Below, piece by piece: positions 1 to 60,134 of a stretch of 60,134 nucleotides of DNA. The DNA lies in the IMG/VR virus record IMGVR_UViG_3300020392_000017, positions 1 to 60,134 of that record, one strand, 5' to 3'. The position numbers were made by a program, and so were the translations under genes. Position 1 is the first letter of the stretch. Every line of letters starts with the position of its first letter. The notes beneath the pieces were generated by a model. That model was not told the origin of the DNA. It ran no database searches and worked only from the letters and a program-made list of their open reading frames with translations. This DNA is from a virus. Taxonomy: Duplodnaviria; Caudoviricetes.

Positions 1-210
1 GAGGAAGAAGTTGCTGAAGAAGGAGTAACTAACGAAGCAGAAGTAAAGTCTGATGAAGATTTTAAAGAGTATGCATTTACTGTTTTAGGAAAAGCATTCG
101 GAGATAAATTTGACGAAGAAAAAGCACAAGAAGTTGTAGACGGTTTATTAGACAAACACGGCGATGACTATGGTGCAGCAGTTGGCGCACTAACATCATC
201 ACTAGGATAA
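1..210 (+). CDS. Partial (5'-truncated) acidic hypothetical protein, probably a virion internal protein
   Basis: Frame 1 is open from base 1 (EEEVAEEGVTNEAEVK...ALTSSLG) to TAA at 208-210; acidic, with a TNE motif like its neighbours. Confidence 0.7.
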   Translation, partial: EEEVAEEGVTNEAEVKSDEDFKEYAFTVLGKAFGDKFDEEKAQEVVDGLLDKHGDDYGAAVGALTSSLG

Positions 211-230
211 AATAAATCTAAAAACTTCTT

Positions 231-1502
231 ATGAAGATATACACAAATTTTACAGAATTCATAAACGAAAAGCTCCAGGTAAACAACTTGGAGAACTTCG
301 TATTTGAGGGTGGGGCTGCAGGACACATGATGCACCCATTCGATGACAACTCACTTACATTTGCTGACTTTAAGAGAATTGTGAACTCTGCTTTACAGGG
401 AGGTCTTGATTTTGAAGAGGCTCCAACTGAAAAGACAGATGGTCAGAATGTATTCGCAACTGTAAAGGATGGTAAAGCTATGTTTGCTAGAAACAAAGGC
501 CAACTAGCTAATCCACTCGACTTAAATGGTATCATTAAGATGTTCACTGGCCACGCTTCAAAGCTGGTTGAAGAAACATTCATCTTCGCTGCTAAAGATC
601 TAGCAGAAGCGCTCCCAAAGCTTAAGGACCAATCTGTATTCCAAGACGGTAAGTCTTTTATCAACATGGAGTTAATTTACTCCAAAAACCCTAATGTAAT
701 TTACTATGATAGAGATGTTATTCAATTCCACGGTATGAAAGTTACTGATGGTAATGGTAATATCATAGGTGAAGAGAATATCGCAGCAGAAATAGTAAAA
801 GCACTGAGAGAGTTAAAAGCTGATATTGGTAAAACATTTACAATAATTCCCCCTCAAATTTTAAAGCTAGCAAAAGATATTAACTTTGATGAGAGAGTCG
901 GCTATTACGAAAAAGCGATAAATAAACTAAGAGATACTTATGGTTTATCAGATCAAGATGAAGTCAAAATGTATCACGAGGCTTGGTGGAGAAACCAAAT
1001 CGAAGAGAACTTTGCAGATTTAGACCCAGCATTAAAAGAAGGTCTTTTATTAAGATGGGCATATTTAGACAAGAAGACTCTAAATATGAGAGATTTAAAG
1101 AAGGCAGTTACTCCAGAACAAGCAAAAGCCGTCAAAGATTTTGATGGTCAAAGAAATAAGAAGTATAAAGAAAACATTCTACCTTTCGAGAACCTATTTT
1201 TAGAATTAGGTGCAGATGTTTTAAAGAACGTTTCTAATTTTGTTGCTGCTAATCCAGAAGCTGAGAAAGCAAGATTACATAAGCAAATCAGATCTGAAGC
1301 AGATAAAGTTAGAAAGAACGGCGACCTAAAACAAATCGATAAAGTAGAAAAAGAATTAAAGAGACTAGAAGGTATTGGTGGTATCGAGTCAATTATTCCA
1401 ACAGAAGGTCTAGTCTTTAAATACAATGGTAAAACATTCAAGTTAACTGGTACTTTTGCCGCTATTAACCAGTTGATGGGTATTATTAAATACGGTAGAT
1501 AA
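231..1502 (+). CDS. ATP-dependent RNA-ligase-like nucleotidyltransferase with an N-terminal capsid-targeting-like peptide
   Basis: Motif I EKTDGQN, FARNK, motifs IV/V EGLVFK...FKLTG; N-terminus MKIYTNFTEFINE resembles the T4 internal-protein CTS. Confidence 0.65.
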   Translation: MKIYTNFTEFINEKLQVNNLENFVFEGGAAGHMMHPFDDNSLTFADFKRIVNSALQGGLDFEEAPTEKTDGQNVFATVKDGKAMFARNKGQLANPLDLNGIIKMFTGHASKLVEETFIFAAKDLAEALPKLKDQSVFQDGKSFINMELIYSKNPNVIYYDRDVIQFHGMKVTDGNGNIIGEENIAAEIVKALRELKADIGKTFTIIPPQILKLAKDINFDERVGYYEKAINKLRDTYGLSDQDEVKMYHEAWWRNQIEENFADLDPALKEGLLLRWAYLDKKTLNMRDLKKAVTPEQAKAVKDFDGQRNKKYKENILPFENLFLELGADVLKNVSNFVAANPEAEKARLHKQIRSEADKVRKNGDLKQIDKVEKELKRLEGIGGIESIIPTEGLVFKYNGKTFKLTGTFAAINQLMGIIKYGR

Positions 1503-1511
1503 TAAAATACT

Positions 1512-3371
1512 ATGGCACTAAATAACTTAAAAACATATTTCGAAGGAGCTAATATCGCAGACGTTGACAAACTTCTCAACCACAAATGTATTGTGACTGA
1601 GAAAATTAACGGCTCATCTTTTCACGCTAGAAGACAAGGCAATGATTTTGCATTCTATAAGTCAGGTTCTAAAGACAAGATGAATGTAGTCGATAGAACA
1701 ATCGTTAGATATTATGAGAATGCGATTAGACATTTTAGATCTGTTTCACAAGATGTTGTAGAAGATATGCCATTCGATTGGAAATTCGGTTTCGAATATC
1801 TAGCAGATAGTAAAACTCTAGATGTTGACTATGATTTATTACCGAAATCAAATTTAATACTAACACATATACAAGTATTACAACCTTCTAATCCTAACAA
1901 AATTAGAAAGGTAATTAGAGATACTAAAGTACTTAATAAGTGGGCAGATAAATTAGGTGTTGAAAAACCACCAGTAATTTTCGAAGGCTTACTAGACTCA
2001 GGTCAAAAGGATAAACTTAAGCAAACTCTCGCAATGTCAATCAATGAATTTGAAGACATGTTTGAGAATGAAGAAAAACCTTCTTTCACAAGAACTATAT
2101 ACGGTATCTTCAATGAGAACATGAAGCAATCAGCTTTAATGAATGACCTATCTAAGGATGCTGCAGGCTTTATTATTAATTTTCACGATGGTAAAAGCAT
2201 TCAATCATACTTATTAGAGAAGTTTAATAAAAAGCCTAGACCAGATAGAAAACCATCTGACATGTATCAGATTACTATCTTAGATATTGTTGAACACCTA
2301 TCTCAGTTTGATTTTGCTTCAATCCAATTGAATGAAGAAAAACCAGGCTATAGATATTTAGAGTTAATGTCAAGTATATTTAATGACTATGTTCAAGCAA
2401 ATGCAACAAAATATATTGGTGCTAAATTTGACTCTGCAGATTTTTCAGAGTCTCCGATGTTTGAGTTAAACACAAAGTTTATTAATAACGAGAAAACTCT
2501 AACATTAGTACAAGATAAAATTTTAATGGAATTGTTTAAAATTACTTTAGGCTCTTTCAGAAAGAAAAGACATAAAGAGACTGCTCTAATTAATACAGAT
2601 CTAATGCAAGAAATAAATGACATCATTGAGAAAATAGAGAATATGGTGATGGCAAAAACAAACGAAGGCGATGTCATGAATTTTAAACAATATCTACTTA
2701 ACCAATCAATTGATGGTAAAATCAGTCCAATTACAGAAGGTCTAACTGTAAAGTATAAAGACCAAGGTAAGAAGCTCGTAAATATGTTTGTTGGTAGATT
2801 TCAACCATTTACATTAGGACATGCAAAAGTTATAGAAACTATCAATAAGCAAAATGGCTATCCAGTTGTTATCTTCCTAATTAAGTCTAAGACTAAGAAA
2901 GCAGAAGATGCATTCAAGAGACCTTATGATGAAGAAACTCAATTAGCAATGTTAAACAGATTAAAGTCTTCATATCCAATTGAAGATGTAATTATTTTAC
3001 CAACAGCAGCAATTGATAAAATGTTCAACGAATTAAGACCTAAGTACGAACCAGTACTTTGGGGAACTGGAACTGATAGAATGAAAGTATATGGCTATCA
3101 AGTAGACAAGCAAGAGTATAGAGAAGACTTAGGTGTTAGAGATGATTTTGGTCTATTTGAAATTCCAAGATCAGGTAAGAACATTTCAGCTACTCAAGTT
3201 AGAAACGCGATGCTTGATGGCAACGAAAGACTATTTAAAAAATTAACTCCGAAGGGAGTTCACGGTATGTACGGTGAATTAAAGATGAAGTTAGAAGACT
3301 CAATGGGTGTGATGGCAGAATCTAATGAGACAGAGTTCTTAACCTTCGATGAGTTTGTGAAGAATATATAA
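1512..3371 (+). CDS. Fusion of an Rnl2-like ligase domain (possibly degenerate) and a HIGH-family cytidylyltransferase/NMNAT-like domain
   Basis: N-terminal TEKINGSSF, FGFEY, PPVIFEG; C-terminal GRFQPFTLGH (HxGH-like), GTDR, ISATQVR. Confidence 0.7.
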   Translation: MALNNLKTYFEGANIADVDKLLNHKCIVTEKINGSSFHARRQGNDFAFYKSGSKDKMNVVDRTIVRYYENAIRHFRSVSQDVVEDMPFDWKFGFEYLADSKTLDVDYDLLPKSNLILTHIQVLQPSNPNKIRKVIRDTKVLNKWADKLGVEKPPVIFEGLLDSGQKDKLKQTLAMSINEFEDMFENEEKPSFTRTIYGIFNENMKQSALMNDLSKDAAGFIINFHDGKSIQSYLLEKFNKKPRPDRKPSDMYQITILDIVEHLSQFDFASIQLNEEKPGYRYLELMSSIFNDYVQANATKYIGAKFDSADFSESPMFELNTKFINNEKTLTLVQDKILMELFKITLGSFRKKRHKETALINTDLMQEINDIIEKIENMVMAKTNEGDVMNFKQYLLNQSIDGKISPITEGLTVKYKDQGKKLVNMFVGRFQPFTLGHAKVIETINKQNGYPVVIFLIKSKTKKAEDAFKRPYDEETQLAMLNRLKSSYPIEDVIILPTAAIDKMFNELRPKYEPVLWGTGTDRMKVYGYQVDKQEYREDLGVRDDFGLFEIPRSGKNISATQVRNAMLDGNERLFKKLTPKGVHGMYGELKMKLEDSMGVMAESNETEFLTFDEFVKNI

Positions 3372-3390
3372 ACAAATATAGCATATTATT

Positions 3391-3795
3391 ATGGAAAACG
3401 TTTTATCATTCGAAGATTTCAAAAACTCAGTAAATGAGTCAATCCAATTCGGCTCATATCACTTTAGTGACAGAACATCATTCGGAGAACACAGTGATGA
3501 TTTACCTGAAAAAGGTGAAAGTAAATTTTTAGTAATGTCACATACTGAAGTAGAGTTTGATGGCAGAAGATACAGACTAGATGGTCAACATACTAGTTTT
3601 GGTCAAGGAAGTAAAAGATATATTATTGGTCTTTTTGAAGACGAAGCTTCTGCTACAGAAGCATACAAGAATGCCATAAAAAAACCAGAAGGCGCATACG
3701 TTTCTTTCTCAATGGGAACATTAACTGCAAAATCTAAATTTGCATTTATGTACACTGAAAAAGAGGGACACCTAGCAAAAATTAAAGTAAGATAA
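3391..3795 (+). CDS. Hypothetical putative internal head protein
   Basis: N-terminus SFEDFKNSVNE (CTS-like); late-promoter variant AATATATAA at 3363-3371. Confidence 0.6.
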   Translation: MENVLSFEDFKNSVNESIQFGSYHFSDRTSFGEHSDDLPEKGESKFLVMSHTEVEFDGRRYRLDGQHTSFGQGSKRYIIGLFEDEASATEAYKNAIKKPEGAYVSFSMGTLTAKSKFAFMYTEKEGHLAKIKVR

Positions 3796-3797
3796 TC

Positions 3798-5963
3798 ATG
3801 GCATCATTCGAAGACTTTTTATCAGAAGGTAAGAAATTACAAATCAAAAGAAAATATACAGAGAACCACCCTGCTAAAACCGTAGGTAAAACTGCTAATG
3901 TAAGAAATGCAGTCCTACAAGCTATTAAAGATGGTGTGGTGACAAGAGAAGAGTTCAACAAAATTCTTTCTGAGTTATCTGCTGATTCTAGACAATGGTC
4001 TTCTAGAAACAGAAAGTATTTCAATATCTCTGAAGAAGGTATTAAACTTTCAAAGTGGGGTATGAGAATTCTAAATGAATTAGACTCTGAAGAAGAGGAA
4101 ATGATTCTATCTGATGAAATTAGTGAGAATGTAAAAGTCTTAAAAGACAAATGGCCTTATGTTGAGTTTAAACTAAAAGGCAAAAAGCATAAAGTAGACT
4201 TTGAGTACGAAGATGAAATTGATGACCACGGTAACGAAGGTAAAGATCAATACTATAGAGGAGAAGATGAAGACGGTAATTTCTTTGAAGTAGATGTCTA
4301 TGCTGATTCCAGAGGTGAAGTACAAGATGTATTATATGATACTCTAGTACAAGTTGATGAATCTACAGTAAACGAGAAAGATGATGCAGGTACTCACTTA
4401 GATAATTTAGAATCTATTGTAGGTAAAGCTAGAGATTTCTTTGCAATCGGTAAAGAACTAGATAAAGGTGGTTACAAAAAGAAATACTTCTATAGCGATA
4501 CGATGGCTCCATCATATACAATTGAAGTAGATGGCTTCAAGTTCGCTATCATTAATAAAAAGTATGTTGACAAAGGAGACAGAGAAGTTGGAGACATCGC
4601 AATCGGACTATTAGAAAATATGAATACAAACATGGAAAATAAAAAACTAAACGAAGCTAAAGAATTAGCTATCGGTGAAAAAGGAGTCGACTATAACGAT
4701 AATGTTGTAGAAGTGATAGCAATCGACAGATACAGAAAAATTGCTCAAATGTTCAAAAAAGAAATGAAGGCAGATGCTGAAGATTATGGTTTTGAAGAAA
4801 CTGTAAAGGGAGACTACTACCTCACTAAGAACATCGAATCAGAAGAGGGTAATGTAGGTGACTTTGCAATCTATCCAGTAAAATATGATTTCTCAATGTA
4901 TTGGGGCTTAGATCCAGTAAAAGAATCTTTTAGCCTATTTGAATCATTCGGAGATTTCTTAAATGCTAAAGGTTTTCTTAACGAAGCAATTAACTCTTCT
5001 ATTTTAAGATCAGTTTTATCGAATGGTAGAGAGGGTAAACAAGGTAAGAAAAATCTTTCTATGTTAGCTAAAGGTTTTTATGGATTATCTAAAGTAGCTC
5101 TTGATAAAATTGAAGATGAAGATTTCATTATTAGTAATGATGTAAGTAAAATCTTTAAGAACTATGGTGGTAATAGCCATGTACTTTTCTTTATCTCAGA
5201 TAATGAGAAAGAAAACCCATACTATGATACAAAGAACGGATCTTGGAATGACTATAAGATGGTTCCAGGTGGAGGTATTGTATTAGCAGCTATGTCTGGT
5301 GATAGACAATTCTTCCGTAACGAATGGTCAAGATGGTCAGGTGGTAGAGTTTGGTCTAAAGATAAAAAAGGTGACGAAGGACAAATTGGTATCAACCATA
5401 AATACAGAGGTTGGGGCGCATCAGGACTTAACAACGGTAAGAGAATTGCAGAGATGTCTGATAGAGTTATTGTTATTAACTTAGAATTAATTAGACAAAA
5501 GTATTCTACTGACCAATTAAGAAAAGCTAGAGCAGAAGCTAAAGCAGGTGCATCAGCTTTCAAATCTGATAAAGAATTTAAAGATGCTAACGTAAATAGA
5601 TACCACAAGATCTTAGCTGATAAAGCAGCAAGTTTACCACTAGATAAAATGGTATCAGATGCAATCGATAAACTGGCTAAGCAAATCTCAGATGGTTTAG
5701 CTAAAGGTGAGAAGACTCAATATAATGAAATTAAAATTGGTGTAAGTCCTAAAGGTAGAGATGTAAAAGCAAGAGACGCATCTCAACACATGTCGAATAT
5801 CTTAGATAACTATGGTAGATATGTAGATTACATTAGACAAGGTGAAGAATCTGAAGCTAGATACGGTGAAAGAGAATCTTACTATGAGAGAGAAGCTAAG
5901 AACTACGCTAAAGACGTTAAAGATAAAATCAACAAGATTGATAGTTTCGACTACGCTTGGTAA
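3798..5963 (+). CDS. Modular hypothetical putative internal head polyprotein
   Basis: Starts MASFEDFLSE; segments are separated by ILNE/TVNE/KLNE/FLNE prohead-protease-type sites. Confidence 0.6.
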   Translation: MASFEDFLSEGKKLQIKRKYTENHPAKTVGKTANVRNAVLQAIKDGVVTREEFNKILSELSADSRQWSSRNRKYFNISEEGIKLSKWGMRILNELDSEEEEMILSDEISENVKVLKDKWPYVEFKLKGKKHKVDFEYEDEIDDHGNEGKDQYYRGEDEDGNFFEVDVYADSRGEVQDVLYDTLVQVDESTVNEKDDAGTHLDNLESIVGKARDFFAIGKELDKGGYKKKYFYSDTMAPSYTIEVDGFKFAIINKKYVDKGDREVGDIAIGLLENMNTNMENKKLNEAKELAIGEKGVDYNDNVVEVIAIDRYRKIAQMFKKEMKADAEDYGFEETVKGDYYLTKNIESEEGNVGDFAIYPVKYDFSMYWGLDPVKESFSLFESFGDFLNAKGFLNEAINSSILRSVLSNGREGKQGKKNLSMLAKGFYGLSKVALDKIEDEDFIISNDVSKIFKNYGGNSHVLFFISDNEKENPYYDTKNGSWNDYKMVPGGGIVLAAMSGDRQFFRNEWSRWSGGRVWSKDKKGDEGQIGINHKYRGWGASGLNNGKRIAEMSDRVIVINLELIRQKYSTDQLRKARAEAKAGASAFKSDKEFKDANVNRYHKILADKAASLPLDKMVSDAIDKLAKQISDGLAKGEKTQYNEIKIGVSPKGRDVKARDASQHMSNILDNYGRYVDYIRQGEESEARYGERESYYEREAKNYAKDVKDKINKIDSFDYAW

Positions 5964-5980
5964 TATAACACGATAAAGAT

Positions 5981-6532
5981 ATGAAAATAATTCCAACATT
6001 CGAACAATTCTTAAACGAGAAAACATATAGACTTTCTGGTTACTATTCTGCTAAAGGCTTAATCGGTAAGATTATGCAAGCTTTCAAGAAGCAGATACAA
6101 GGCCTAAAACATGAAGGTGATGTCATGGGTACTTTAGAAGAAGTAAACAAGGAATGGGACAAATTCAAGAAAGACGCACATAAAATGATTTTAGACCAGG
6201 TTAAGAAAGCAGTAGGTAGTATGGACGGAGTTGTATTCGTAACAGCAGATCTATCTAAGTGGTCTATGGATGAGGTAAATGGCCTTAATGATTTAGAAGG
6301 TGAATTTGCTTCTTCATTATACATTGCACTATTAGATGGTGATATGGTAATCAATGTTGGTTTTGCAGATGACGTTGACGCTGGTAAATACAAAAGAAAG
6401 TTTGACAAAGAGTCTTACCAAAATTCAGCTATTGCTACAGAAGATGATGTAATCTTCGGTACAATTTCTGATGTAGGTGATAATAACCTAGAGCTAAGAG
6501 CTGGTGAAGTCATGCAGATTGACGCAAAGTAA
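5981..6532 (+). CDS. Hypothetical putative internal head protein
   Basis: N-terminus MKIIPTFEQFLNE (CTS-like). Confidence 0.6.
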   Translation: MKIIPTFEQFLNEKTYRLSGYYSAKGLIGKIMQAFKKQIQGLKHEGDVMGTLEEVNKEWDKFKKDAHKMILDQVKKAVGSMDGVVFVTADLSKWSMDEVNGLNDLEGEFASSLYIALLDGDMVINVGFADDVDAGKYKRKFDKESYQNSAIATEDDVIFGTISDVGDNNLELRAGEVMQIDAK

Positions 6533-6549
6533 AAATACTAAAAAAGGAG

Positions 6550-6756
6550 TTGGCATCTTGTAAATTAAAAGAAAGTAGTAAAGAATATAAAAGAGACAGT
6601 AATAATAAAATGACCAAGAAATGGGCATGGAAACATTACACTGTTCACAACACTTCAACAGAAGAGTTACTAAAGGCTTACGAGAATTCCAACATGCGTA
6701 GAAAGAAGAACATAATTAGAAAAGAATTAGAGAAAAGAAATGCCATCAGTAAGTAA
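6550..6756 (+). CDS. Small basic hypothetical protein
   Basis: TTG start, 68 aa, overlaps the start of the next gene. Confidence 0.5.
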   Translation: MASCKLKESSKEYKRDSNNKMTKKWAWKHYTVHNTSTEELLKAYENSNMRRKKNIIRKELEKRNAISK

Positions 6757-8095
6757 ATCACAACAGAGATTAATGGGAGTTGCATACGCAGTTAAATCTG
6801 GTAGTATGAAACTTAAAGACGTAGACTCAGCTTATAGAGATAAAGTTAAATCTATGGTAGATGGTATGACTAAGAAAGATCTAAAGAAATACGCTTCAAC
6901 AAAACACGATAAATTACCAGAGACAGTAGATGAGACCTATCAACAGACTGCGATTACTCCAGCTGTTATCGGTGGTATGGGAGGCGTTGCTTTTCCTTCA
7001 GCTGGACAATTAGGCTCAGGTGATTTCCCTCACACAATGGTTCAAGTCGCAGATATTGATGACGACGAGGAAAAGAAAAAACAAAAAGGTACAGTGAAGA
7101 ATTTACAAGCAGAAGATCTAGCGTTAACTTTCAAAGCTTTCGTAAACGAAAAGTTTGACCAACGTCCTGGTGAATTAGTTAAAGATCTACATTTTGAGAC
7201 AGATCCTAAGAAAGCTGAAGCGATGAAAATCGAATTAGGTAGAAGACAGGGAGAGGTTACAACAAGAAAGCAAATTGAAGGCGGCGATTATTCTCTAAGA
7301 AGATTTAGAAAAGAGATTAGATATGGTGATGGTTCATACGTTGGAGTATTTATGCCAGGCTCTTATGATGCTGCTACCTCTAAATTAGGTGATGGTCCAC
7401 ATAAGAAAGCAGTTAAGAAAGTAAAGTGGAACTATAAGAAATATCAACAGTGGGTTGATGATGTAGCTTCTAATGATGGTTGGAGACATGCATACGATAT
7501 GGCACAAAATGCAAAGCATGAACCAGGATTACTACAGTGGGCTAAGAAAGAATTTAGAGGAGAAGATGTAATGCAGAGAATTCAATGGGATATTGAAGCT
7601 TATGCAGAATCTGTAGTTACTGAAAAGAAACTTAAATTTAAAGTAGGTGATTTCATTAAAAAGAAGAAAAAGTATGGTGGTGGAGCCTTGTCGTATGAAA
7701 TTAAAGCTATTAAGCCAAAATTTAATGCGGTTGAAATTTATCTAGACGTTACAGGTAAAAGCCAAATGCAAACATTTCAACATATTGAAAAAGAATGGGA
7801 ACTTGCAGAATCTGTAGTTAACGAAAAGAAGTTAGACAGAGAAGATATGATGAAGTTCGTTGACAAGTATATGAGAATAGCTGGAACATCAGAAGAATTT
7901 AACGGAAGCGAAGGAGGTATTTGGGTTTCAGGAGAAGATATGGATGAGTTCAAAGGACAAGTAATATATGACTACTATGCTGAAGGCAGAGGTTATGAGC
8001 TGGGAGTAAATGTCAAGTGGGAAAAGGAACTTAATAAAAGAGGATGGTATAGTGAGTGGTACGATGCAGGCACCGTACAAATATGGCCTATATAA
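6740..8095 (+). CDS. Modular protein with an N-terminal DUF3008-like domain and VNE/VTE-delimited modules
   Basis: MPSVSKSQQRLMG...YASTKHDKLP resembles DUF3008; internal TFKAFVNE, ESVVTE, ESVVNE. Confidence 0.6.
   Translation: MPSVSKSQQRLMGVAYAVKSGSMKLKDVDSAYRDKVKSMVDGMTKKDLKKYASTKHDKLPETVDETYQQTAITPAVIGGMGGVAFPSAGQLGSGDFPHTMVQVADIDDDEEKKKQKGTVKNLQAEDLALTFKAFVNEKFDQRPGELVKDLHFETDPKKAEAMKIELGRRQGEVTTRKQIEGGDYSLRRFRKEIRYGDGSYVGVFMPGSYDAATSKLGDGPHKKAVKKVKWNYKKYQQWVDDVASNDGWRHAYDMAQNAKHEPGLLQWAKKEFRGEDVMQRIQWDIEAYAESVVTEKKLKFKVGDFIKKKKKYGGGALSYEIKAIKPKFNAVEIYLDVTGKSQMQTFQHIEKEWELAESVVNEKKLDREDMMKFVDKYMRIAGTSEEFNGSEGGIWVSGEDMDEFKGQVIYDYYAEGRGYELGVNVKWEKELNKRGWYSEWYDAGTVQIWPI
7603..7830 (+). repeat. 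Direct repeat pair (about 27 bp, 201 bp apart) bracketing one protein module
   Basis: TGCAGAATCTGTAGTTACTGAAAAGAA at 7603 and TGCAGAATCTGTAGTTAACGAAAAGAA at 7804. Confidence 0.85.
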
Positions 8096-8119
8096 GGACA
8101 AAATTTTTACAAAAAAGTT

Positions 8120-8150
8120 AGCCTGATATTTTTTTATGTCAGGCTTTTTT
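8120..8150 (+). terminator. Intrinsic terminator ending the internal-protein block; overlaps a promoter
   Basis: AGCCTGA...TCAGGCT stem followed by a T run. Confidence 0.65.
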
Positions 8151-8162
8151 ATTATATTAGTA
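8137..8162 (+). promoter_or_regulatory. Class I (early/host-type) promoter TGTCA-N11-TATATTAGTA
   Basis: Same motif and spacing at 42458 and 18942(-); resembles the Bacteroidota -7 element TAnnTTTG. Confidence 0.65.
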
Positions 8163-8167
8163 CTGTG

Positions 8168-8329
8168 ATGAACAAGAAAAAGAAAAATGATGATAAATTA
8201 GACTTCAACGGAGGGTGGTCCTCTGGTGAGGCTGCACATCATATTTCTAAGAAGATGACACAGCAGACTCAAAAGTCTAAAAAGAATTATACAAGAAAGA
8301 AGAAACACAAAAACAAAGACGATGAATAA
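8168..8329 (+). CDS. Small basic protein with an ArfA-like KKxYxRKxKH tail
   Basis: 53 aa MNKKKK...QTQKSKKNYTRKKKHKNKDDE, absent from the ORF track; overlaps the next start. Confidence 0.55.
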   Translation: MNKKKKNDDKLDFNGGWSSGEAAHHISKKMTQQTQKSKKNYTRKKKHKNKDDE

Positions 8330-9017
8330 AATTGTTTTTATCGGAGACATCCATGGACATGACACATGGAAGCCTATTGTCAGTAAGCATAAGGATGCTG
8401 ACCACTTTGTGTTTGTTGGTGATTACTTTGATGCTTTCTTAATTACTCCTGCAGTACAAATTCAAAACTTCAAGGATATTATTAAGTTCAAAGAGTCTAA
8501 TCCAGACAATGTAACTCTTCTAATCGGTAACCACGACTTTCACTATATGCCTTGGTGTAGAGGTCAGTATGGCGGCTACTCTCATTTCTTTGCAACAGAG
8601 ATTTGGGAACTCCTGAAGAAGAACATGCACAATCTTGAAGCTGCATGGCAATATAACAATGTACTCGTTACTCATGCTGGAACAAGCAAGACTTGGTATT
8701 TTGAACATACTCCAAAACCCGGTAATATGTTTGAGTTAGCAGATAAAATTAATTTGCTTTGGGCTGAGAGACCAGATCTTTTTAATCATAGTGGAAAAGA
8801 GATTCGTGGAAATTCTCCCCATGATGGACCTTTTTGGATTAGGCCGGCTGCTCTTCGTGAGGATCCGATTGACCCAGAAATCATTCAAATCGTTGGACAC
8901 ACTCAGAGAGAACAGATTTCAAATGCAGATAATGTATTTTGTATTGATACTCTACCCAGAGAGTTTCTAATTATAGAAGACTCCGAGTTTATTATCGAGA
9001 ACGTTTATTCCAAATAA
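8322..9017 (+). CDS. Calcineurin-like metallophosphoesterase
   Basis: GDIHG, GDYFD, GNHD, THAG, GHT motifs. Confidence 0.9.
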   Translation: MNKIVFIGDIHGHDTWKPIVSKHKDADHFVFVGDYFDAFLITPAVQIQNFKDIIKFKESNPDNVTLLIGNHDFHYMPWCRGQYGGYSHFFATEIWELLKKNMHNLEAAWQYNNVLVTHAGTSKTWYFEHTPKPGNMFELADKINLLWAERPDLFNHSGKEIRGNSPHDGPFWIRPAALREDPIDPEIIQIVGHTQREQISNADNVFCIDTLPREFLIIEDSEFIIENVYSK

Positions 9018-9032
9018 TCTACTGAAAGCCGT

Positions 9033-9060
9033 GAAACATTCGCGGCTTTCTTACTATAAT
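9033..9060 (+). promoter_or_regulatory. Class II (middle-type) promoter GAAAC-N17-TATAAT inside a hairpin
   Basis: Recurrent motif; overlaps the inverted repeat GAAAGCCG...CGGCTTTC at 9024-9050. Confidence 0.7.
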
Positions 9061-9084
9061 ACTTACAGTTAAATCTAGTATTAT

Positions 9085-9420
9085 ATGAGCAAAAACATTC
9101 TAAAAACAGCAGACGAAATTATTAACAACAGATCTGAAGAAAAAGAACGTATGTACGGTCCTTTCGAAGAAGGCATGAGACGTGCCGCGATGATCTGTTC
9201 AGGTATGACCGGTAAAGAGTGGTCAGGATCTGATATGTATGCAGCGCTAGTCGCACTTAAATTAAGCAGACATTCTTACAACTATAAAGAAGACAATCTT
9301 CTAGATGCCGTAGCCTATCTTGGTGGCCTCGATAACTATATTAAGAAATATGGTTATGGTGAGACTGAAAAACCTATTAATTTAACAGACGCAGACGCTG
9401 GATATGGAGACAAAGAGTAA
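9085..9420 (+). CDS. DUF6378-like all-alpha NTP pyrophosphohydrolase-type protein
   Basis: R..YG, ALKLSR, DNLLDAVAY pattern typical of this phage family. Confidence 0.6.
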   Translation: MSKNILKTADEIINNRSEEKERMYGPFEEGMRRAAMICSGMTGKEWSGSDMYAALVALKLSRHSYNYKEDNLLDAVAYLGGLDNYIKKYGYGETEKPINLTDADAGYGDKE

Positions 9421-10480
9421 CCTAGTCTATTTCACAGACTTAGAGAAAGATACTAATATAAGGATTGCAATTTCAGCTCTCGTTGGAAAGCTAAGTGCAA
9501 GACCTACTTCACATAAATCTGGTTGGGCATTCCACCTAGCTAACCAGTTAAAACATGCAGGTTATGAGCATGTTGAAATTATTACAGACAATTCAGCTTG
9601 GAAGGCAGACGATTTCGACGTAGTTCTTTTAGAACACGGTATGGAATTTAAAGGCAACTTTAATATCTTCGGTGGGGCGAACGACGACTTGTATCATCAA
9701 ATCACTAGAATGTTCGCTCCAGATGTACGGATGTATTCGCTCCACCATGATATGCCTTGTGTCGGTACACTAATTGAAAAACGCTTAAAGACAGGTTCTG
9801 ATCTTTTTAAAACCCTTGAGGACAAAATAAAAGATGCTAAGGAAATCTGCGCTACTATTCCCAGAGTAGATAAAATCACTGAGACCACATCGCTGTGTTT
9901 CGGTGACTCGCATAGTTTCAGTCAATACACACCTAATTACATGACTGATCGCCATGATGGTTTAACCCTGTTTGGTACATTAAGGAGAGGTATTCGCTCT
10001 TATGTACCTGAAAACATCACGGCACTGCGCATCTATCTAGGGAATATAGATATAAGACATCATCTTATGAGACAAGATAATCCATCTAAGTCTTTAAAAA
10101 TGATGATGGCTGATTACGAACAACAACTAATAGATTTAGAGATTGATGAGATTGATGTTGTTCAAGCATTACCAATTGAGAATGAGTCTAGACCACTACC
10201 AAAAACAGGCTACTATAAAGATACGCCTTTCTTTGGTACTTGGGCAGAGAGAACAGAGTTAGTAAAAGAATTCAACAGATTGGTAAGAGAAATGTGTACT
10301 AGAAATGGTTGGAAGACTTGGAAACATCCAGAGGTATTCTACAATTCATTCGGTGAATTAACATTTGACGTAATGGAAAAACCAAAGTCTGTACATATTG
10401 CACGTGAGTTCTACAGATGGGACTTAGTGAAAGACGAACCAAATAAGAAACTAATAAAAGTAACGCAAGCGCTATTTTAA
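9404..10480 (+). CDS. Protein with a C-terminal SGNH-hydrolase-like domain, in the DNA-modification cluster
   Basis: FGDSHS (block I), YLGNID (block III), KSVH (block V-like). Confidence 0.5.
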   Translation: METKSNLVYFTDLEKDTNIRIAISALVGKLSARPTSHKSGWAFHLANQLKHAGYEHVEIITDNSAWKADDFDVVLLEHGMEFKGNFNIFGGANDDLYHQITRMFAPDVRMYSLHHDMPCVGTLIEKRLKTGSDLFKTLEDKIKDAKEICATIPRVDKITETTSLCFGDSHSFSQYTPNYMTDRHDGLTLFGTLRRGIRSYVPENITALRIYLGNIDIRHHLMRQDNPSKSLKMMMADYEQQLIDLEIDEIDVVQALPIENESRPLPKTGYYKDTPFFGTWAERTELVKEFNRLVREMCTRNGWKTWKHPEVFYNSFGELTFDVMEKPKSVHIAREFYRWDLVKDEPNKKLIKVTQALF

Positions 10481-10484
10481 ATTT

Positions 10485-10658
10485 ATGAAAACCTACAAAA
10501 TACTAATAACACCAAATGTAATAGAGGGAGAACAATCTCAAATTATTGAAAGACCATATACCATTGAAATCAGTACAGACAGAATTGAGTGGTCAATGGA
10601 ACAATACCAGAGAAACCGAGAAACCTTCACATGGGAAATACTAGAAGTGAATGAGTAA
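10485..10658 (+). CDS. Small hypothetical protein
   Basis: 57 aa ORF MKTYKILITP...WEILEVNE that fills the gap and overlaps the next start. Confidence 0.55.
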   Translation: MKTYKILITPNVIEGEQSQIIERPYTIEISTDRIEWSMEQYQRNRETFTWEILEVNE

Positions 10659-11880
10659 AGAGTGTAAAATTAAGACTACCAGATACTATGATGAGTTTAT
10701 CAGGTATTATGAGTTAGCCTTAGACCAGCAGAAAAAGAGTAACCTAGGCCACATTCCACACGCCGAGTCAAGAATGGACGATCCGTTGATGGAACATATC
10801 GAGCTGTATGATGTAGTCGAAAGGAAGTATGCTGGTTTTAGTCAAATCGTAAATGATGTTTTTTACGGTTGGACTGAAGAACACCCTTACTGGTCAAGAA
10901 TGCAGGAAGGTCTAGTTACAGAACAGCGCAAGGAAGTCGCTAATAACTGGACTGGTAAACAAGATGTCTTCGGCCTACCAGAGTGGCTCTACCTATTCAT
11001 ACTGCATAGAGTATGTGGATCTGCAATTAACTATGCTACCAAGCCAAGCGGTTATCATAACACGCTATTATTCGACTTGTGGCAATCTGATTCTATAGAA
11101 CAAATGTGTGAGCAAGTTAAAGCAGCAACCAAGTCATTCTACACTTCTGTTGGGTATCAATTCCCAGCTTTCCCAAAACCCCCAGTTCCAGAACAAAACG
11201 AGGATGTATTTGTAGGAATGTCGGGGTTTGAAGGTCCTCAGTTTCAATATAAGAGAGGTGGCGACTATTTCCTCTGTGAATTTGCACCACGTTTAGCTAG
11301 AGATATGGCTAACTATTTAGAAGAAGGTGGTAAGAAAGATCTAAGAGACTTAGGTCAATGGATGTTTGATTGGAATGTTGCAAATGGGTTAAGACAATAT
11401 AAATTCCAATATGCTGCAGTTATTGCTGATGTAGCAGATTGGTTTCCACAATATATCAATAAAGAATCAATGTTCTACTATGGCACCAATGCAATAGAAT
11501 GTATTGGTTACTTGGCAGATCCTGTAGAAGGCAAAGGTAAGAAATCAGAACCTTTCCTAGATGCAGTGATGACAAAAATATATGAACAAACAGGCTCTCT
11601 TCCGTATAATGCAGAGGATGTAGCTTGTGACTTTATTCGATGGATTGAGAATTACATGAGACCAGGAGCTGACTATAAACATATTAACATGGACACTCTT
11701 TGGAATTCATCTACAATAATAGACCACCCATACGGTAGACAAAAAGCAATGTTGGACTTAGGTCTAGTAGAAACATTTAACGGAATGAAACACCATCCTT
11801 CCGATGATAAAATAATTGCAGAAGCTGGTATAACAGCAGAAGCATATAAGAAAAAAGTAGCAGAATTTTATGGCACATAA
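10651..11880 (+). CDS. Putative amino acid:DNA transferase (aGPT-Pplase family, HhH-glycosylase-like fold)
   Basis: F...AVIAD....P, YYGTNA, EDVACDF pattern; adjacent to a PLP enzyme and a dUTPase as in thymidine-hypermodifying phages. Confidence 0.6.
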   Translation: MSKECKIKTTRYYDEFIRYYELALDQQKKSNLGHIPHAESRMDDPLMEHIELYDVVERKYAGFSQIVNDVFYGWTEEHPYWSRMQEGLVTEQRKEVANNWTGKQDVFGLPEWLYLFILHRVCGSAINYATKPSGYHNTLLFDLWQSDSIEQMCEQVKAATKSFYTSVGYQFPAFPKPPVPEQNEDVFVGMSGFEGPQFQYKRGGDYFLCEFAPRLARDMANYLEEGGKKDLRDLGQWMFDWNVANGLRQYKFQYAAVIADVADWFPQYINKESMFYYGTNAIECIGYLADPVEGKGKKSEPFLDAVMTKIYEQTGSLPYNAEDVACDFIRWIENYMRPGADYKHINMDTLWNSSTIIDHPYGRQKAMLDLGLVETFNGMKHHPSDDKIIAEAGITAEAYKKKVAEFYGT

Positions 11881-12766
11881 TAAACATACAAATCTATTAG
11901 TCAACCAAGACTTAAATCTGATGATGCCAAACAGACAGGCATGGTTAGATTTAGCTGGTGATTGGAAAGATCCGTTTCCAGCACCAGAACTAGTAGACCA
12001 TGATGGCTTCAAAGTAGTAAGAGAAGACATGATGGGTTTTGGTTCTAAATGTAGATTCGGAGATATTCTAGTTCAAACTTGTCCTAAAGATACATTAGTA
12101 TATGTTCAACCTAGGTATGGTTTTGCAGGTATCTCACTTGCTTATTTAGCAAAGAAATATAATAAGAAACTTGTACTATTTAGTCCAAGTCAAAAAGAAA
12201 TATCAGACCACCAAGCTATCTGTGTAGAAAGAGGAGCTGAAATGAAGTTTAAGAGAATTGCAGCAATGCCAGTCTTAAATGCTCATGCTAAGAAATGGGC
12301 AGAAGATAATGATGCATTCTTTATTCCACTCGGACTTCGACATGAGCTTGTTACAGCAGCCGCTGTCAAAGTTGCATACGACCTTGCAGAAACACATGGT
12401 TATCCAGAAGAAGCGTGGTCAGCAATATCTACTGGCGTTCTACAAAGGTCTCTGCAAATAGCGTGGCCTGAAACTAAATTTAACGCAGTTGCAGTTGCAA
12501 GAAATATCAAGAAAGGTGAAAGAGGTAGTGCAACTATTTGGTCTCATCCGAAAGCATTTACACAAAACGTAGATGAAAAGTATTTTCCACCATTTCCATC
12601 GGCATTAAATTACGATGCAAAGGCCTGGGAGTTCATGACTAAACATGGAAAACCTGGAGCCTGGTTCTGGAATGTTGGTGGCGACCCTAAACCAGAAAAA
12701 GCAGATACGAAATTGTTAACAAAATCGTACAGAGATTGGGGTCAAGAACTTGAAACAGATAAATGA
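11870..12766 (+). CDS. Fold-type II PLP-dependent enzyme (putative amino acid:DNA decarboxylase/lyase)
   Basis: VVREDMMGFGSKCR (PLP lysine), GFAGISLAYLA, STG, YDAKAW, FWNVG. Confidence 0.8.
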   Translation: MAHNKHTNLLVNQDLNLMMPNRQAWLDLAGDWKDPFPAPELVDHDGFKVVREDMMGFGSKCRFGDILVQTCPKDTLVYVQPRYGFAGISLAYLAKKYNKKLVLFSPSQKEISDHQAICVERGAEMKFKRIAAMPVLNAHAKKWAEDNDAFFIPLGLRHELVTAAAVKVAYDLAETHGYPEEAWSAISTGVLQRSLQIAWPETKFNAVAVARNIKKGERGSATIWSHPKAFTQNVDEKYFPPFPSALNYDAKAWEFMTKHGKPGAWFWNVGGDPKPEKADTKLLTKSYRDWGQELETDK

Positions 12767-12779
12767 TTTTAACTATAAA
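12752..12779 (+). promoter_or_regulatory. Class II promoter GAAAC-N17-TATAAA
   Basis: Recurrent motif upstream of the dUTPase and polymerase genes. Confidence 0.6.
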
Positions 12780-12795
12780 TTACAAATAAAACAAT

Positions 12796-13260
12796 ATGGC
12801 GAACGCAGATAACAAATGTGCAGATTTGAAAGTTGAAGACTTTCACGCAGAAGCTGAAGATACACTCGGCCTAATTTACAACAAACAAGTAGAACTACAA
12901 AAACGTTTAGGTTTCGACTTTACTGGTTGGACACTAAAAGAAATCGCAGATTTCTGGTGTGTTAACAAACATGCAATGTCAGACGAACTAAACGAAATGT
13001 TTGATGCATTAGGAGGTATCAATGATGGAATTGGCTCAGCAGCTTGGAAGTACTGGAAAGGTACTCATAAAGATGCAGCTAATATGAAGATTGAAGATTT
13101 GTCTGAAGAGGACAAGTTAGAACTATTTTATGAATGGATTGATGGATTGCATTTCTATATGAACTTTGCAATTTCTATTGGTATGACTTCAAAAGATATT
13201 GTTAACTTGTACATGGCGAAGAATGCAGAAAATCACGACAGACAAAACCGAGGCTATTAA
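12796..13260 (+). CDS. Dimeric all-alpha dUTPase/dCTPase (T4 gp56-like)
   Basis: DELNEM, WKYWK, EWIDGLHF, YMAKNAENHDRQNRGY. Confidence 0.85.
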   Translation: MANADNKCADLKVEDFHAEAEDTLGLIYNKQVELQKRLGFDFTGWTLKEIADFWCVNKHAMSDELNEMFDALGGINDGIGSAAWKYWKGTHKDAANMKIEDLSEEDKLELFYEWIDGLHFYMNFAISIGMTSKDIVNLYMAKNAENHDRQNRGY

Positions 13261-14666
13261 TGTTATTAGATATTGAACAATTAGAAAAAGAAGTAATAGT
13301 ATCTTATTACGATAAAGAAGGCAAAGTTGCTTTCAAACGTTATCCAATCGATAAATTTCAAAACTGGGTAGTTGCTAAAAAAGATGATAGATGGAAAGAC
13401 CAAAACGTCACAAACTGGGATGGTCGTCCAATCAAGAAGTCTTTAGCTAGATCGTTTAATAAGTTCTCATTACTTTACTTCATGGATGGTCTTCCACAAA
13501 AAGACCAAGATGAAATCTTTGAGTTTAATATGCCTAAAACATACTTTGTCGATATTGAGACAGAGATTGTTGATGGCTTCCCAAAACCTGAAGAGGCTAA
13601 GTCTAGAATCTTAACCTTTTCAATTATCACACCAGAAAGAAAAGCTATCGTATTAGGTCTTGAAGATCTATCTTCCGATGAGATTAAAAAGATTGAAGAC
13701 GATAACAATAAACACTTTACTGGTTACGACCAAGACTGGGAATTTAGTTATTACAAATTTAAGTCGGAGTATGACATGGTTTATACATTCCTACATAAGT
13801 TTTTACCTAAGTTTCCTATGATGACTGGTTGGAATTTTATCAACTATGACTGGCAATATATTGTCAACAGATGTAAAATCTTACAGATTGATTTAACAGA
13901 AGTTGCTATTACTGGTTCGCTTGATAGAAAAGACTCTCGCCCACTTCACATGGGTATTTTGGACTACATGCAACTGTATGATAAATATGATAGGTCAGTT
14001 GCGGTTAAAGAATCTAATGCGTTAGCATTCGTTTCCGGAGCAGTCCTCGAGGGTATAAGCAAGATCCAATACACAGGTTCTCTCCAAGACCTCTACGAAA
14101 ACGACTTTCAAAAGTATGTTTTCTATAACGTAGTTGACTCTGTCTTGGTTTACTACATTGACCAAAAGCTTAGGTCGATGGAAGTACTGCTAACATTAGC
14201 AACAATCACGAGAATGCCTTTGTATAAAGCCGCTTCACCAGTGGCTGTTACTGAATCTCTAATGGCTCGTAAACTTACCGAACTAGGAAAACGTATCGGT
14301 GTAGAATATGACAGAGAAGACAGTAAGAAGGATAGCAAATATGAAGGAGCATTCGTTAAACAACCAATTGTCGGTTATTATGGTGGTGTAAGTGCATTTG
14401 ACTTTGCATCACTATATCCATCGATTATGAGGCAGTTTAACATTTCTCCTGACTCATTCGTCGAAATGGTAGAGGAATCACAGATTAAAGATCGCCGAGA
14501 GGATAAAGATGTAATTGTCTGTGAGAATGGCGTAGTCTATAAGAAGGAAGATAGTATTCTTAAAAAGATATTGGCAGATTTATATGACCAAAGAAGAGAA
14601 TACAAGAAAACTTCTTATGATTATTATGAAAAAGCGCACGAACTTGAGAAAAAATTTAGGCTCTAA
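13260..14666 (+). CDS. gp43: Family B DNA polymerase, N-terminal half (3'-5' exonuclease and motif A)
   Basis: DIETE, GWNFINYDW, YNVVDS, FDFASLYPSI; ends in the fingers region without motifs B/C. Confidence 0.92.
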   Translation: MLLDIEQLEKEVIVSYYDKEGKVAFKRYPIDKFQNWVVAKKDDRWKDQNVTNWDGRPIKKSLARSFNKFSLLYFMDGLPQKDQDEIFEFNMPKTYFVDIETEIVDGFPKPEEAKSRILTFSIITPERKAIVLGLEDLSSDEIKKIEDDNNKHFTGYDQDWEFSYYKFKSEYDMVYTFLHKFLPKFPMMTGWNFINYDWQYIVNRCKILQIDLTEVAITGSLDRKDSRPLHMGILDYMQLYDKYDRSVAVKESNALAFVSGAVLEGISKIQYTGSLQDLYENDFQKYVFYNVVDSVLVYYIDQKLRSMEVLLTLATITRMPLYKAASPVAVTESLMARKLTELGKRIGVEYDREDSKKDSKYEGAFVKQPIVGYYGGVSAFDFASLYPSIMRQFNISPDSFVEMVEESQIKDRREDKDVIVCENGVVYKKEDSILKKILADLYDQRREYKKTSYDYYEKAHELEKKFRL

Positions 14667-14691
14667 ATCTGAAGATTACCAGCAGCGTTAA

Positions 14692-14700
14692 GATATATAA
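14692..14700 (+). promoter_or_regulatory. Class III (late-type) motif GATATATAA
   Basis: Identical to the motif upstream of structural genes; here upstream of nrdB. Confidence 0.5.
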
Positions 14701-14831
14701 TCTAACAGCAGCGCTGCTAATAATTTTACGGGTTTTTAAGAGTCTAAGTTTAGGTCGAATCAGACCTTTTTTGGTCTTATAGACCTTTTATTTAAAAACT
14801 TTTGAAATAACTTAAAAAAACAAATTAGCAA

Positions 14832-15833
14832 ATGTCATTATTTACCGAACGTATCCCATTTAAACCATTTGAGTACCCAGAATACTACACTGAAGGGTGG
14901 TTAAAACAAGCTCAAGCATTCTGGCTACACACTGAAATTTCTATGCAGGGTGATGTAAAAGACTGGAATGAAAATCTTTTACCTCATGAAAAACATTTAG
15001 TAGGTAATATATTGTTGGGTTTTGCACAGACAGAATGTGCAGTATCTGACTATTGGACACAATATGTAACGACATGGTTCCCTAAACACGAAATCAAGCA
15101 GATGGCTATGATGTTCGGTTCACAGGAGACTATCCATGCAACTGCATATTCTTATTTAAACGAAACTTTAGGTCTTGAAGATTTTGAAGCATTCTTACAC
15201 GAACCAGCAACTGCAGAAAAGTTTGAACTATTAACTTCAACTTCTGCACCATATACACATGAAGACTTAAAGAGAGACAAACAAGCTAGAAAAGAAGTAG
15301 CAAGATCTTTAGCTATTTTCTCAGCATTCGCTGAAGGTTGTTCACTCTACAGTTCTTTTGCAGTTTTATACTCATTCCAAATGAGAAACTTGTTAAAAGG
15401 TATTGGCCAACAAATGAAGTGGTCAGTAAGAGATGAATCTTTACATTCTAGAATGGGATGTAAATTATTCAGACACATGTGTGAAGAATATCCAGACTTG
15501 AAACAATCGGTAGAAGCCGATATATTAAAAGCAGGAGAGCTTATTAAGGAATTAGAGCACAAGTTTATCGATAAAATGTTCGAACAAGGAGATTTAGATA
15601 ACTTAAAAGCTAAAGACTTAAAGAATTTCATTACTAAGAGAGTAAATGAAAAACTAATTGAGCTTGGTTACGAATCAGCTTTTGAATTTGACGAGGAATC
15701 GGCAGATCAATTAGAATGGTTCTATCATTTAACAGGTGGACACACTCACACTGACTTCTTTGCAATCAGATCTACTGATTACTCTAAAGCAGGTGAAGGT
15801 GAAAACTGGGACGAAGACGATTTATTCGATTAA
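14832..15833 (+). CDS. nrdB: Ribonucleotide reductase class Ia beta subunit
   Basis: PFEYP, QETIHATAY, RDESLH di-iron motifs. Confidence 0.95.
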   Translation: MSLFTERIPFKPFEYPEYYTEGWLKQAQAFWLHTEISMQGDVKDWNENLLPHEKHLVGNILLGFAQTECAVSDYWTQYVTTWFPKHEIKQMAMMFGSQETIHATAYSYLNETLGLEDFEAFLHEPATAEKFELLTSTSAPYTHEDLKRDKQARKEVARSLAIFSAFAEGCSLYSSFAVLYSFQMRNLLKGIGQQMKWSVRDESLHSRMGCKLFRHMCEEYPDLKQSVEADILKAGELIKELEHKFIDKMFEQGDLDNLKAKDLKNFITKRVNEKLIELGYESAFEFDEESADQLEWFYHLTGGHTHTDFFAIRSTDYSKAGEGENWDEDDLFD

Positions 15834-15842
15834 ACTATAACT

Positions 15843-17663
15843 ATGGCAGACAAAATTAAAAACCACGGCGAGCACCTAGGCTGGAAGATCGACGTAGATT
15901 TTCCATCCTGGGCAAATACCGAGGTGTATGTAAAAACAATATCAGCAGGTTACCTATTTAACGGTGAAAAACCAAAAGACGCTTATTGGAGAGTTTCAAC
16001 TACAGTAGCAAAACGTTTAGGTAAACCTGAATTAGCAAGCAAATTTTTTGATTATATCTGGAAGGGTTGGTTAAACCTAGCCTCTCCAGTTTTATCTAAC
16101 ACAGGACTAGAAAGAGGTTTACCTATTTCTTGTTTTGGTATCGATATAGCAGACTCTATTCACGATATAGGTTCTAAGAACTTAGAGATGATGCTCTTAG
16201 CAAAACATGGTGGTGGAGTAGGTATTGGTGTAAATCAAATCAGACCAGCCGGTGCAAAGATTACCGGTAATGGTACATCAGATGGTGTTGTACCTTTCTG
16301 TAAGATTTATGACTCTACAATACTAGCTACAAACCAAGGTTCAGTAAGACGTGGTGCAGCATCAGTAAATATCGATATTGAACATGGTGATTTCTGGGAA
16401 TGGTTAGAAATTAGAGAGCCTAAAGGTGATGTCAACAGACAGTCACTTAATCTTCATCAATGTGTTGTTGTACCAGATGGTTTCATGCAGAAGGTACAAG
16501 AAGGTGACAAAGAGGCTCGTAAAAGATGGGTTGCAGTTCTTAGAAAAAGAAAAGCAACTGGAGAGCCTTATGTAATGTTCAAAGGGAACATAAACAGAGC
16601 AAACCCGGACGCGTATAAGCAGAATGGCCTTAAAGTTTATATGACCAACATTTGCTCTGAGATTACTCTACACACAGATGAATCTCACTCATTCGTATGT
16701 TGTTTATCTTCAGTAAACTTAGCAAGATATGATGAGTGGAAAGATACAGATCTTATTTACACAGCGACATGGTTCCTTGATGGAGTGTTAGATGAATTTA
16801 TTCAGAAAGCAAAATTCATGAGAGGTTTTGAGAACTCTGTAAGATCTGCAGAAAAAGGTAGAGCGTTAGGTCTTGGTGTACTAGGATGGCATACTTATTT
16901 ACAAGAAAGAGGTATTCCATTCGAGGGACTATCAGCTCAATTTGAGACTAGAAAGATATTCCAACAATTAAGAACTGAGACAGAGAAGGCCAGTAGAGAT
17001 ATGGCGATGGAATATGGTGAACCTCTATGGTGTAGAGATACAGGTATGAGAAACACTCACCTCAGAGCCATTGCACCAACCGTATCGAACTCAAAGCTAG
17101 CAGGTAATGTATCTGCAGGTATCGAGCCTTGGGCTGCTAACGTGTTTACAGAACAAACAGCAAAAGGTACATTTATTAGAAAGAACCCAGTGTTAGAGAA
17201 ATTCTTACAAGTAATTAATAAGAATACTAGAAAGACATGGGATAAAATTCTAGAAGATGGTGGTTCTGTACAAGGCTTAGATTTCATAGATGATTGGTAT
17301 GTAAAGATAGCCACTCATATCGGTGACAAAGAAAACTTAATGGGTAAAAAGAAGTTTGAAGATCTGCCAGAAACAGACAAAGATAACTGGATCCCTGTTA
17401 AGAATATCTTTAAGACATTTAAAGAGATAAATCAATTAGACTTAGTAAAGCAGGCTGGTGTTAGACAACAGTATGTTGACCAGGCAGTAAGCTTAAATTT
17501 AGCATTCCCAACACAAGCAGACTCTAAGTTTATTAATAAAGTACACTTAGAAGCCTATAAAGAAGGCGTCAAGACACTTTATTATATGAGAACAGAGTCA
17601 GTTTTAAGAGGCGATATTGCTACTGCAGCAATCGATCCAGATTGTGCTGCCTGTGACGGTTAA
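15843..17663 (+). CDS. nrdA: Ribonucleotide reductase class I alpha subunit (no ATP cone evident)
   Basis: ISCF, GGGVG, TNICSE, CCLSS, IAPT, C-terminal CAACDG. Confidence 0.95.
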   Translation: MADKIKNHGEHLGWKIDVDFPSWANTEVYVKTISAGYLFNGEKPKDAYWRVSTTVAKRLGKPELASKFFDYIWKGWLNLASPVLSNTGLERGLPISCFGIDIADSIHDIGSKNLEMMLLAKHGGGVGIGVNQIRPAGAKITGNGTSDGVVPFCKIYDSTILATNQGSVRRGAASVNIDIEHGDFWEWLEIREPKGDVNRQSLNLHQCVVVPDGFMQKVQEGDKEARKRWVAVLRKRKATGEPYVMFKGNINRANPDAYKQNGLKVYMTNICSEITLHTDESHSFVCCLSSVNLARYDEWKDTDLIYTATWFLDGVLDEFIQKAKFMRGFENSVRSAEKGRALGLGVLGWHTYLQERGIPFEGLSAQFETRKIFQQLRTETEKASRDMAMEYGEPLWCRDTGMRNTHLRAIAPTVSNSKLAGNVSAGIEPWAANVFTEQTAKGTFIRKNPVLEKFLQVINKNTRKTWDKILEDGGSVQGLDFIDDWYVKIATHIGDKENLMGKKKFEDLPETDKDNWIPVKNIFKTFKEINQLDLVKQAGVRQQYVDQAVSLNLAFPTQADSKFINKVHLEAYKEGVKTLYYMRTESVLRGDIATAAIDPDCAACDG

Positions 17664-17664
17664 A

Positions 17665-17750
17665 GGTGTGGTTTGAAGACCACGTCTTAGGACCGAGATA
17701 GTTCTCGGAAAAAGAGGGCCGGAGTTCGCTACTACCGGCCCTTATTTATT
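17665..17750 (+). ncRNA. Putative structured RNA (three hairpins) with segments complementary to 23S rRNA H69-H71; the last hairpin is also a bidirectional terminator
   Basis: GTGGT-TTGAAG-ACCAC; CCGAG-ATAGTT-CTCGG; AGGGCCGG...CCGGCCCT; contains CTTAGGACCGagATAGTT and TTCGCTAC. Confidence 0.5.
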
Positions 17751-18900
17751 ATAGCAGTTTGGAAAACTTTTCAGCTTCTATCTCTCTGATTTTATCAGCA
17801 ATCTCTGCACCTTTCACATCAAATTGCTTCATTACATCTCTACCGTTAGTAGAAGGTTTGTATTTAAGAAAAGCTCTAATCATTTTCATATCTAATCTTT
17901 TCAATACTGAGAATTCTAGGATAGTCTTTTTATCTAAGTCTACACTATCTCTCTTCTTACTCAATTCAAATACACCTTCTGGTTTTAGAGTTAGAAGAGA
18001 CTTCAAGAAAATAATAGCTTTAATCTCTTTATCTGAAAATGTTAACTTATTCATTTGAGATTTAATCTGGCTATTTTCATTTACTAAAAACAGATTAGCT
18101 ATTTGTACCAACCAATCCTTTGAATTGATGAAGTCTTTATTGACGTAAACAGTAGGAAACATTACAGGCCAAAGCTTAAAGTCTTCCACCATCTGTAAGT
18201 ATTTCTTTGGAGACTTTGCAGTTTCTATAGATTTCTTAAATTCATCTCTAATTCTTTCTGCACTAATTCCCTCTAAAGAGTTATCAGAAATAATAGCCTC
18301 TGCAGTATTCTTTTCTATCTTACCTCCAGTTCTACCAGCAAATCTTAGGGCTCTTAGTTTTCTCAATGGATCTTCCTCAAATCTCTCTTGAGCTCTACCT
18401 ACAGTTCTAATAGAATTAGATTGAATATCCGCAATACCACCGACTAGGTCTACTACTTCTTTCTTTTCAATATCGTAGAATAAAGCATTGATAGTTAAGT
18501 CTCGTCTTAGAACGTCTTTATCAATTGTAGAAAAGTTAACAGCATCTGGTCTTCGACCTTTACCAATATCTTCTCTAAAAGTTGCAATCTCCATACCCTC
18601 TTTAAATGAAGGAGTTTTTGCAATTACAACTCCGAATTGAGTTCCTACTTCACCGATAGTATCAATACCACCAGATTTAAGTATTTTTACAACTTCATCT
18701 GGTTTAGCATCAGTAGCTAAATCAAAGTCTTTTGGTTTGATACCTAACATTGCATCCCTAACCGCACCACCAACTACATAAAGTTCTCTCTTATTCTTCT
18801 TAAAGAGTTTATGTAGATCTTTGACATCACGAGGTATGTTTAGCTTCAATCTCTGTTGAGCTTCTAACAATAAGTTGAATTGTGTGTACGACTTTATCAT
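17749..18900 (-). CDS. cca: tRNA nucleotidyltransferase (CCA-adding enzyme/poly(A) polymerase family)
   Basis: VGGAVRD, DFDLAT, EIATFR, RRDLTINA, EDPLRKLR, ERIRDEF. Confidence 0.9.
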   Translation of the reverse strand: MIKSYTQFNLLLEAQQRLKLNIPRDVKDLHKLFKKNKRELYVVGGAVRDAMLGIKPKDFDLATDAKPDEVVKILKSGGIDTIGEVGTQFGVVIAKTPSFKEGMEIATFREDIGKGRRPDAVNFSTIDKDVLRRDLTINALFYDIEKKEVVDLVGGIADIQSNSIRTVGRAQERFEEDPLRKLRALRFAGRTGGKIEKNTAEAIISDNSLEGISAERIRDEFKKSIETAKSPKKYLQMVEDFKLWPVMFPTVYVNKDFINSKDWLVQIANLFLVNENSQIKSQMNKLTFSDKEIKAIIFLKSLLTLKPEGVFELSKKRDSVDLDKKTILEFSVLKRLDMKMIRAFLKYKPSTNGRDVMKQFDVKGAEIADKIREIEAEKFSKLL

Positions 18901-18916
18901 ATTGTATATATTACAG

Positions 18917-18942
18917 TACTAATATAATCAAAAAATATGACA
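18917..18942 (-). promoter_or_regulatory. Class I promoter for cca; late-type AATATATAC at 18904-18912 just before the ATG
   Basis: Minus strand reads TGTCA-N11-TATATTAGTA, same spacing as at 8137. Confidence 0.65.
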
Positions 18943-18989
18943 CTAGAAAGAAAAATGGCAATTATTTTGCAAATAAGTACAATTATTTT

Positions 18990-19017
18990 GGAACAAATCA
19001 AAAGTTATCTCTATAAC
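18990..19017 (+). promoter_or_regulatory. Class II promoter variant GGAAC-N17-TATAAC
   Basis: Recurrent motif and spacing. Confidence 0.55.
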
Positions 19018-19169
19018 ATCCCACATTAAGAAAGAAATGAACGATTATTCGTTAACAACTACAAAGACATTAAGAAAAACCTCCGACTCTATGGAGGCTT
19101 ACGCTAGCTCTGACAATACTAGAATAGACTAGCATTATTAAATAATTAAATTAACCTAAATTTTAACAA

Positions 19170-19586
19170 ATGAGAAATTTTATTTTAACAATGGCACTAG
19201 CTGTATTCACAGTATTCAGTGCAACAGCGCAAAACGCTAAAGGCGACTGGTACGTTGGTACTGGCGATATTGACAATGTGGCATGGACGGAATGGTCTAT
19301 CTCACCAACAATAGGGTATGCTTTTTCTGATGATTATATGATCGGGATGAGTGTTGCTCAAGCAGATTCGACTGAGGACATGGTCTTCAATCTTAACGGA
19401 AGATACTTTTACAAAGGTTTCTTCGGTTACGCAGCTATGAATGATTTTGATTTCGATCAAATGCATTTAGGCGTAGGTAAAATGTTTACTTTTAAAAACG
19501 ACATGATTTTTGTTGACCCAAAAATTGTATACGACTTAGGAGCAGAAACAACTAACCTAACTCTAGGCTTTGGCTTAAAATTTTAA
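19170..19586 (+). CDS. Small outer-membrane beta-barrel protein with signal peptide
   Basis: Signal peptide ending ATA-Q, amphipathic strands, C-terminal LGFGLKF beta-signal. Confidence 0.75.
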   Translation: MRNFILTMALAVFTVFSATAQNAKGDWYVGTGDIDNVAWTEWSISPTIGYAFSDDYMIGMSVAQADSTEDMVFNLNGRYFYKGFFGYAAMNDFDFDQMHLGVGKMFTFKNDMIFVDPKIVYDLGAETTNLTLGFGLKF

Positions 19587-19607
19587 GCTAAACACTATAG
19601 AAAAAAC

Positions 19608-19640
19608 AAGCCCAAGATTCTAGGACCTTGGGCTTTTTTT
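19608..19640 (+). terminator. Intrinsic terminator (loop contains TAGGAC)
   Basis: AAGCCCAAG-ATTCTAGGAC-CTTGGGCTT then a T run. Confidence 0.85.
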
Positions 19641-19642
19641 AT

Positions 19643-19670
19643 GAAACAACTAGCCATCAACCAATATAAT
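19643..19670 (+). promoter_or_regulatory. Class II promoter GAAAC-N17-TATAAT
   Basis: Recurrent motif. Confidence 0.7.
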
Positions 19671-19693
19671 AATCAAACAAAAATATATTCTTT

Positions 19694-20437
19694 ATGAAAC
19701 TACAAATTGATCGAATAGACCAGCATGCTTTAACTGGTTTTATTAACAGGGTAAAACTAATTGATTCTTTTGTCTACATGAAAATTCAAAGTGGACAAAT
19801 TCATTCAGCAGTTTATTTACCACAGAGAGACGCAGTAAAATCACACTCTATTGCATGTGACCAGATCTTTCAAATTAGCGAATGGCCTGACACAGATTTA
19901 GAGATGAAAGTTGCCTTCTTTGAAGGAGCTAAAGTAATTGAAGCTATCAAACATTTTGAAGCAGATGCTATTAAAGGTGAAATTGAATTTATCGAGCAAG
20001 AAGGTGAGTTAATTGCTTCTTCTTTGAGAATGTTCAACGATGAGTTAGAGATTACTCTATCTTGTTCAGAACCTTCATTAGGTTTTAAAGACTTAACAGC
20101 AGATCAGCAAGCAGCTATCTTTGCAACTGACAATACACAATTCAGCTTTAATATCGATACACATACTATTAATAAAGTTAAGAACCTATTTGGTCTTGAC
20201 AAAGATGAAACATTTAGCGTTCAAGCGAATGGTAAAGGTGTTAGTGTAAATGGTAAATCATTCAACGCGGTAATCAACCCAGAATCAAATGGACAAGGTG
20301 AAGTAACAGTTTACAAAAAGTACTTAAACCTATTAGACAGAGAAGAGCAAACTGTACACGTTGCAGACTCTAAAATTGTTTTCCAATCAACAGAATCAAA
20401 TACATTACTAACAGTATCTACTTGCCAAACGGCTTAA
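19694..20437 (+). CDS. Probable sliding clamp (gp45-like)
   Basis: 247 aa, two-lobed beta-rich pattern, directly upstream of the polymerase C-half; clamp loader is elsewhere in the window. Confidence 0.5.
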   Translation: MKLQIDRIDQHALTGFINRVKLIDSFVYMKIQSGQIHSAVYLPQRDAVKSHSIACDQIFQISEWPDTDLEMKVAFFEGAKVIEAIKHFEADAIKGEIEFIEQEGELIASSLRMFNDELEITLSCSEPSLGFKDLTADQQAAIFATDNTQFSFNIDTHTINKVKNLFGLDKDETFSVQANGKGVSVNGKSFNAVINPESNGQGEVTVYKKYLNLLDREEQTVHVADSKIVFQSTESNTLLTVSTCQTA

Positions 20438-20438
20438 T

Positions 20439-21647
20439 ATGAACGTAACGAAACTCTCTGAGAAACCTATCGATCAACTTAGTAGAGAAGAGGCGGAGCT
20501 GCTTGTAGACCACTACAAGCAGTTATCTGCTAAATATACGGCTTATGAACAAGCAGTAAAATTAACTCTTAACTCTATCTACGGTGCATTCGGTAACAAA
20601 TGGTTTCACTTCTTTAATATCAATATCGCCGAGTCGATAACTAAACAGGGTAAGAATGCTATTCTCTACTCTGAATCTATATTGAATAAGTATTGTCAAG
20701 AGTTTTGGCATAAAGACACTAAAGTACACGAGCAGTTCGGCTTAACAGTAAAAGGTAAAGTTGAAAAGCCTGCAGTAATCTATATTGACACTGACTCGTG
20801 TTACGTGCAGTTTCAAGATCTTTATGAGACTATCGTTTGGAACGATGAGTCTAAAGCTCTACCTATCGACGAGTTTATTCTAGCATTCTATGCATTTAGA
20901 CTCAAGGATTACATCACGGCATGTATGAAGAAATATGCAGACTCTAGAAACACAGACAACTTCTTATTCTTTGAATTAGAATCTCTAGCATATAATGGTA
21001 TTTGGATGTCTAAAAAGAAGTATATTCAAAACATTGCATGGGATGATAAATTGGAAACTACCGATAGACACCCATCACTTAAGAAAGTAAAAACAATCGG
21101 CTTTGATACTATCCAATCTTCTACACCAAAATTCGCCCGCGAAAAACTGGTAGAAGCTCTTAGAATTTTATTTAAGTCACAAAAAACTCCCGGTGCTGAA
21201 GAACTACAACAATTAGTCACATTCATGAAGAATTCTAAGAAAGAATTTCAACTTGCAAACATCGATGACATCTCATTCAATAGAAGAACTAACAACATTG
21301 AGAAGTATATTGTCGACGATCAAATTGAGTTCCAAGTAGGATTAAAATGTCCAGCTAATGTAAAAGCAGCAGGGTATTACAACTATATTCTTAATCAAAA
21401 TAAAAAGTTTAAGAATAAGTACAAAGTAATCGGTAACGGTGAGAAACTAAAAATCTATAACTGTAAGACTCCAATCTCTGAGGTATTTGCCTATTTACCA
21501 GGTGAACATCCTTACGAAATTGCTCCTAAAGTAGATTTCGATACACAGTTTGAAAAGTGTATGATTGACCCACTTAATAGAGTATTAACAGCAATTGGTC
21601 TTCAGACCTTAGATACAAACTTAATTTACGCATCAGCATTATTTTAA
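20439..21647 (+). CDS. gp43: Family B DNA polymerase, C-terminal half (motifs B and C, thumb)
   Basis: KLTLNSIYG (motif B), YIDTDS (motif C), KKKY; ends ...SALF. Confidence 0.92.
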   Translation: MNVTKLSEKPIDQLSREEAELLVDHYKQLSAKYTAYEQAVKLTLNSIYGAFGNKWFHFFNINIAESITKQGKNAILYSESILNKYCQEFWHKDTKVHEQFGLTVKGKVEKPAVIYIDTDSCYVQFQDLYETIVWNDESKALPIDEFILAFYAFRLKDYITACMKKYADSRNTDNFLFFELESLAYNGIWMSKKKYIQNIAWDDKLETTDRHPSLKKVKTIGFDTIQSSTPKFAREKLVEALRILFKSQKTPGAEELQQLVTFMKNSKKEFQLANIDDISFNRRTNNIEKYIVDDQIEFQVGLKCPANVKAAGYYNYILNQNKKFKNKYKVIGNGEKLKIYNCKTPISEVFAYLPGEHPYEIAPKVDFDTQFEKCMIDPLNRVLTAIGLQTLDTNLIYASALF

Positions 21648-21651
21648 AATT

Positions 21652-21843
21652 ATGACAATACAAGAAATTAAACAGCTAGTAGAAGACTATCCGAACGATC
21701 AGGACCTCGGAGGTAAAGTAAGAGAACTCTACTGGAAAGACTATAAAAATGGAACTTACTCATTCATTTCATCTCAACTTAATCTATTTGATTCAAAAGA
21801 GGAGGAAGATAAAAGGGATGATGCAGTTTTAGGCTATGACTAA
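21652..21843 (+). CDS. Small hypothetical protein
   Basis: 63 aa ORF in a tight operon; YPNDQDLGGKVR. Confidence 0.6.
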   Translation: MTIQEIKQLVEDYPNDQDLGGKVRELYWKDYKNGTYSFISSQLNLFDSKEEEDKRDDAVLGYD

Positions 21844-22183
21844 TATAGACAAAAGACCATGGGGCGAGTACGAGGTACTGCTCGATGAAAATAACGTAAA
21901 AGTTAAAAAGATTACAGTCCAACCAGGCGGTAGACTGTCATATCAGTATCATAATAAAAGATCTGAAGTTTGGACTATTATTGAAGGTACTGGTGTACTT
22001 ACGAGAGACGGTGTAACAGAAATTATTTCACCAGGTAATATATTAACTATCCCACAGGGATGTAAACACAGAATTGAGAACACAGGTTCTCAGGCTATCA
22101 TTTTTATTGAAGTACAAATGGGAAGTTACTTCGGCGAAGATGATATAGTTAGAATAGAAGACGACTATGGAAGGAAAGATTAA
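21836..22183 (+). CDS. Cupin, mannose-6-phosphate isomerase type II C-terminal-like
   Basis: RPWG, LSYQYHNKRSEVW, HRIEN, EVQMGSYFGEDDIVRIEDDY. Confidence 0.88.
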   Translation: MTNIDKRPWGEYEVLLDENNVKVKKITVQPGGRLSYQYHNKRSEVWTIIEGTGVLTRDGVTEIISPGNILTIPQGCKHRIENTGSQAIIFIEVQMGSYFGEDDIVRIEDDYGRKD

Positions 22184-22367
22184 CATAGAAGACCTGCCTT
22201 TAGAACAACAAGAGTACGTGAAAGAATATCAAAGAATTCTACATGGACTTGCAGATGTTCAAGACAGTATTAAAGCTCTAGAAGAAAGAGCTAGAGGATT
22301 AACAGAAGAATTAAACACATTAAGAGCCAAAGAGAAGGCTGAGTTCGGTGATGATAATGTTCTCTAA
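22167..22367 (+). CDS. Small coiled-coil hypothetical protein
   Basis: 66 aa ORF with a heptad pattern. Confidence 0.6.
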   Translation: MEGKINIEDLPLEQQEYVKEYQRILHGLADVQDSIKALEERARGLTEELNTLRAKEKAEFGDDNVL

Positions 22368-22392
22368 ACAAATCATATAATCACCATATAAC
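22365..22392 (+). promoter_or_regulatory. Class II promoter TAAAC-N17-TATAAC
   Basis: Recurrent motif upstream of uvsX. Confidence 0.6.
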
Positions 22393-22410
22393 TAAATAAA
22401 ATAATAAGAC

Positions 22411-23526
22411 ATGGCTAAAAAGAACGTATTTAGTTTTGACGACATAAATAAAGAGCTAAAGGAAATTAATCCATTAGGTTCTGTTATGGAGCATTCAACA
22501 TTTAGTGAAGTTACAGAATGGATTGACACGGGTAACTATCACTTAAACGCATGTGTCAGTGGTTCACTTTTTAAAGGGTGGCCTAATAACAGATCTTGTT
22601 CAATTGCAGGACCATCTGGTACTGGTAAAACATTCTTAATCTTAAACTCTATTGCAAGAGCAATTGACATGGGTTACAATGTTATTTTCTATGATTCAGA
22701 AGCTGCAGTAGACAGAGAGTTAATGAAGAAGTTTGGTATTGATACTGAGAAAGTAAATTACCAACCATGTAATACAGTACAAGAATTTAGAACATCAGTT
22801 ACTTCAATTACTTCTAAAATGCAAGAGGTAAAAAGAAAAGGTGGAGAGCTACCTAAGATTATGATTATCTTAGACTCAGCTGGTAACCTAGCAACAATGA
22901 AAGAGATTGAAGATGCTAAGTCTGGTTCTGAGAAATCAGATATGACTAGATCAAAAGTTCTTAAGTCAATCTTTAGAATTATTATGACGCCATTGGCTGA
23001 CCTAAAAATACCATTCCTATTTACTAACCACACATATCAAACACAGTCATTTATTTCCCAGACTGTAGCAGGTGGTGGTACTGGACCAGAATATGCAGCA
23101 TCAATTGTTTTATTCTTAGGTAAAGCTCAACTAAAAGAAGGTGGCGAAAAGACTGGTATTGTTGTTACAGCAAAACCAAATAAAAACAGATTTGCAAAAC
23201 CACATCCAATTAAATTCCACTTACATTTTACTGAAGGTATGAACAGATATGTTGGCTTAGAACAATATATTGATTGGGATGATATTGGTATTGCAAGAGG
23301 TGTTGTTGAAAAGAATGGTACAAAGACTCCTAAAGCAACTGCAAGAGGTTGGATCTGTAAACACCTAGATGAAACTGTACCTAACTCAGAATTTTTTACT
23401 GAGAAAGTCTTTACCGAGGAAGTACTTCAAAAAATTGAAAAAAGAATTCAGCCACTTTTCAACTATAATACTGAAGCTAGAGAACTTGATATAGACGAAC
23501 TACTGGAAGAGAATGAAGTTGAATAA
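22411..23526 (+). CDS. uvsX: RecA-like recombinase
   Basis: IDTG, GPSGTGKT, YDSE, LDSAGNL, TNHTY, GGG. Confidence 0.9.
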   Translation: MAKKNVFSFDDINKELKEINPLGSVMEHSTFSEVTEWIDTGNYHLNACVSGSLFKGWPNNRSCSIAGPSGTGKTFLILNSIARAIDMGYNVIFYDSEAAVDRELMKKFGIDTEKVNYQPCNTVQEFRTSVTSITSKMQEVKRKGGELPKIMIILDSAGNLATMKEIEDAKSGSEKSDMTRSKVLKSIFRIIMTPLADLKIPFLFTNHTYQTQSFISQTVAGGGTGPEYAASIVLFLGKAQLKEGGEKTGIVVTAKPNKNRFAKPHPIKFHLHFTEGMNRYVGLEQYIDWDDIGIARGVVEKNGTKTPKATARGWICKHLDETVPNSEFFTEKVFTEEVLQKIEKRIQPLFNYNTEARELDIDELLEENEVE

Positions 23527-23812
23527 AGATAAACTGCCGATCAAGTATATCCTAGGGATAGAAAAAGATCTACCAGATTATCCTACTGCTCTCGATGTTT
23601 TACAAGCTGAAGTAAAACTATGTAATCGTAATCCAGATCGATACAAAGGTAGCTTTACCTACCACGCATTGAAAACCTATAGGTTTCCAGACTCAGATCA
23701 CGCAAGAATTCTAGAGTCTGCTAAAGAACTAGTTACTTTGGGTTTATGTGAACAAACAAATGAAGAGCCTGGTAAAGAGGCTTTTAAAATTTTAATAAAC
23801 CCATTTGAATGA
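23513..23812 (+). CDS. Hypothetical protein
   Basis: 99 aa ORF overlapping both neighbours. Confidence 0.6.
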   Translation: MKLNKDKLPIKYILGIEKDLPDYPTALDVLQAEVKLCNRNPDRYKGSFTYHALKTYRFPDSDHARILESAKELVTLGLCEQTNEEPGKEAFKILINPFE

Positions 23813-24387
23813 TAGCAGTATTTGACAATTTTATACAGAGCGAAGATTTACTACAAGAAATAAACACTAATTACGATACAATCTTTAGAGACCCAGGAGT
23901 CTATAAGTACTATGATGGTTGGTGGAATACTCCAGCTAAGAATACAACACAACGTATAATACAATATGCATGGGGACATGCTTGTCCTATTAACAAGAGT
24001 TTTAATATCGACGGCTTTGAGTATTGGACTGGTATACAATCAGCAGCTGATGTTAAAGATGGTTGGACAGATGACTTAAAGCAACACTATGATAAAGATG
24101 AAGCTTTCTGGAGAGAAACTGGTGAGATAGTAACTCCTATTATGGGTAGTGTATATTATCCACCTGGACAGAGATTCCAGGGAGGTGACTTAGCGGTTTA
24201 CACAGACGGTGTAGAATCAACCCCAGAGATAGTTAAAGCAAAACCTAATAGATTTATTATCTTTAGAGCTGGACAAGACATACACACAGTTAAACAAGTC
24301 ACACAAGGTATTAGACATGCTATCGCAATCAACTTATGGGAAGATGAACCTTATTCTAAACAAAAAGGTATTTTAACCATAGAATAA
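23809..24387 (+). CDS. 2OG-Fe(II) oxygenase superfamily protein
   Basis: HYD...H triad, GGDL, PNR, R.AI.IN. Confidence 0.8.
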   Translation: MIAVFDNFIQSEDLLQEINTNYDTIFRDPGVYKYYDGWWNTPAKNTTQRIIQYAWGHACPINKSFNIDGFEYWTGIQSAADVKDGWTDDLKQHYDKDEAFWRETGEIVTPIMGSVYYPPGQRFQGGDLAVYTDGVESTPEIVKAKPNRFIIFRAGQDIHTVKQVTQGIRHAIAINLWEDEPYSKQKGILTIE

Positions 24388-24398
24388 TTAAAAACAAT

Positions 24399-25715
24399 AT
24401 GCAGTTCGGACAAGACTTTGAAAAGATATTCTTTAGGCTCTCATTAGAAAAGCCAAAATACTTACAGGCAATCAAGTTTAACTTCTATACGTCAGAAGAA
24501 ATTGATGCTTTAAGTTTTTTAGCTAATAAGTTCTATTCTAAATTTAATGAGACTCCTACGATGGAGAATCTAAAATTATTAGTTCAAAGACATCCAAAGT
24601 CTAGAGAAAGAGTAACAGATGAAATCATTGATATTATCTTTGATGTAGATCTGAATAAGTATGACGAAGAATGGTTGACTAATACTGCAGAAGCTTGGAT
24701 TAAATGGAGAACATTCAATACTTCTCTAACAGATACAATTGAGTTTATTAAAACTACAGATGTTAATCCAGAAAATGTTGAGTCTATTGTTACGAAAGTA
24801 AAGGGCTTAATTAATGATAGAAATAATTTAACATTCAATTCAGATCTTGGTCTTGATTTCTTTAACTTTGATTCTCACGACCAGAAAGAAGCTGAGAAAG
24901 TTAGTACAGGTTACAACTTCTTAGACAGAATGTTAGGTGGTGGTTATGATAAAGGTGGTAATCTGGTTGTTTATGCTGGTGAGCAGAACATTGGTAAATC
25001 AATTTATCTAGCTAATGATGCAGCTAACTTTGTAAAGATGGGTACAAATACTGTAGTTATCACTGCAGAGATGGCAGCACATAAATTCGTAAAAAGAATT
25101 GGTTCTAATCTTCTCAATATCAAAATTAACGAATATCCAGAGAAGGCTAAAAATAGAGACCACATTAAAAGAAGGTTAGAAACGGTTGGAGATGGTTTCA
25201 CTCCACCAGGACAACTTTATGTAAAACAATTCCCAACATCCCAAGCTACAGTCTTAGATATTGAAGCTTATGTTGCACAAATTGAAGAAGAGTTACAGAT
25301 TAAAGTAGGTGCAGTCGTAATTGACTATATTAATATCCTAGCTAATTATCGTAACCAAAATACGGAGAATACATATATGAAGATCAAGCAAATTGCAGAA
25401 GACCTTCGTGCTATGGGTATTCGTAATAATTGGTTGATTGTTACAGCAACTCAAATAAACAGAAACGGCTATAATTCTTCAGATATTTCCATGTCAGACG
25501 TTGCAGAATCTGCAGGTCTATCACATACCGCTGACGTAATGTTAGGTATTATTCAAGATGATTTAATGAGAGCTAATCAAGAGTATTGGTTAAAAGTTCT
25601 TAAGATCAGAGACGGTGAGGGTAAAGGTAATAAATGTAAATTGAATGTCGACTACAACTTTATGAGACTAGTGGAAACGGATGATATTAGTAATTCCAGT
25701 ATCCACGGCATTTAA
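24399..25715 (+). CDS. gp41: Replicative DnaB-like helicase
   Basis: AGEQNIGKS, TAEM, IDYIN, TATQINR, AESAGL. Confidence 0.92.
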   Translation: MQFGQDFEKIFFRLSLEKPKYLQAIKFNFYTSEEIDALSFLANKFYSKFNETPTMENLKLLVQRHPKSRERVTDEIIDIIFDVDLNKYDEEWLTNTAEAWIKWRTFNTSLTDTIEFIKTTDVNPENVESIVTKVKGLINDRNNLTFNSDLGLDFFNFDSHDQKEAEKVSTGYNFLDRMLGGGYDKGGNLVVYAGEQNIGKSIYLANDAANFVKMGTNTVVITAEMAAHKFVKRIGSNLLNIKINEYPEKAKNRDHIKRRLETVGDGFTPPGQLYVKQFPTSQATVLDIEAYVAQIEEELQIKVGAVVIDYINILANYRNQNTENTYMKIKQIAEDLRAMGIRNNWLIVTATQINRNGYNSSDISMSDVAESAGLSHTADVMLGIIQDDLMRANQEYWLKVLKIRDGEGKGNKCKLNVDYNFMRLVETDDISNSSIHGI

Positions 25716-25732
25716 AAATAAAACAAACAAGT

Positions 25733-26167
25733 ATGGCAAATGATAAAATCTTTAATAACAGTTTTGACACACCTGAATTTGAACTAGGTAACATTAGTTT
25801 TGATTTAGACCCTTCATTGAGAGAGGAGTTAGACGCAGAGGAGAAGATTCATTACGAGATGATAGCTCGTAAAATTCATGAGTTAATTACAATATCCAGA
25901 TTCAAAGTATTTAATGAAGTAGATGATTTAGGTAGATGTAATAAACTAAGAAAAACGGACATCAATGAAGTCTATGGTTACATTGTAGATGAAATTGGTA
26001 AGAGTTGGTCAAGAATAGATTTATTTAGTGAATTGTGTATCTATTTTGACATTAAGCCAGCAAAATTTTATAGCTCACTTTCTAATGTATATAAGGAAGA
26101 CCTAATCCAAGAGCTAGACGCAAAAACCGGTATTTTAGAAAAGAAGAACATTAAAAGATTATTTTAG
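25733..26167 (+). CDS. Hypothetical protein; C-terminus reminiscent of the late-transcription coactivator gp33
   Basis: IDLFSELC..FDIKP....SLS..YKEDL...RLF pattern; weak. Confidence 0.4.
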   Translation: MANDKIFNNSFDTPEFELGNISFDLDPSLREELDAEEKIHYEMIARKIHELITISRFKVFNEVDDLGRCNKLRKTDINEVYGYIVDEIGKSWSRIDLFSELCIYFDIKPAKFYSSLSNVYKEDLIQELDAKTGILEKKNIKRLF

Positions 26168-27283
26168 ATGATAGAACCTAAAGTTATCAAGCAAGGCGCA
26201 AACAGAGTTTGGGTACTTGGGGACTTACATTTTGGTGTAAGAGCTAATTCAGTAGAATGGCTAGAGATACAGAAAGATTTCTTTGAGAGATTGTTTATTC
26301 CTACTCTAAAGAAACACGTCCAACCTGGTGATGTGTTAGTTCAAGTAGGTGACACGTTCGATAACAGGCAATCTATTAACATTAAAGTTCTTAACTATGC
26401 AGTTGACCTATTCGAAAGACTGGGTCAAATACTGCCATGCTATGTAATCTGTGGTAACCATGATATTTGGGCAAAGAAGTCAAATGACATTTCATCTATT
26501 GATAGTTTAAAATGGATCCCGAACGTTCAGGTCTACAAAGAACCTAAGCTACTAAAATGGAATAAAAGAAAGATATTGTTAATGCCATGGAGAAGAGATG
26601 CAGAACATGAAGCAGAGACTCTAGCAGAATTCCCACAAGCAGAAATTGTTTTCTGTCATTCAGAAGTGAGAGGTATCTACTTAAATTCAAAAGTAAAGAA
26701 TGACCATGGAACTGAGACTAATATCTATGACAAATATACAAGAGTTTATTCTGGCCATATTCATTTTAGACAAGAGAAGAATAAACTATTAATGGTAGGA
26801 GTGCCGTACCAATTAACTAGATCTGATAGAGATAATCCAAAAGGTTTCGACCTAGTTAATCTAGAAGATATGGAAGAAACATTCTTTGAAAATCATATCT
26901 CCCCTAAATTCTTAAGGTATAATATCAAGGCACTTTATGATATGCCACTCGGACAATTTAAAGAACAAATAGATAATAACTTCGTAGACTTATTTGTACC
27001 TTCACAAATTGCCACAACTAACGCATTGTCCCAACTAGTAAATGAGATACAACATATTTCAAGAAAGTTAGAGCCAAACATCTATGAGGAAGACTCATAT
27101 ATCGATAAAGATTTCTATGACATAAATGAAATTGAGGAAATGTATAAGAACTATAATATCCTTAATTTATGTAATATGTATGTAGACGGAATGAAACATG
27201 ATGGTGAATTGTCTCTAAAACTAAAAGGGAAGTTAAAACAGTTGTATACCCAATGTGCATATAACTACGATACCGATAAATAA
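26168..27283 (+). CDS. gp47: Recombination endonuclease subunit (Mre11/SbcD-like)
   Basis: GDLHFG, GDTFDNR, GNHD, SGHIH. Confidence 0.9.
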   Translation: MIEPKVIKQGANRVWVLGDLHFGVRANSVEWLEIQKDFFERLFIPTLKKHVQPGDVLVQVGDTFDNRQSINIKVLNYAVDLFERLGQILPCYVICGNHDIWAKKSNDISSIDSLKWIPNVQVYKEPKLLKWNKRKILLMPWRRDAEHEAETLAEFPQAEIVFCHSEVRGIYLNSKVKNDHGTETNIYDKYTRVYSGHIHFRQEKNKLLMVGVPYQLTRSDRDNPKGFDLVNLEDMEETFFENHISPKFLRYNIKALYDMPLGQFKEQIDNNFVDLFVPSQIATTNALSQLVNEIQHISRKLEPNIYEEDSYIDKDFYDINEIEEMYKNYNILNLCNMYVDGMKHDGELSLKLKGKLKQLYTQCAYNYDTDK

Positions 27284-28953
27284 TGAGGATAGACTATATT
27301 GAATTCAAAAACTTTGCATCCTACGGAAACCAAAAGCAGAGAATAGATTTTTTAAAAGAAGGTTCCGAGTTATTTCTAACACTAGGTAAAAACGGTGATG
27401 GAAAGACCACTATTGCAAATGCAATTATCTATGCATTATATGGAAAAGTAGAAGGTGTTAAATTAGCAGACTTACCTAATCGTATTAATAAAGAACTTCA
27501 TGTAAAAATAGGACTACAATGTGGTACTATGTTTATCGAAATAGAAAGAGGTATATCACCAAATAAATTTAGTGTTCTAATTAATGGCGTTGAGTTTGAT
27601 AAAGCTGGTAAGAAATCTGTACAAGAGTATTTAGAAGACGAAGTCTTTGGTATTCCATATCACGTATTTAAGAACATAATTATTCTATCAGTAAATGATT
27701 TCAAATCATTCTTAACTATGTCTAATCAAGACAAGAAGCAGATTATCGATAGAATGTTTGGTTTCTCTATTCTTAATGATATGCAGAGACAAATCAAAGA
27801 TGAGAGAAGAGATATTAAATTTGATATAGATTCTTATGACGCTGAGTTAAATCAAATCATGGACTCAATTCGTTCTGTTAGAGGTAAATTAAATACTCTA
27901 ATCGAAGAGTCTAATACAGCCAATAAATCTAAGATACAAGAATTAAAAGACCAGTTAGTTACTCTACATGAGACGGTATTAGATATGGACGCTAATCGTA
28001 AGAAAGAAGAATCTGCGATGAATAAGTTCAATAAAGAATACAATGAAAAGAGAACTGAAGCTGGAGATATTAAAAGAGAAATTGATTATCTAAATAAGAA
28101 GTTAGCATTATATGAAAGCGGTCACTGTCCAACATGTGAAACTAAATTAACTTCTGACTGGCACGTAAAACAAAAAGACCAATTTAGTGAAAAGATTAAA
28201 GAAGATACAGAGACTATTAAGTCGATTAAACTTGAAATGGATAGTCTTCAGACTAAGGCTAATGACGCATCTAAAGCAAAACAAGATATAGAAGGTCAGA
28301 TTAGAGATAATAAGTTTACAATGAAGCAACTTAAAGACGAGTTGTTAAAAATTAAAGATACTCCACAAGGAACTGATTTTGACCATCTAAGAAATCTTAT
28401 TACAGAGTTTGAAGAAAAAGAAGAAAAGAAATCTGCAAGTAAAGACCAGTTAAATGGTGACTATAACTTTATGGAAATAGTAGAGCAGATCTTAGGTGAA
28501 GATGGTGTAAAGAACTTGGCAGTTAAAACTATTCTACCAGGACTTAATACTAATATCGCTGCCATGGCACAAACTATGCACTTACCTTTTCATATTAGAT
28601 TCGATGAGAAGTTCAATTGTATTATTAATCACTTAGGTGAAGATATTAATCCACTGACACTTTCAACTGGAGAGCGTAAGAAAGCAGACTTTATTGTTAT
28701 TGTAGCTATTATTAAAATCTTAAAATTAAGATTCCCACAACTAAACTTATTGTTCTTAGATGAGTTATTATCTTCTGTAGACCATGACGGAGTTTACAAC
28801 ATTCTGAAGATTTTAAACCAAGTTATCAAAGAACATAAGATAAATACTTTTGTAATCAATCACTCTGTGTTACCACATGAGATATTCGATAAAAAGATTC
28901 AAATATATAGAGAAAATGGGTTTTCTAAATTTACTATCGAAAGTATTGATTAA
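27283..28953 (+). CDS. gp46: Recombination ATPase subunit (Rad50/SbcC-like)
   Basis: GKNGDGKT, CPTC zinc hook, LSTGE signature, LDE. Confidence 0.92.
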   Translation: MRIDYIEFKNFASYGNQKQRIDFLKEGSELFLTLGKNGDGKTTIANAIIYALYGKVEGVKLADLPNRINKELHVKIGLQCGTMFIEIERGISPNKFSVLINGVEFDKAGKKSVQEYLEDEVFGIPYHVFKNIIILSVNDFKSFLTMSNQDKKQIIDRMFGFSILNDMQRQIKDERRDIKFDIDSYDAELNQIMDSIRSVRGKLNTLIEESNTANKSKIQELKDQLVTLHETVLDMDANRKKEESAMNKFNKEYNEKRTEAGDIKREIDYLNKKLALYESGHCPTCETKLTSDWHVKQKDQFSEKIKEDTETIKSIKLEMDSLQTKANDASKAKQDIEGQIRDNKFTMKQLKDELLKIKDTPQGTDFDHLRNLITEFEEKEEKKSASKDQLNGDYNFMEIVEQILGEDGVKNLAVKTILPGLNTNIAAMAQTMHLPFHIRFDEKFNCIINHLGEDINPLTLSTGERKKADFIVIVAIIKILKLRFPQLNLLFLDELLSSVDHDGVYNILKILNQVIKEHKINTFVINHSVLPHEIFDKKIQIYRENGFSKFTIESID

Positions 28954-28957
28954 TACA

Positions 28958-28966
28958 GATATATAA
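28958..28966 (+). promoter_or_regulatory. Class III late promoter GATATATAA
   Basis: Recurrent motif. Confidence 0.7.
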
Positions 28967-28993
28967 TAAAACGAAAAAGATTAAAATTTAACT

Positions 28994-29725
28994 ATGGCAT
29001 CAGCACAGGCAAATAGAACATTCGGTGTAACTTTCTCCGGTGGCGTAAATGCAGCAATCCTAAACTTTACTACGGCAAAGGGTAGATTACATGCAGCTAC
29101 AGGTCAAGATATAGTTCACCCAAATAATTACGCTAACGTACAATGGGTCGCAGGTCCATCAGAATCAACTGGAAGTATTATAGCTTACGCAAAATTTAAC
29201 GCAGAAGGTAATCCTGTTGTAGTTTCTACAATTGGTGACCAAGGTAGTGATGGTACTCCAGGTACTGCTGACGCATATATTGGCTTTAAGAGAGTTTCAA
29301 ACGACACAGAATTCGTTGCAGCTATCATGTCTATAGCAGCAGCACAAGGTAATCCAAACGATTTCACAGAAAATGTGCCTACAACAGAATCTACTGCAGC
29401 TCAAGCTAAGACTTTCGCAGACGCAGATTTACCTTACTGGACAAACTACACAGTTAGTGGTGAAGCTCCAGGTCCAGGTCAAGGTGGCGGTCAAGAGACT
29501 TACACCTACTGGAACGTTACAGTATGTGGCGGCGTAGAGGAATTCTTAATGAGAGCTCCTGATGGCACAGTACTTCAAGTCGGTCAAGGATACGATCTAT
29601 CAGCAGTAATCATATCTAGTGGTGAAGCTCCAGGTAATCACATTGTGATTGCATCTGAAGCTTCTGAAGGTACTCCTATCTTCGCGATTGGATCAGAGCC
29701 AAACACATTAGAATGTACAGCATAA
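28994..29725 (+). CDS. Hypothetical late protein, possibly a virion decoration or fibre component
   Basis: Late motif upstream; A/G/T-rich composition, Pro/Gly linker, small C-terminal domain. Confidence 0.55.
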   Translation: MASAQANRTFGVTFSGGVNAAILNFTTAKGRLHAATGQDIVHPNNYANVQWVAGPSESTGSIIAYAKFNAEGNPVVVSTIGDQGSDGTPGTADAYIGFKRVSNDTEFVAAIMSIAAAQGNPNDFTENVPTTESTAAQAKTFADADLPYWTNYTVSGEAPGPGQGGGQETYTYWNVTVCGGVEEFLMRAPDGTVLQVGQGYDLSAVIISSGEAPGNHIVIASEASEGTPIFAIGSEPNTLECTA

Positions 29726-29798
29726 GAGTATAATTCAGAGATGTCGAGCTACTCCATCTCATATCGGTAAAGTAATCATACCGGTTGAATTGAAAAAG

Positions 29799-29830
29799 AA
29801 TGGCCAATAGAGATATTGGCCATTTTTGTT
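29799..29830 (+). terminator. Intrinsic terminator
   Basis: AATGGCCAATA-GAGA-TATTGGCCATT then TTTGTT. Confidence 0.8.
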
Positions 29831-29843
29831 ACAGATAAAGGGT

Positions 29844-29852
29844 GATATATAA
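29844..29852 (+). promoter_or_regulatory. Class III late promoter, 3 nt before the ATG
   Basis: GATATATAA-CCT-ATG. Confidence 0.7.
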
Positions 29853-29855
29853 CCT

Positions 29856-30932
29856 ATGGCAACATACAATTTAAAATTTAACAAAGACGACTCTGTCATT
29901 AGACACATTATTGTCGGACTTCTAGCAGACCTAAATAACAAAATGAGCTTTCATCGTCAGATTAGTAACGACGAGAGAGTAGAGGTAGATATACCTTTCT
30001 TTTATGCTGTTGGTGGTGATGAGAATTTTATGAAAGATAATTTTTTATTCTCAAATGTAAATGGTCTAACATGTGACCCTGATGGTGAGTTTGCAGATGG
30101 TAACTATGATAAAGTACCAAGAGGTATTGTAAACCTAACGTCGTTTAATGTCGATCCATCTAAGCTAGTTAATAAGAGAAACTTAGGTCAATACTCGATG
30201 TTAAATGAACAAGGTCTAATGGAAGGTTTTGTTGCCGAATTTGAGATGGTTCCTGTAGTAATCGGCGTAGACGTAGAAATTTTAGTATCAAGTCAATTAG
30301 ACTTATTCAAAGTTACTGAGGCTATTGTAAAGAAAATGTACAAGGCTAATTTCTATCACGTAGATGCTGGTCACTTAGAAGAGGGAACATATAGAATATC
30401 ATCTGAGTATATGATGCCAGATGACTATACACAGGAAAGACCTGTAGAATATAGCTTTGATGATAAACAAAATCATAAAGTAACATTTACTCTAGAGATT
30501 AACTCATTCGTACCTTCATTTGACTTTGAAGAAGATACTTATAGAAAATTCACTAGAACTAGTTATGCCAATGCTATATGTGGTGATTATGGAGATCCAA
30601 ATGGTTTCCTAGATCCTAATATGACTCCTAATGTATATTATGATAGCTTCGAACCAGCTAAATGGGAAGCAAACGGCAGTGAGTGGATAAAAACAGAAGT
30701 AGGTAAAGACTGCTCCCACCCAGACGTTATTAATACTTTAGGTCAGAAACAGACCACTGAAACTCAAATTAAGAGAATTAGTAGAAGAAGAAAACAGTCT
30801 AATAGAATGTTTACAATTGGTAACTCAGATCTAGTTAATTCTGTAAATACAGAACAACAGCAATCAATGCTTGGAGATAACTATAAAGTTAAAGCCAAGA
30901 GGTTCCCATGGGGAGATAACATTGAAGAATAA
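29856..30932 (+). CDS. gp15: Tail sheath stabilizer/terminator (gp15-like) with C-terminal extension
   Basis: RHIIVGL...IPFFY...VPRGIVNLTSFNVDPSK resembles T4-like gp15. Confidence 0.65.
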   Translation: MATYNLKFNKDDSVIRHIIVGLLADLNNKMSFHRQISNDERVEVDIPFFYAVGGDENFMKDNFLFSNVNGLTCDPDGEFADGNYDKVPRGIVNLTSFNVDPSKLVNKRNLGQYSMLNEQGLMEGFVAEFEMVPVVIGVDVEILVSSQLDLFKVTEAIVKKMYKANFYHVDAGHLEEGTYRISSEYMMPDDYTQERPVEYSFDDKQNHKVTFTLEINSFVPSFDFEEDTYRKFTRTSYANAICGDYGDPNGFLDPNMTPNVYYDSFEPAKWEANGSEWIKTEVGKDCSHPDVINTLGQKQTTETQIKRISRRRKQSNRMFTIGNSDLVNSVNTEQQQSMLGDNYKVKAKRFPWGDNIEE

Positions 30933-30973
30933 TTTGACTGATATATAGTATAAGAAAACATAAATAATTTGAA

Positions 30974-32158
30974 ATGACAAATTCAATAAACAAAGAAGTA
31001 GTATCACCAATTCTAGAGCAAGGACAAGGTTATTTGTTCCATGCTGCAGGTGCAAACTTCAAAGTAACTGGTAGTCACATGGAGCAAGTTGCAGAAACTA
31101 ATGATGTATTTAATACACTAGTTGCAGCTAATAAAGCTTTTGAAATCACTAACGAAGGTATTTCATTCTTATATGACTACAACAACAAACAAATACTTTC
31201 TAAAGTTGAAGAGGGTGCAGTTGAATCTTTCGATAACTTAAATACTTTAACAGAGAAAGAGACTTTCTTACAAGGTCAAGCTAAAGAATTAAGATTATCT
31301 GGTCTAAAAGGCCCTGCATTAACTGAAGTCACTAAGGAATTAGTTTCAACTCAAGCTGCAATCGAAGAGGCTAAGGCTTCATCTATTGCTATTAACTTTA
31401 GATATGTAAAAGAATCAAACGCATTTTTTGCTGGTAATATCGAAGTAACATTAGGTAACGAAGAGTCTTTAGCTGAAAGATTTTTCAATGTAGGTTACAT
31501 TAAGTACCAAGACAAAACTCTCTTAGAGATGTTCCAAACTGCAGCTAAAAACTTTGAAGCATTTAAAGTATTAGACTTCTTAACTGAGTCTAAGTCTGAT
31601 GGTATTACAGTTCTTTCAATGAGAGCAGAGAAAAATGTATATGTATATAGACTAAACGAAGGCACTAAGATTGCTAAATTCAAGAAAATGTTAGCAGACG
31701 CTGCAATTGAATTTGTAGCAGAAGAAACTGGTGCTGATGTAACAGAACAATTCTCTGACTTATTAGAAACTGCATCAAGAGTTACTGAAATGAGAAAAGA
31801 GAAGATTACACTCTACAAAGAGATGTTATCATTCCTATATGACCAAAGAGGTAAATTAGCAGAAGCAGATAGAAATCTTCCAGATATTAAAGCTGCTGAT
31901 AATTTAATTGAAACTGAAATCGCTAAGATTACAGAAGATCTTAATGAATTAGAAGATAAATTAGATATTGAAGATGGTTATGTAAATGCTTCATTAAAAT
32001 CAGAAGTTGATGGTTTACCAGAAGATGCTTCAATTAAAGTTGACGCTGTTGAATTTAATCAAGCAGGTAAGAATGATATTCTAACAGTTTTCTTTGAAGA
32101 CAGACCATTCAGAGTAGAGAAGTACAAGATTAACATCTCACAAGAAGACAACGTATAA
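30974..32158 (+). CDS. Hypothetical late protein
   Basis: 394 aa; GATATATAG at 30940-30948 upstream. Confidence 0.65.
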   Translation: MTNSINKEVVSPILEQGQGYLFHAAGANFKVTGSHMEQVAETNDVFNTLVAANKAFEITNEGISFLYDYNNKQILSKVEEGAVESFDNLNTLTEKETFLQGQAKELRLSGLKGPALTEVTKELVSTQAAIEEAKASSIAINFRYVKESNAFFAGNIEVTLGNEESLAERFFNVGYIKYQDKTLLEMFQTAAKNFEAFKVLDFLTESKSDGITVLSMRAEKNVYVYRLNEGTKIAKFKKMLADAAIEFVAEETGADVTEQFSDLLETASRVTEMRKEKITLYKEMLSFLYDQRGKLAEADRNLPDIKAADNLIETEIAKITEDLNELEDKLDIEDGYVNASLKSEVDGLPEDASIKVDAVEFNQAGKNDILTVFFEDRPFRVEKYKINISQEDNV

Positions 32159-32185
32159 TCAATACGTTCACCTTATTATTTAAAG

Positions 32186-32226
32186 AAAAGCTCATTTCGA
32201 AACAAATGGGCTTTTTTTCATATAAT
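32186..32226 (+). promoter_or_regulatory. Terminator hairpin overlapping a class II promoter (GAAAC 32199, TATAAT 32221) for the late sigma gene
   Basis: AAAAGCTCATTT-CGAAAC-AAATGGGCTTTT; 17 nt spacer. Confidence 0.7.
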
Positions 32227-32248
32227 TGATAATCAATTAGAATTAAAC

Positions 32249-32626
32249 GTGCCAAGAAAAAAGAATTACTTAAATAATCGGGACTTATACGACCAGATTG
32301 TTCTATCTTTAGAAGCAGATAAACTTACTAAAGATGCAGAGAAAATGCTAATACTAATAGCGGAAAGAGCTATTAGAAAATTAGTGTATTTGAATGAAGA
32401 TGATAAACATGATTGTTTACAATTTGCGATATTAGACCTGTTAAAGTACTGGAGGAATTTTAATCCTAAGTACACTAACGCATTTGCATACTTTACGGAG
32501 ATTGCAAAGAGAGGGTACGCAAAGGGCTGGAATAAAATTCACCCAACAAAATATAAGAACACAATGTCGATGGATCGTATTAACACGAGAAATGGTGACG
32601 GCGATTCTGGTATGTTTAACATCTAA
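32249..32626 (+). CDS. gp55: Late-transcription sigma factor
   Basis: KKNYLNN, FNPKYTNAFAYFTEI; GTG start. Confidence 0.85.
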   Translation: MPRKKNYLNNRDLYDQIVLSLEADKLTKDAEKMLILIAERAIRKLVYLNEDDKHDCLQFAILDLLKYWRNFNPKYTNAFAYFTEIAKRGYAKGWNKIHPTKYKNTMSMDRINTRNGDGDSGMFNI

Positions 32627-33099
32627 TGTCGATAAAGAACTTAAAACCAACTGGAAACTCAGGGTTTGTACAAGGATATTTTACACCAGAAAACCCTGAC
32701 AGATATATCGGCCCAACGCCGATCATTTATCGTTCCTCTTGGGAAAGAAAGTTTATGATAATGTGCGATACAAAAGATAATGTATTAAAATGGTCAAGTG
32801 AACCTGTTGCTATTAAATACAGGTCAACGATGGATAAAAGAGAACACACTTATTATCCTGACTTCTATATGAAAACTAAGGGTGAAGAAGGCCCAGTAGA
32901 GTGGTTAGTAGAGATTAAACCAGAAGCACAGATTAAAAAACCTAGACCACCTCTTAAGAAATCACAGAAAGCACTTAAGTCCTATAAATTCTTAGCAGAA
33001 CAGTATATTAAGAATAGAGATAAATATGCCTATGCTAATGCTTGGTGTGAAAATAGAGGTTGGAGGTTTATTGTTCTAACAGAAAAGACTCTTAAATAA
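32626..33099 (+). CDS. gp4: Head completion nuclease
   Basis: YRSSWE, WSSEP, YYPDF, EIKP. Confidence 0.88.
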   Translation: MSIKNLKPTGNSGFVQGYFTPENPDRYIGPTPIIYRSSWERKFMIMCDTKDNVLKWSSEPVAIKYRSTMDKREHTYYPDFYMKTKGEEGPVEWLVEIKPEAQIKKPRPPLKKSQKALKSYKFLAEQYIKNRDKYAYANAWCENRGWRFIVLTEKTLK

Positions 33100-33701
33100 T
33101 GGGTAAAGTAAGAAAGGACATAAGATTATTAAGTAAAGAAGCTGGCGGAAAGCTAAGAGCTAGAATGGATGCTGAGGCTTGGTTTGAATCTAGTAAGAAA
33201 GCTATTAGAGAGAAAGCGGTTAGTGCAGATGGTAGACCATTTGTACCAGGTAAGATTTATGTGTTCAGATACAATAATCCAGTTTCTGCTTATTGGTGGG
33301 ATAGTAATCCAGTAGTATTGGCTTTAGATCCGCCAAACTCAGCAGGTAACGATATGGGTATTAATCTAAATATGTTGCCTGTCTCAGTAAAAGAAGATTT
33401 GTTAGATTTTATATATGACCAATATGAGCAGTATATAAATGGACAAACTAGAGGAAATAAGCTAGAGAATGCAAGAGCACAAGCAGGTTTACCATCATTT
33501 AGTTATGATGGTGCAAAAGCATTTCTACAGCGTTATGGTTTTGATTTCGCCATAAGACAATATAAAAGAAATCGTAAAGGTAATCAGGTGATAGTCTCGT
33601 ATGAGAACTGGGCAAAGATAGTACTCTGTGACTTTATCGAGCTAAATGGCTCGTCAATTGGTAAGATCAGAGCAATGTTCAGAAACCACCTAAATAAATG
33701 A
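33099..33701 (+). CDS. gp2: DNA end protector protein
   Basis: PGKIYVFRY, YWWDSNP, GINLNMLP; adjacent to gp4. Confidence 0.75.
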   Translation: MGKVRKDIRLLSKEAGGKLRARMDAEAWFESSKKAIREKAVSADGRPFVPGKIYVFRYNNPVSAYWWDSNPVVLALDPPNSAGNDMGINLNMLPVSVKEDLLDFIYDQYEQYINGQTRGNKLENARAQAGLPSFSYDGAKAFLQRYGFDFAIRQYKRNRKGNQVIVSYENWAKIVLCDFIELNGSSIGKIRAMFRNHLNK

Positions 33702-33710
33702 GATATATAA
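33702..33710 (+). promoter_or_regulatory. Class III late promoter
   Basis: GATATATAA upstream of the portal gene. Confidence 0.7.
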
Positions 33711-33730
33711 AACAGAAATAATAATACATT

Positions 33731-35335
33731 ATGGCAGGTTTTACTGACAAAAGAAACGGACCTTTAAGTTCAAATAGCAGACCATTTAGTCTCTCCAATG
33801 CATTGAAGACACTAAGTTCTTTTGGTATGCGCTATGATGACATGGTCTTAAGACAATCACAAGCGATTGGTCCAATGGAAGACCAGTTCGGCTACAACCA
33901 AGTAAATGGTATTAATCCATTTGGTCTAGATAACGATGACATCTATGGTGCATTCGCTGCATTATCGATGACAGATATTAATATGAAGAAGAACGTACCG
34001 TTCTTTGATATTGATTATCCTGGTAAGAGAGATGAATTAAGAAGATTTTCACTTAATGATGAAGTAGAAGATATTCTAGATATTCTTTGTGATGAGGCTG
34101 TTGTATATGATGAGAAGAATTTCTTTGCACAACCATCTATTATGGGACTTGATGTCTCTGATAGCGTTAACAAAGACCTTAACAAATACTTTAGACAGAT
34201 CTATCACTACTTTGGTTTTAACGGTGAGCAATCAGCATGGTATTTCTTTAGAAAATTCTTAGTAGATGGTTATCTAGCATTTGAGATTATCTACTCACCT
34301 GACCAAAAAGAAATTATAGGTTTCAAAGAGTTAGACCCAATTACTCTAATGCCTGGTTTTAATAAAGACGACGGTAAGAAAGTTTGGATCCAGTATAAAG
34401 ACGAACCTACAAAAGAAAGAGTTCTATATGACTCTCAAATTATTTACATTTCATATTCTTCCCTTTCAACTGCTTCAAGAGTTAGTTACGTTGAGAGACT
34501 AGTAAGATCTTTTAACTTACTAAGAATTATGGAACATACCAGAGTGGTATGGGCAGTAACCAACGCTTCATTCAGAATGAAGTTTATTATTCCTGTTGGT
34601 GGTAAATCTAAAACAAGAGCAAAACAATCGTTAGCTCAACTAATGAATAACTATAAAGAAGTCGTTGACTTTGACTTCGAGTCTGGTTCATTAACTACAG
34701 ACGGTAAACCAATGTTACAATTCTCTAAAGAATACTGGTTACCTTCTAAAGACGGTGAGCAACCAGAGATTGAAACTCTTGGTGGTGAAGGACCAGATCT
34801 ATCAGATACAGAAGCACTCAAGTACTTCTCTGATAAATTAAAAGAGGTTTCAAAAATTCCTTACAACAGATTCTTATATGAAGATGATGGTGGTGACTAT
34901 GCATTAGCAGGTGATGGTATGGTAAGAGATGAGATTAAGTTTGGTAAATTTATCAAGCGTCTAAGATCAGTCTTCCAAGAGATACTAGTAAAACCACTTT
35001 ATATTCAAATGTGTCTTAAATACCCAGAGTTTACAGACGATCCACAATTTAAAACTCAGGTAGCTCTAAGGTTTAATGAAGAGAATGTATTTGCAGAATT
35101 AAAAGAACAAGAGATTATGCAATTGAGATTAGACTTTATCTCAAGTATGAGAGATTCTCTAATGACAACCAATCAAGAGACTATGGAAGAAGAATACTAT
35201 TTCGATCAAGAGTACTTAGTTACTAAATATCTGAAATTAACAGACGATGAAATTAGAGCCAACAAAGCCTATAAGGCTAAAGCGGCAAAAGATGATGCAG
35301 AAGAACCAGAAGAAGAGGACCCAATGGCACTCTAA
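33731..35335 (+). CDS. gp20: Portal vertex protein
   Basis: FLVDG, YWLP...EIETLGG, RDEIKFGKFIKRLR; head-module position. Confidence 0.9.
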   Translation: MAGFTDKRNGPLSSNSRPFSLSNALKTLSSFGMRYDDMVLRQSQAIGPMEDQFGYNQVNGINPFGLDNDDIYGAFAALSMTDINMKKNVPFFDIDYPGKRDELRRFSLNDEVEDILDILCDEAVVYDEKNFFAQPSIMGLDVSDSVNKDLNKYFRQIYHYFGFNGEQSAWYFFRKFLVDGYLAFEIIYSPDQKEIIGFKELDPITLMPGFNKDDGKKVWIQYKDEPTKERVLYDSQIIYISYSSLSTASRVSYVERLVRSFNLLRIMEHTRVVWAVTNASFRMKFIIPVGGKSKTRAKQSLAQLMNNYKEVVDFDFESGSLTTDGKPMLQFSKEYWLPSKDGEQPEIETLGGEGPDLSDTEALKYFSDKLKEVSKIPYNRFLYEDDGGDYALAGDGMVRDEIKFGKFIKRLRSVFQEILVKPLYIQMCLKYPEFTDDPQFKTQVALRFNEENVFAELKEQEIMQLRLDFISSMRDSLMTTNQETMEEEYYFDQEYLVTKYLKLTDDEIRANKAYKAKAAKDDAEEPEEEDPMAL

Positions 35336-35368
35336 CCTAGATTCTGTAGAAAAAGAGATATATAAAAC

Positions 35369-35719
35369 ATGAAACAAGATTTTAAAATTTTCAGAACCTT
35401 TGAAGAGTTCGTTAGTGAAGATGCATTGAAAGCTGGCGAGGACTCAAAGATATATGTTCAAGACTTAACTTTAGACTCAGGTCATACTATAAAATCAGCA
35501 GAGATTCTAGGTGCTATTACTGCATCTGCTACTGAGGAAGACTTTAAAGAGTATTTCTTCCAAGAGTATGGTAATGATGCATTTGCTGAAGGTGAGATGG
35601 ACATTTTAACTGCTTACTTTTTAGATAAATCAGCAGAAGATGCTGAAGAAGAGAAAGAAGCAGAGAAAGATGCAGAAGCAGAGGGCGGTGAAGAAGAAGA
35701 CCCACTGGCTGACATCTAA
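35369..35719 (+). CDS. Acidic prohead core-like protein with CTS-like N-terminus
   Basis: RTFEEFVSE; lies between portal and protease; GATATATAA at 35357-35365. Confidence 0.55.
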   Translation: MKQDFKIFRTFEEFVSEDALKAGEDSKIYVQDLTLDSGHTIKSAEILGAITASATEEDFKEYFFQEYGNDAFAEGEMDILTAYFLDKSAEDAEEEKEAEKDAEAEGGEEEDPLADI

Positions 35720-35781
35720 AAGATATTAGGATAATTGCATAATACAAGTAGATATATAATAAAAATAGATAAACCATAGAT

Positions 35782-38133
35782 ATGGCAAATAAAAACGACT
35801 TATTGATTGTCGAAATGTCTTCGTCTCAGTTAACTGGTACAGTTTCTGAGAATAAAGAATACATTCTAGAGGGTATCTTTGGAGAAATTGACTCCAAGAA
35901 TAAAAATAATCGTATTTATACTGAAGATGAGTATTTACCTCAGATTCAGCAACTACAAGATAAGATTAAATCATCCAAGTTGTTAGGTGAGTTAGACCAC
36001 CCACAACAATTTGATGTTTCCCTTAAAAATGTTTCTCACATTATCGAAGAACTTTTCTACGACAAGGACAACAAACAAGTAAAAGGTAAAATCAGATTAT
36101 TAGATACTGATGCAGGTAGACAAGCTAAAGCTCTTGTTGATGCTGGAGTACCTTTACAAATCTCTTCTAGAGCAGCTGGTGCTGTTGAATCAAACGGTAA
36201 AGTAAAAATTAAGCAATTATTTACTTATGACCTAGTTGCAGATCCTGGTTTTGCAAATGCAGAGCTAAAAAGAGTTAACGAGTCTTATGGCTTTGACAAT
36301 GAGTCAGGTCTATGGATCTACGAAATGGACAGTAATACTCCAGAAGTAGAAAAAGAAATTACAGAAACCAATACAGAAACAAATAATAATAAAAACATGG
36401 CAGAATTTGTAAAAGCTGAAGATTTCCACAAGTATTCTGAGTACTTAGCAAATGAAATTAAAGGCATAAAAGAGTCTATCGGAGCAAATAGCGAAGATAA
36501 CACGTTAGAGAACGTAAAGTCTCATAACGACCACATCGTTGAGCGCGTTAATACTCTCTCAGAATATGTTGAGTATTTAGCTGGCAAATTAGACGAGTCA
36601 ATCCAGTATTCAGAGCACGTTGCTGAGAAAGCAGATCAAGGTATTTCTTACAGCGAATCTATTGCTGAAAAATTAGATCAAGGTATTCAATACTCTGAGC
36701 ATTTAGCTGAGGCTGTTGGTAAAGTTAAAGACTTTGCTAACTATTTAGCTGAACAGCACAATGAAGGTACTGAAACTTCTAAGAACTTATTATCTTATGT
36801 AGAATACTTAAAAGAAAATCTACAGAATGTATCTGAGTATGCAGAGTATATTGCAACTCAAATCAACGAAGGTATGGTAAAAGAGGAAGAAGTTGAAGAA
36901 ACTGAAGAAGTTGAAGAAACTGACGAAACTCCAGAAGTTACTGAAGAGGAAACTCCAGAAACTAACGAAGAAGAAACTACTAACGAAGAGGAAGTAGAAG
37001 AAACTGAAGAAGTTGAGGAAACTGAAGAAGTAGCTGAAGAAGATGAAGCAGGTGAAGGCGCTGAAGAAGTAGTTGAAGACGAAGTCACTGAAGAAGAAGG
37101 TGAAGAAGTTGAAGAAACTATGGAAGAGGAAGAAACTACTGAAGAATCTGAAGAAACTAACGAAGAAGACGAAGCTGGCGAAGGTGCTGAAGAAGTTGCT
37201 GAAGAAGATGAAGCAGGTGAAGGCGCTGAAGAAGTAGTTGAAGACGAAGTTACTGAAGAAGAAGTCGAAGAAATGCACGACGAAGAAAAAGAAGAAGTCG
37301 AAGAAATGCACGACGAAGAAAAAGAAGAAGTAGCTGAAGAAGACGAAGCTGGTGAAGGTGCTGAAGAAGTAGTTGAAGACGAAACTAACGAAGAAGACGA
37401 AGCTGGCGAAGGTGCTGAAGAAGTAGTTGAAGACGAAACTAACGAAGAGGAAGAAGCTACTGAAGAATCTGAAGAAACTAACGAAGAGGAAGAAGCTACT
37501 GAAGAATCTGAAGAAACTAATGAAGAAGAAACTACTAACGAAGAGGAAGTAGAAGAAACTGAAGAAGTTAAAGAAGAGGAAGAAGAAGTTGAAGAATCTG
37601 CTTTAGATACTTACAAGAAAGAAATTTCATCTAAATTAGATGCATTAGTTGAAGCTGCACAAACTAAAGAAAATGAAAACCCATCATTCTTTAAGGTTGT
37701 ATCTAGCTCAACACAAGAAAAGTACAATGCATTAAACGAAGATGCTAAAACTGAAGTTAGACAAAGAGTTGCTAAAAGAGGTTTTATGACTGAAGGCGAA
37801 ATCAACGCAATCGTTGAATCTTCTGAAGCAGTTGTAGAAGCTAGAACAGCTGAACCATTCTTTATCACTGCAGCTCCTGCAGAGTACAAAGAGAAGTTCG
37901 AAGCTCTAACTGAAGGAAAACAAAATCAAATCAAAGCTCAAGCTAAATACCATACTCTAAATACTGAGTATCAAGTTAGAAACTTCTGGGAAACTAGAGA
38001 TCTAAGAGAGGTAAAAGTTGACCTAGAAAAATTAGCGGCAGTTAACGAATCAGCAGCGACTGAGAAGAAAGACGAGCCACTATATGATGTGTCTAACTAC
38101 GCTGAAAGCTTAAAGAAAAGATTTAAAAAGTAA
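35782..38133 (+). CDS. gp21: Prohead protease fused to a long acidic scaffold/core region
   Basis: NKNNRIY, GELDHP, ISSRAAG, YDLVADPG, then a coiled-coil and Glu-rich tail; GATATATAA at 35751. Confidence 0.88.
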   Translation: MANKNDLLIVEMSSSQLTGTVSENKEYILEGIFGEIDSKNKNNRIYTEDEYLPQIQQLQDKIKSSKLLGELDHPQQFDVSLKNVSHIIEELFYDKDNKQVKGKIRLLDTDAGRQAKALVDAGVPLQISSRAAGAVESNGKVKIKQLFTYDLVADPGFANAELKRVNESYGFDNESGLWIYEMDSNTPEVEKEITETNTETNNNKNMAEFVKAEDFHKYSEYLANEIKGIKESIGANSEDNTLENVKSHNDHIVERVNTLSEYVEYLAGKLDESIQYSEHVAEKADQGISYSESIAEKLDQGIQYSEHLAEAVGKVKDFANYLAEQHNEGTETSKNLLSYVEYLKENLQNVSEYAEYIATQINEGMVKEEEVEETEEVEETDETPEVTEEETPETNEEETTNEEEVEETEEVEETEEVAEEDEAGEGAEEVVEDEVTEEEGEEVEETMEEEETTEESEETNEEDEAGEGAEEVAEEDEAGEGAEEVVEDEVTEEEVEEMHDEEKEEVEEMHDEEKEEVAEEDEAGEGAEEVVEDETNEEDEAGEGAEEVVEDETNEEEEATEESEETNEEEEATEESEETNEEETTNEEEVEETEEVKEEEEEVEESALDTYKKEISSKLDALVEAAQTKENENPSFFKVVSSSTQEKYNALNEDAKTEVRQRVAKRGFMTEGEINAIVESSEAVVEARTAEPFFITAAPAEYKEKFEALTEGKQNQIKAQAKYHTLNTEYQVRNFWETRDLREVKVDLEKLAAVNESAATEKKDEPLYDVSNYAESLKKRFKK
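36882..37598 (+). repeat. Glu-rich imperfect tandem repeats in the protease/scaffold gene
   Basis: EEDEAGEGAEEV x5, EEVEEMHDEEK x2, EEEEATEESEETN x2. Confidence 0.9.
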
Positions 38134-38135
38134 AA

Positions 38136-38243
38136 GATATATAATTAATCGACGATATAGGAGTAGCGAAGCAGAAAACTCCAAGCAAGTCGAGTTCAGA
38201 AATGAACGCTTAAACAAAACCATTAAAAATAAAAAACTGAAAA
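38136..38243 (+). promoter_or_regulatory. Late promoter and structured 5' leader of the major capsid gene
   Basis: GATATATAA at 38136; stems TCGAC/GTCGA, GGAGT/ACTCC, GTTCA-GAAA-TGAAC. Confidence 0.6.
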
Positions 38244-39626
38244 ATGGCAAATTTAATTAACGAAGCTGAAATCAGAAACACATGGTCTCCAATCATTGAA
38301 GAGGCTACTGGTATCAACGAAGCTTCAAAGCTAGCTTGGATGTCGGAATACTGCCACAATCACAAGCTTTATGAAGATGCATCTACAATGACTTTAGGTA
38401 CTGCAGGTAACATCTTTGGTATGGGCCCAACACTTTTTCCAGGTGGTTCAAGTACTGCTCAAGGCGGTGCTGGTGCAAATGGTTCAGGTGACAAAGCTCC
38501 AACATTATTACCGTTAGCAATGCAAGTTGCTGCACAAACAATTGGTTTAGACTTAGTACCTGTTGTTCCTATGGCTGGTCCTATGGGATTACTATCTTAC
38601 CTAGACTTCGTATACGAAGGTGGTAAATTAGCTGGGTCTGAAACTCCAACTTACATCAAAACTGACGAAGCTAAAGCTGGTGGTGACGTTGTAGTTGGTA
38701 CGTCAAGAATCGATGGTTTCAACATCATCAGAATCGTTGACGCATTAGATGCTAATAACGGTGAAACTAAAATTACTGACAGATACGCTAACGCTGTATT
38801 AGTAAAAGCTTTAGAAGATCACATTCCTGGCTTCTCAGGTGCTGATGACGCTGGTAACCCTTATTCAAGAGGTGCTGGTGAGCAAGCAAATGACAAAGTA
38901 ATGGGATTAAGCTTATTCTCTAAATCAGTTTCTGCTGAAACTTTCCAAGTTGCAGCAGCTGTAACAAGAGAGCAAGTACAAGATCTTAAGCAATTCGGTG
39001 TTGACGCTGTTGCTCAAGTAGAAGCAGTATTAACTAACGAGTTAACTCAGTCAATCAACAACCACATCTTAACTAAGATGAGAGCAATCGCTGGTAAAGG
39101 TTTAGGAGTTGATAACGCAGGCGTAAACGAAGTTGATATAGCTGTAGCTGCTAACTCTGGTGAAACTAGAGCAGATTCTTACAGAAAGATCTTAACTAAC
39201 ATCTTAGCTGCTGCGAACTTAATCGCACAAAAAGGTAGAAGAGGTGCTGGTAACTTCGCTGTTGTAGGTGGTGCTGTAGCATCAGCTATTCAGTCAATCG
39301 CTGGTTTCGTAGCTTACCCAATGGCTAACACTGTTAACCAAGTTGCAGGTTCAATCTATCCTTTAGGTTCTGTTGCTGGTATCAATGTTTACACTGACCC
39401 ATCAATTGACTTCGCTTCTGCTAAAGTATTAGTAGGTAGAAAAGGTGACGGTAACGGTCCAGGTCTTGTATTCATGCCTTACTTAATGGCTGAATCAGTA
39501 CAAGCAATCGTTGAAGGTACTATGGCTCCAAAAGTAGCTGTAAAATCTAGATACGCATTGGTTGAAGCTGGTTTCCACCCAACAACTCAATATGAGAAGT
39601 TTACACTTAAAGGTTTCGCACTGTAA
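38244..39626 (+). CDS. gp23: Major capsid protein
   Basis: WSPIIE, VVPMAGP, RRGAGNF, FMPY, KSRY. Confidence 0.93.
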   Translation: MANLINEAEIRNTWSPIIEEATGINEASKLAWMSEYCHNHKLYEDASTMTLGTAGNIFGMGPTLFPGGSSTAQGGAGANGSGDKAPTLLPLAMQVAAQTIGLDLVPVVPMAGPMGLLSYLDFVYEGGKLAGSETPTYIKTDEAKAGGDVVVGTSRIDGFNIIRIVDALDANNGETKITDRYANAVLVKALEDHIPGFSGADDAGNPYSRGAGEQANDKVMGLSLFSKSVSAETFQVAAAVTREQVQDLKQFGVDAVAQVEAVLTNELTQSINNHILTKMRAIAGKGLGVDNAGVNEVDIAVAANSGETRADSYRKILTNILAAANLIAQKGRRGAGNFAVVGGAVASAIQSIAGFVAYPMANTVNQVAGSIYPLGSVAGINVYTDPSIDFASAKVLVGRKGDGNGPGLVFMPYLMAESVQAIVEGTMAPKVAVKSRYALVEAGFHPTTQYEKFTLKGFAL

Positions 39627-39651
39627 TCTATAGATTCATAGAAACTATATT

Positions 39652-39683
39652 AAAAGGCCCTCTTTCGAGGGCCTTTTCTTTTT
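39652..39683 (+). terminator. Intrinsic terminator after the major capsid gene
   Basis: AAAAGGCCCTC-TTTC-GAGGGCCTTTT then a T-rich tail. Confidence 0.9.
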
Positions 39684-39733
39684 GGCAGACTTTGATAGAT
39701 ATATAATCTATATTAAATAATCAAACCCAAATT

Positions 39734-40921
39734 ATGATTAATACTAACAAAGTTAAATTATTTGAAGAGTTTGCTGCTGGCGAGGTTTCTAACCCAGAAC
39801 AAAATGTTGCTCCAGCTGCTAAAACTACTTCCGACACTGTTGCAGTCGATAAAGTTGCAGCAGAACCACAGGGCGCAGAATTAAGAGCAGAAATTATTAA
39901 AGATGTAGATACTATCCTGAATAATCTAGAAGCTCTATCCACAAGAATACAAGAAAATATCCAAAATTTATCGAAAGACATCAAAGAAGGTGTTGAGGTT
40001 GACCCTCTAGTTATCGAGGCTGTACAATCACTAGGTGTAGTTAATGAAGCTGATGAGCCTTCTAAGATTATGGACATTTTATTCTATGCACCAAAGGCAA
40101 GAAAAGCAATGGCCAAGGTTAACAAGATTAAGGATAACCAAATAGCGATAGACTTAGCTGCAGATAACTTAGATGGTAGTGATGAAAAGCAAAAGAAAAA
40201 GAAAGAAAAGCTACAGGTAAAAGCAAAGAAAGCTAAAGAACAAGCTGATGAGTTAGAGAAGACTATCAGAGATAAATTCGCCGACAGAGGTAAAATCGTT
40301 AAGAAAGCTATTACTAAAGTAGATATTGACGGTCAAGCTGAGAGAATTAAGAAGCTAACAGGTATGGAAGATGACCCAAAGAAAAAGAAAGCCCTAGCAG
40401 ATCAATTCAAAGAAATCAAAACTAAGCAGAAAGAAGAAGAGAAAGCAATCGCTGACATTAATAAACTTTCTGCCGCTGAAAAGAAAAAGTTAGCCGCGAA
40501 GCAAAAAGAACTGAAGGCAAAGGATGAAGCTGTAGAAGTTGAAGAAGTTGAAGAAGGTAACGCATTCGGTGCTGCAAGAGCAGAAGCAATTGCAAAAGGT
40601 GAAGACAAATTCAAAGTAGGTGACGAAGAGTACGACGTTGAAGGTGTAGACGCTGACGATAAAGAAAATGCAAAAGAGTTTGCAGATGAAGAAGGTATCG
40701 AAGTAAAGGAAAAAGAAGAAGCTTCAGTTGAAGAAGAACTTAAAGGTCATGCTAAGAAAATGAAAGAAGACGGTGTTTCTGATGAAGAAATAAAAAAGAT
40801 GCACCCAGAAGTTTCTGATGAAGATTTAAAAGAAGAAGATGAAGTAGAAGAAACTTCACATCCTGAAGTTCCACATTATCTTTCTGTATCAGAAAAAATG
40901 AAAATTATTTTAAAGAGATAA
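39734..40921 (+). CDS. Charged hypothetical putative internal head protein
   Basis: KLFEEF N-terminus, VVNE site, EGNAF module; GATATATAA at 39698. Confidence 0.6.
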   Translation: MINTNKVKLFEEFAAGEVSNPEQNVAPAAKTTSDTVAVDKVAAEPQGAELRAEIIKDVDTILNNLEALSTRIQENIQNLSKDIKEGVEVDPLVIEAVQSLGVVNEADEPSKIMDILFYAPKARKAMAKVNKIKDNQIAIDLAADNLDGSDEKQKKKKEKLQVKAKKAKEQADELEKTIRDKFADRGKIVKKAITKVDIDGQAERIKKLTGMEDDPKKKKALADQFKEIKTKQKEEEKAIADINKLSAAEKKKLAAKQKELKAKDEAVEVEEVEEGNAFGAARAEAIAKGEDKFKVGDEEYDVEGVDADDKENAKEFADEEGIEVKEKEEASVEEELKGHAKKMKEDGVSDEEIKKMHPEVSDEDLKEEDEVEETSHPEVPHYLSVSEKMKIILKR

Positions 40922-41404
40922 ATTCGATTTAGAATTCTTTTTAGCAAGTATTAGAAACTCCTGCCTCTGTTGAAGTAGGAGTTTTTTACATTTCTTACGA
41001 AAGTCAACAGAAGATTTTAATATACGACTATCTACCATAGGTGCTTTTAAAGTATCATGATATTCTGGATGTACAAAATTCTCTAAGTCAAAATTCATAA
41101 ACTTAGCTTTAATGGGTTTTAGACTAATTGCACAATACCAATCAATAGTATGATATGACTTCTTTAAACCTTTCTCAGTTAAAGCTCTATCATTAGCTAT
41201 ATCCCAATAAATTTTAGTAGAAGTTGTAGAATTAGGTCTTTGTGTTTTCAAGACACATTCCATAAACTGGTCATCATCAGACCATTTAGCAAGATTTCTA
41301 TGAGTTATTAGAAACTTTCTTAAAAATCTAGGTAAATGCTTTAAAATAATACCGTATCGGTTCGCGGGCCAAGGGCCTCCTGTCTTCTCAATTCGTATAC
41401 TCAT
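40910..41404 (-). CDS. Hypothetical protein
   Basis: 164 aa minus-strand ORF filling the gap between + genes. Confidence 0.6.
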   Translation of the reverse strand: MSIRIEKTGGPWPANRYGIILKHLPRFLRKFLITHRNLAKWSDDDQFMECVLKTQRPNSTTSTKIYWDIANDRALTEKGLKKSYHTIDWYCAISLKPIKAKFMNFDLENFVHPEYHDTLKAPMVDSRILKSSVDFRKKCKKLLLQQRQEFLILAKKNSKSNLSL

Positions 41405-41421
41405 ATAGTATATTTATCTAT

Positions 41422-41450
41422 GAAACATTTGAGCCATTTGATACTATAAC
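41422..41450 (+). promoter_or_regulatory. Class II promoter GAAAC-N18-TATAAC
   Basis: Recurrent motif (spacer 18). Confidence 0.6.
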
Positions 41451-41468
41451 AATTAAACTCATAGTTGT

Positions 41469-42428
41469 ATGCAATCATTAAATCAGCTTTTTACCGAAAA
41501 ATATCGGCCTAAAAATTTAAAAGAACTAATACTGCCTGATGCAGTAATGAATAAGTTTAAAGACGGACTAGTCCAGAATATGCTGTTTGCGGGCTCACCA
41601 GGGACAGGTAAGACTTCTTGTGCTAAAGCCGTTGTCAATCAGTTTGAATTGCCTTATTTGTACATTAACGCGTCCACAGACACATCTGTTGATGTAATTA
41701 GAACCAGAATTATTGATTTTTGTTCTACAGTGTCTATCATGGATAAACCTGGTACATTTAAAGTAGTTATTCTCGATGAGGTTGACGGTGTATCAGATCA
41801 GTTCTTTAAAGCACTTCGTGCTACAATGGAGCAATTTGCCTCTAATTCCAGGTTTATTGCAACATGTAATTATATTAATAAATTACCAGATCCTATTCTA
41901 TCAAGATTTGAAGTTATTAACTTTGACTTTGATAAAGAAGAAGAAACAGAGTTAACAAAGAAGTATATTCGTAGAGTATATGAAATTTGTAAGCAAGAAG
42001 AGATGTCAATTGAGAAAGATGCTCTTGTAGAGTTTGTTAGACGTAATTTCCCAGATCTAAGAACTACTCTAAATAAACTACAAGGCTATAAGACTCAAGG
42101 TACTACTAATATCACAGTACAAGATGTAAAGAGATTTAATTCAGTCTATAAAGATGTATTTGAATTAGTATTTAATGAGACAGATCCAGCTAAGAATTAT
42201 CAGATGTTAGTAAGCAATTATTCTAATAGAGTAGATGATGTATTACAAACATTGGGTGCAGAGTTTGTTGAATATATACAACAAGAACAATTGCAATCGG
42301 TAAAGCATATCCCACAGATCATTATTTCTGTAGCTAAACACCAACAGCAGAGAGTTCATGTAATCGATCCTGTAATTACAATGTTAAGTTGTATTTACGA
42401 GATACAAGGTATAATTAAGGCAAATTAA
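41469..42428 (+). CDS. gp44: Clamp loader large (AAA+) subunit
   Basis: EKYRP, GSPGTGKT, LDEVD, SRF, PDLR. Confidence 0.92.
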   Translation: MQSLNQLFTEKYRPKNLKELILPDAVMNKFKDGLVQNMLFAGSPGTGKTSCAKAVVNQFELPYLYINASTDTSVDVIRTRIIDFCSTVSIMDKPGTFKVVILDEVDGVSDQFFKALRATMEQFASNSRFIATCNYINKLPDPILSRFEVINFDFDKEEETELTKKYIRRVYEICKQEEMSIEKDALVEFVRRNFPDLRTTLNKLQGYKTQGTTNITVQDVKRFNSVYKDVFELVFNETDPAKNYQMLVSNYSNRVDDVLQTLGAEFVEYIQQEQLQSVKHIPQIIISVAKHQQQRVHVIDPVITMLSCIYEIQGIIKAN

Positions 42429-42457
42429 AGCAAAATAAGTGTTAAATAATTTTTCTA

Positions 42458-42483
42458 TGTCAGATATTTTTATTATATTTGTA
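42458..42483 (+). promoter_or_regulatory. Class I promoter TGTCA-N11-TATATTTGTA
   Basis: Exact Bacteroidota -7 consensus TAnnTTTG at 42474-42481. Confidence 0.7.
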
Positions 42484-42504
42484 TAGGAAGCATAAACTAA
42501 AGAT

Positions 42505-43779
42505 ATGAAAGTGGGAAAACATACACTATTAATAGACGGTAACTATTTCGTCTTCAGTAGACTATTCGTACTACCCAAACCTAAACAGGGTAAACTACTA
42601 GAAGATGATAAACAAAGAGCGCAGTTCATGCGTAAGTTAGCCATTGACTTTGCATCAGAGATGCGAAAGTTAAAAATGTTTGTAGATGACGTAGTCTTGG
42701 CAGTAGACTCCAAATCATGGAGAAAGGACCTATTCCCTGCATCAGACTATAAAGGTACAAGAAAACAAAATCAAACAGTAGACTGGCCATCAGTATATGC
42801 AGTCTATGAAGAATTTCAAAAAGTTGTAGCAACTAAAGGTGTTACTGTACATCAAATTCAAGGTGCAGAAGCAGACGATGTTATCTTTGGTTGGTCAACT
42901 ATGCTAAATGCTAGAGGTAAATCATGTATTGTGTGGACAGGTGACAGAGACTTAATTCAATTAGTCAACTATTCAGATACTAATGATGCTCACACCATTT
43001 GGTACTACAATACTAAGAAAACACTTTATGCATATAAAGGTTTCGAGAAAGATATGTCCAGTTCAGCAACAGAAACTATGACAGAAGATGATATGTTATT
43101 CAATATGGGTGGTAAGAATATGCTACGTGATAACTATCAGTCAGATATTATGAACTGGGTTACAGCTAATAAGATTAAGATTCAAGAAGTAGATTGTGAT
43201 GAATTTATCTTCAAGAAAATACTTGTAGGTGATAAATCAGATAATATCCAATCAGTAGTAACATGGCAGAAAGAAATGAAGAATGGTAAACTTAGAAACT
43301 ATTCTATTACAGATAAAACTGCAGATACTATATGGAAACAATATATCAAAGAATATGATGATTTCACTATTGACTTCTTATTCTCAACAGAAGCTAAAGA
43401 TATTCTATCAGATATTATTTACAGAGTTGTAGGTCACACTAACACTACTCTAATTAAGACTAATCTTACTACTAACATTGCATTAATGTTATTACACAAT
43501 AAGACTATTCCAGATCCAATTCAAAAAGCTATCTATGAAGCAATTGAATTAGACTGGGAAGGTGCAATTGAGTCTAAAGAATCTATCATGGAAATGGATA
43601 AAATTCTTGAAGGTACTGATTGGTTAGAAGGAGCTAAGAAGGCTAATTTTGCACCAGACCCATTTGCAGGTATGGATGTACCTGATGAACCTAAGAAGTC
43701 TCCAATGAAATTAGTAGGTAAGAAGACTAAGAAGACTAAGAAGACTGTAAAGAAAGACCCAACTAAAAAATTATTTTAA
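42505..43779 (+). CDS. rnh: RNase H / 5'-3' exonuclease (FEN family)
   Basis: LIDGN, SWRK...YKGTR, EADD, GDRDL, GDKSDNI. Confidence 0.88.
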   Translation: MKVGKHTLLIDGNYFVFSRLFVLPKPKQGKLLEDDKQRAQFMRKLAIDFASEMRKLKMFVDDVVLAVDSKSWRKDLFPASDYKGTRKQNQTVDWPSVYAVYEEFQKVVATKGVTVHQIQGAEADDVIFGWSTMLNARGKSCIVWTGDRDLIQLVNYSDTNDAHTIWYYNTKKTLYAYKGFEKDMSSSATETMTEDDMLFNMGGKNMLRDNYQSDIMNWVTANKIKIQEVDCDEFIFKKILVGDKSDNIQSVVTWQKEMKNGKLRNYSITDKTADTIWKQYIKEYDDFTIDFLFSTEAKDILSDIIYRVVGHTNTTLIKTNLTTNIALMLLHNKTIPDPIQKAIYEAIELDWEGAIESKESIMEMDKILEGTDWLEGAKKANFAPDPFAGMDVPDEPKKSPMKLVGKKTKKTKKTVKKDPTKKLF

Positions 43780-43950
43780 ATGCTAAGAGATATGACTCTA
43801 GATGAACACTTAACTATCGAAGAAATTTTAGCTGAGGCTAACGCCTACGGACTAAAAGCAGAAGTACAAGCAACTGCTAATAAACTTTTGAATGATGGTT
43901 ATGACTATGAGTCTGCTTATACTATGGCATTCCATGAATGGTGCAAGTAA
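43780..43950 (+). CDS. Small hypothetical protein
   Basis: 56 aa ORF MLRDMTLDEH...FHEWCK, absent from the ORF track. Confidence 0.55.
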   Translation: MLRDMTLDEHLTIEEILAEANAYGLKAEVQATANKLLNDGYDYESAYTMAFHEWCK

Positions 43951-43975
43951 ACTTTAGCACTTAATACCATATAAT
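43948..43975 (+). promoter_or_regulatory. Class II promoter TAAAC-N17-TATAAT
   Basis: Recurrent motif. Confidence 0.6.
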
Positions 43976-43979
43976 AAAT

Positions 43980-44411
43980 ATGTTAGACGAAACAAAGTTA
44001 TTTGACTTTGTGAAAATAATGTTCACAAAGCCTGCACAATACAAGAAATTAAAACAACATTCTAAGAAGCGACATCACTTCATGATTAATCGCTTTATGT
44101 CAATTAAATATCCTAGTAATGCACAGCTATTCAACATTAATGGTATAAATGGAGGTAACGTAGTAGAATGTTGGTCTGTTGTTGCTTCCAGGTTCAAATC
44201 TGTCCCTGGTTGGTTTTATACAAAAACTAAAAAGGCTAAGAAAAATAAGGCTGATAAATATAATCCCAGTGATAGATCTATTGAGATTTATATGGATAAA
44301 AACGAAATCGGACAGAGAGAATTTGACGAACTAAAACACTTCGCTAAAGATGCACTCTATTCTGACTTGAAAAAAATTGAAGAACAGATAGAAGTTTATG
44401 CAAAAAGCTGA
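43980..44411 (+). CDS. gp62: Clamp loader small subunit (gp62-like)
   Basis: LFDF...FMINRFMS pattern; close to gp44. Confidence 0.6.
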   Translation: MLDETKLFDFVKIMFTKPAQYKKLKQHSKKRHHFMINRFMSIKYPSNAQLFNINGINGGNVVECWSVVASRFKSVPGWFYTKTKKAKKNKADKYNPSDRSIEIYMDKNEIGQREFDELKHFAKDALYSDLKKIEEQIEVYAKS

Positions 44412-45045
44412 AGACCACTTTTCAGAAGTAATAGATATTACTTTATATAAGTACAACTCAATCGACCTCAAGTTATGGGGTGTAATCATGAGAGACTTTA
44501 AGACCAGATCTACTGGTGATAAATCTATGTTAGTCTCAAAAGATAGAATGTTAGAGTACTTACAGGTAGGTTTTAGAGATGATGTCAATAGATTCTCAGC
44601 AGTTAGTGATGTTAACATTCACAAAGAGGCTACTTCCATCTATTTTATTTGGCAGATATTTCAAACCATGCCTAATCTTAGATATATTAGAGTAAATCTA
44701 AATATGAATTCTAGCTATAATAGAATTGTAAATGTAGACCAGGTTAAAACAATCAAATATGATATTAAAACCTTAAGAGGAAGTATTCGTATGTTCGACC
44801 TATTTAATCCACATGAATTACAATTAGCTAATACAATTTTAAGAAAAGCTGGTCTAATTAAAGGTGGTGAGAAATTCAAAACATTTAAACTAAGAGATTT
44901 CTTAAACTCGTTAGATTTATTTCAACAAGAGAATAATACAGTAGAAATTCTAGGAGTAACTAACGCATTTATCCATACATTAGAGCACCATGAGTCAGAT
45001 AACCCTGAAATGCTCTTAATCACCGACTGGGAGTCAGATATATAA
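44398..45045 (+). CDS. Hypothetical protein
   Basis: 215 aa ORF. Confidence 0.6.
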   Translation: MQKAEDHFSEVIDITLYKYNSIDLKLWGVIMRDFKTRSTGDKSMLVSKDRMLEYLQVGFRDDVNRFSAVSDVNIHKEATSIYFIWQIFQTMPNLRYIRVNLNMNSSYNRIVNVDQVKTIKYDIKTLRGSIRMFDLFNPHELQLANTILRKAGLIKGGEKFKTFKLRDFLNSLDLFQQENNTVEILGVTNAFIHTLEHHESDNPEMLLITDWESDI

Positions 45046-45074
45046 TAAAAATAATAGACTCATAGTCTTTCAAT

Positions 45075-47039
45075 ATGGCGGTAACAAATTTTACAGCAGA
45101 TGCAATAGGAGATTATTTCTTCGCTAAATTACAAGAGCCTTATGCTAATGTAAATAGAATTACTAACTGGTCAATTTTAGTTGGTGTAAACTCTCCGAAT
45201 AGCGTGGGTACTTTAACCTTAACTGCTGGTAGTAATGTAATTACTGGTACTAATGTCAATTGGACATTAACACCAGGTAGTCAATTTATTGCTGGTGGTC
45301 AGACTTTTCAAGTCCAAACTATTACTGCAGATACAATTACTACAGAATCTAATTCAACATTTACAGGTACTGATGTAAAGTGGTATGAAGTACCAGATGT
45401 TGATAATTATTTTACCTATGATTTCAGATGGTCTCAAGAGGGTAGTTCATCTGATGGTGGTCAAATGTCAGAATTAAGACCTCTAAACAATGGCATTGGT
45501 CCAAGAGATTTATTAGGTTTAACTTTTGACCCTACAAAACCAGTTTGGATAGATGTAAAAGCAGAAGTATTCAGACTTTCAGCACTACATTCTTTAAGTT
45601 TACTTTCAGTTACATTTGAATTAGAAACTGCAAGTGGTCAAGTTCAATCTTGTCCACAATTATGTGGTGACTGTAACGACCCTTATTTACCAGGTTGTAC
45701 TAATATCGTTATTGATTGTTCAGATCCAATCTATGACCCATATAATTTAAGTAAACCAACTAAAATTTATGAAGAAATCAGTGAATTGGCTGCTAATATG
45801 TGGGGTCATAACACTCAATACTTTAGAGTAGAGCCAGATCAAAGATCTAGAGATGTTATCCTTATGGAATACTCACTCTATAATGTGAAAGAACAAGGTA
45901 ACGTAAAGATTATAGTACCAGATAATGCTCTACCAACTAGAGAATTTACTTATGATATTTTTGGTATGGGCTTTGAAGAATTTGAAATTCATATTACAAA
46001 AGGTCAGATGGAACAGGCATTCGGTGAAGGTATTCATCCAAGACCTAGAGACTATATGTACATTCCAATTATGAATAGAATGTATGAGGTTAGTTCAGTA
46101 AGTTTTGCAGATGAATTCAATCTGGAAATGACTTATTGGAGATTAATGTTGAAGAAATATGAAGAGCGTAGTTCAAGTATTATCGACACAGATACTGCAG
46201 AAGGTCAGGCAATTGATACAGCACTTGATGATTTATATACTGGAGTCGAAGAAGTATTCGGCGAAGAGATTCAAGACGAATATACAAAAACTACAAAACC
46301 AGCTCAATATCAAACTGTATTCTCAGAAGTAGCCGATGGTATTAGAGATAGAATTCACAATGCTCTAACTATTTCAGATAAAGAAATTAGAAATAAGTGG
46401 ACTATTATTGCTAAAAATTCTTATGACTTAGAGTCTGTTAAAGACTTAGGTATTGAGTGTCTATTATACAGAAAGTATTCTAGTCTACCAGTAGATAAAA
46501 ACCTAGCTATTTCTATGTGGTTTAAACCTAACTTAACTTCTAATACAGCAGAACAAACGTTAATTGATGGAAGACAAGGTAACAAAGGTATTAAGTTGAC
46601 ATTTAACAAGACAGTAATTAAAGCATATATTAATGATACAGTCTTAGAATATCCATGGACAACTCAACCAGTTAATGATAATTGGTATGGTTTAGTCTAT
46701 AATCTAAACAATAGTTTCATCAATACTGGAGCCTATGTGTATAAATTAAACCCACAGTCTAATGGTTTAAATTCACTACCAGTATCTGATACTCTACAAG
46801 AAGTGATGGACGTTACAAATGAAATTCCTTCTGCTTTAGGATGGTCTACAAAGAAACAATGGTCGCTTATGCCAGGTAAATTAGCGCTGACTAATTTTAG
46901 ATTATTTAAGAAAACTATTGGTAAAGATCAGCATACTAACATTCTACAACAATATGTAGTTAGAGATAATCACTTAGCAGATATTATTGATAATGCAATT
47001 CCTTCTATCCAGCTAAGAAGATACAATCAGAACCGATAA
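45075..47039 (+). CDS. Neck protein (gp14-like core) with extra N- and C-terminal beta-rich domains
   Basis: Central YFRV...FGMG...PRPRDYMYIP..NRMYEVS; LamG-like C-terminus (ISMWFKP, NWY); late motif at 45037. Confidence 0.55.
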   Translation: MAVTNFTADAIGDYFFAKLQEPYANVNRITNWSILVGVNSPNSVGTLTLTAGSNVITGTNVNWTLTPGSQFIAGGQTFQVQTITADTITTESNSTFTGTDVKWYEVPDVDNYFTYDFRWSQEGSSSDGGQMSELRPLNNGIGPRDLLGLTFDPTKPVWIDVKAEVFRLSALHSLSLLSVTFELETASGQVQSCPQLCGDCNDPYLPGCTNIVIDCSDPIYDPYNLSKPTKIYEEISELAANMWGHNTQYFRVEPDQRSRDVILMEYSLYNVKEQGNVKIIVPDNALPTREFTYDIFGMGFEEFEIHITKGQMEQAFGEGIHPRPRDYMYIPIMNRMYEVSSVSFADEFNLEMTYWRLMLKKYEERSSSIIDTDTAEGQAIDTALDDLYTGVEEVFGEEIQDEYTKTTKPAQYQTVFSEVADGIRDRIHNALTISDKEIRNKWTIIAKNSYDLESVKDLGIECLLYRKYSSLPVDKNLAISMWFKPNLTSNTAEQTLIDGRQGNKGIKLTFNKTVIKAYINDTVLEYPWTTQPVNDNWYGLVYNLNNSFINTGAYVYKLNPQSNGLNSLPVSDTLQEVMDVTNEIPSALGWSTKKQWSLMPGKLALTNFRLFKKTIGKDQHTNILQQYVVRDNHLADIIDNAIPSIQLRRYNQNR

Positions 47040-47097
47040 TGAAAACATATTCAGATCTAGACTGATTTGCTAGATATATAGAATATATTATGATATT

Positions 47098-47766
47098 ATG
47101 AGTGAAGAAAATTCAAAGAAAAAGAGAACAATAGCTGAACAAGCAGATGATATTAGAAAGGAGTTAGATGATTTGATAGGGGATAGTCCTCTAGAAGTTG
47201 AAAACGACCCTAAAGATTTGCCTATTCAAGCTAGACCAACGGATGTTGCACCAATGGTCAATTATACAGATCTCAAAGCAGGTGCTAGTAAAAAAGCACA
47301 AAAGACTATTACAAGTCTAATGAAATTTTATCTGGATGCAGATATTATTGAAAAAGATGAGTATATTAAAGCTAAGAAGCAAATGGATGAGATGACAATG
47401 TCTTCTCTCATTTATCAATTACAAGCAGGTGAAAGAGCACTTACAACTCTATTAGAAACTATTGACTCAGGTGAATTAGCACCTAGAATGTTTGAAGTAC
47501 TAGCAACTCTACAGAAGTCAATGTTAGATATTATTAAATCTCAGACCATGTATTTAATGGCTGCAGAAGAAGGTACTAAAAGAATTGCTAGAGATATAGA
47601 AATCTATCAACAAAGACAGAATCAAACTGAAATAGAAGGAGCGGGTGGAGATTCTGGTAATAAAAATATCCAAAGAGGTACAAAAGACTTAATGGCTGCA
47701 ATTCAAGCAGGTATTCACGGTGCTGATGAGCAGGATATTGAGGATGTTGAGCCAACAGAAGAATAA
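47098..47766 (+). CDS. gp16: Terminase small subunit
   Basis: PRMFEVLATL motif; immediately upstream of the large subunit; GATATATAG at 47073. Confidence 0.7.
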   Translation: MSEENSKKKRTIAEQADDIRKELDDLIGDSPLEVENDPKDLPIQARPTDVAPMVNYTDLKAGASKKAQKTITSLMKFYLDADIIEKDEYIKAKKQMDEMTMSSLIYQLQAGERALTTLLETIDSGELAPRMFEVLATLQKSMLDIIKSQTMYLMAAEEGTKRIARDIEIYQQRQNQTEIEGAGGDSGNKNIQRGTKDLMAAIQAGIHGADEQDIEDVEPTEE

Positions 47767-49598
47767 TGGCAGACTACGTAGGAGATAATAAATGGATCCC
47801 GAAAGAGGAAGGGCCACAGGCAGCCTCGGAAAGAATTGTTTGGTCCACCAAGCAGATCAATGACTTATTGGTTGCTATGGACCAGGGTTATCGTCCTAAG
47901 ATTAAGTTACCATTCTACGAGGGTAGACAATTTCTAAAGAAAGGTAATATAGTATTTGAATATACTGATGAGGAAATATCTGAGCTAGCTAGATGCGCCG
48001 CTGACATTGTCTACTTTGCAGAGAAATATGCAGTGGTAATGACAGATAATGGTATTCAACAAGTAAAGTTGAGAGATTATCAAGTAGAGATGTTACAGAA
48101 TCTACAGAATGAGAGATTTAATATCGTTCTAGCATCTCGTCAGATGGGTAAAACAGTTACAGCATCTATTTTCAATGCATGGTATTTAACTTTTAATATG
48201 GACAAGAACACTCTGTTACTTGCCAACAAATCTGACTCAACGAAAGAAATTATTGATAAAGCCAAAACAGTTATTGAAAATCTTCCATTCTTTATGAAGC
48301 CTGGTATTATTAAATACGATGTCATGAATGTAAGATGTGATAATGGTTGTCGACTAATAGGACAATCAACCACAGCAAAATCTGGTATTGGTTTTACAAT
48401 TCACAATCTATATCTGGATGAGTTTGCTCACATCCATCCATCAATCGCAGATTCTTTCTACGAGAATGTATATCCTACACTATCCTCGTCGAAAGTCTCA
48501 AGAATTACAATTACATCTACACCAAATGGCTTTAATAAATTCTACCAAATTTACTCAGCAGCAGATCGTAAAGATAATGAATATCATCCTATGCGTATCG
48601 ACTGGTGGCAACATCCTGACAGAGACGAAGCATGGTACGACAGAGAACTCAAAAACTTAGGTTCAATTGAAGCATTCAATAAACAATATGGAAATGAATT
48701 CGTTTCTAGTTCAAATCTACTATTAGACCCAGTAGATATGAAGAAGATGAGAAAGCGAATGCAGCCCTATGTTTATCATGACTTTGATGAGTTCGACTAT
48801 ATCTCTATTGACACTAAAGGTTTCTTAGAGTGGGCTCCAGATTTTGATATTGATACCTGTAAAGATAAAGAGAACTTCTGGTTATTTTCAGTAGATATTG
48901 CAGAAGGTAACGGTGGTGATGCATCAGTAATTAATGTATTCCAGGTCGATCCAATGAATAAGGACGAAATAAAGAATGTGGTTAATCCTGGTGCGATGTA
49001 TGATTTCTTTAAATTTACTCAAGTTTGTAGATTTAGATCAAATGAACATGTAATTGAAGATTTCGCAAAAGTACTGTATACTCTATCAGTCGACATATTC
49101 TACTCAGAGAACGTGAAAATGATTGTGGAATATAATACTTATGGTACTGTACTATTTAATTATCTAAGACAGATTTTTCCACAGAGAAATGATTTTGATG
49201 ATGAGATGATAGTAAAGTTTAAACATCGACATGATGGAAGAGCATTAAAGCCAGGTATTAAGCTAAAATCTGACAATAAAGCTATCTTTTGTCAGAACTT
49301 TGCGAAATTATATAAGATAAATAGATTAGATTTAACAGATGAGGTTACAGTGACTGAAGCTTCCTTGTTTGGTACCCTGCCAAACGGTAGTTACGGCGCT
49401 CAAATGGGCAATGACGACGTGATTATGACTTGTATCACTGCAACCGAGTTTTTTAATACGACAGACTATGCAGATTTTGTAGAAGAGCTCTTAGATTTCA
49501 TAGATCCAGACATCCATGATGAGATGGAGGCAGTCCTTTACAAGGACAATGACCAGGCTGGAGATTTACAATATGATATTTATGACCTTTTGAAATAA
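47766..49598 (+). CDS. gp17: Terminase large subunit
   Basis: LRDYQ, SRQMGKT, LDEFA, STPNG, VDIAEG, NDD. Confidence 0.95.
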   Translation: MADYVGDNKWIPKEEGPQAASERIVWSTKQINDLLVAMDQGYRPKIKLPFYEGRQFLKKGNIVFEYTDEEISELARCAADIVYFAEKYAVVMTDNGIQQVKLRDYQVEMLQNLQNERFNIVLASRQMGKTVTASIFNAWYLTFNMDKNTLLLANKSDSTKEIIDKAKTVIENLPFFMKPGIIKYDVMNVRCDNGCRLIGQSTTAKSGIGFTIHNLYLDEFAHIHPSIADSFYENVYPTLSSSKVSRITITSTPNGFNKFYQIYSAADRKDNEYHPMRIDWWQHPDRDEAWYDRELKNLGSIEAFNKQYGNEFVSSSNLLLDPVDMKKMRKRMQPYVYHDFDEFDYISIDTKGFLEWAPDFDIDTCKDKENFWLFSVDIAEGNGGDASVINVFQVDPMNKDEIKNVVNPGAMYDFFKFTQVCRFRSNEHVIEDFAKVLYTLSVDIFYSENVKMIVEYNTYGTVLFNYLRQIFPQRNDFDDEMIVKFKHRHDGRALKPGIKLKSDNKAIFCQNFAKLYKINRLDLTDEVTVTEASLFGTLPNGSYGAQMGNDDVIMTCITATEFFNTTDYADFVEELLDFIDPDIHDEMEAVLYKDNDQAGDLQYDIYDLLK

Positions 49599-49655
49599 AT
49601 TTGCAGAAAGACAAGGATATATAATAAAAGAATTAAAAAATAATAACGAACAACT

Positions 49656-52520
49656 ATGGCATTAAGTCCTCAATTATTACAGTTCAAAAGCTCAGGCGTA
49701 TATCGTCTAGAGTTTGACAAGTCACAAACCGTTAACATTCCTGCGGAAACTATCAGACTAGTTGTAGGTAGATCTATGAAAGGTCCTTACAACACTCCAG
49801 TTCTTATAGAAGATGTAGAGCAATTCAAGCAAGTTTTCGGTGGAATAGACAAGTCCTTAGAAAAGAAAAATATGTTCTTCCACAGATCAGCAATTGAAGC
49901 TCTATCAAGAGGTCCAATTTTAGCTATTAACATGACTACAGCGTCTGATGATGATAAAGTGAGTATTTTCTCACCAGCAACTAACTCTGCAGTACAAGGT
50001 TTATCAGCTAATTCACTTCAAGCATCTGCAATGACTTCTAAGAAGTATTCAGATGTATTTGATACAGATAAATTCTGGGTACCTTCAGATGAGAAGTTAT
50101 TAAGTGCTGCTGCAGAAGATCAAAATCATGCAATCTCATTTGTTAATATCAAACAAGATCCGATTACAGTTATCATTAGACAAGCTGCAGACGTTAGAGG
50201 TTTTGAATTAACAGCAAGAGAATGGTATGGTGAAGCTAACATTCCAGAAGGAATTGACGCAGACGAGTACGTATCAGACTACTTAGTAGATGTATTTGTA
50301 TTTAAAGGCAAATTCGATGCTGCTGAATTAAACAACGATCCTAACTACGGAGACTTCTTCGACCAGGATGGTTTATTCAGAGCACAATTCGCTCAGTTTG
50401 CAGGTTTAAGAGAAGTAACTCTTTTAGCACAATATGATGGTGTATCTTTAATACCAGAATTTATTGATGCTGAAGGTAATCAAATGTACATCGAGACTCT
50501 AATTAATATGGAGGCTAGAAGAACAGGTTTATTCTGTGCAGTACAAGAAGATGCACTTCCACAAATCGACCTAATCGGAAATGGCTTTGACATTTACAAT
50601 GATTACGAAATTTTATCACATAAAGTGAAGCAAGTTGCTTCTGAATCTATTGCAGATTTAACAGCTCAAGGTGGTGTTGTAACAGTAGATAACGATAACA
50701 ACCAGTTAATAATTAACGGTACTAACCTTTCTGCTGCTATCTTAGCATCAACACACAGTATTAATACCTCTAAATACTTAGAGTCTTATATTGCTGGTGA
50801 GTTTGTAGCAATAACTGGAATCGCAGATACAGGTGCAAACCAAGTAACAATCACAGCGGCGGGACAAATTTCAAAAGGATATGAAGCTTATGCAGCAGGT
50901 ACTGCGGCTGACTTCGTAAACGCTGGTCCAGTTACAATTACTAAATTAGCTAATGGTAACTTGAAACTATCACACGGTCCTGATAACTATAATTCATTAG
51001 TAGTAGGTGCATTCTTACTATCAGTTAATGCTGGTGAATTCACACAAATCTCAGATATTACTGTAGACCCTAACGATAATACAGTAGAAATATCTGCAGG
51101 TGGTGGTGTTGCATTCAGCGATGACTATGTAGGAGCAAACCAAACTTCATTAGCTGCATTTAGTGCAATTATCCAATCATCTTTCGATGTATGGACTTTA
51201 CAGCCTAACTCAAGAGCAGTATTATTCCCAACATTAGCAGAAGGTTGGACATTCACAGCAAACGGTGCTGGAATCTTCACTTTCTCTGGTGATTTAAGTG
51301 CTGCAGGTACTGTAGCTTGGCCAACTGAAATTAAAGTTGGACAATATGTACCAGGCGATGGAGGTAAACTATCCAGAATTAAGAAGATTGTTAAGTCAGT
51401 AGTTGGCGGATCAACTTTCTTCAGATTTGAAACATCAAGAATCGTTTCAAGTAGACCAGGTTATGCACTTAAGAGATATGAAGAATCTGCAGGTGTATAC
51501 AAAACATTCCCACTAGAAGGTGCAACACAAGGAGACAAGCTAATCGCTGACTTACTTTCTGCAATCAAGCCGGGAACTGGTTTAGGAAACGCACTTATTG
51601 ACAAAGACAACATTACATTTAGATATGTTGTTGATACATTCGGTTCATTAGAGAACGGTGGATTACTTAACAAAGAAGAATTATCATTCTTATGTAAAGA
51701 AAGACAAAATGCTTCAGCAATTCTTAACGCACCAATGGTGAAAGAATTCAAAGCATCTACTAACCCATCATTCTTAAACACTATAACAGGTGCATTCGAT
51801 GTGAACACAGTGGCAACTGGAGGTAACTTAGAGTTAAACCCATCAGCTCTTTATACATTACCATCGATCAACGAGGGTGCTAACTACGCATTCTACTATG
51901 GTCCTGGTCTTAATGTAATTGAGAACGGTAGAACTAAAGTTATTCCACCAGCAGCATACGTATCAAACAACTATATCGATAAATTTTTAGATGCTTTACC
52001 ATGGTCAATCATCGCAGGCCCAAGAAGAGGTGTTGTAGGTGGAACAGGTGTTCAGTCTCTAGAATTTGCATTTGACAAATTCGACAGAGATGTACTTGAG
52101 CCATTCGGTTACAACCCAATCGTATTTGAAAGAGGCGTTGGTTTAACGATCAAAGGTAATAAAACAGCTCAACAAGGAATTCAATCAGCACTTTCTTCTG
52201 CTCACGTAAGAGAAGTATTAATTTACATCGAGGATGGTCTAGCTGAAATTCTTAAGAACTATCTGTTCGAGTTTAACAATGCTCAAACTAGATTAGAAAT
52301 CAAAACTTTAGCTGATAACTTCATGGAATCAGTTAAGAAAGACGGTGGTGTATTCGACTTTAAGAATATCATGGACACTTCAAACAACACGTCTGAAGTA
52401 ATCGACAACAACATGGGTATTCTTGATACGTTCGTAGAACCAGTTAAAGGTCTTGAGATTCTAGTATCTAGGGTGACTGTATTAAACACAGGTGAGATCG
52501 CAACAGGTAACTTTGCATAA
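49656..52520 (+). CDS. gp18: Tail sheath protein with a large internal insertion
   Basis: SSGVY, KGPYNTP, PPAAYV, PWSIIAGPRRG, GNKT, HVRE; late motif at 49616. Confidence 0.9.
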   Translation: MALSPQLLQFKSSGVYRLEFDKSQTVNIPAETIRLVVGRSMKGPYNTPVLIEDVEQFKQVFGGIDKSLEKKNMFFHRSAIEALSRGPILAINMTTASDDDKVSIFSPATNSAVQGLSANSLQASAMTSKKYSDVFDTDKFWVPSDEKLLSAAAEDQNHAISFVNIKQDPITVIIRQAADVRGFELTAREWYGEANIPEGIDADEYVSDYLVDVFVFKGKFDAAELNNDPNYGDFFDQDGLFRAQFAQFAGLREVTLLAQYDGVSLIPEFIDAEGNQMYIETLINMEARRTGLFCAVQEDALPQIDLIGNGFDIYNDYEILSHKVKQVASESIADLTAQGGVVTVDNDNNQLIINGTNLSAAILASTHSINTSKYLESYIAGEFVAITGIADTGANQVTITAAGQISKGYEAYAAGTAADFVNAGPVTITKLANGNLKLSHGPDNYNSLVVGAFLLSVNAGEFTQISDITVDPNDNTVEISAGGGVAFSDDYVGANQTSLAAFSAIIQSSFDVWTLQPNSRAVLFPTLAEGWTFTANGAGIFTFSGDLSAAGTVAWPTEIKVGQYVPGDGGKLSRIKKIVKSVVGGSTFFRFETSRIVSSRPGYALKRYEESAGVYKTFPLEGATQGDKLIADLLSAIKPGTGLGNALIDKDNITFRYVVDTFGSLENGGLLNKEELSFLCKERQNASAILNAPMVKEFKASTNPSFLNTITGAFDVNTVATGGNLELNPSALYTLPSINEGANYAFYYGPGLNVIENGRTKVIPPAAYVSNNYIDKFLDALPWSIIAGPRRGVVGGTGVQSLEFAFDKFDRDVLEPFGYNPIVFERGVGLTIKGNKTAQQGIQSALSSAHVREVLIYIEDGLAEILKNYLFEFNNAQTRLEIKTLADNFMESVKKDGGVFDFKNIMDTSNNTSEVIDNNMGILDTFVEPVKGLEILVSRVTVLNTGEIATGNFA

Positions 52521-52560
52521 GAAAATAACGATATATAAATAAAATAAGAAAAATTAAGAT

Positions 52561-53118
52561 ATGGCTTTACCACATTATTCAGAAGACCAAACTAGCAGAA
52601 AAGGTAGAAACTTTGAGCCAGTACAAGGTAACCTATTCGAGGTAACTATTTTACCTCCAGCAGGTGTTGGCGGACAAGAGTTCTTACTACAACAAGTTAA
52701 CACAGTAGCAGGTCTAGACGGATTAGCTCCAGCAGTAGAAGCGATTGGACAGAAATATAAATTTGCAGACAGATCATACGCAGGTATGGCTCCGTCTACA
52801 GCAGTAGATCTGACTATCAATTTCTCGCTGAACCTAAACGACTCTAACCAGGCTTACATTTACAAAACATTAAGACAATGGTACAGAGCGGCGTACAACC
52901 CTGAAACTGGAGAAATGGGTCTTAAAAAGAATTATGTAGGTACTATTGTTGTTGTACAATTCAACAGAGAAGGTGATATTTACAGAAAAGTAACTCTAGA
53001 TGATTGTTTCATCACATCAGGTGTAAACTTGGTGGACGGATTAGACTATGCAGATGCAGAGGCTAGAACATTAGAAGTTATTTGGAAGTGTGATACTTAC
53101 TCTGAAGAATTAACATAA
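52561..53118 (+). CDS. gp19: Tail tube protein
   Basis: Follows the sheath gene; NLFEV, YAG, LRQW, LDY; late motif at 52530. Confidence 0.8.
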   Translation: MALPHYSEDQTSRKGRNFEPVQGNLFEVTILPPAGVGGQEFLLQQVNTVAGLDGLAPAVEAIGQKYKFADRSYAGMAPSTAVDLTINFSLNLNDSNQAYIYKTLRQWYRAAYNPETGEMGLKKNYVGTIVVVQFNREGDIYRKVTLDDCFITSGVNLVDGLDYADAEARTLEVIWKCDTYSEELT

Positions 53119-53137
53119 GCGTAAAAGTTTTTAGATA

Positions 53138-53169
53138 AAAAGGAGGCTGAATTTCAGCCCCCTTTTTTT
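53138..53169 (+). terminator. Intrinsic terminator
   Basis: AGGAGGCTGAA...TCAGCCCCCT then a T run. Confidence 0.75.
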
Positions 53170-53211
53170 AAACTCTAAAAACATAATATAATATCCTAAT
53201 AATAAGAGATT

Positions 53212-53430
53212 ATGAGTGATAAATTAACCAAAAAATTACAAGTCTTACTGACTGAAGACGAAGTTCGAGAAGTAAATCGTGTTATTCTAAATGATGCTTT
53301 ACAATACGAACAACGTCCTATTTCAGTGAGCGCATTTATTAGACAATTAATAAAAGATGAGCTTAGTAAGAGAAGCATTGACCAAAAATCTTACATAAAA
53401 CAAAATTTGAAAAACCTAAAAAGTAAATAA
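53212..53430 (+). CDS. Small ribbon-helix-helix-like protein
   Basis: KKLQVLLTEDE...SVSAFIRQLI pattern. Confidence 0.55.
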   Translation: MSDKLTKKLQVLLTEDEVREVNRVILNDALQYEQRPISVSAFIRQLIKDELSKRSIDQKSYIKQNLKNLKSK

Positions 53431-53431
53431 T

Positions 53432-54436
53432 ATGAGCGACAAGAAAAAGAAACTCAGCGCAGAGGAAGCAAGAATGGCAAAGGCTTTAGCAGCTAAAGAT
53501 GCTATTAACGATCCTCAAGTAGAATCTACAGATACAGAAGCAACTAATATGGAAGCTGCTGTGGCTGCAGGAGGTTTAGGTAAAGTTAATATGGGTAACT
53601 TCGGACCAGATAGAGCACAGTCTTCAGACTCTGCTTTAGGATGGCACGTGTTAGACCTAGAACAATTACCTTCAAAGGCAAAGTTTTATCCAAAAGGAAC
53701 TGTAATCAAGATTAGATCTGCTAAAGCAGCAGAAATAAGACATTTCTCAACAATGGACGAGAATAACTATATCGATATGGAAGATAAGTTAAACTCAATT
53801 GTTGAATCTTGTATGCAGATGACTTCTGAAAAGAAAAGACTTTCCTACAAAGATCTACTTGAAGAGGACAGAATTATAGTCTTACTCGCAGTTAGAGACT
53901 TAACTTTCCCAGAACCTGAAAACAAATTAATGTTAAAAGGTAAAACTGATCAGGGTAAAAAGCCAGTTGAAATTGAATTATCAATTAGAAACTTGGTACC
54001 TTCAGTTATCGATGAAGAAATAGAAAAGTACTATAACGAGAAAGCTAGAACGTATGTAATTAAGACACGTTCTGCTGGTGAAGTTAGAATGCATCCACCA
54101 ACAATTGGTGTTATGCAGGAAGTAACTAACTATCTTAGAGATCGTCAGGAGAAAGAAGTTGAGTTCGATAAAGCTTTTATCCAAGTTCTACCTTATGTTC
54201 AATCCGACTGGAGATCATTAGGCCTAAACAAAATTTTTCAACTAGAGGTTGACTATAAGGCTTGGGATGAGAAAAAGTTCATGGTAATCTACAGATTAGC
54301 TGAAAGAATGAGAATTGGTGTTCAAGCAACACTAGAAACTACCTTAGACGGAGAGAAGGCATCGGCCCCTCTTGAGTTCCCAGGTGGCATCAAAAGTCTT
54401 TTCATTATTTCAGATCTCGCTGGAGAATTACTTTAA
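53432..54436 (+). CDS. Baseplate hub / tail assembly chaperone (gp26-like)
   Basis: LPSK.KFYP, DRI..L..VR..T; between the tube and tape-measure genes. Confidence 0.6.
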   Translation: MSDKKKKLSAEEARMAKALAAKDAINDPQVESTDTEATNMEAAVAAGGLGKVNMGNFGPDRAQSSDSALGWHVLDLEQLPSKAKFYPKGTVIKIRSAKAAEIRHFSTMDENNYIDMEDKLNSIVESCMQMTSEKKRLSYKDLLEEDRIIVLLAVRDLTFPEPENKLMLKGKTDQGKKPVEIELSIRNLVPSVIDEEIEKYYNEKARTYVIKTRSAGEVRMHPPTIGVMQEVTNYLRDRQEKEVEFDKAFIQVLPYVQSDWRSLGLNKIFQLEVDYKAWDEKKFMVIYRLAERMRIGVQATLETTLDGEKASAPLEFPGGIKSLFIISDLAGELL

Positions 54437-54683
54437 GACTAAGTTCTACCTGGGCATTCACCTCAGGATGCAACCATCTGAGATTGAAAACATGTATTAC
54501 TACGAATACTGGTATTATGTGAAGAATCTCTCAGAATACATCAAAGAGAGGAATAAACAATCTAAGGACCAACAAGAACAGGCGAACGAAAAACAGAGTT
54601 CAATGAGCTCTAAATACAAAACGCCAAAGATGCCTAAGGTCCCTACAATGAGGACACCTACGTTAAAGATGCCTAAGTTGTAG
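54372..54683 (+). CDS. gp51-like hub assembly protein (true start uncertain)
   Basis: SLENYFKT.F...SEIENM..YE..YY pattern; overlaps the upstream gene in the +1 frame. Confidence 0.55.
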   Translation: MSSQVASKVFSLFQISLENYFKTKFYLGIHLRMQPSEIENMYYYEYWYYVKNLSEYIKERNKQSKDQQEQANEKQSSMSSKYKTPKMPKVPTMRTPTLKMPKL

Positions 54684-54684
54684 A

Positions 54685-54730
54685 GATATATAATATAGTA
54701 TTAGGGGTATGTTCCTAAAAGCATACCCCT
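54685..54730 (+). promoter_or_regulatory. Late promoter followed by a leader hairpin
   Basis: GATATATAA at 54685; AGGGGTATG-N10-CATACCCCT at 54703-54730. Confidence 0.6.
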
Positions 54731-54759
54731 TTATTTTAAAAAATACTGAGGAGTATCTA

Positions 54760-57700
54760 GTGAATTTTAAGTTTTTAGCAAGTGCATTTGATAAACTAGG
54801 AGGTCAAACTGAGCTCTTAGAACAAATCAAAGACAATTCAGATTTAACAGCCGCAGCAATCAACCCTGGTGGTGAGTTATTTGATCGCGTTGAGAGAATG
54901 ACAGACGCGTTGGAAAAGCTCGAAGAGAATACCAAGGCTGGTAAAGGTGGTTTACAAGAGGCTATAGTTTTAAAACTAGTAGCTCCAACACTTAAACCTA
55001 TTGGTCTAGGCTTAGGCTTTATTGTAGAAGCATTAGAAAAGGCAGGTCCTGCAGAGGAATTGTCTAAGAAAATGGAAGCAATTACAAAAGGTCTAGTTGT
55101 TCTAGGTGATGTAGGTAAATCACTACTCATATTTGCAACTACCATTATTTTAGCTACTCCACTACTCCTCGTGGCAGCGGCAGCTTCTATTATTTGGATC
55201 CCAGCAACTATCATGATGATTAGGGGTCTAAATTTCGCTACAGAAGATCTAGACCAGAAAAGATTAGAATCAATTGCTTTATTAGGAGATGTCGGTGTGG
55301 CATTACTTAAACTAGCAGGTTCATTAGCCCTAGTAGCTTTATTAGCACTTCCAGCTCTGGTTGGTCTATTAGCAACTACAGTTATATTAGTAGGTATTGC
55401 AGGTGTATTTAAAATCTTAGATATGATTGGTGCAGATCCAAAGAAAATGGAAAACTTTGGGGATGCAATTAAAGCACTTGGTATTGGTTTACTTCTATTA
55501 GGTGGTACTCTAGCTCTATTGAGTCTTGTCGCTATGCCAGTTCTAAAAGGACTTCTAGTAGCGATGGCAGTTGTAGCAGGTATTGGTCTAACATTCTTCT
55601 TATTAGATAAACTAGGAGTAGATAAATCTATGCGTAAGATGGCGCTTAGCTTAATGTTAGTGTCACTATCATTAGTTACATTAGCCGCAGGTTTAATGTT
55701 CTTCTCTGTATTAGCTCCACCATTAATGCAATCACTAGAGATTGTAGCAGTCGTTGGTGCCGTGGCATTAGTGTTCGGACTCGCAGGTATGTTCGCATCA
55801 CAAATTGTAAAAGGCTCACTTGTTATGATACTAGCAGGTGTATCTTTAATTGTGATTGGGATGGGATTAAAGAAAATTGAAGAATCATTCCCTAAAAAAG
55901 GTAGATGGGAGTTTATTGGTCAGGTCGGTGCTATTGTAGTTGGATTAGGTGTAGCAATGGCTGCAGCTGGTGCGGCAGCAATGTTTATCGCTCCAGGTGC
56001 TGGTGTAATGATTTTAGCAGGTGGTGCGTTAATTGCAATAGGCTTAGGTCTAAAAGCAATCGCATCAGTAGACTTTAAAGAATTAGGTTCATTATCTAAC
56101 GGTAAAGGTGGTAAAGCATTCGATTGGTCTGGTGAAGTCAGTGAAGGTTTCCTAGGTTTTGGTGCTGGTCGTAAGAAGACTAACTTTGAAGTTGCAATGG
56201 AAAGCGTTGCAGCAGGTATGGCATTAGGACCTCTATCTATAGCTGGTATTCTAGCTGGTGCACCAACTCTTCTCTTAGCTTCCGCAGCATTAATTGGTAT
56301 TGGAAAAGGTCTAAGAACATTTAAAGAAGTTGTTGCAGAAGCAGACCTACCTAAATTATCAGAGAATGTTGATTTTATTGTATCAGGTTTAGCAGATACA
56401 TTTGCTAAAGTAGGTGAGAAATATCCAGGTGGAGGTGGTGGTATTATGTCAGCACTATTTGGTTCTGGTAGTGATACTTCAGTTGTAGCTCAAGGTATAT
56501 CTGCTGTTGGCGGTATGGGTAGAGCTCTAAAAGGTATTGCAAAAGGTGTACAAGCAATGGCGAACTTAAAGTTCCCAACTGGTTTTGATAAAGATGGTAA
56601 CCCAACTGGGTTTGAGACTATCAATCTAACAACCGCTGTACCAGCCTTAATTGCTAATACACAATTAATTGTTACAGGTTTAAGTAAGACATTTGCAGAA
56701 GTAGGAGAATCAGATGCTGCTCAAGGTAGCTCATGGTTTACTTCATCATCTTATGAGAAAGGTATTAAAGTTGTTAAGAAAATGGGTGAACCCCTGTATA
56801 ACTTAGCAAATGGAGTACAGAATATGGCGAACTTAAAGTTCCCAGTAGGTTATGATAAAGACGGTAATCCAACTGGTTTTAAATCTATTGGTAATGTAGG
56901 TTCGTTAGTTAAAAAATTAACTAAGAATACAAAGGCTATCATTATTGGTTTAGCTGGTGTATTTGAACAAGTAGGTAAATCAGAAGCTGCTGATAGTGGT
57001 GGATGGTTTAGTAAATCTAACTTTGAGAAAGGTATTGAAGTTGCACAACAATTAGCAGAACCTTATTCTGCGTTAGCCGATGCTGTAGAAGATGTAACTA
57101 AGATTACAAGCTCTGTTGGTGCTGCAGAAGAAGTTAAAGCTAAAGTAACTGCTATGATTTCTGCAATTACAGATGCTGGTGGTGATGGTACTTTAATGAT
57201 GGGTAAGACCATGTTAATCTCTATGATAGGTTCAACTTATGAGAAATTAGGTATTGCAATTCCAAAAATCATAAGTTCTATTGCAAACTTCACTGTAGAT
57301 AAAGCAAAAGCATTTGCTTCTATTTTCGGTGGTGAATCTCCTGCAGAATTATTTGAATCTAAAACTCAATTCTTAAAAGGACTTTCAGTTTCATATCTGA
57401 GAATGGCAATGGCTATTCCGTTAATTGTAGGTTCTATTAATTCAGTTCAAGCAGAACAACTAGAAGCATTTACTGCTGTTTATGGTGGTAAGATGACTGA
57501 CGTCGAGATGATGTCTTCTAGAGAAAGTCTATTCGTAGCAATCGGAGATTCTTATGAGAAAGTAGGTAGAGCTGTACCTTCAATTACTTCAGCAATTTCA
57601 AGTATTAATCCAGAACAAGTTGATTCATTTAAAGGTCTACTTGTTGGTAGAGTTAGTATGCTTAGACCAGTTGCAGGTTACGAAGCTCAGACTGCACTTT

Positions 57701-58125
57701 GGGATGCAATCGGTACGAATATGGGTGCAACTGCTTCCGCATTCCCACAAATCTCTGAGAGTATTAATAGCATGGATCTGGCTAAGTTAACTGAAACTCG
57801 TCAGATGTTTGAAGCTCTTGCAGTTCTAGCAGAAGGTGGAGAAGATCCAGAAGATATTCTAGAAGCAATGGGTGAATCTTTATCTACTGCTTTAGAAAAT
57901 CTAACTGAAATGATTGAGTCGTTTAGAACTACTGTAGAAACTGGTAACGCTGAAACAGGTGGTGTACTTGAAGGTGTTGCATCGACGGTCGGTGGAGCAG
58001 TTGGAGCATTTAGAGACGCAGTTACTGGTGGTGGCGGAGATAATACTCAAGTTGTAGCGGCAATTAATTCTCTTAAAAAGCAATTGGCTAATAAGGGAGT
58101 TAAGATTACTGGAATAATTAATTAA
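54760..58125 (+). CDS. Tape-measure-like protein (likely GTG start at 54760)
   Basis: Long Ala/Gly/Leu helical protein with many hydrophobic segments; GAGGAG 6 nt before GTG; internal repeat MANLKFPxGxDKDGNPTGF x2. Confidence 0.7.
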   Translation: MNFKFLASAFDKLGGQTELLEQIKDNSDLTAAAINPGGELFDRVERMTDALEKLEENTKAGKGGLQEAIVLKLVAPTLKPIGLGLGFIVEALEKAGPAEELSKKMEAITKGLVVLGDVGKSLLIFATTIILATPLLLVAAAASIIWIPATIMMIRGLNFATEDLDQKRLESIALLGDVGVALLKLAGSLALVALLALPALVGLLATTVILVGIAGVFKILDMIGADPKKMENFGDAIKALGIGLLLLGGTLALLSLVAMPVLKGLLVAMAVVAGIGLTFFLLDKLGVDKSMRKMALSLMLVSLSLVTLAAGLMFFSVLAPPLMQSLEIVAVVGAVALVFGLAGMFASQIVKGSLVMILAGVSLIVIGMGLKKIEESFPKKGRWEFIGQVGAIVVGLGVAMAAAGAAAMFIAPGAGVMILAGGALIAIGLGLKAIASVDFKELGSLSNGKGGKAFDWSGEVSEGFLGFGAGRKKTNFEVAMESVAAGMALGPLSIAGILAGAPTLLLASAALIGIGKGLRTFKEVVAEADLPKLSENVDFIVSGLADTFAKVGEKYPGGGGGIMSALFGSGSDTSVVAQGISAVGGMGRALKGIAKGVQAMANLKFPTGFDKDGNPTGFETINLTTAVPALIANTQLIVTGLSKTFAEVGESDAAQGSSWFTSSSYEKGIKVVKKMGEPLYNLANGVQNMANLKFPVGYDKDGNPTGFKSIGNVGSLVKKLTKNTKAIIIGLAGVFEQVGKSEAADSGGWFSKSNFEKGIEVAQQLAEPYSALADAVEDVTKITSSVGAAEEVKAKVTAMISAITDAGGDGTLMMGKTMLISMIGSTYEKLGIAIPKIISSIANFTVDKAKAFASIFGGESPAELFESKTQFLKGLSVSYLRMAMAIPLIVGSINSVQAEQLEAFTAVYGGKMTDVEMMSSRESLFVAIGDSYEKVGRAVPSITSAISSINPEQVDSFKGLLVGRVSMLRPVAGYEAQTALWDAIGTNMGATASAFPQISESINSMDLAKLTETRQMFEALAVLAEGGEDPEDILEAMGESLSTALENLTEMIESFRTTVETGNAETGGVLEGVASTVGGAVGAFRDAVTGGGGDNTQVVAAINSLKKQLANKGVKITGIIN

Positions 58126-58153
58126 GAAACTATTCTTACTAGTATGGTATAAC
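58126..58153 (+). promoter_or_regulatory. Class II promoter GAAAC-N17-TATAAC
   Basis: Recurrent motif. Confidence 0.65.
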
Positions 58154-58169
58154 TCATAAATTATATTTT

Positions 58170-58418
58170 ATGATTACATCAACCATTTGCCAATATGATA
58201 GCTCAACTTTAACATCAGCTGCATATAACTTTAAACATAAAACTTTAACTGTACATTTTAATCATGCAAGCTACTTGTATCATGATGTTGATGTACAAGA
58301 TTGGCATTCTTTTAATAATGCTGAATCTCAAGGTAAAGCTCTGAATGAATTTATTAAGGGTAAATATGAGTACCATAAAGTAAACGAAACAATCAACCAT
58401 CCAACAGGATATGATTAA
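58170..58418 (+). CDS. KTSC domain protein
   Basis: SS.L....Y......L.V.F...Y.Y.DV.......F..AES.GK..N..IKGKY. Confidence 0.85.
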   Translation: MITSTICQYDSSTLTSAAYNFKHKTLTVHFNHASYLYHDVDVQDWHSFNNAESQGKALNEFIKGKYEYHKVNETINHPTGYD

Positions 58419-58524
58419 GAAAGTAATTAAGAGAATAAAGAAATGGCATGCCTACTGGGTGTGGATAGAAGAGCAGAGAATGAAAGCTGCAGAATATACA
58501 GGTAGTGCCGGACCATTATTATGA
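58411..58524 (+). CDS. Small hypothetical protein
   Basis: 37 aa ORF overlapping both neighbours (ATGA junction at 58521). Confidence 0.45.
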   Translation: MIKKVIKRIKKWHAYWVWIEEQRMKAAEYTGSAGPLL

Positions 58525-58712
58525 AACTATTCAGAAGAAGTACAAAGCGTAGAAAATTATTCGGTATATGTGGAGGTTTAGCAGAATACACTAACACAGA
58601 TCCATTGTTATGGAGGTTCATGGCTATAATCTTATTCTTTATACCTTATGTTCCAGTAGTAGTACTCTACATAATTCTAACATTTTTAACAGAAGAAGAT
58701 GGCATTCAATAA
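58521..58712 (+). CDS. PspC-domain membrane protein
   Basis: KLFR....RKLFGICGGLAEY...DP...R followed by a TM segment. Confidence 0.85.
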   Translation: MKLFRRSTKRRKLFGICGGLAEYTNTDPLLWRFMAIILFFIPYVPVVVLYIILTFLTEEDGIQ

Positions 58713-58995
58713 TCTTAAATTTACAAAACATAGAAACGGCTCAGGTTATCAGTCACTACACAAGTTTGATAATGGTTACACTCTATCAGTAGTATGTGGC
58801 GAGTATTATTATTGTACTCCTAAATTAAGTTTACCAGAAGCTAATAGATATTCTAGTTTCGAGATTGCAGTTTTAGATAAAGAAGATAATTTCTGTACAA
58901 AAGACTTTGTTAAAGTTGAAGACCAAGTTGCAGGTTGGATTAGCAGAGAAAAAATCACAGAAGTTATGGAACAAATTGAAAAGCTACCAGTATAA
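58699..58995 (+). CDS. Hypothetical phage protein
   Basis: FDNGYTLSVV...FEIAVL...VAGW. Confidence 0.6.
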   Translation: MAFNNLKFTKHRNGSGYQSLHKFDNGYTLSVVCGEYYYCTPKLSLPEANRYSSFEIAVLDKEDNFCTKDFVKVEDQVAGWISREKITEVMEQIEKLPV

Positions 58996-59013
58996 AGCAC
59001 AAACATTTAAACT

Positions 59014-59205
59014 ATGACAAAGGCAAAGATTGTACAGAGGTTATTAGATAAAAAGCATATCAATGCAGAAGAGGCTGTTATCTTGTTAAAAGAAGAAACT
59101 ACAACCTACCCTTATTGGACAACCAACCCTTATTTTCCAGAAGGTCCTACTCCAGACCATACTCCCCCTCCAGTCTGGTTTCAGAATTCTACACTAGACA
59201 AATAA
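59014..59205 (+). CDS. Small hypothetical protein
   Basis: 63 aa ORF with an A-rich upstream region. Confidence 0.55.
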   Translation: MTKAKIVQRLLDKKHINAEEAVILLKEETTTYPYWTTNPYFPEGPTPDHTPPPVWFQNSTLDK

Positions 59206-59223
59206 TTCTATAACATAATTTTA

Positions 59224-59376
59224 ATGAATAAGTCGAGCAAGCCTTTCGAGGCCCAAGACGACGACATTAACCGTCGTAAGAAGCTTCAGTTCAAAAAGAA
59301 GAAGATGAAGCAGAGAGAACCTAAGTTTAACTACAAGGACATTCGTTCAATTGAAGACATCGATGATTACGAATAA
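59224..59376 (+). CDS. Small basic/acidic hypothetical protein
   Basis: 50 aa ORF MNKSSKPF...EDIDDYE, absent from the ORF track. Confidence 0.5.
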   Translation: MNKSSKPFEAQDDDINRRKKLQFKKKKMKQREPKFNYKDIRSIEDIDDYE

Positions 59377-59428
59377 ACCCAATACAAATAACGACCATAT
59401 CTATTGGGAAGACAGTTGGAATTTGTGT

Positions 59429-59456
59429 GAAACAAATGATGCAAAAGAGCTATAAT
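59429..59456 (+). promoter_or_regulatory. Class II promoter GAAAC-N17-TATAAT
   Basis: Recurrent motif. Confidence 0.7.
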
Positions 59457-59472
59457 AATTAAATCAGTTATT

Positions 59473-60134
59473 ATGCCAGAGTTAGCGGAACTCAAATTCA
59501 CATCAGACTACGTCAATCAAGTATCGGAAGGTATGACTTATATTGGAGTTAAAAAGAACCCCATTCATAAGTGTGAAGATATTGACCAAGAGTATTTCAA
59601 CAATCAAGAATTTACTATTACTTCAGAATCTAGAGGTAAAGAGATGATTCTTACTATGGAAAGAAACCAGGTACAAATGCCTATTCAATTTACGATGGGT
59701 ATGACTGGTCATTTCAAAGTTACAAATACTGGCCAAGAGCCAAAACACACTCACCTATTTTTCTACAGATCAGATGGTACTACACTTTGTTTTGTAGATG
59801 TTAGACGTTTCGGTAAGTGGAAAGTAGCTCAAGCTTGGAATACTAAGAGAGGACCAGATCCAACGACAGAATACAAAGCATTCTGGGACAATGTGATGAC
59901 TAACTTGACAAAACTGAAGAAACCACTCTATGAAATGTTGATGGACCAAAAATACTTCAACGGTATTGGTAACTATCTAAGAGCAGAAATAATTTTTAGA
60001 GCAGGTGACGTTGACCCATTTCTTCCAGCAGGAATGCAGTTCGCTAAATATCCAAAACTATTAGACCTATGTAGAGATATTCCACTTCTAGCCTATGCAA
60101 AAGGTGGTGGTGCAATCAAAGACTGGGATAATCC
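59473..60134 (+). CDS. Fpg/Nei-family DNA glycosylase, NEIL1-like (3'-truncated by the window)
   Basis: MPELAE, SRGKE, MGMTG, LCFVDVRRFG, H2TH motif LMDQKYFNGIGNYLRAE. Confidence 0.9.
   Translation, partial: MPELAELKFTSDYVNQVSEGMTYIGVKKNPIHKCEDIDQEYFNNQEFTITSESRGKEMILTMERNQVQMPIQFTMGMTGHFKVTNTGQEPKHTHLFFYRSDGTTLCFVDVRRFGKWKVAQAWNTKRGPDPTTEYKAFWDNVMTNLTKLKKPLYEMLMDQKYFNGIGNYLRAEIIFRAGDVDPFLPAGMQFAKYPKLLDLCRDIPLLAYAKGGGAIKDWDN

Follow-up and report, generated by a model that had tools for sequence, protein, structure and literature searches.

The analysed DNA, called the window below, is a 60,134-base fragment from an uncultured virus record with an estimated completeness of 21%. DNA runs that match the window are labelled as marine metagenomes. 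The nrdA DNA of the window is ~70% identical to that of Cellulophaga and Flavobacterium phages and, because of this resemblance, the host of the phage is likely a member of Bacteroidota. The nearest cultured relatives by nrdA are Cellulophaga phage phi14:2 and Flavobacterium phage immuto_3-5A. The window has no tRNA genes. An 85-nt gap (17664-17748) separates nrdA from a convergent gene of the PolyA_pol/CCA-adding family, and the features at the locus, with 23S rRNA positions in E. coli numbering, are:

14832-15833: nrdB, upstream of nrdA in gene order
15843-17663, plus strand: nrdA (Pfam Ribonuc_red_lgC, 7.9e-88)
17664-17752, plus strand: whole RNA element, three hairpins and a U-rich tail, beginning 1 nt past the nrdA stop (covariance model R1, 101.7 bits)
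17664-17687, plus strand: hairpin 1, a variable scaffold with core GUGG/CCAC at 17668-17671 and 17680-17683
17686-17695, plus strand: seed A, CUUAGGACCG, exact complement of 23S rRNA 1920-1929
17693-17708, plus strand: hairpin 2 (CCGAGA / UAGU / UCUCGG), with loop region 17698-17703 complementary to the H69 loop (23S rRNA 1912-1917)
17714-17743, plus strand: hairpin 3, a GC-rich terminator-like stem with nine of ten pairs covarying and a loop that presents seed B
17725-17732, plus strand: seed B, UUCGCUAC, exact complement of 23S rRNA 1930-1937 (H70 loop region)
17742-17752, plus strand: U-rich tail, UUAUUUAUUAU, 3' of hairpin 3 and overlapping the stop codon of the convergent gene
17749-18900, minus strand: PolyA_pol/CCA-adding family gene, convergent with nrdA (Pfam, 5.3e-33)

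On its plus strand, the gap forms three hairpins (-41.1 kcal/mol; z -4.8; equaled by 0 of 200 shuffles), bearing out an earlier sequence-only reading of the locus that had placed three consecutive hairpins between convergent nrdA and cca genes. Model R1 has a single strong match in the window, with the runner-up at 16.9 bits. Hairpin 3 resembles an intrinsic terminator in that a 9-bp GC-rich stem is directly followed by UUAUUUAUU. Its loop is not the short, nonspecific loop of such terminators, as it has 8-12 nt and seven invariant bases, and a scan of the window with a terminator consensus did not list the hairpin. These features indicate that hairpin 3 is terminator-like, yet more than a terminator. 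As in 3'UTR-derived small RNAs, the element lies on the strand of the preceding gene, immediately past its stop, and shares the terminator of the message. The space between the nrdA stop and hairpin 1 is too small for a promoter and the nrdA transcript is therefore the most likely carrier of the element. A contig from an RNA library (run X15) matches nrdA at 17190-17518 with 100% identity and shows neither strand nor ends. Another, from a different study (run X16), matches 17679-17957 with ~98% identity, spanning hairpin 1 into the convergent gene, and its strand, ends, and origin from RNA or DNA are not readable. No RNA-library contig covers 17558-17651.

Among 80 viral loci collected via NrdA alone, 28 have the element downstream of nrdA and on the nrdA strand. 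The covariance model matches 29 of 81 sources when the window is counted, in every case on the plus strand. In L002 and L015 the element is a few hundred bases farther downstream, past an extra ORF, and sequences downstream of nrdA in the remaining loci are unrelated to it. Downstream neighbors also differ among relatives, and the PolyA_pol/CCA-family gene is not conserved beside the element.

The structure was set by hand and evaluated with a covariance model and with pair counts over 25 distinct copies; RNAalifold on a MAFFT alignment returned no structure, as stems of unequal length were misaligned. Across the distinct copies, 94.7% of paired cells are complementary and 19 of 24 pairs have changes on both sides, so the covariance model that the sequence-only reading had proposed as a check shows all three stems to covary. 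None of 500 shuffles reached any of five pairing measures, and partners slid out of register were 37-50% paired. Controls that cross-pair or shuffle stems with respect to length separate weakly, with 10-13% attaining the real mean, and many of the arms are related. In hairpin 1, all seven modeled pairs have changes on both sides and the arms are highly divergent among relatives (e.g., CCAACC/GGUUGG). Hairpin 2 covaries at three of six pairs (e.g., AG/CU vs. UU/AA), and its loop is kept in most relatives and differs in L015 and L036. Among 26 copies, hairpin 3 has 17 distinct 5' arms, with at least nine contiguous pairs in each. A kissing contact between UAGU of hairpin 2 and ACUA of hairpin 3 is possible in the window, and was rejected since loop changes in L015, L036, and L109 are uncompensated.

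Set against these varying stems are positions that do not change. The motif UUAGGRCCG (17687-17695) is invariant or nearly so across the 25 distinct nrdA-linked copies. Invariant positions are 17687-17691, 17693, and 17695 in seed A, and 17726-17732 in seed B. The only substitution in seed A among nrdA-linked copies is an A to G in L014 and L024, with which a G.U pair to 23S rRNA can be retained. In total, 16 of 20 invariant positions fall inside the 26 bases complementary to 23S rRNA, where 5.8 are expected (hypergeometric p 8e-8; 25 distinct copies), and 14 of 20 fall inside the two blocks of exact complement (p 1e-8). Conservation of loop sequences at homologous loci, on which the sequence-only reading had staked its claim, is thus observed: the complementary stretches are invariant while stems covary. 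The helices appear to be scaffolds that vary and covary, presenting two short exposed stretches that stay constant.

The complementarity itself holds up. In E. coli rrlH, the 18-mer complement is at 1912-1929 and the 8-mer complement directly follows at 1930-1937, as had been claimed. In an alignment to host-type 23S rRNA genes, also proposed earlier, the target stretch is identical in Flavobacterium, Flavisolibacter, and Dyadobacter. Positions 17686-17695 (10 of 10) and 17725-17732 (8 of 8) are exact complements of abutting 23S rRNA positions, and the stretch complementary to seed A takes in the 3' strand of H69 and the first part of H70. The two mismatched bases of the 18-mer (17696-17697) pair locally, as predicted, both being stem bases of hairpin 2. 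The proposal that the complement of the H69 loop is displayed in a hairpin loop stands only in part; 17698-17703 is complementary, but the fold gives a UAGU tetraloop closed by an A-U pair instead of a six-base loop.

Matches of this kind are common by chance in a window of this size. We counted pairs of exact complements of at least 10 and at least 8 bases that abut on the rRNA and are at most 60 nt apart in the window, with Flavobacterium 23S or E. coli 16S rRNA as targets, and compared counts to those of 300 shuffled windows. The real window has three such two-block matches, the other two being inside ORFs of 783 and 215 aa. Shuffled windows have a mean of 0.65, and at least one match is present in 47%. 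With looser cut-offs, the window has 51 matches versus 51.4 per shuffle. The two-block rRNA match in this window by itself is at chance level, and the enrichment over shuffled sequence that the sequence-only reading had called for is absent from the window alone. The case for a match beyond chance comes instead from relatives, which keep the complementary positions invariant. A 10-nt complement of Flavobacterium 23S rRNA 10-19 at 17738-17747 was set aside as a chance match; it is in a variable stem arm.

Counts of base pairs bear on which strand is the RNA. Paired cells across the copies include 55 G.U and 0 A.C combinations on the plus strand, indicating that the plus strand is the folded RNA and, as such, is antisense to 23S rRNA and not a copy of it. 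Likewise, the element is always on the strand of the upstream gene, and only on the plus strand is a U-run conserved.

The two motifs are not restricted to nrdA loci. A search for the two-motif pattern found at least 120 viral contigs, and all but two of the matches listed have a structured element; the exceptions, L115 and L172, are inside ORFs. The invariant stretch between hairpins 1 and 2 is (Y)UUAGGACCG, and that in the hairpin 3 loop is U-UCGCUAC-Y. Elements are of two types. Type A is window-like, and among the matches listed, 48 of 53 rows have four or more T after the loop motif. Type B is richer in GC, places seed A in a loop or bulge and seed B in a short hairpin, and has an additional hairpin as well as a conserved 3' tail with no T-run; hairpin 2 is absent from part of type B. 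The window's type-A element is without the extra type-B hairpin. In most of the at least 120 loci, the motif starts ~6-37 nt past the stop codon of a same-strand ORF. These upstream ORFs are mutually unrelated; the 231 flanking proteins of the matches listed include NrdA (14), a repeat protein (14), and ~100 singletons. Type B copies are situated between co-oriented genes.

One strong copy was found in each of the 12 phage records searched, among them a 310-kb record (93% complete) and a complete genome of 352,754 bp with terminal repeats; one of the 12 has an additional weak match of 27.8 bits. In 596 Gb of bacterial and archaeal genomes, 8 of the 120 matches listed for the same pattern are 23S rRNA genes, and only L213 and L257, both on short contigs of metagenome-assembled genomes, have the architecture of the element when inspected by eye. 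Other genome matches listed were rejected as bacterial homologs, being by eye mostly chance matches inside coding sequence. These distributions indicate an RNA family that is single-copy and essentially confined to phages.

Pseudomonas phage PA5oct is the sole cultured carrier found. Both motifs are at MK797984.1:115,477-115,542 on the plus strand, occupying the 136-nt gap between EST35_0189 and EST35_0190, and a separate terminator hairpin follows. Eleven PA5oct-like records have this stretch with at least 99% identity. The fold is weak (z -1.7), with part of seed A predicted to be paired, and PA5oct is a candidate member based on the motifs, their spacing, and a type-B-like hairpin. The element is missing from the four ncRNAs listed in Table 1 of the PA5oct omics paper (PMC7318152). 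The pattern has no match in Sinorhizobium phage Phosso, Salicola phage SCTP-2, or Agrobacterium phage Atu_ph07, and BLAST of the element and one type-B copy against cultured phages returned chance matches or none. Model R1 gave no match in phi14:2 or immuto_3-5A, and an empty answer for these two carries no evidential weight. In Rfam 15, no family matches the element at its gathering threshold, with the best overlaps at ~15 bits against thresholds of 45-50. Ten type-B loci had 0 matches at gathering score and L145 had nothing relevant. Literature searches, which covered papers apart from their supplementary files, found no description of a phage RNA complementary to 23S rRNA. From these comparisons, the element appears to be a member of a large, uncatalogued, phage-specific RNA family.

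The bases that flank the seeds were unconstrained by the search pattern and they too are informative. Among the matches listed, 37 of 44 type-A elements have C or U immediately 5' of the invariant part of seed A (opposite G1929), and 66 of 66 type-B elements have C there. In type B, the next base (opposite G1930) is C in 66 of 66 and the one beyond (opposite U1931) is A or G in 48 of 66, again among the matches listed. The base 5' of the invariant part of seed B (opposite A1937) is U in 31 of 44 type-A and 57 of 66 type-B elements listed, and seed B is followed 3' by a pyrimidine in 39 of 44 type-A and 65 of 66 type-B elements. One position farther outside the seeds, the preference vanishes or opposes pairing. 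The suggestion of the sequence-only reading that a phage RNA pairs with the core of the host ribosome is thereby supported, though not demonstrated, by exposed stretches that are invariant and complementary and by flanks that are compatible with pairing. Counting against pairing, the seeds of type B compete for G1929 and G1930.

The same seeds are carried on quite different scaffolds by phages with Flavobacterium/Cellulophaga-like nrdA and by Pseudomonas phage PA5oct. Because identical seeds are present in phages of different host phyla, their partner must be conserved across host phyla. No internal pairing partner was found for the two seeds, which, together with the difference in scaffolds between types, favors a partner that is external and independent of phylum. 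In three Bacteroidota genomes (4.3-8.3 Mb), both complements are within 15 nt of each other only at the 23S rRNA gene. The complement of the H69 loop is dispensable: L015 and L036 have lost it, and some type-B elements have no hairpin 2. The core target is therefore predicted to be 1920-1937 and not the H69 loop.

Complementarity to rRNA can also arise for structural reasons. Among the matches listed, type B elements have complements to the 515-533 region of 16S rRNA, of 10-11 nt in 41 of 67 rows and 6-8 nt in the other 26. We rejected an anti-16S-530-loop seed because changes in the loop are matched by the element's own 3' tail (GCCAC/GUGGC, GCUAC/GUAGC, GGU/ACC), and a pseudoknot is the better explanation. 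That 16S complementarity in type B can have a structural origin calls for caution in interpreting the 23S seeds.

Duplexes of seeds A and B with naked rRNA are predicted to yield -15.9 and -10.2 kcal/mol, respectively, at a cost of 10.5 and 3.6 kcal/mol to open the seeds. Seed A is costly to open since the predicted fold leaves just UAGGA free; positions 17688-17692 alone have predicted unpaired probabilities of 0.75-1.0 and the ends of the seed are inside hairpins 1 and 2. Cofolding of the element with an 83-nt fragment of 23S rRNA gives -68.8 versus -59.2 kcal/mol for the separate molecules, a gain of ~9.6. Pairing with naked rRNA is thus predicted to be energetically feasible, and the calculations lend no support to invasion of a finished 70S ribosome. 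A predicted fold that leaves no more than 5 of the 10 bases of seed A free counts against pairing, as does the cost of opening the whole seed.

The target stretch is paired or buried in the mature 70S ribosome and therefore only immature or free subunits should be reachable. U1915 in the H69 loop is N3-methylated late, and this modification would block pairing of the hairpin 2 loop in mature ribosomes. In passages of a study of late 45S pre-50S particles, helices 67-71 are described as "highly unstable" and "highly dynamic" (PMC3737534). MazF-mt6 is stated to cut helix/loop 70 in the 50S subunit and not in the 70S ribosome (PMC5408214), and a 13-mer PNA against helix 69 is among the antibacterials listed in another paper (PMC12916000).

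We propose the following model. The phage would produce a plus-strand RNA of ~85 nt at the 3' end of the nrdB-nrdA message that ends in its own terminator-like hairpin. Its seeds together form the exact complement of a continuous and universally conserved stretch, 23S rRNA 1920-1937, which extends from the 3' strand of H69 into helix/loop 70. Toeholds would be provided by the 5-nt UAGGA linker and the hairpin 3 loop, as in loop-presenting antisense RNAs, and the seeds would pair with host 23S rRNA before the stretch is locked into the ribosome, either in pre-50S particles (nascent or late) or in free 50S subunits. During infection, this pairing would interfere with or regulate the maturation of 50S subunits or the joining of subunits. 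For the window's RNA, we consider pairing with 1920-1937 in immature or free 50S subunits, with an effect on maturation or joining, to have a little under an even chance of being correct. The broader version, in which phages of at least two host phyla use a dedicated small RNA that hybridizes to the helix 69-helix 70 region of 23S rRNA in immature or free 50S subunits and so controls maturation or joining, is advanced with somewhat more reserve. Because the phage itself needs ribosomes, it would have no obvious gain from blocking them, and this counts against the model.

Of the explanations in which 23S rRNA is not the partner, the one that survives best is that the RNA is real and its invariant bases form a binding site for a universally conserved host protein or an aptamer-like tertiary core, such that the match to 23S rRNA is a coincidence or by-product. 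Type B elements have a compact, pseudoknotted fold in which a hairpin loop covaries with the 3' tail, aptamers and protein-binding sites typically have their conserved bases in junctions and loops, and the predicted fold leaves only half of seed A unpaired. However, invariant blocks of 9 and 7 nt that complement abutting sites in 4.4 kb of rRNA are expected by chance in only ~1e-5 per family (block-length arithmetic), and flanks vary as C or U opposite G. Furthermore, scaffolds of types A and B are entirely different, which argues against one shared tertiary core. We regard this explanation as unlikely.

Less probable again is an action in cis, in which the element would contact the 50S subunit departing after the upstream stop by way of the same complementarity, so that ribosomes are held or recycled, or would mainly stabilize and terminate its own transcript. 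The distance of the motif past a same-strand stop, the resemblance of hairpin 3 and its U-run to an intrinsic terminator, and the location of type B copies between co-oriented genes are all in keeping with such a role. But there is a single copy per genome, behind unrelated genes, arguing against a general per-gene device, and the next gene in the window is convergent, leaving nothing to reinitiate. Nor is the position of the in-frame UAG within the seed kept, as gaps to the upstream stop are in all three phases. An element acting in cis would be a bacterial analog of viral termination-reinitiation signals. For recoding or readthrough at the in-frame UAG (17688-17690), a separate candidate, the same spread of spacing over all three phases led to its rejection.

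The element could also be an ordinary base-pairing small RNA with seeds that target mRNAs of the host or phage, or tRNAs. Its seeds of 7-10 nt are of typical length, and the order of scaffold hairpin, single-stranded seed, and terminator hairpin fits 3'UTR-derived small RNAs as a class. Nevertheless, identical seeds across host phyla call for a target that is conserved phyla-wide, and only 23S rRNA has both sites side by side in the three Bacteroidota genomes; we give this explanation a low probability.

Readings in which the minus strand is functional, either as an H69-H70-mimicking decoy for rRNA toxins or enzymes or as a DNA decoy of a homing-endonuclease site, are already contradicted and have very little probability. 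The minus strand does have sense-like pieces of 23S rRNA, and in the window the A-run before hairpin 3 could serve as a minus-strand terminator. However, the 55 G.U pairs would turn into C.A mismatches, the U-run is kept on the plus strand only, and the sense pieces are permuted and interrupted. Ribosome mimicry and a decoy for rRNA-targeting toxins, both raised by the sequence-only reading, need a sense, minus-strand RNA and are at odds with pair counts, U-run, and gene strand. Its suggestion of a decoy derived from a homing-endonuclease site fares no better, as the strand with the sense sequence is the untranscribed one, and that sequence is split into two pieces in permuted order and has two mismatches. 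There is no Rfam intron match that would point to a group I intron or its endonuclease, and neighboring ORFs are nrdB, nrdA, and the gene for the CCA-family enzyme. Lastly, a plain bidirectional terminator between convergent genes with a chance rRNA match agrees with the window-only statistic and the terminator-like hairpin 3, but loop and linker letters that are invariant while stems change, one copy per genome, and recurrence in at least 120 viral contigs already contradict it and leave it virtually no credence.

Pairing with 23S rRNA by the two seeds, the reading we prefer, has partial precedents. Loop-presenting antisense RNAs include CopA/CopT of plasmid R1, RNA I/RNA II of ColE1, and OxyS with its two-loop contact to fhlA. 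Like CopA, RNA I, and OxyS, the phage element shows short conserved complementary bases in loops or linkers on stable stems, and as in this class, its two contact sites would bind neighboring target stretches in a "permuted" order. The class targets a specific mRNA or replication primer, whereas the phage element complements the universal core of 23S rRNA, its putative target. CpxQ and SroC are examples of bacterial small RNAs derived from 3'UTRs. Like these, the element is directly past a stop codon, shares the terminator hairpin of the mRNA, and has a conserved seed upstream of the terminator; unlike them, it is phage-encoded and has one seed within the terminator loop itself.

Among RNAs with complements to rRNA, archaeal and eukaryotic snoRNAs are comparable in that the element appears to be a small RNA complementary to functionally central rRNA sites, but it matches no Rfam family and lacks box C/D and H/ACA features. 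We know of no snoRNA-type rRNA-pairing RNAs in bacteria or phages. The termination-reinitiation signal of caliciviruses and the 3' translation elements of plant viruses are likewise short, conserved rRNA complements near a stop codon. Those elements pair with eukaryotic small-subunit rRNA and work on behalf of a downstream ORF, whereas the phage element complements 23S rRNA and is followed by a convergent gene. In the calicivirus type, the small-subunit complement is upstream of a stop-restart overlap; in the window, the complement is to 23S rRNA and comes after the stop. A helix 69 antisense PNA (Kulik et al. 2017; PMC12916000) addresses the same neighborhood of 23S rRNA as the seeds. That PNA differs in being man-made and aimed at the 5' side and loop of H69.

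Judged by these comparisons, the RNA family appears to lack a catalogued counterpart. If pairing holds, it would be the first natural antisense RNA against the conserved core of the bacterial ribosome and an additional layer of host takeover. It would also offer an antisense design from nature, already tried by evolution, for a site that can hardly mutate, and a tool to probe late 50S assembly. To our knowledge, no RNA of phages or bacteria is built for pairing with the universally conserved core of rRNA, and the phage factors we know to contact ribosomes are proteins. Even without pairing, the elements constitute a very widespread, single-copy, and strongly conserved class of phage RNA that is absent from Rfam. 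PA5oct is a cultured model phage with published RNA-seq, making the question directly testable.

One motif extends to T4. Its species 2 RNA (rnaD), which we take to be a small stable phage RNA of unknown function, is in a tRNA cluster and has no seed A and no further similarity to the element. Homology over the 5' 49 nt and 3' 22 nt that, with the location in a tRNA cluster, defines rnaD is not found in the element, and only a 7-nt loop motif is common to both. An 8-nt complement of rnaD to 23S rRNA 1937-1944 is present in T4 only, is not conserved, and was set aside. The invariant 5' hairpin of rnaD presents G-UCGCUA-C, the core of seed B, in six of seven aligned T-even relatives (JE01 has an A for the first loop G), and T4 species 2 RNA may be a distant relative of the element family.

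In type-B loci, the GC-richer form of the RNA family (e.g. L126, L140, L176, and L193), the extra hairpin has a loop that covaries with the 3' tail. Loop/tail pairs include GCCAC/GUGGC, GGU/ACC, GAC/GUC, and GCUAC/GUAGC, a pattern that indicates, at the level of sequence, a pseudoknot between the two segments. Of 67 type-B rows, 41 also carry a 10–11 nt complement to the 16S 515–533 region.

In twenty type-B loci, an ORF of 83–101 aa lies ∼75–100 nt 3' of the element (e.g. L086 2027–2287) and its product is similar to small jumbo-phage proteins, one of which is annotated as a T4 DsbA-type dsDNA-binding protein. Four cultured jumbo phages, for which this region was analysed, have a DNA polymerase gene just downstream, either directly or past one to four small ORFs. 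The cultured jumbo phage Pseudomonas phage PA5oct has a predicted family member (MK797984.1:115,474–115,609; locus L330 1498–1633) that sits in an unannotated gap and has its own terminator. The PA5oct omics paper (PMC7318152) gives four ncRNAs, and the family member is absent from these.

Species 2 RNA of phage T4 has a partial likeness to the element:

NC_000866.4:71053–71171 (locus L334 2054–2172), minus strand, T4 rnaD

The 5' hairpin of rnaD displays G-UCGCUA-C, the core of seed B (the 23S complement in the loop of hairpin 3), and does so in six of seven aligned T-even relatives, the exception being JE01, where the first loop G is replaced by A. The remainder of rnaD is unrelated to the element. 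An 8-nt complement to 23S 1937–1944 is restricted to T4 among the T-even relatives aligned, and Rfam has no family for T4 rnaD.

In the window and L003, but not in other relatives, an A-run precedes hairpin 3 (window 17709–17743), and the minus strand thus reads as a hairpin followed by UCUUUUU. On that strand, hairpin 3 of the window could additionally terminate the convergent CCA-family gene.

Elsewhere in the window, two more pairs of abutting complements (10–11 + 8 nt) match Flavobacterium 23S:

36555–36581, plus strand, complement to 23S 450–468
44858–44903, minus strand, complement to 23S 2775–2792

Both are inside long ORFs and were rated as chance matches.

The family-B DNA polymerase of the window appears, from its domain content, to be split between two ORFs ∼5.8 kb apart:

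13260–14666, polymerase ORF 1, exonuclease domain and Pfam DNA_pol_B positions 32–137
20439–21647, polymerase ORF 2, Pfam DNA_pol_B positions 152–237 onward

The interval contains the RNA element together with nrdB, nrdA, the CCA-family gene, and two unassigned ORFs.
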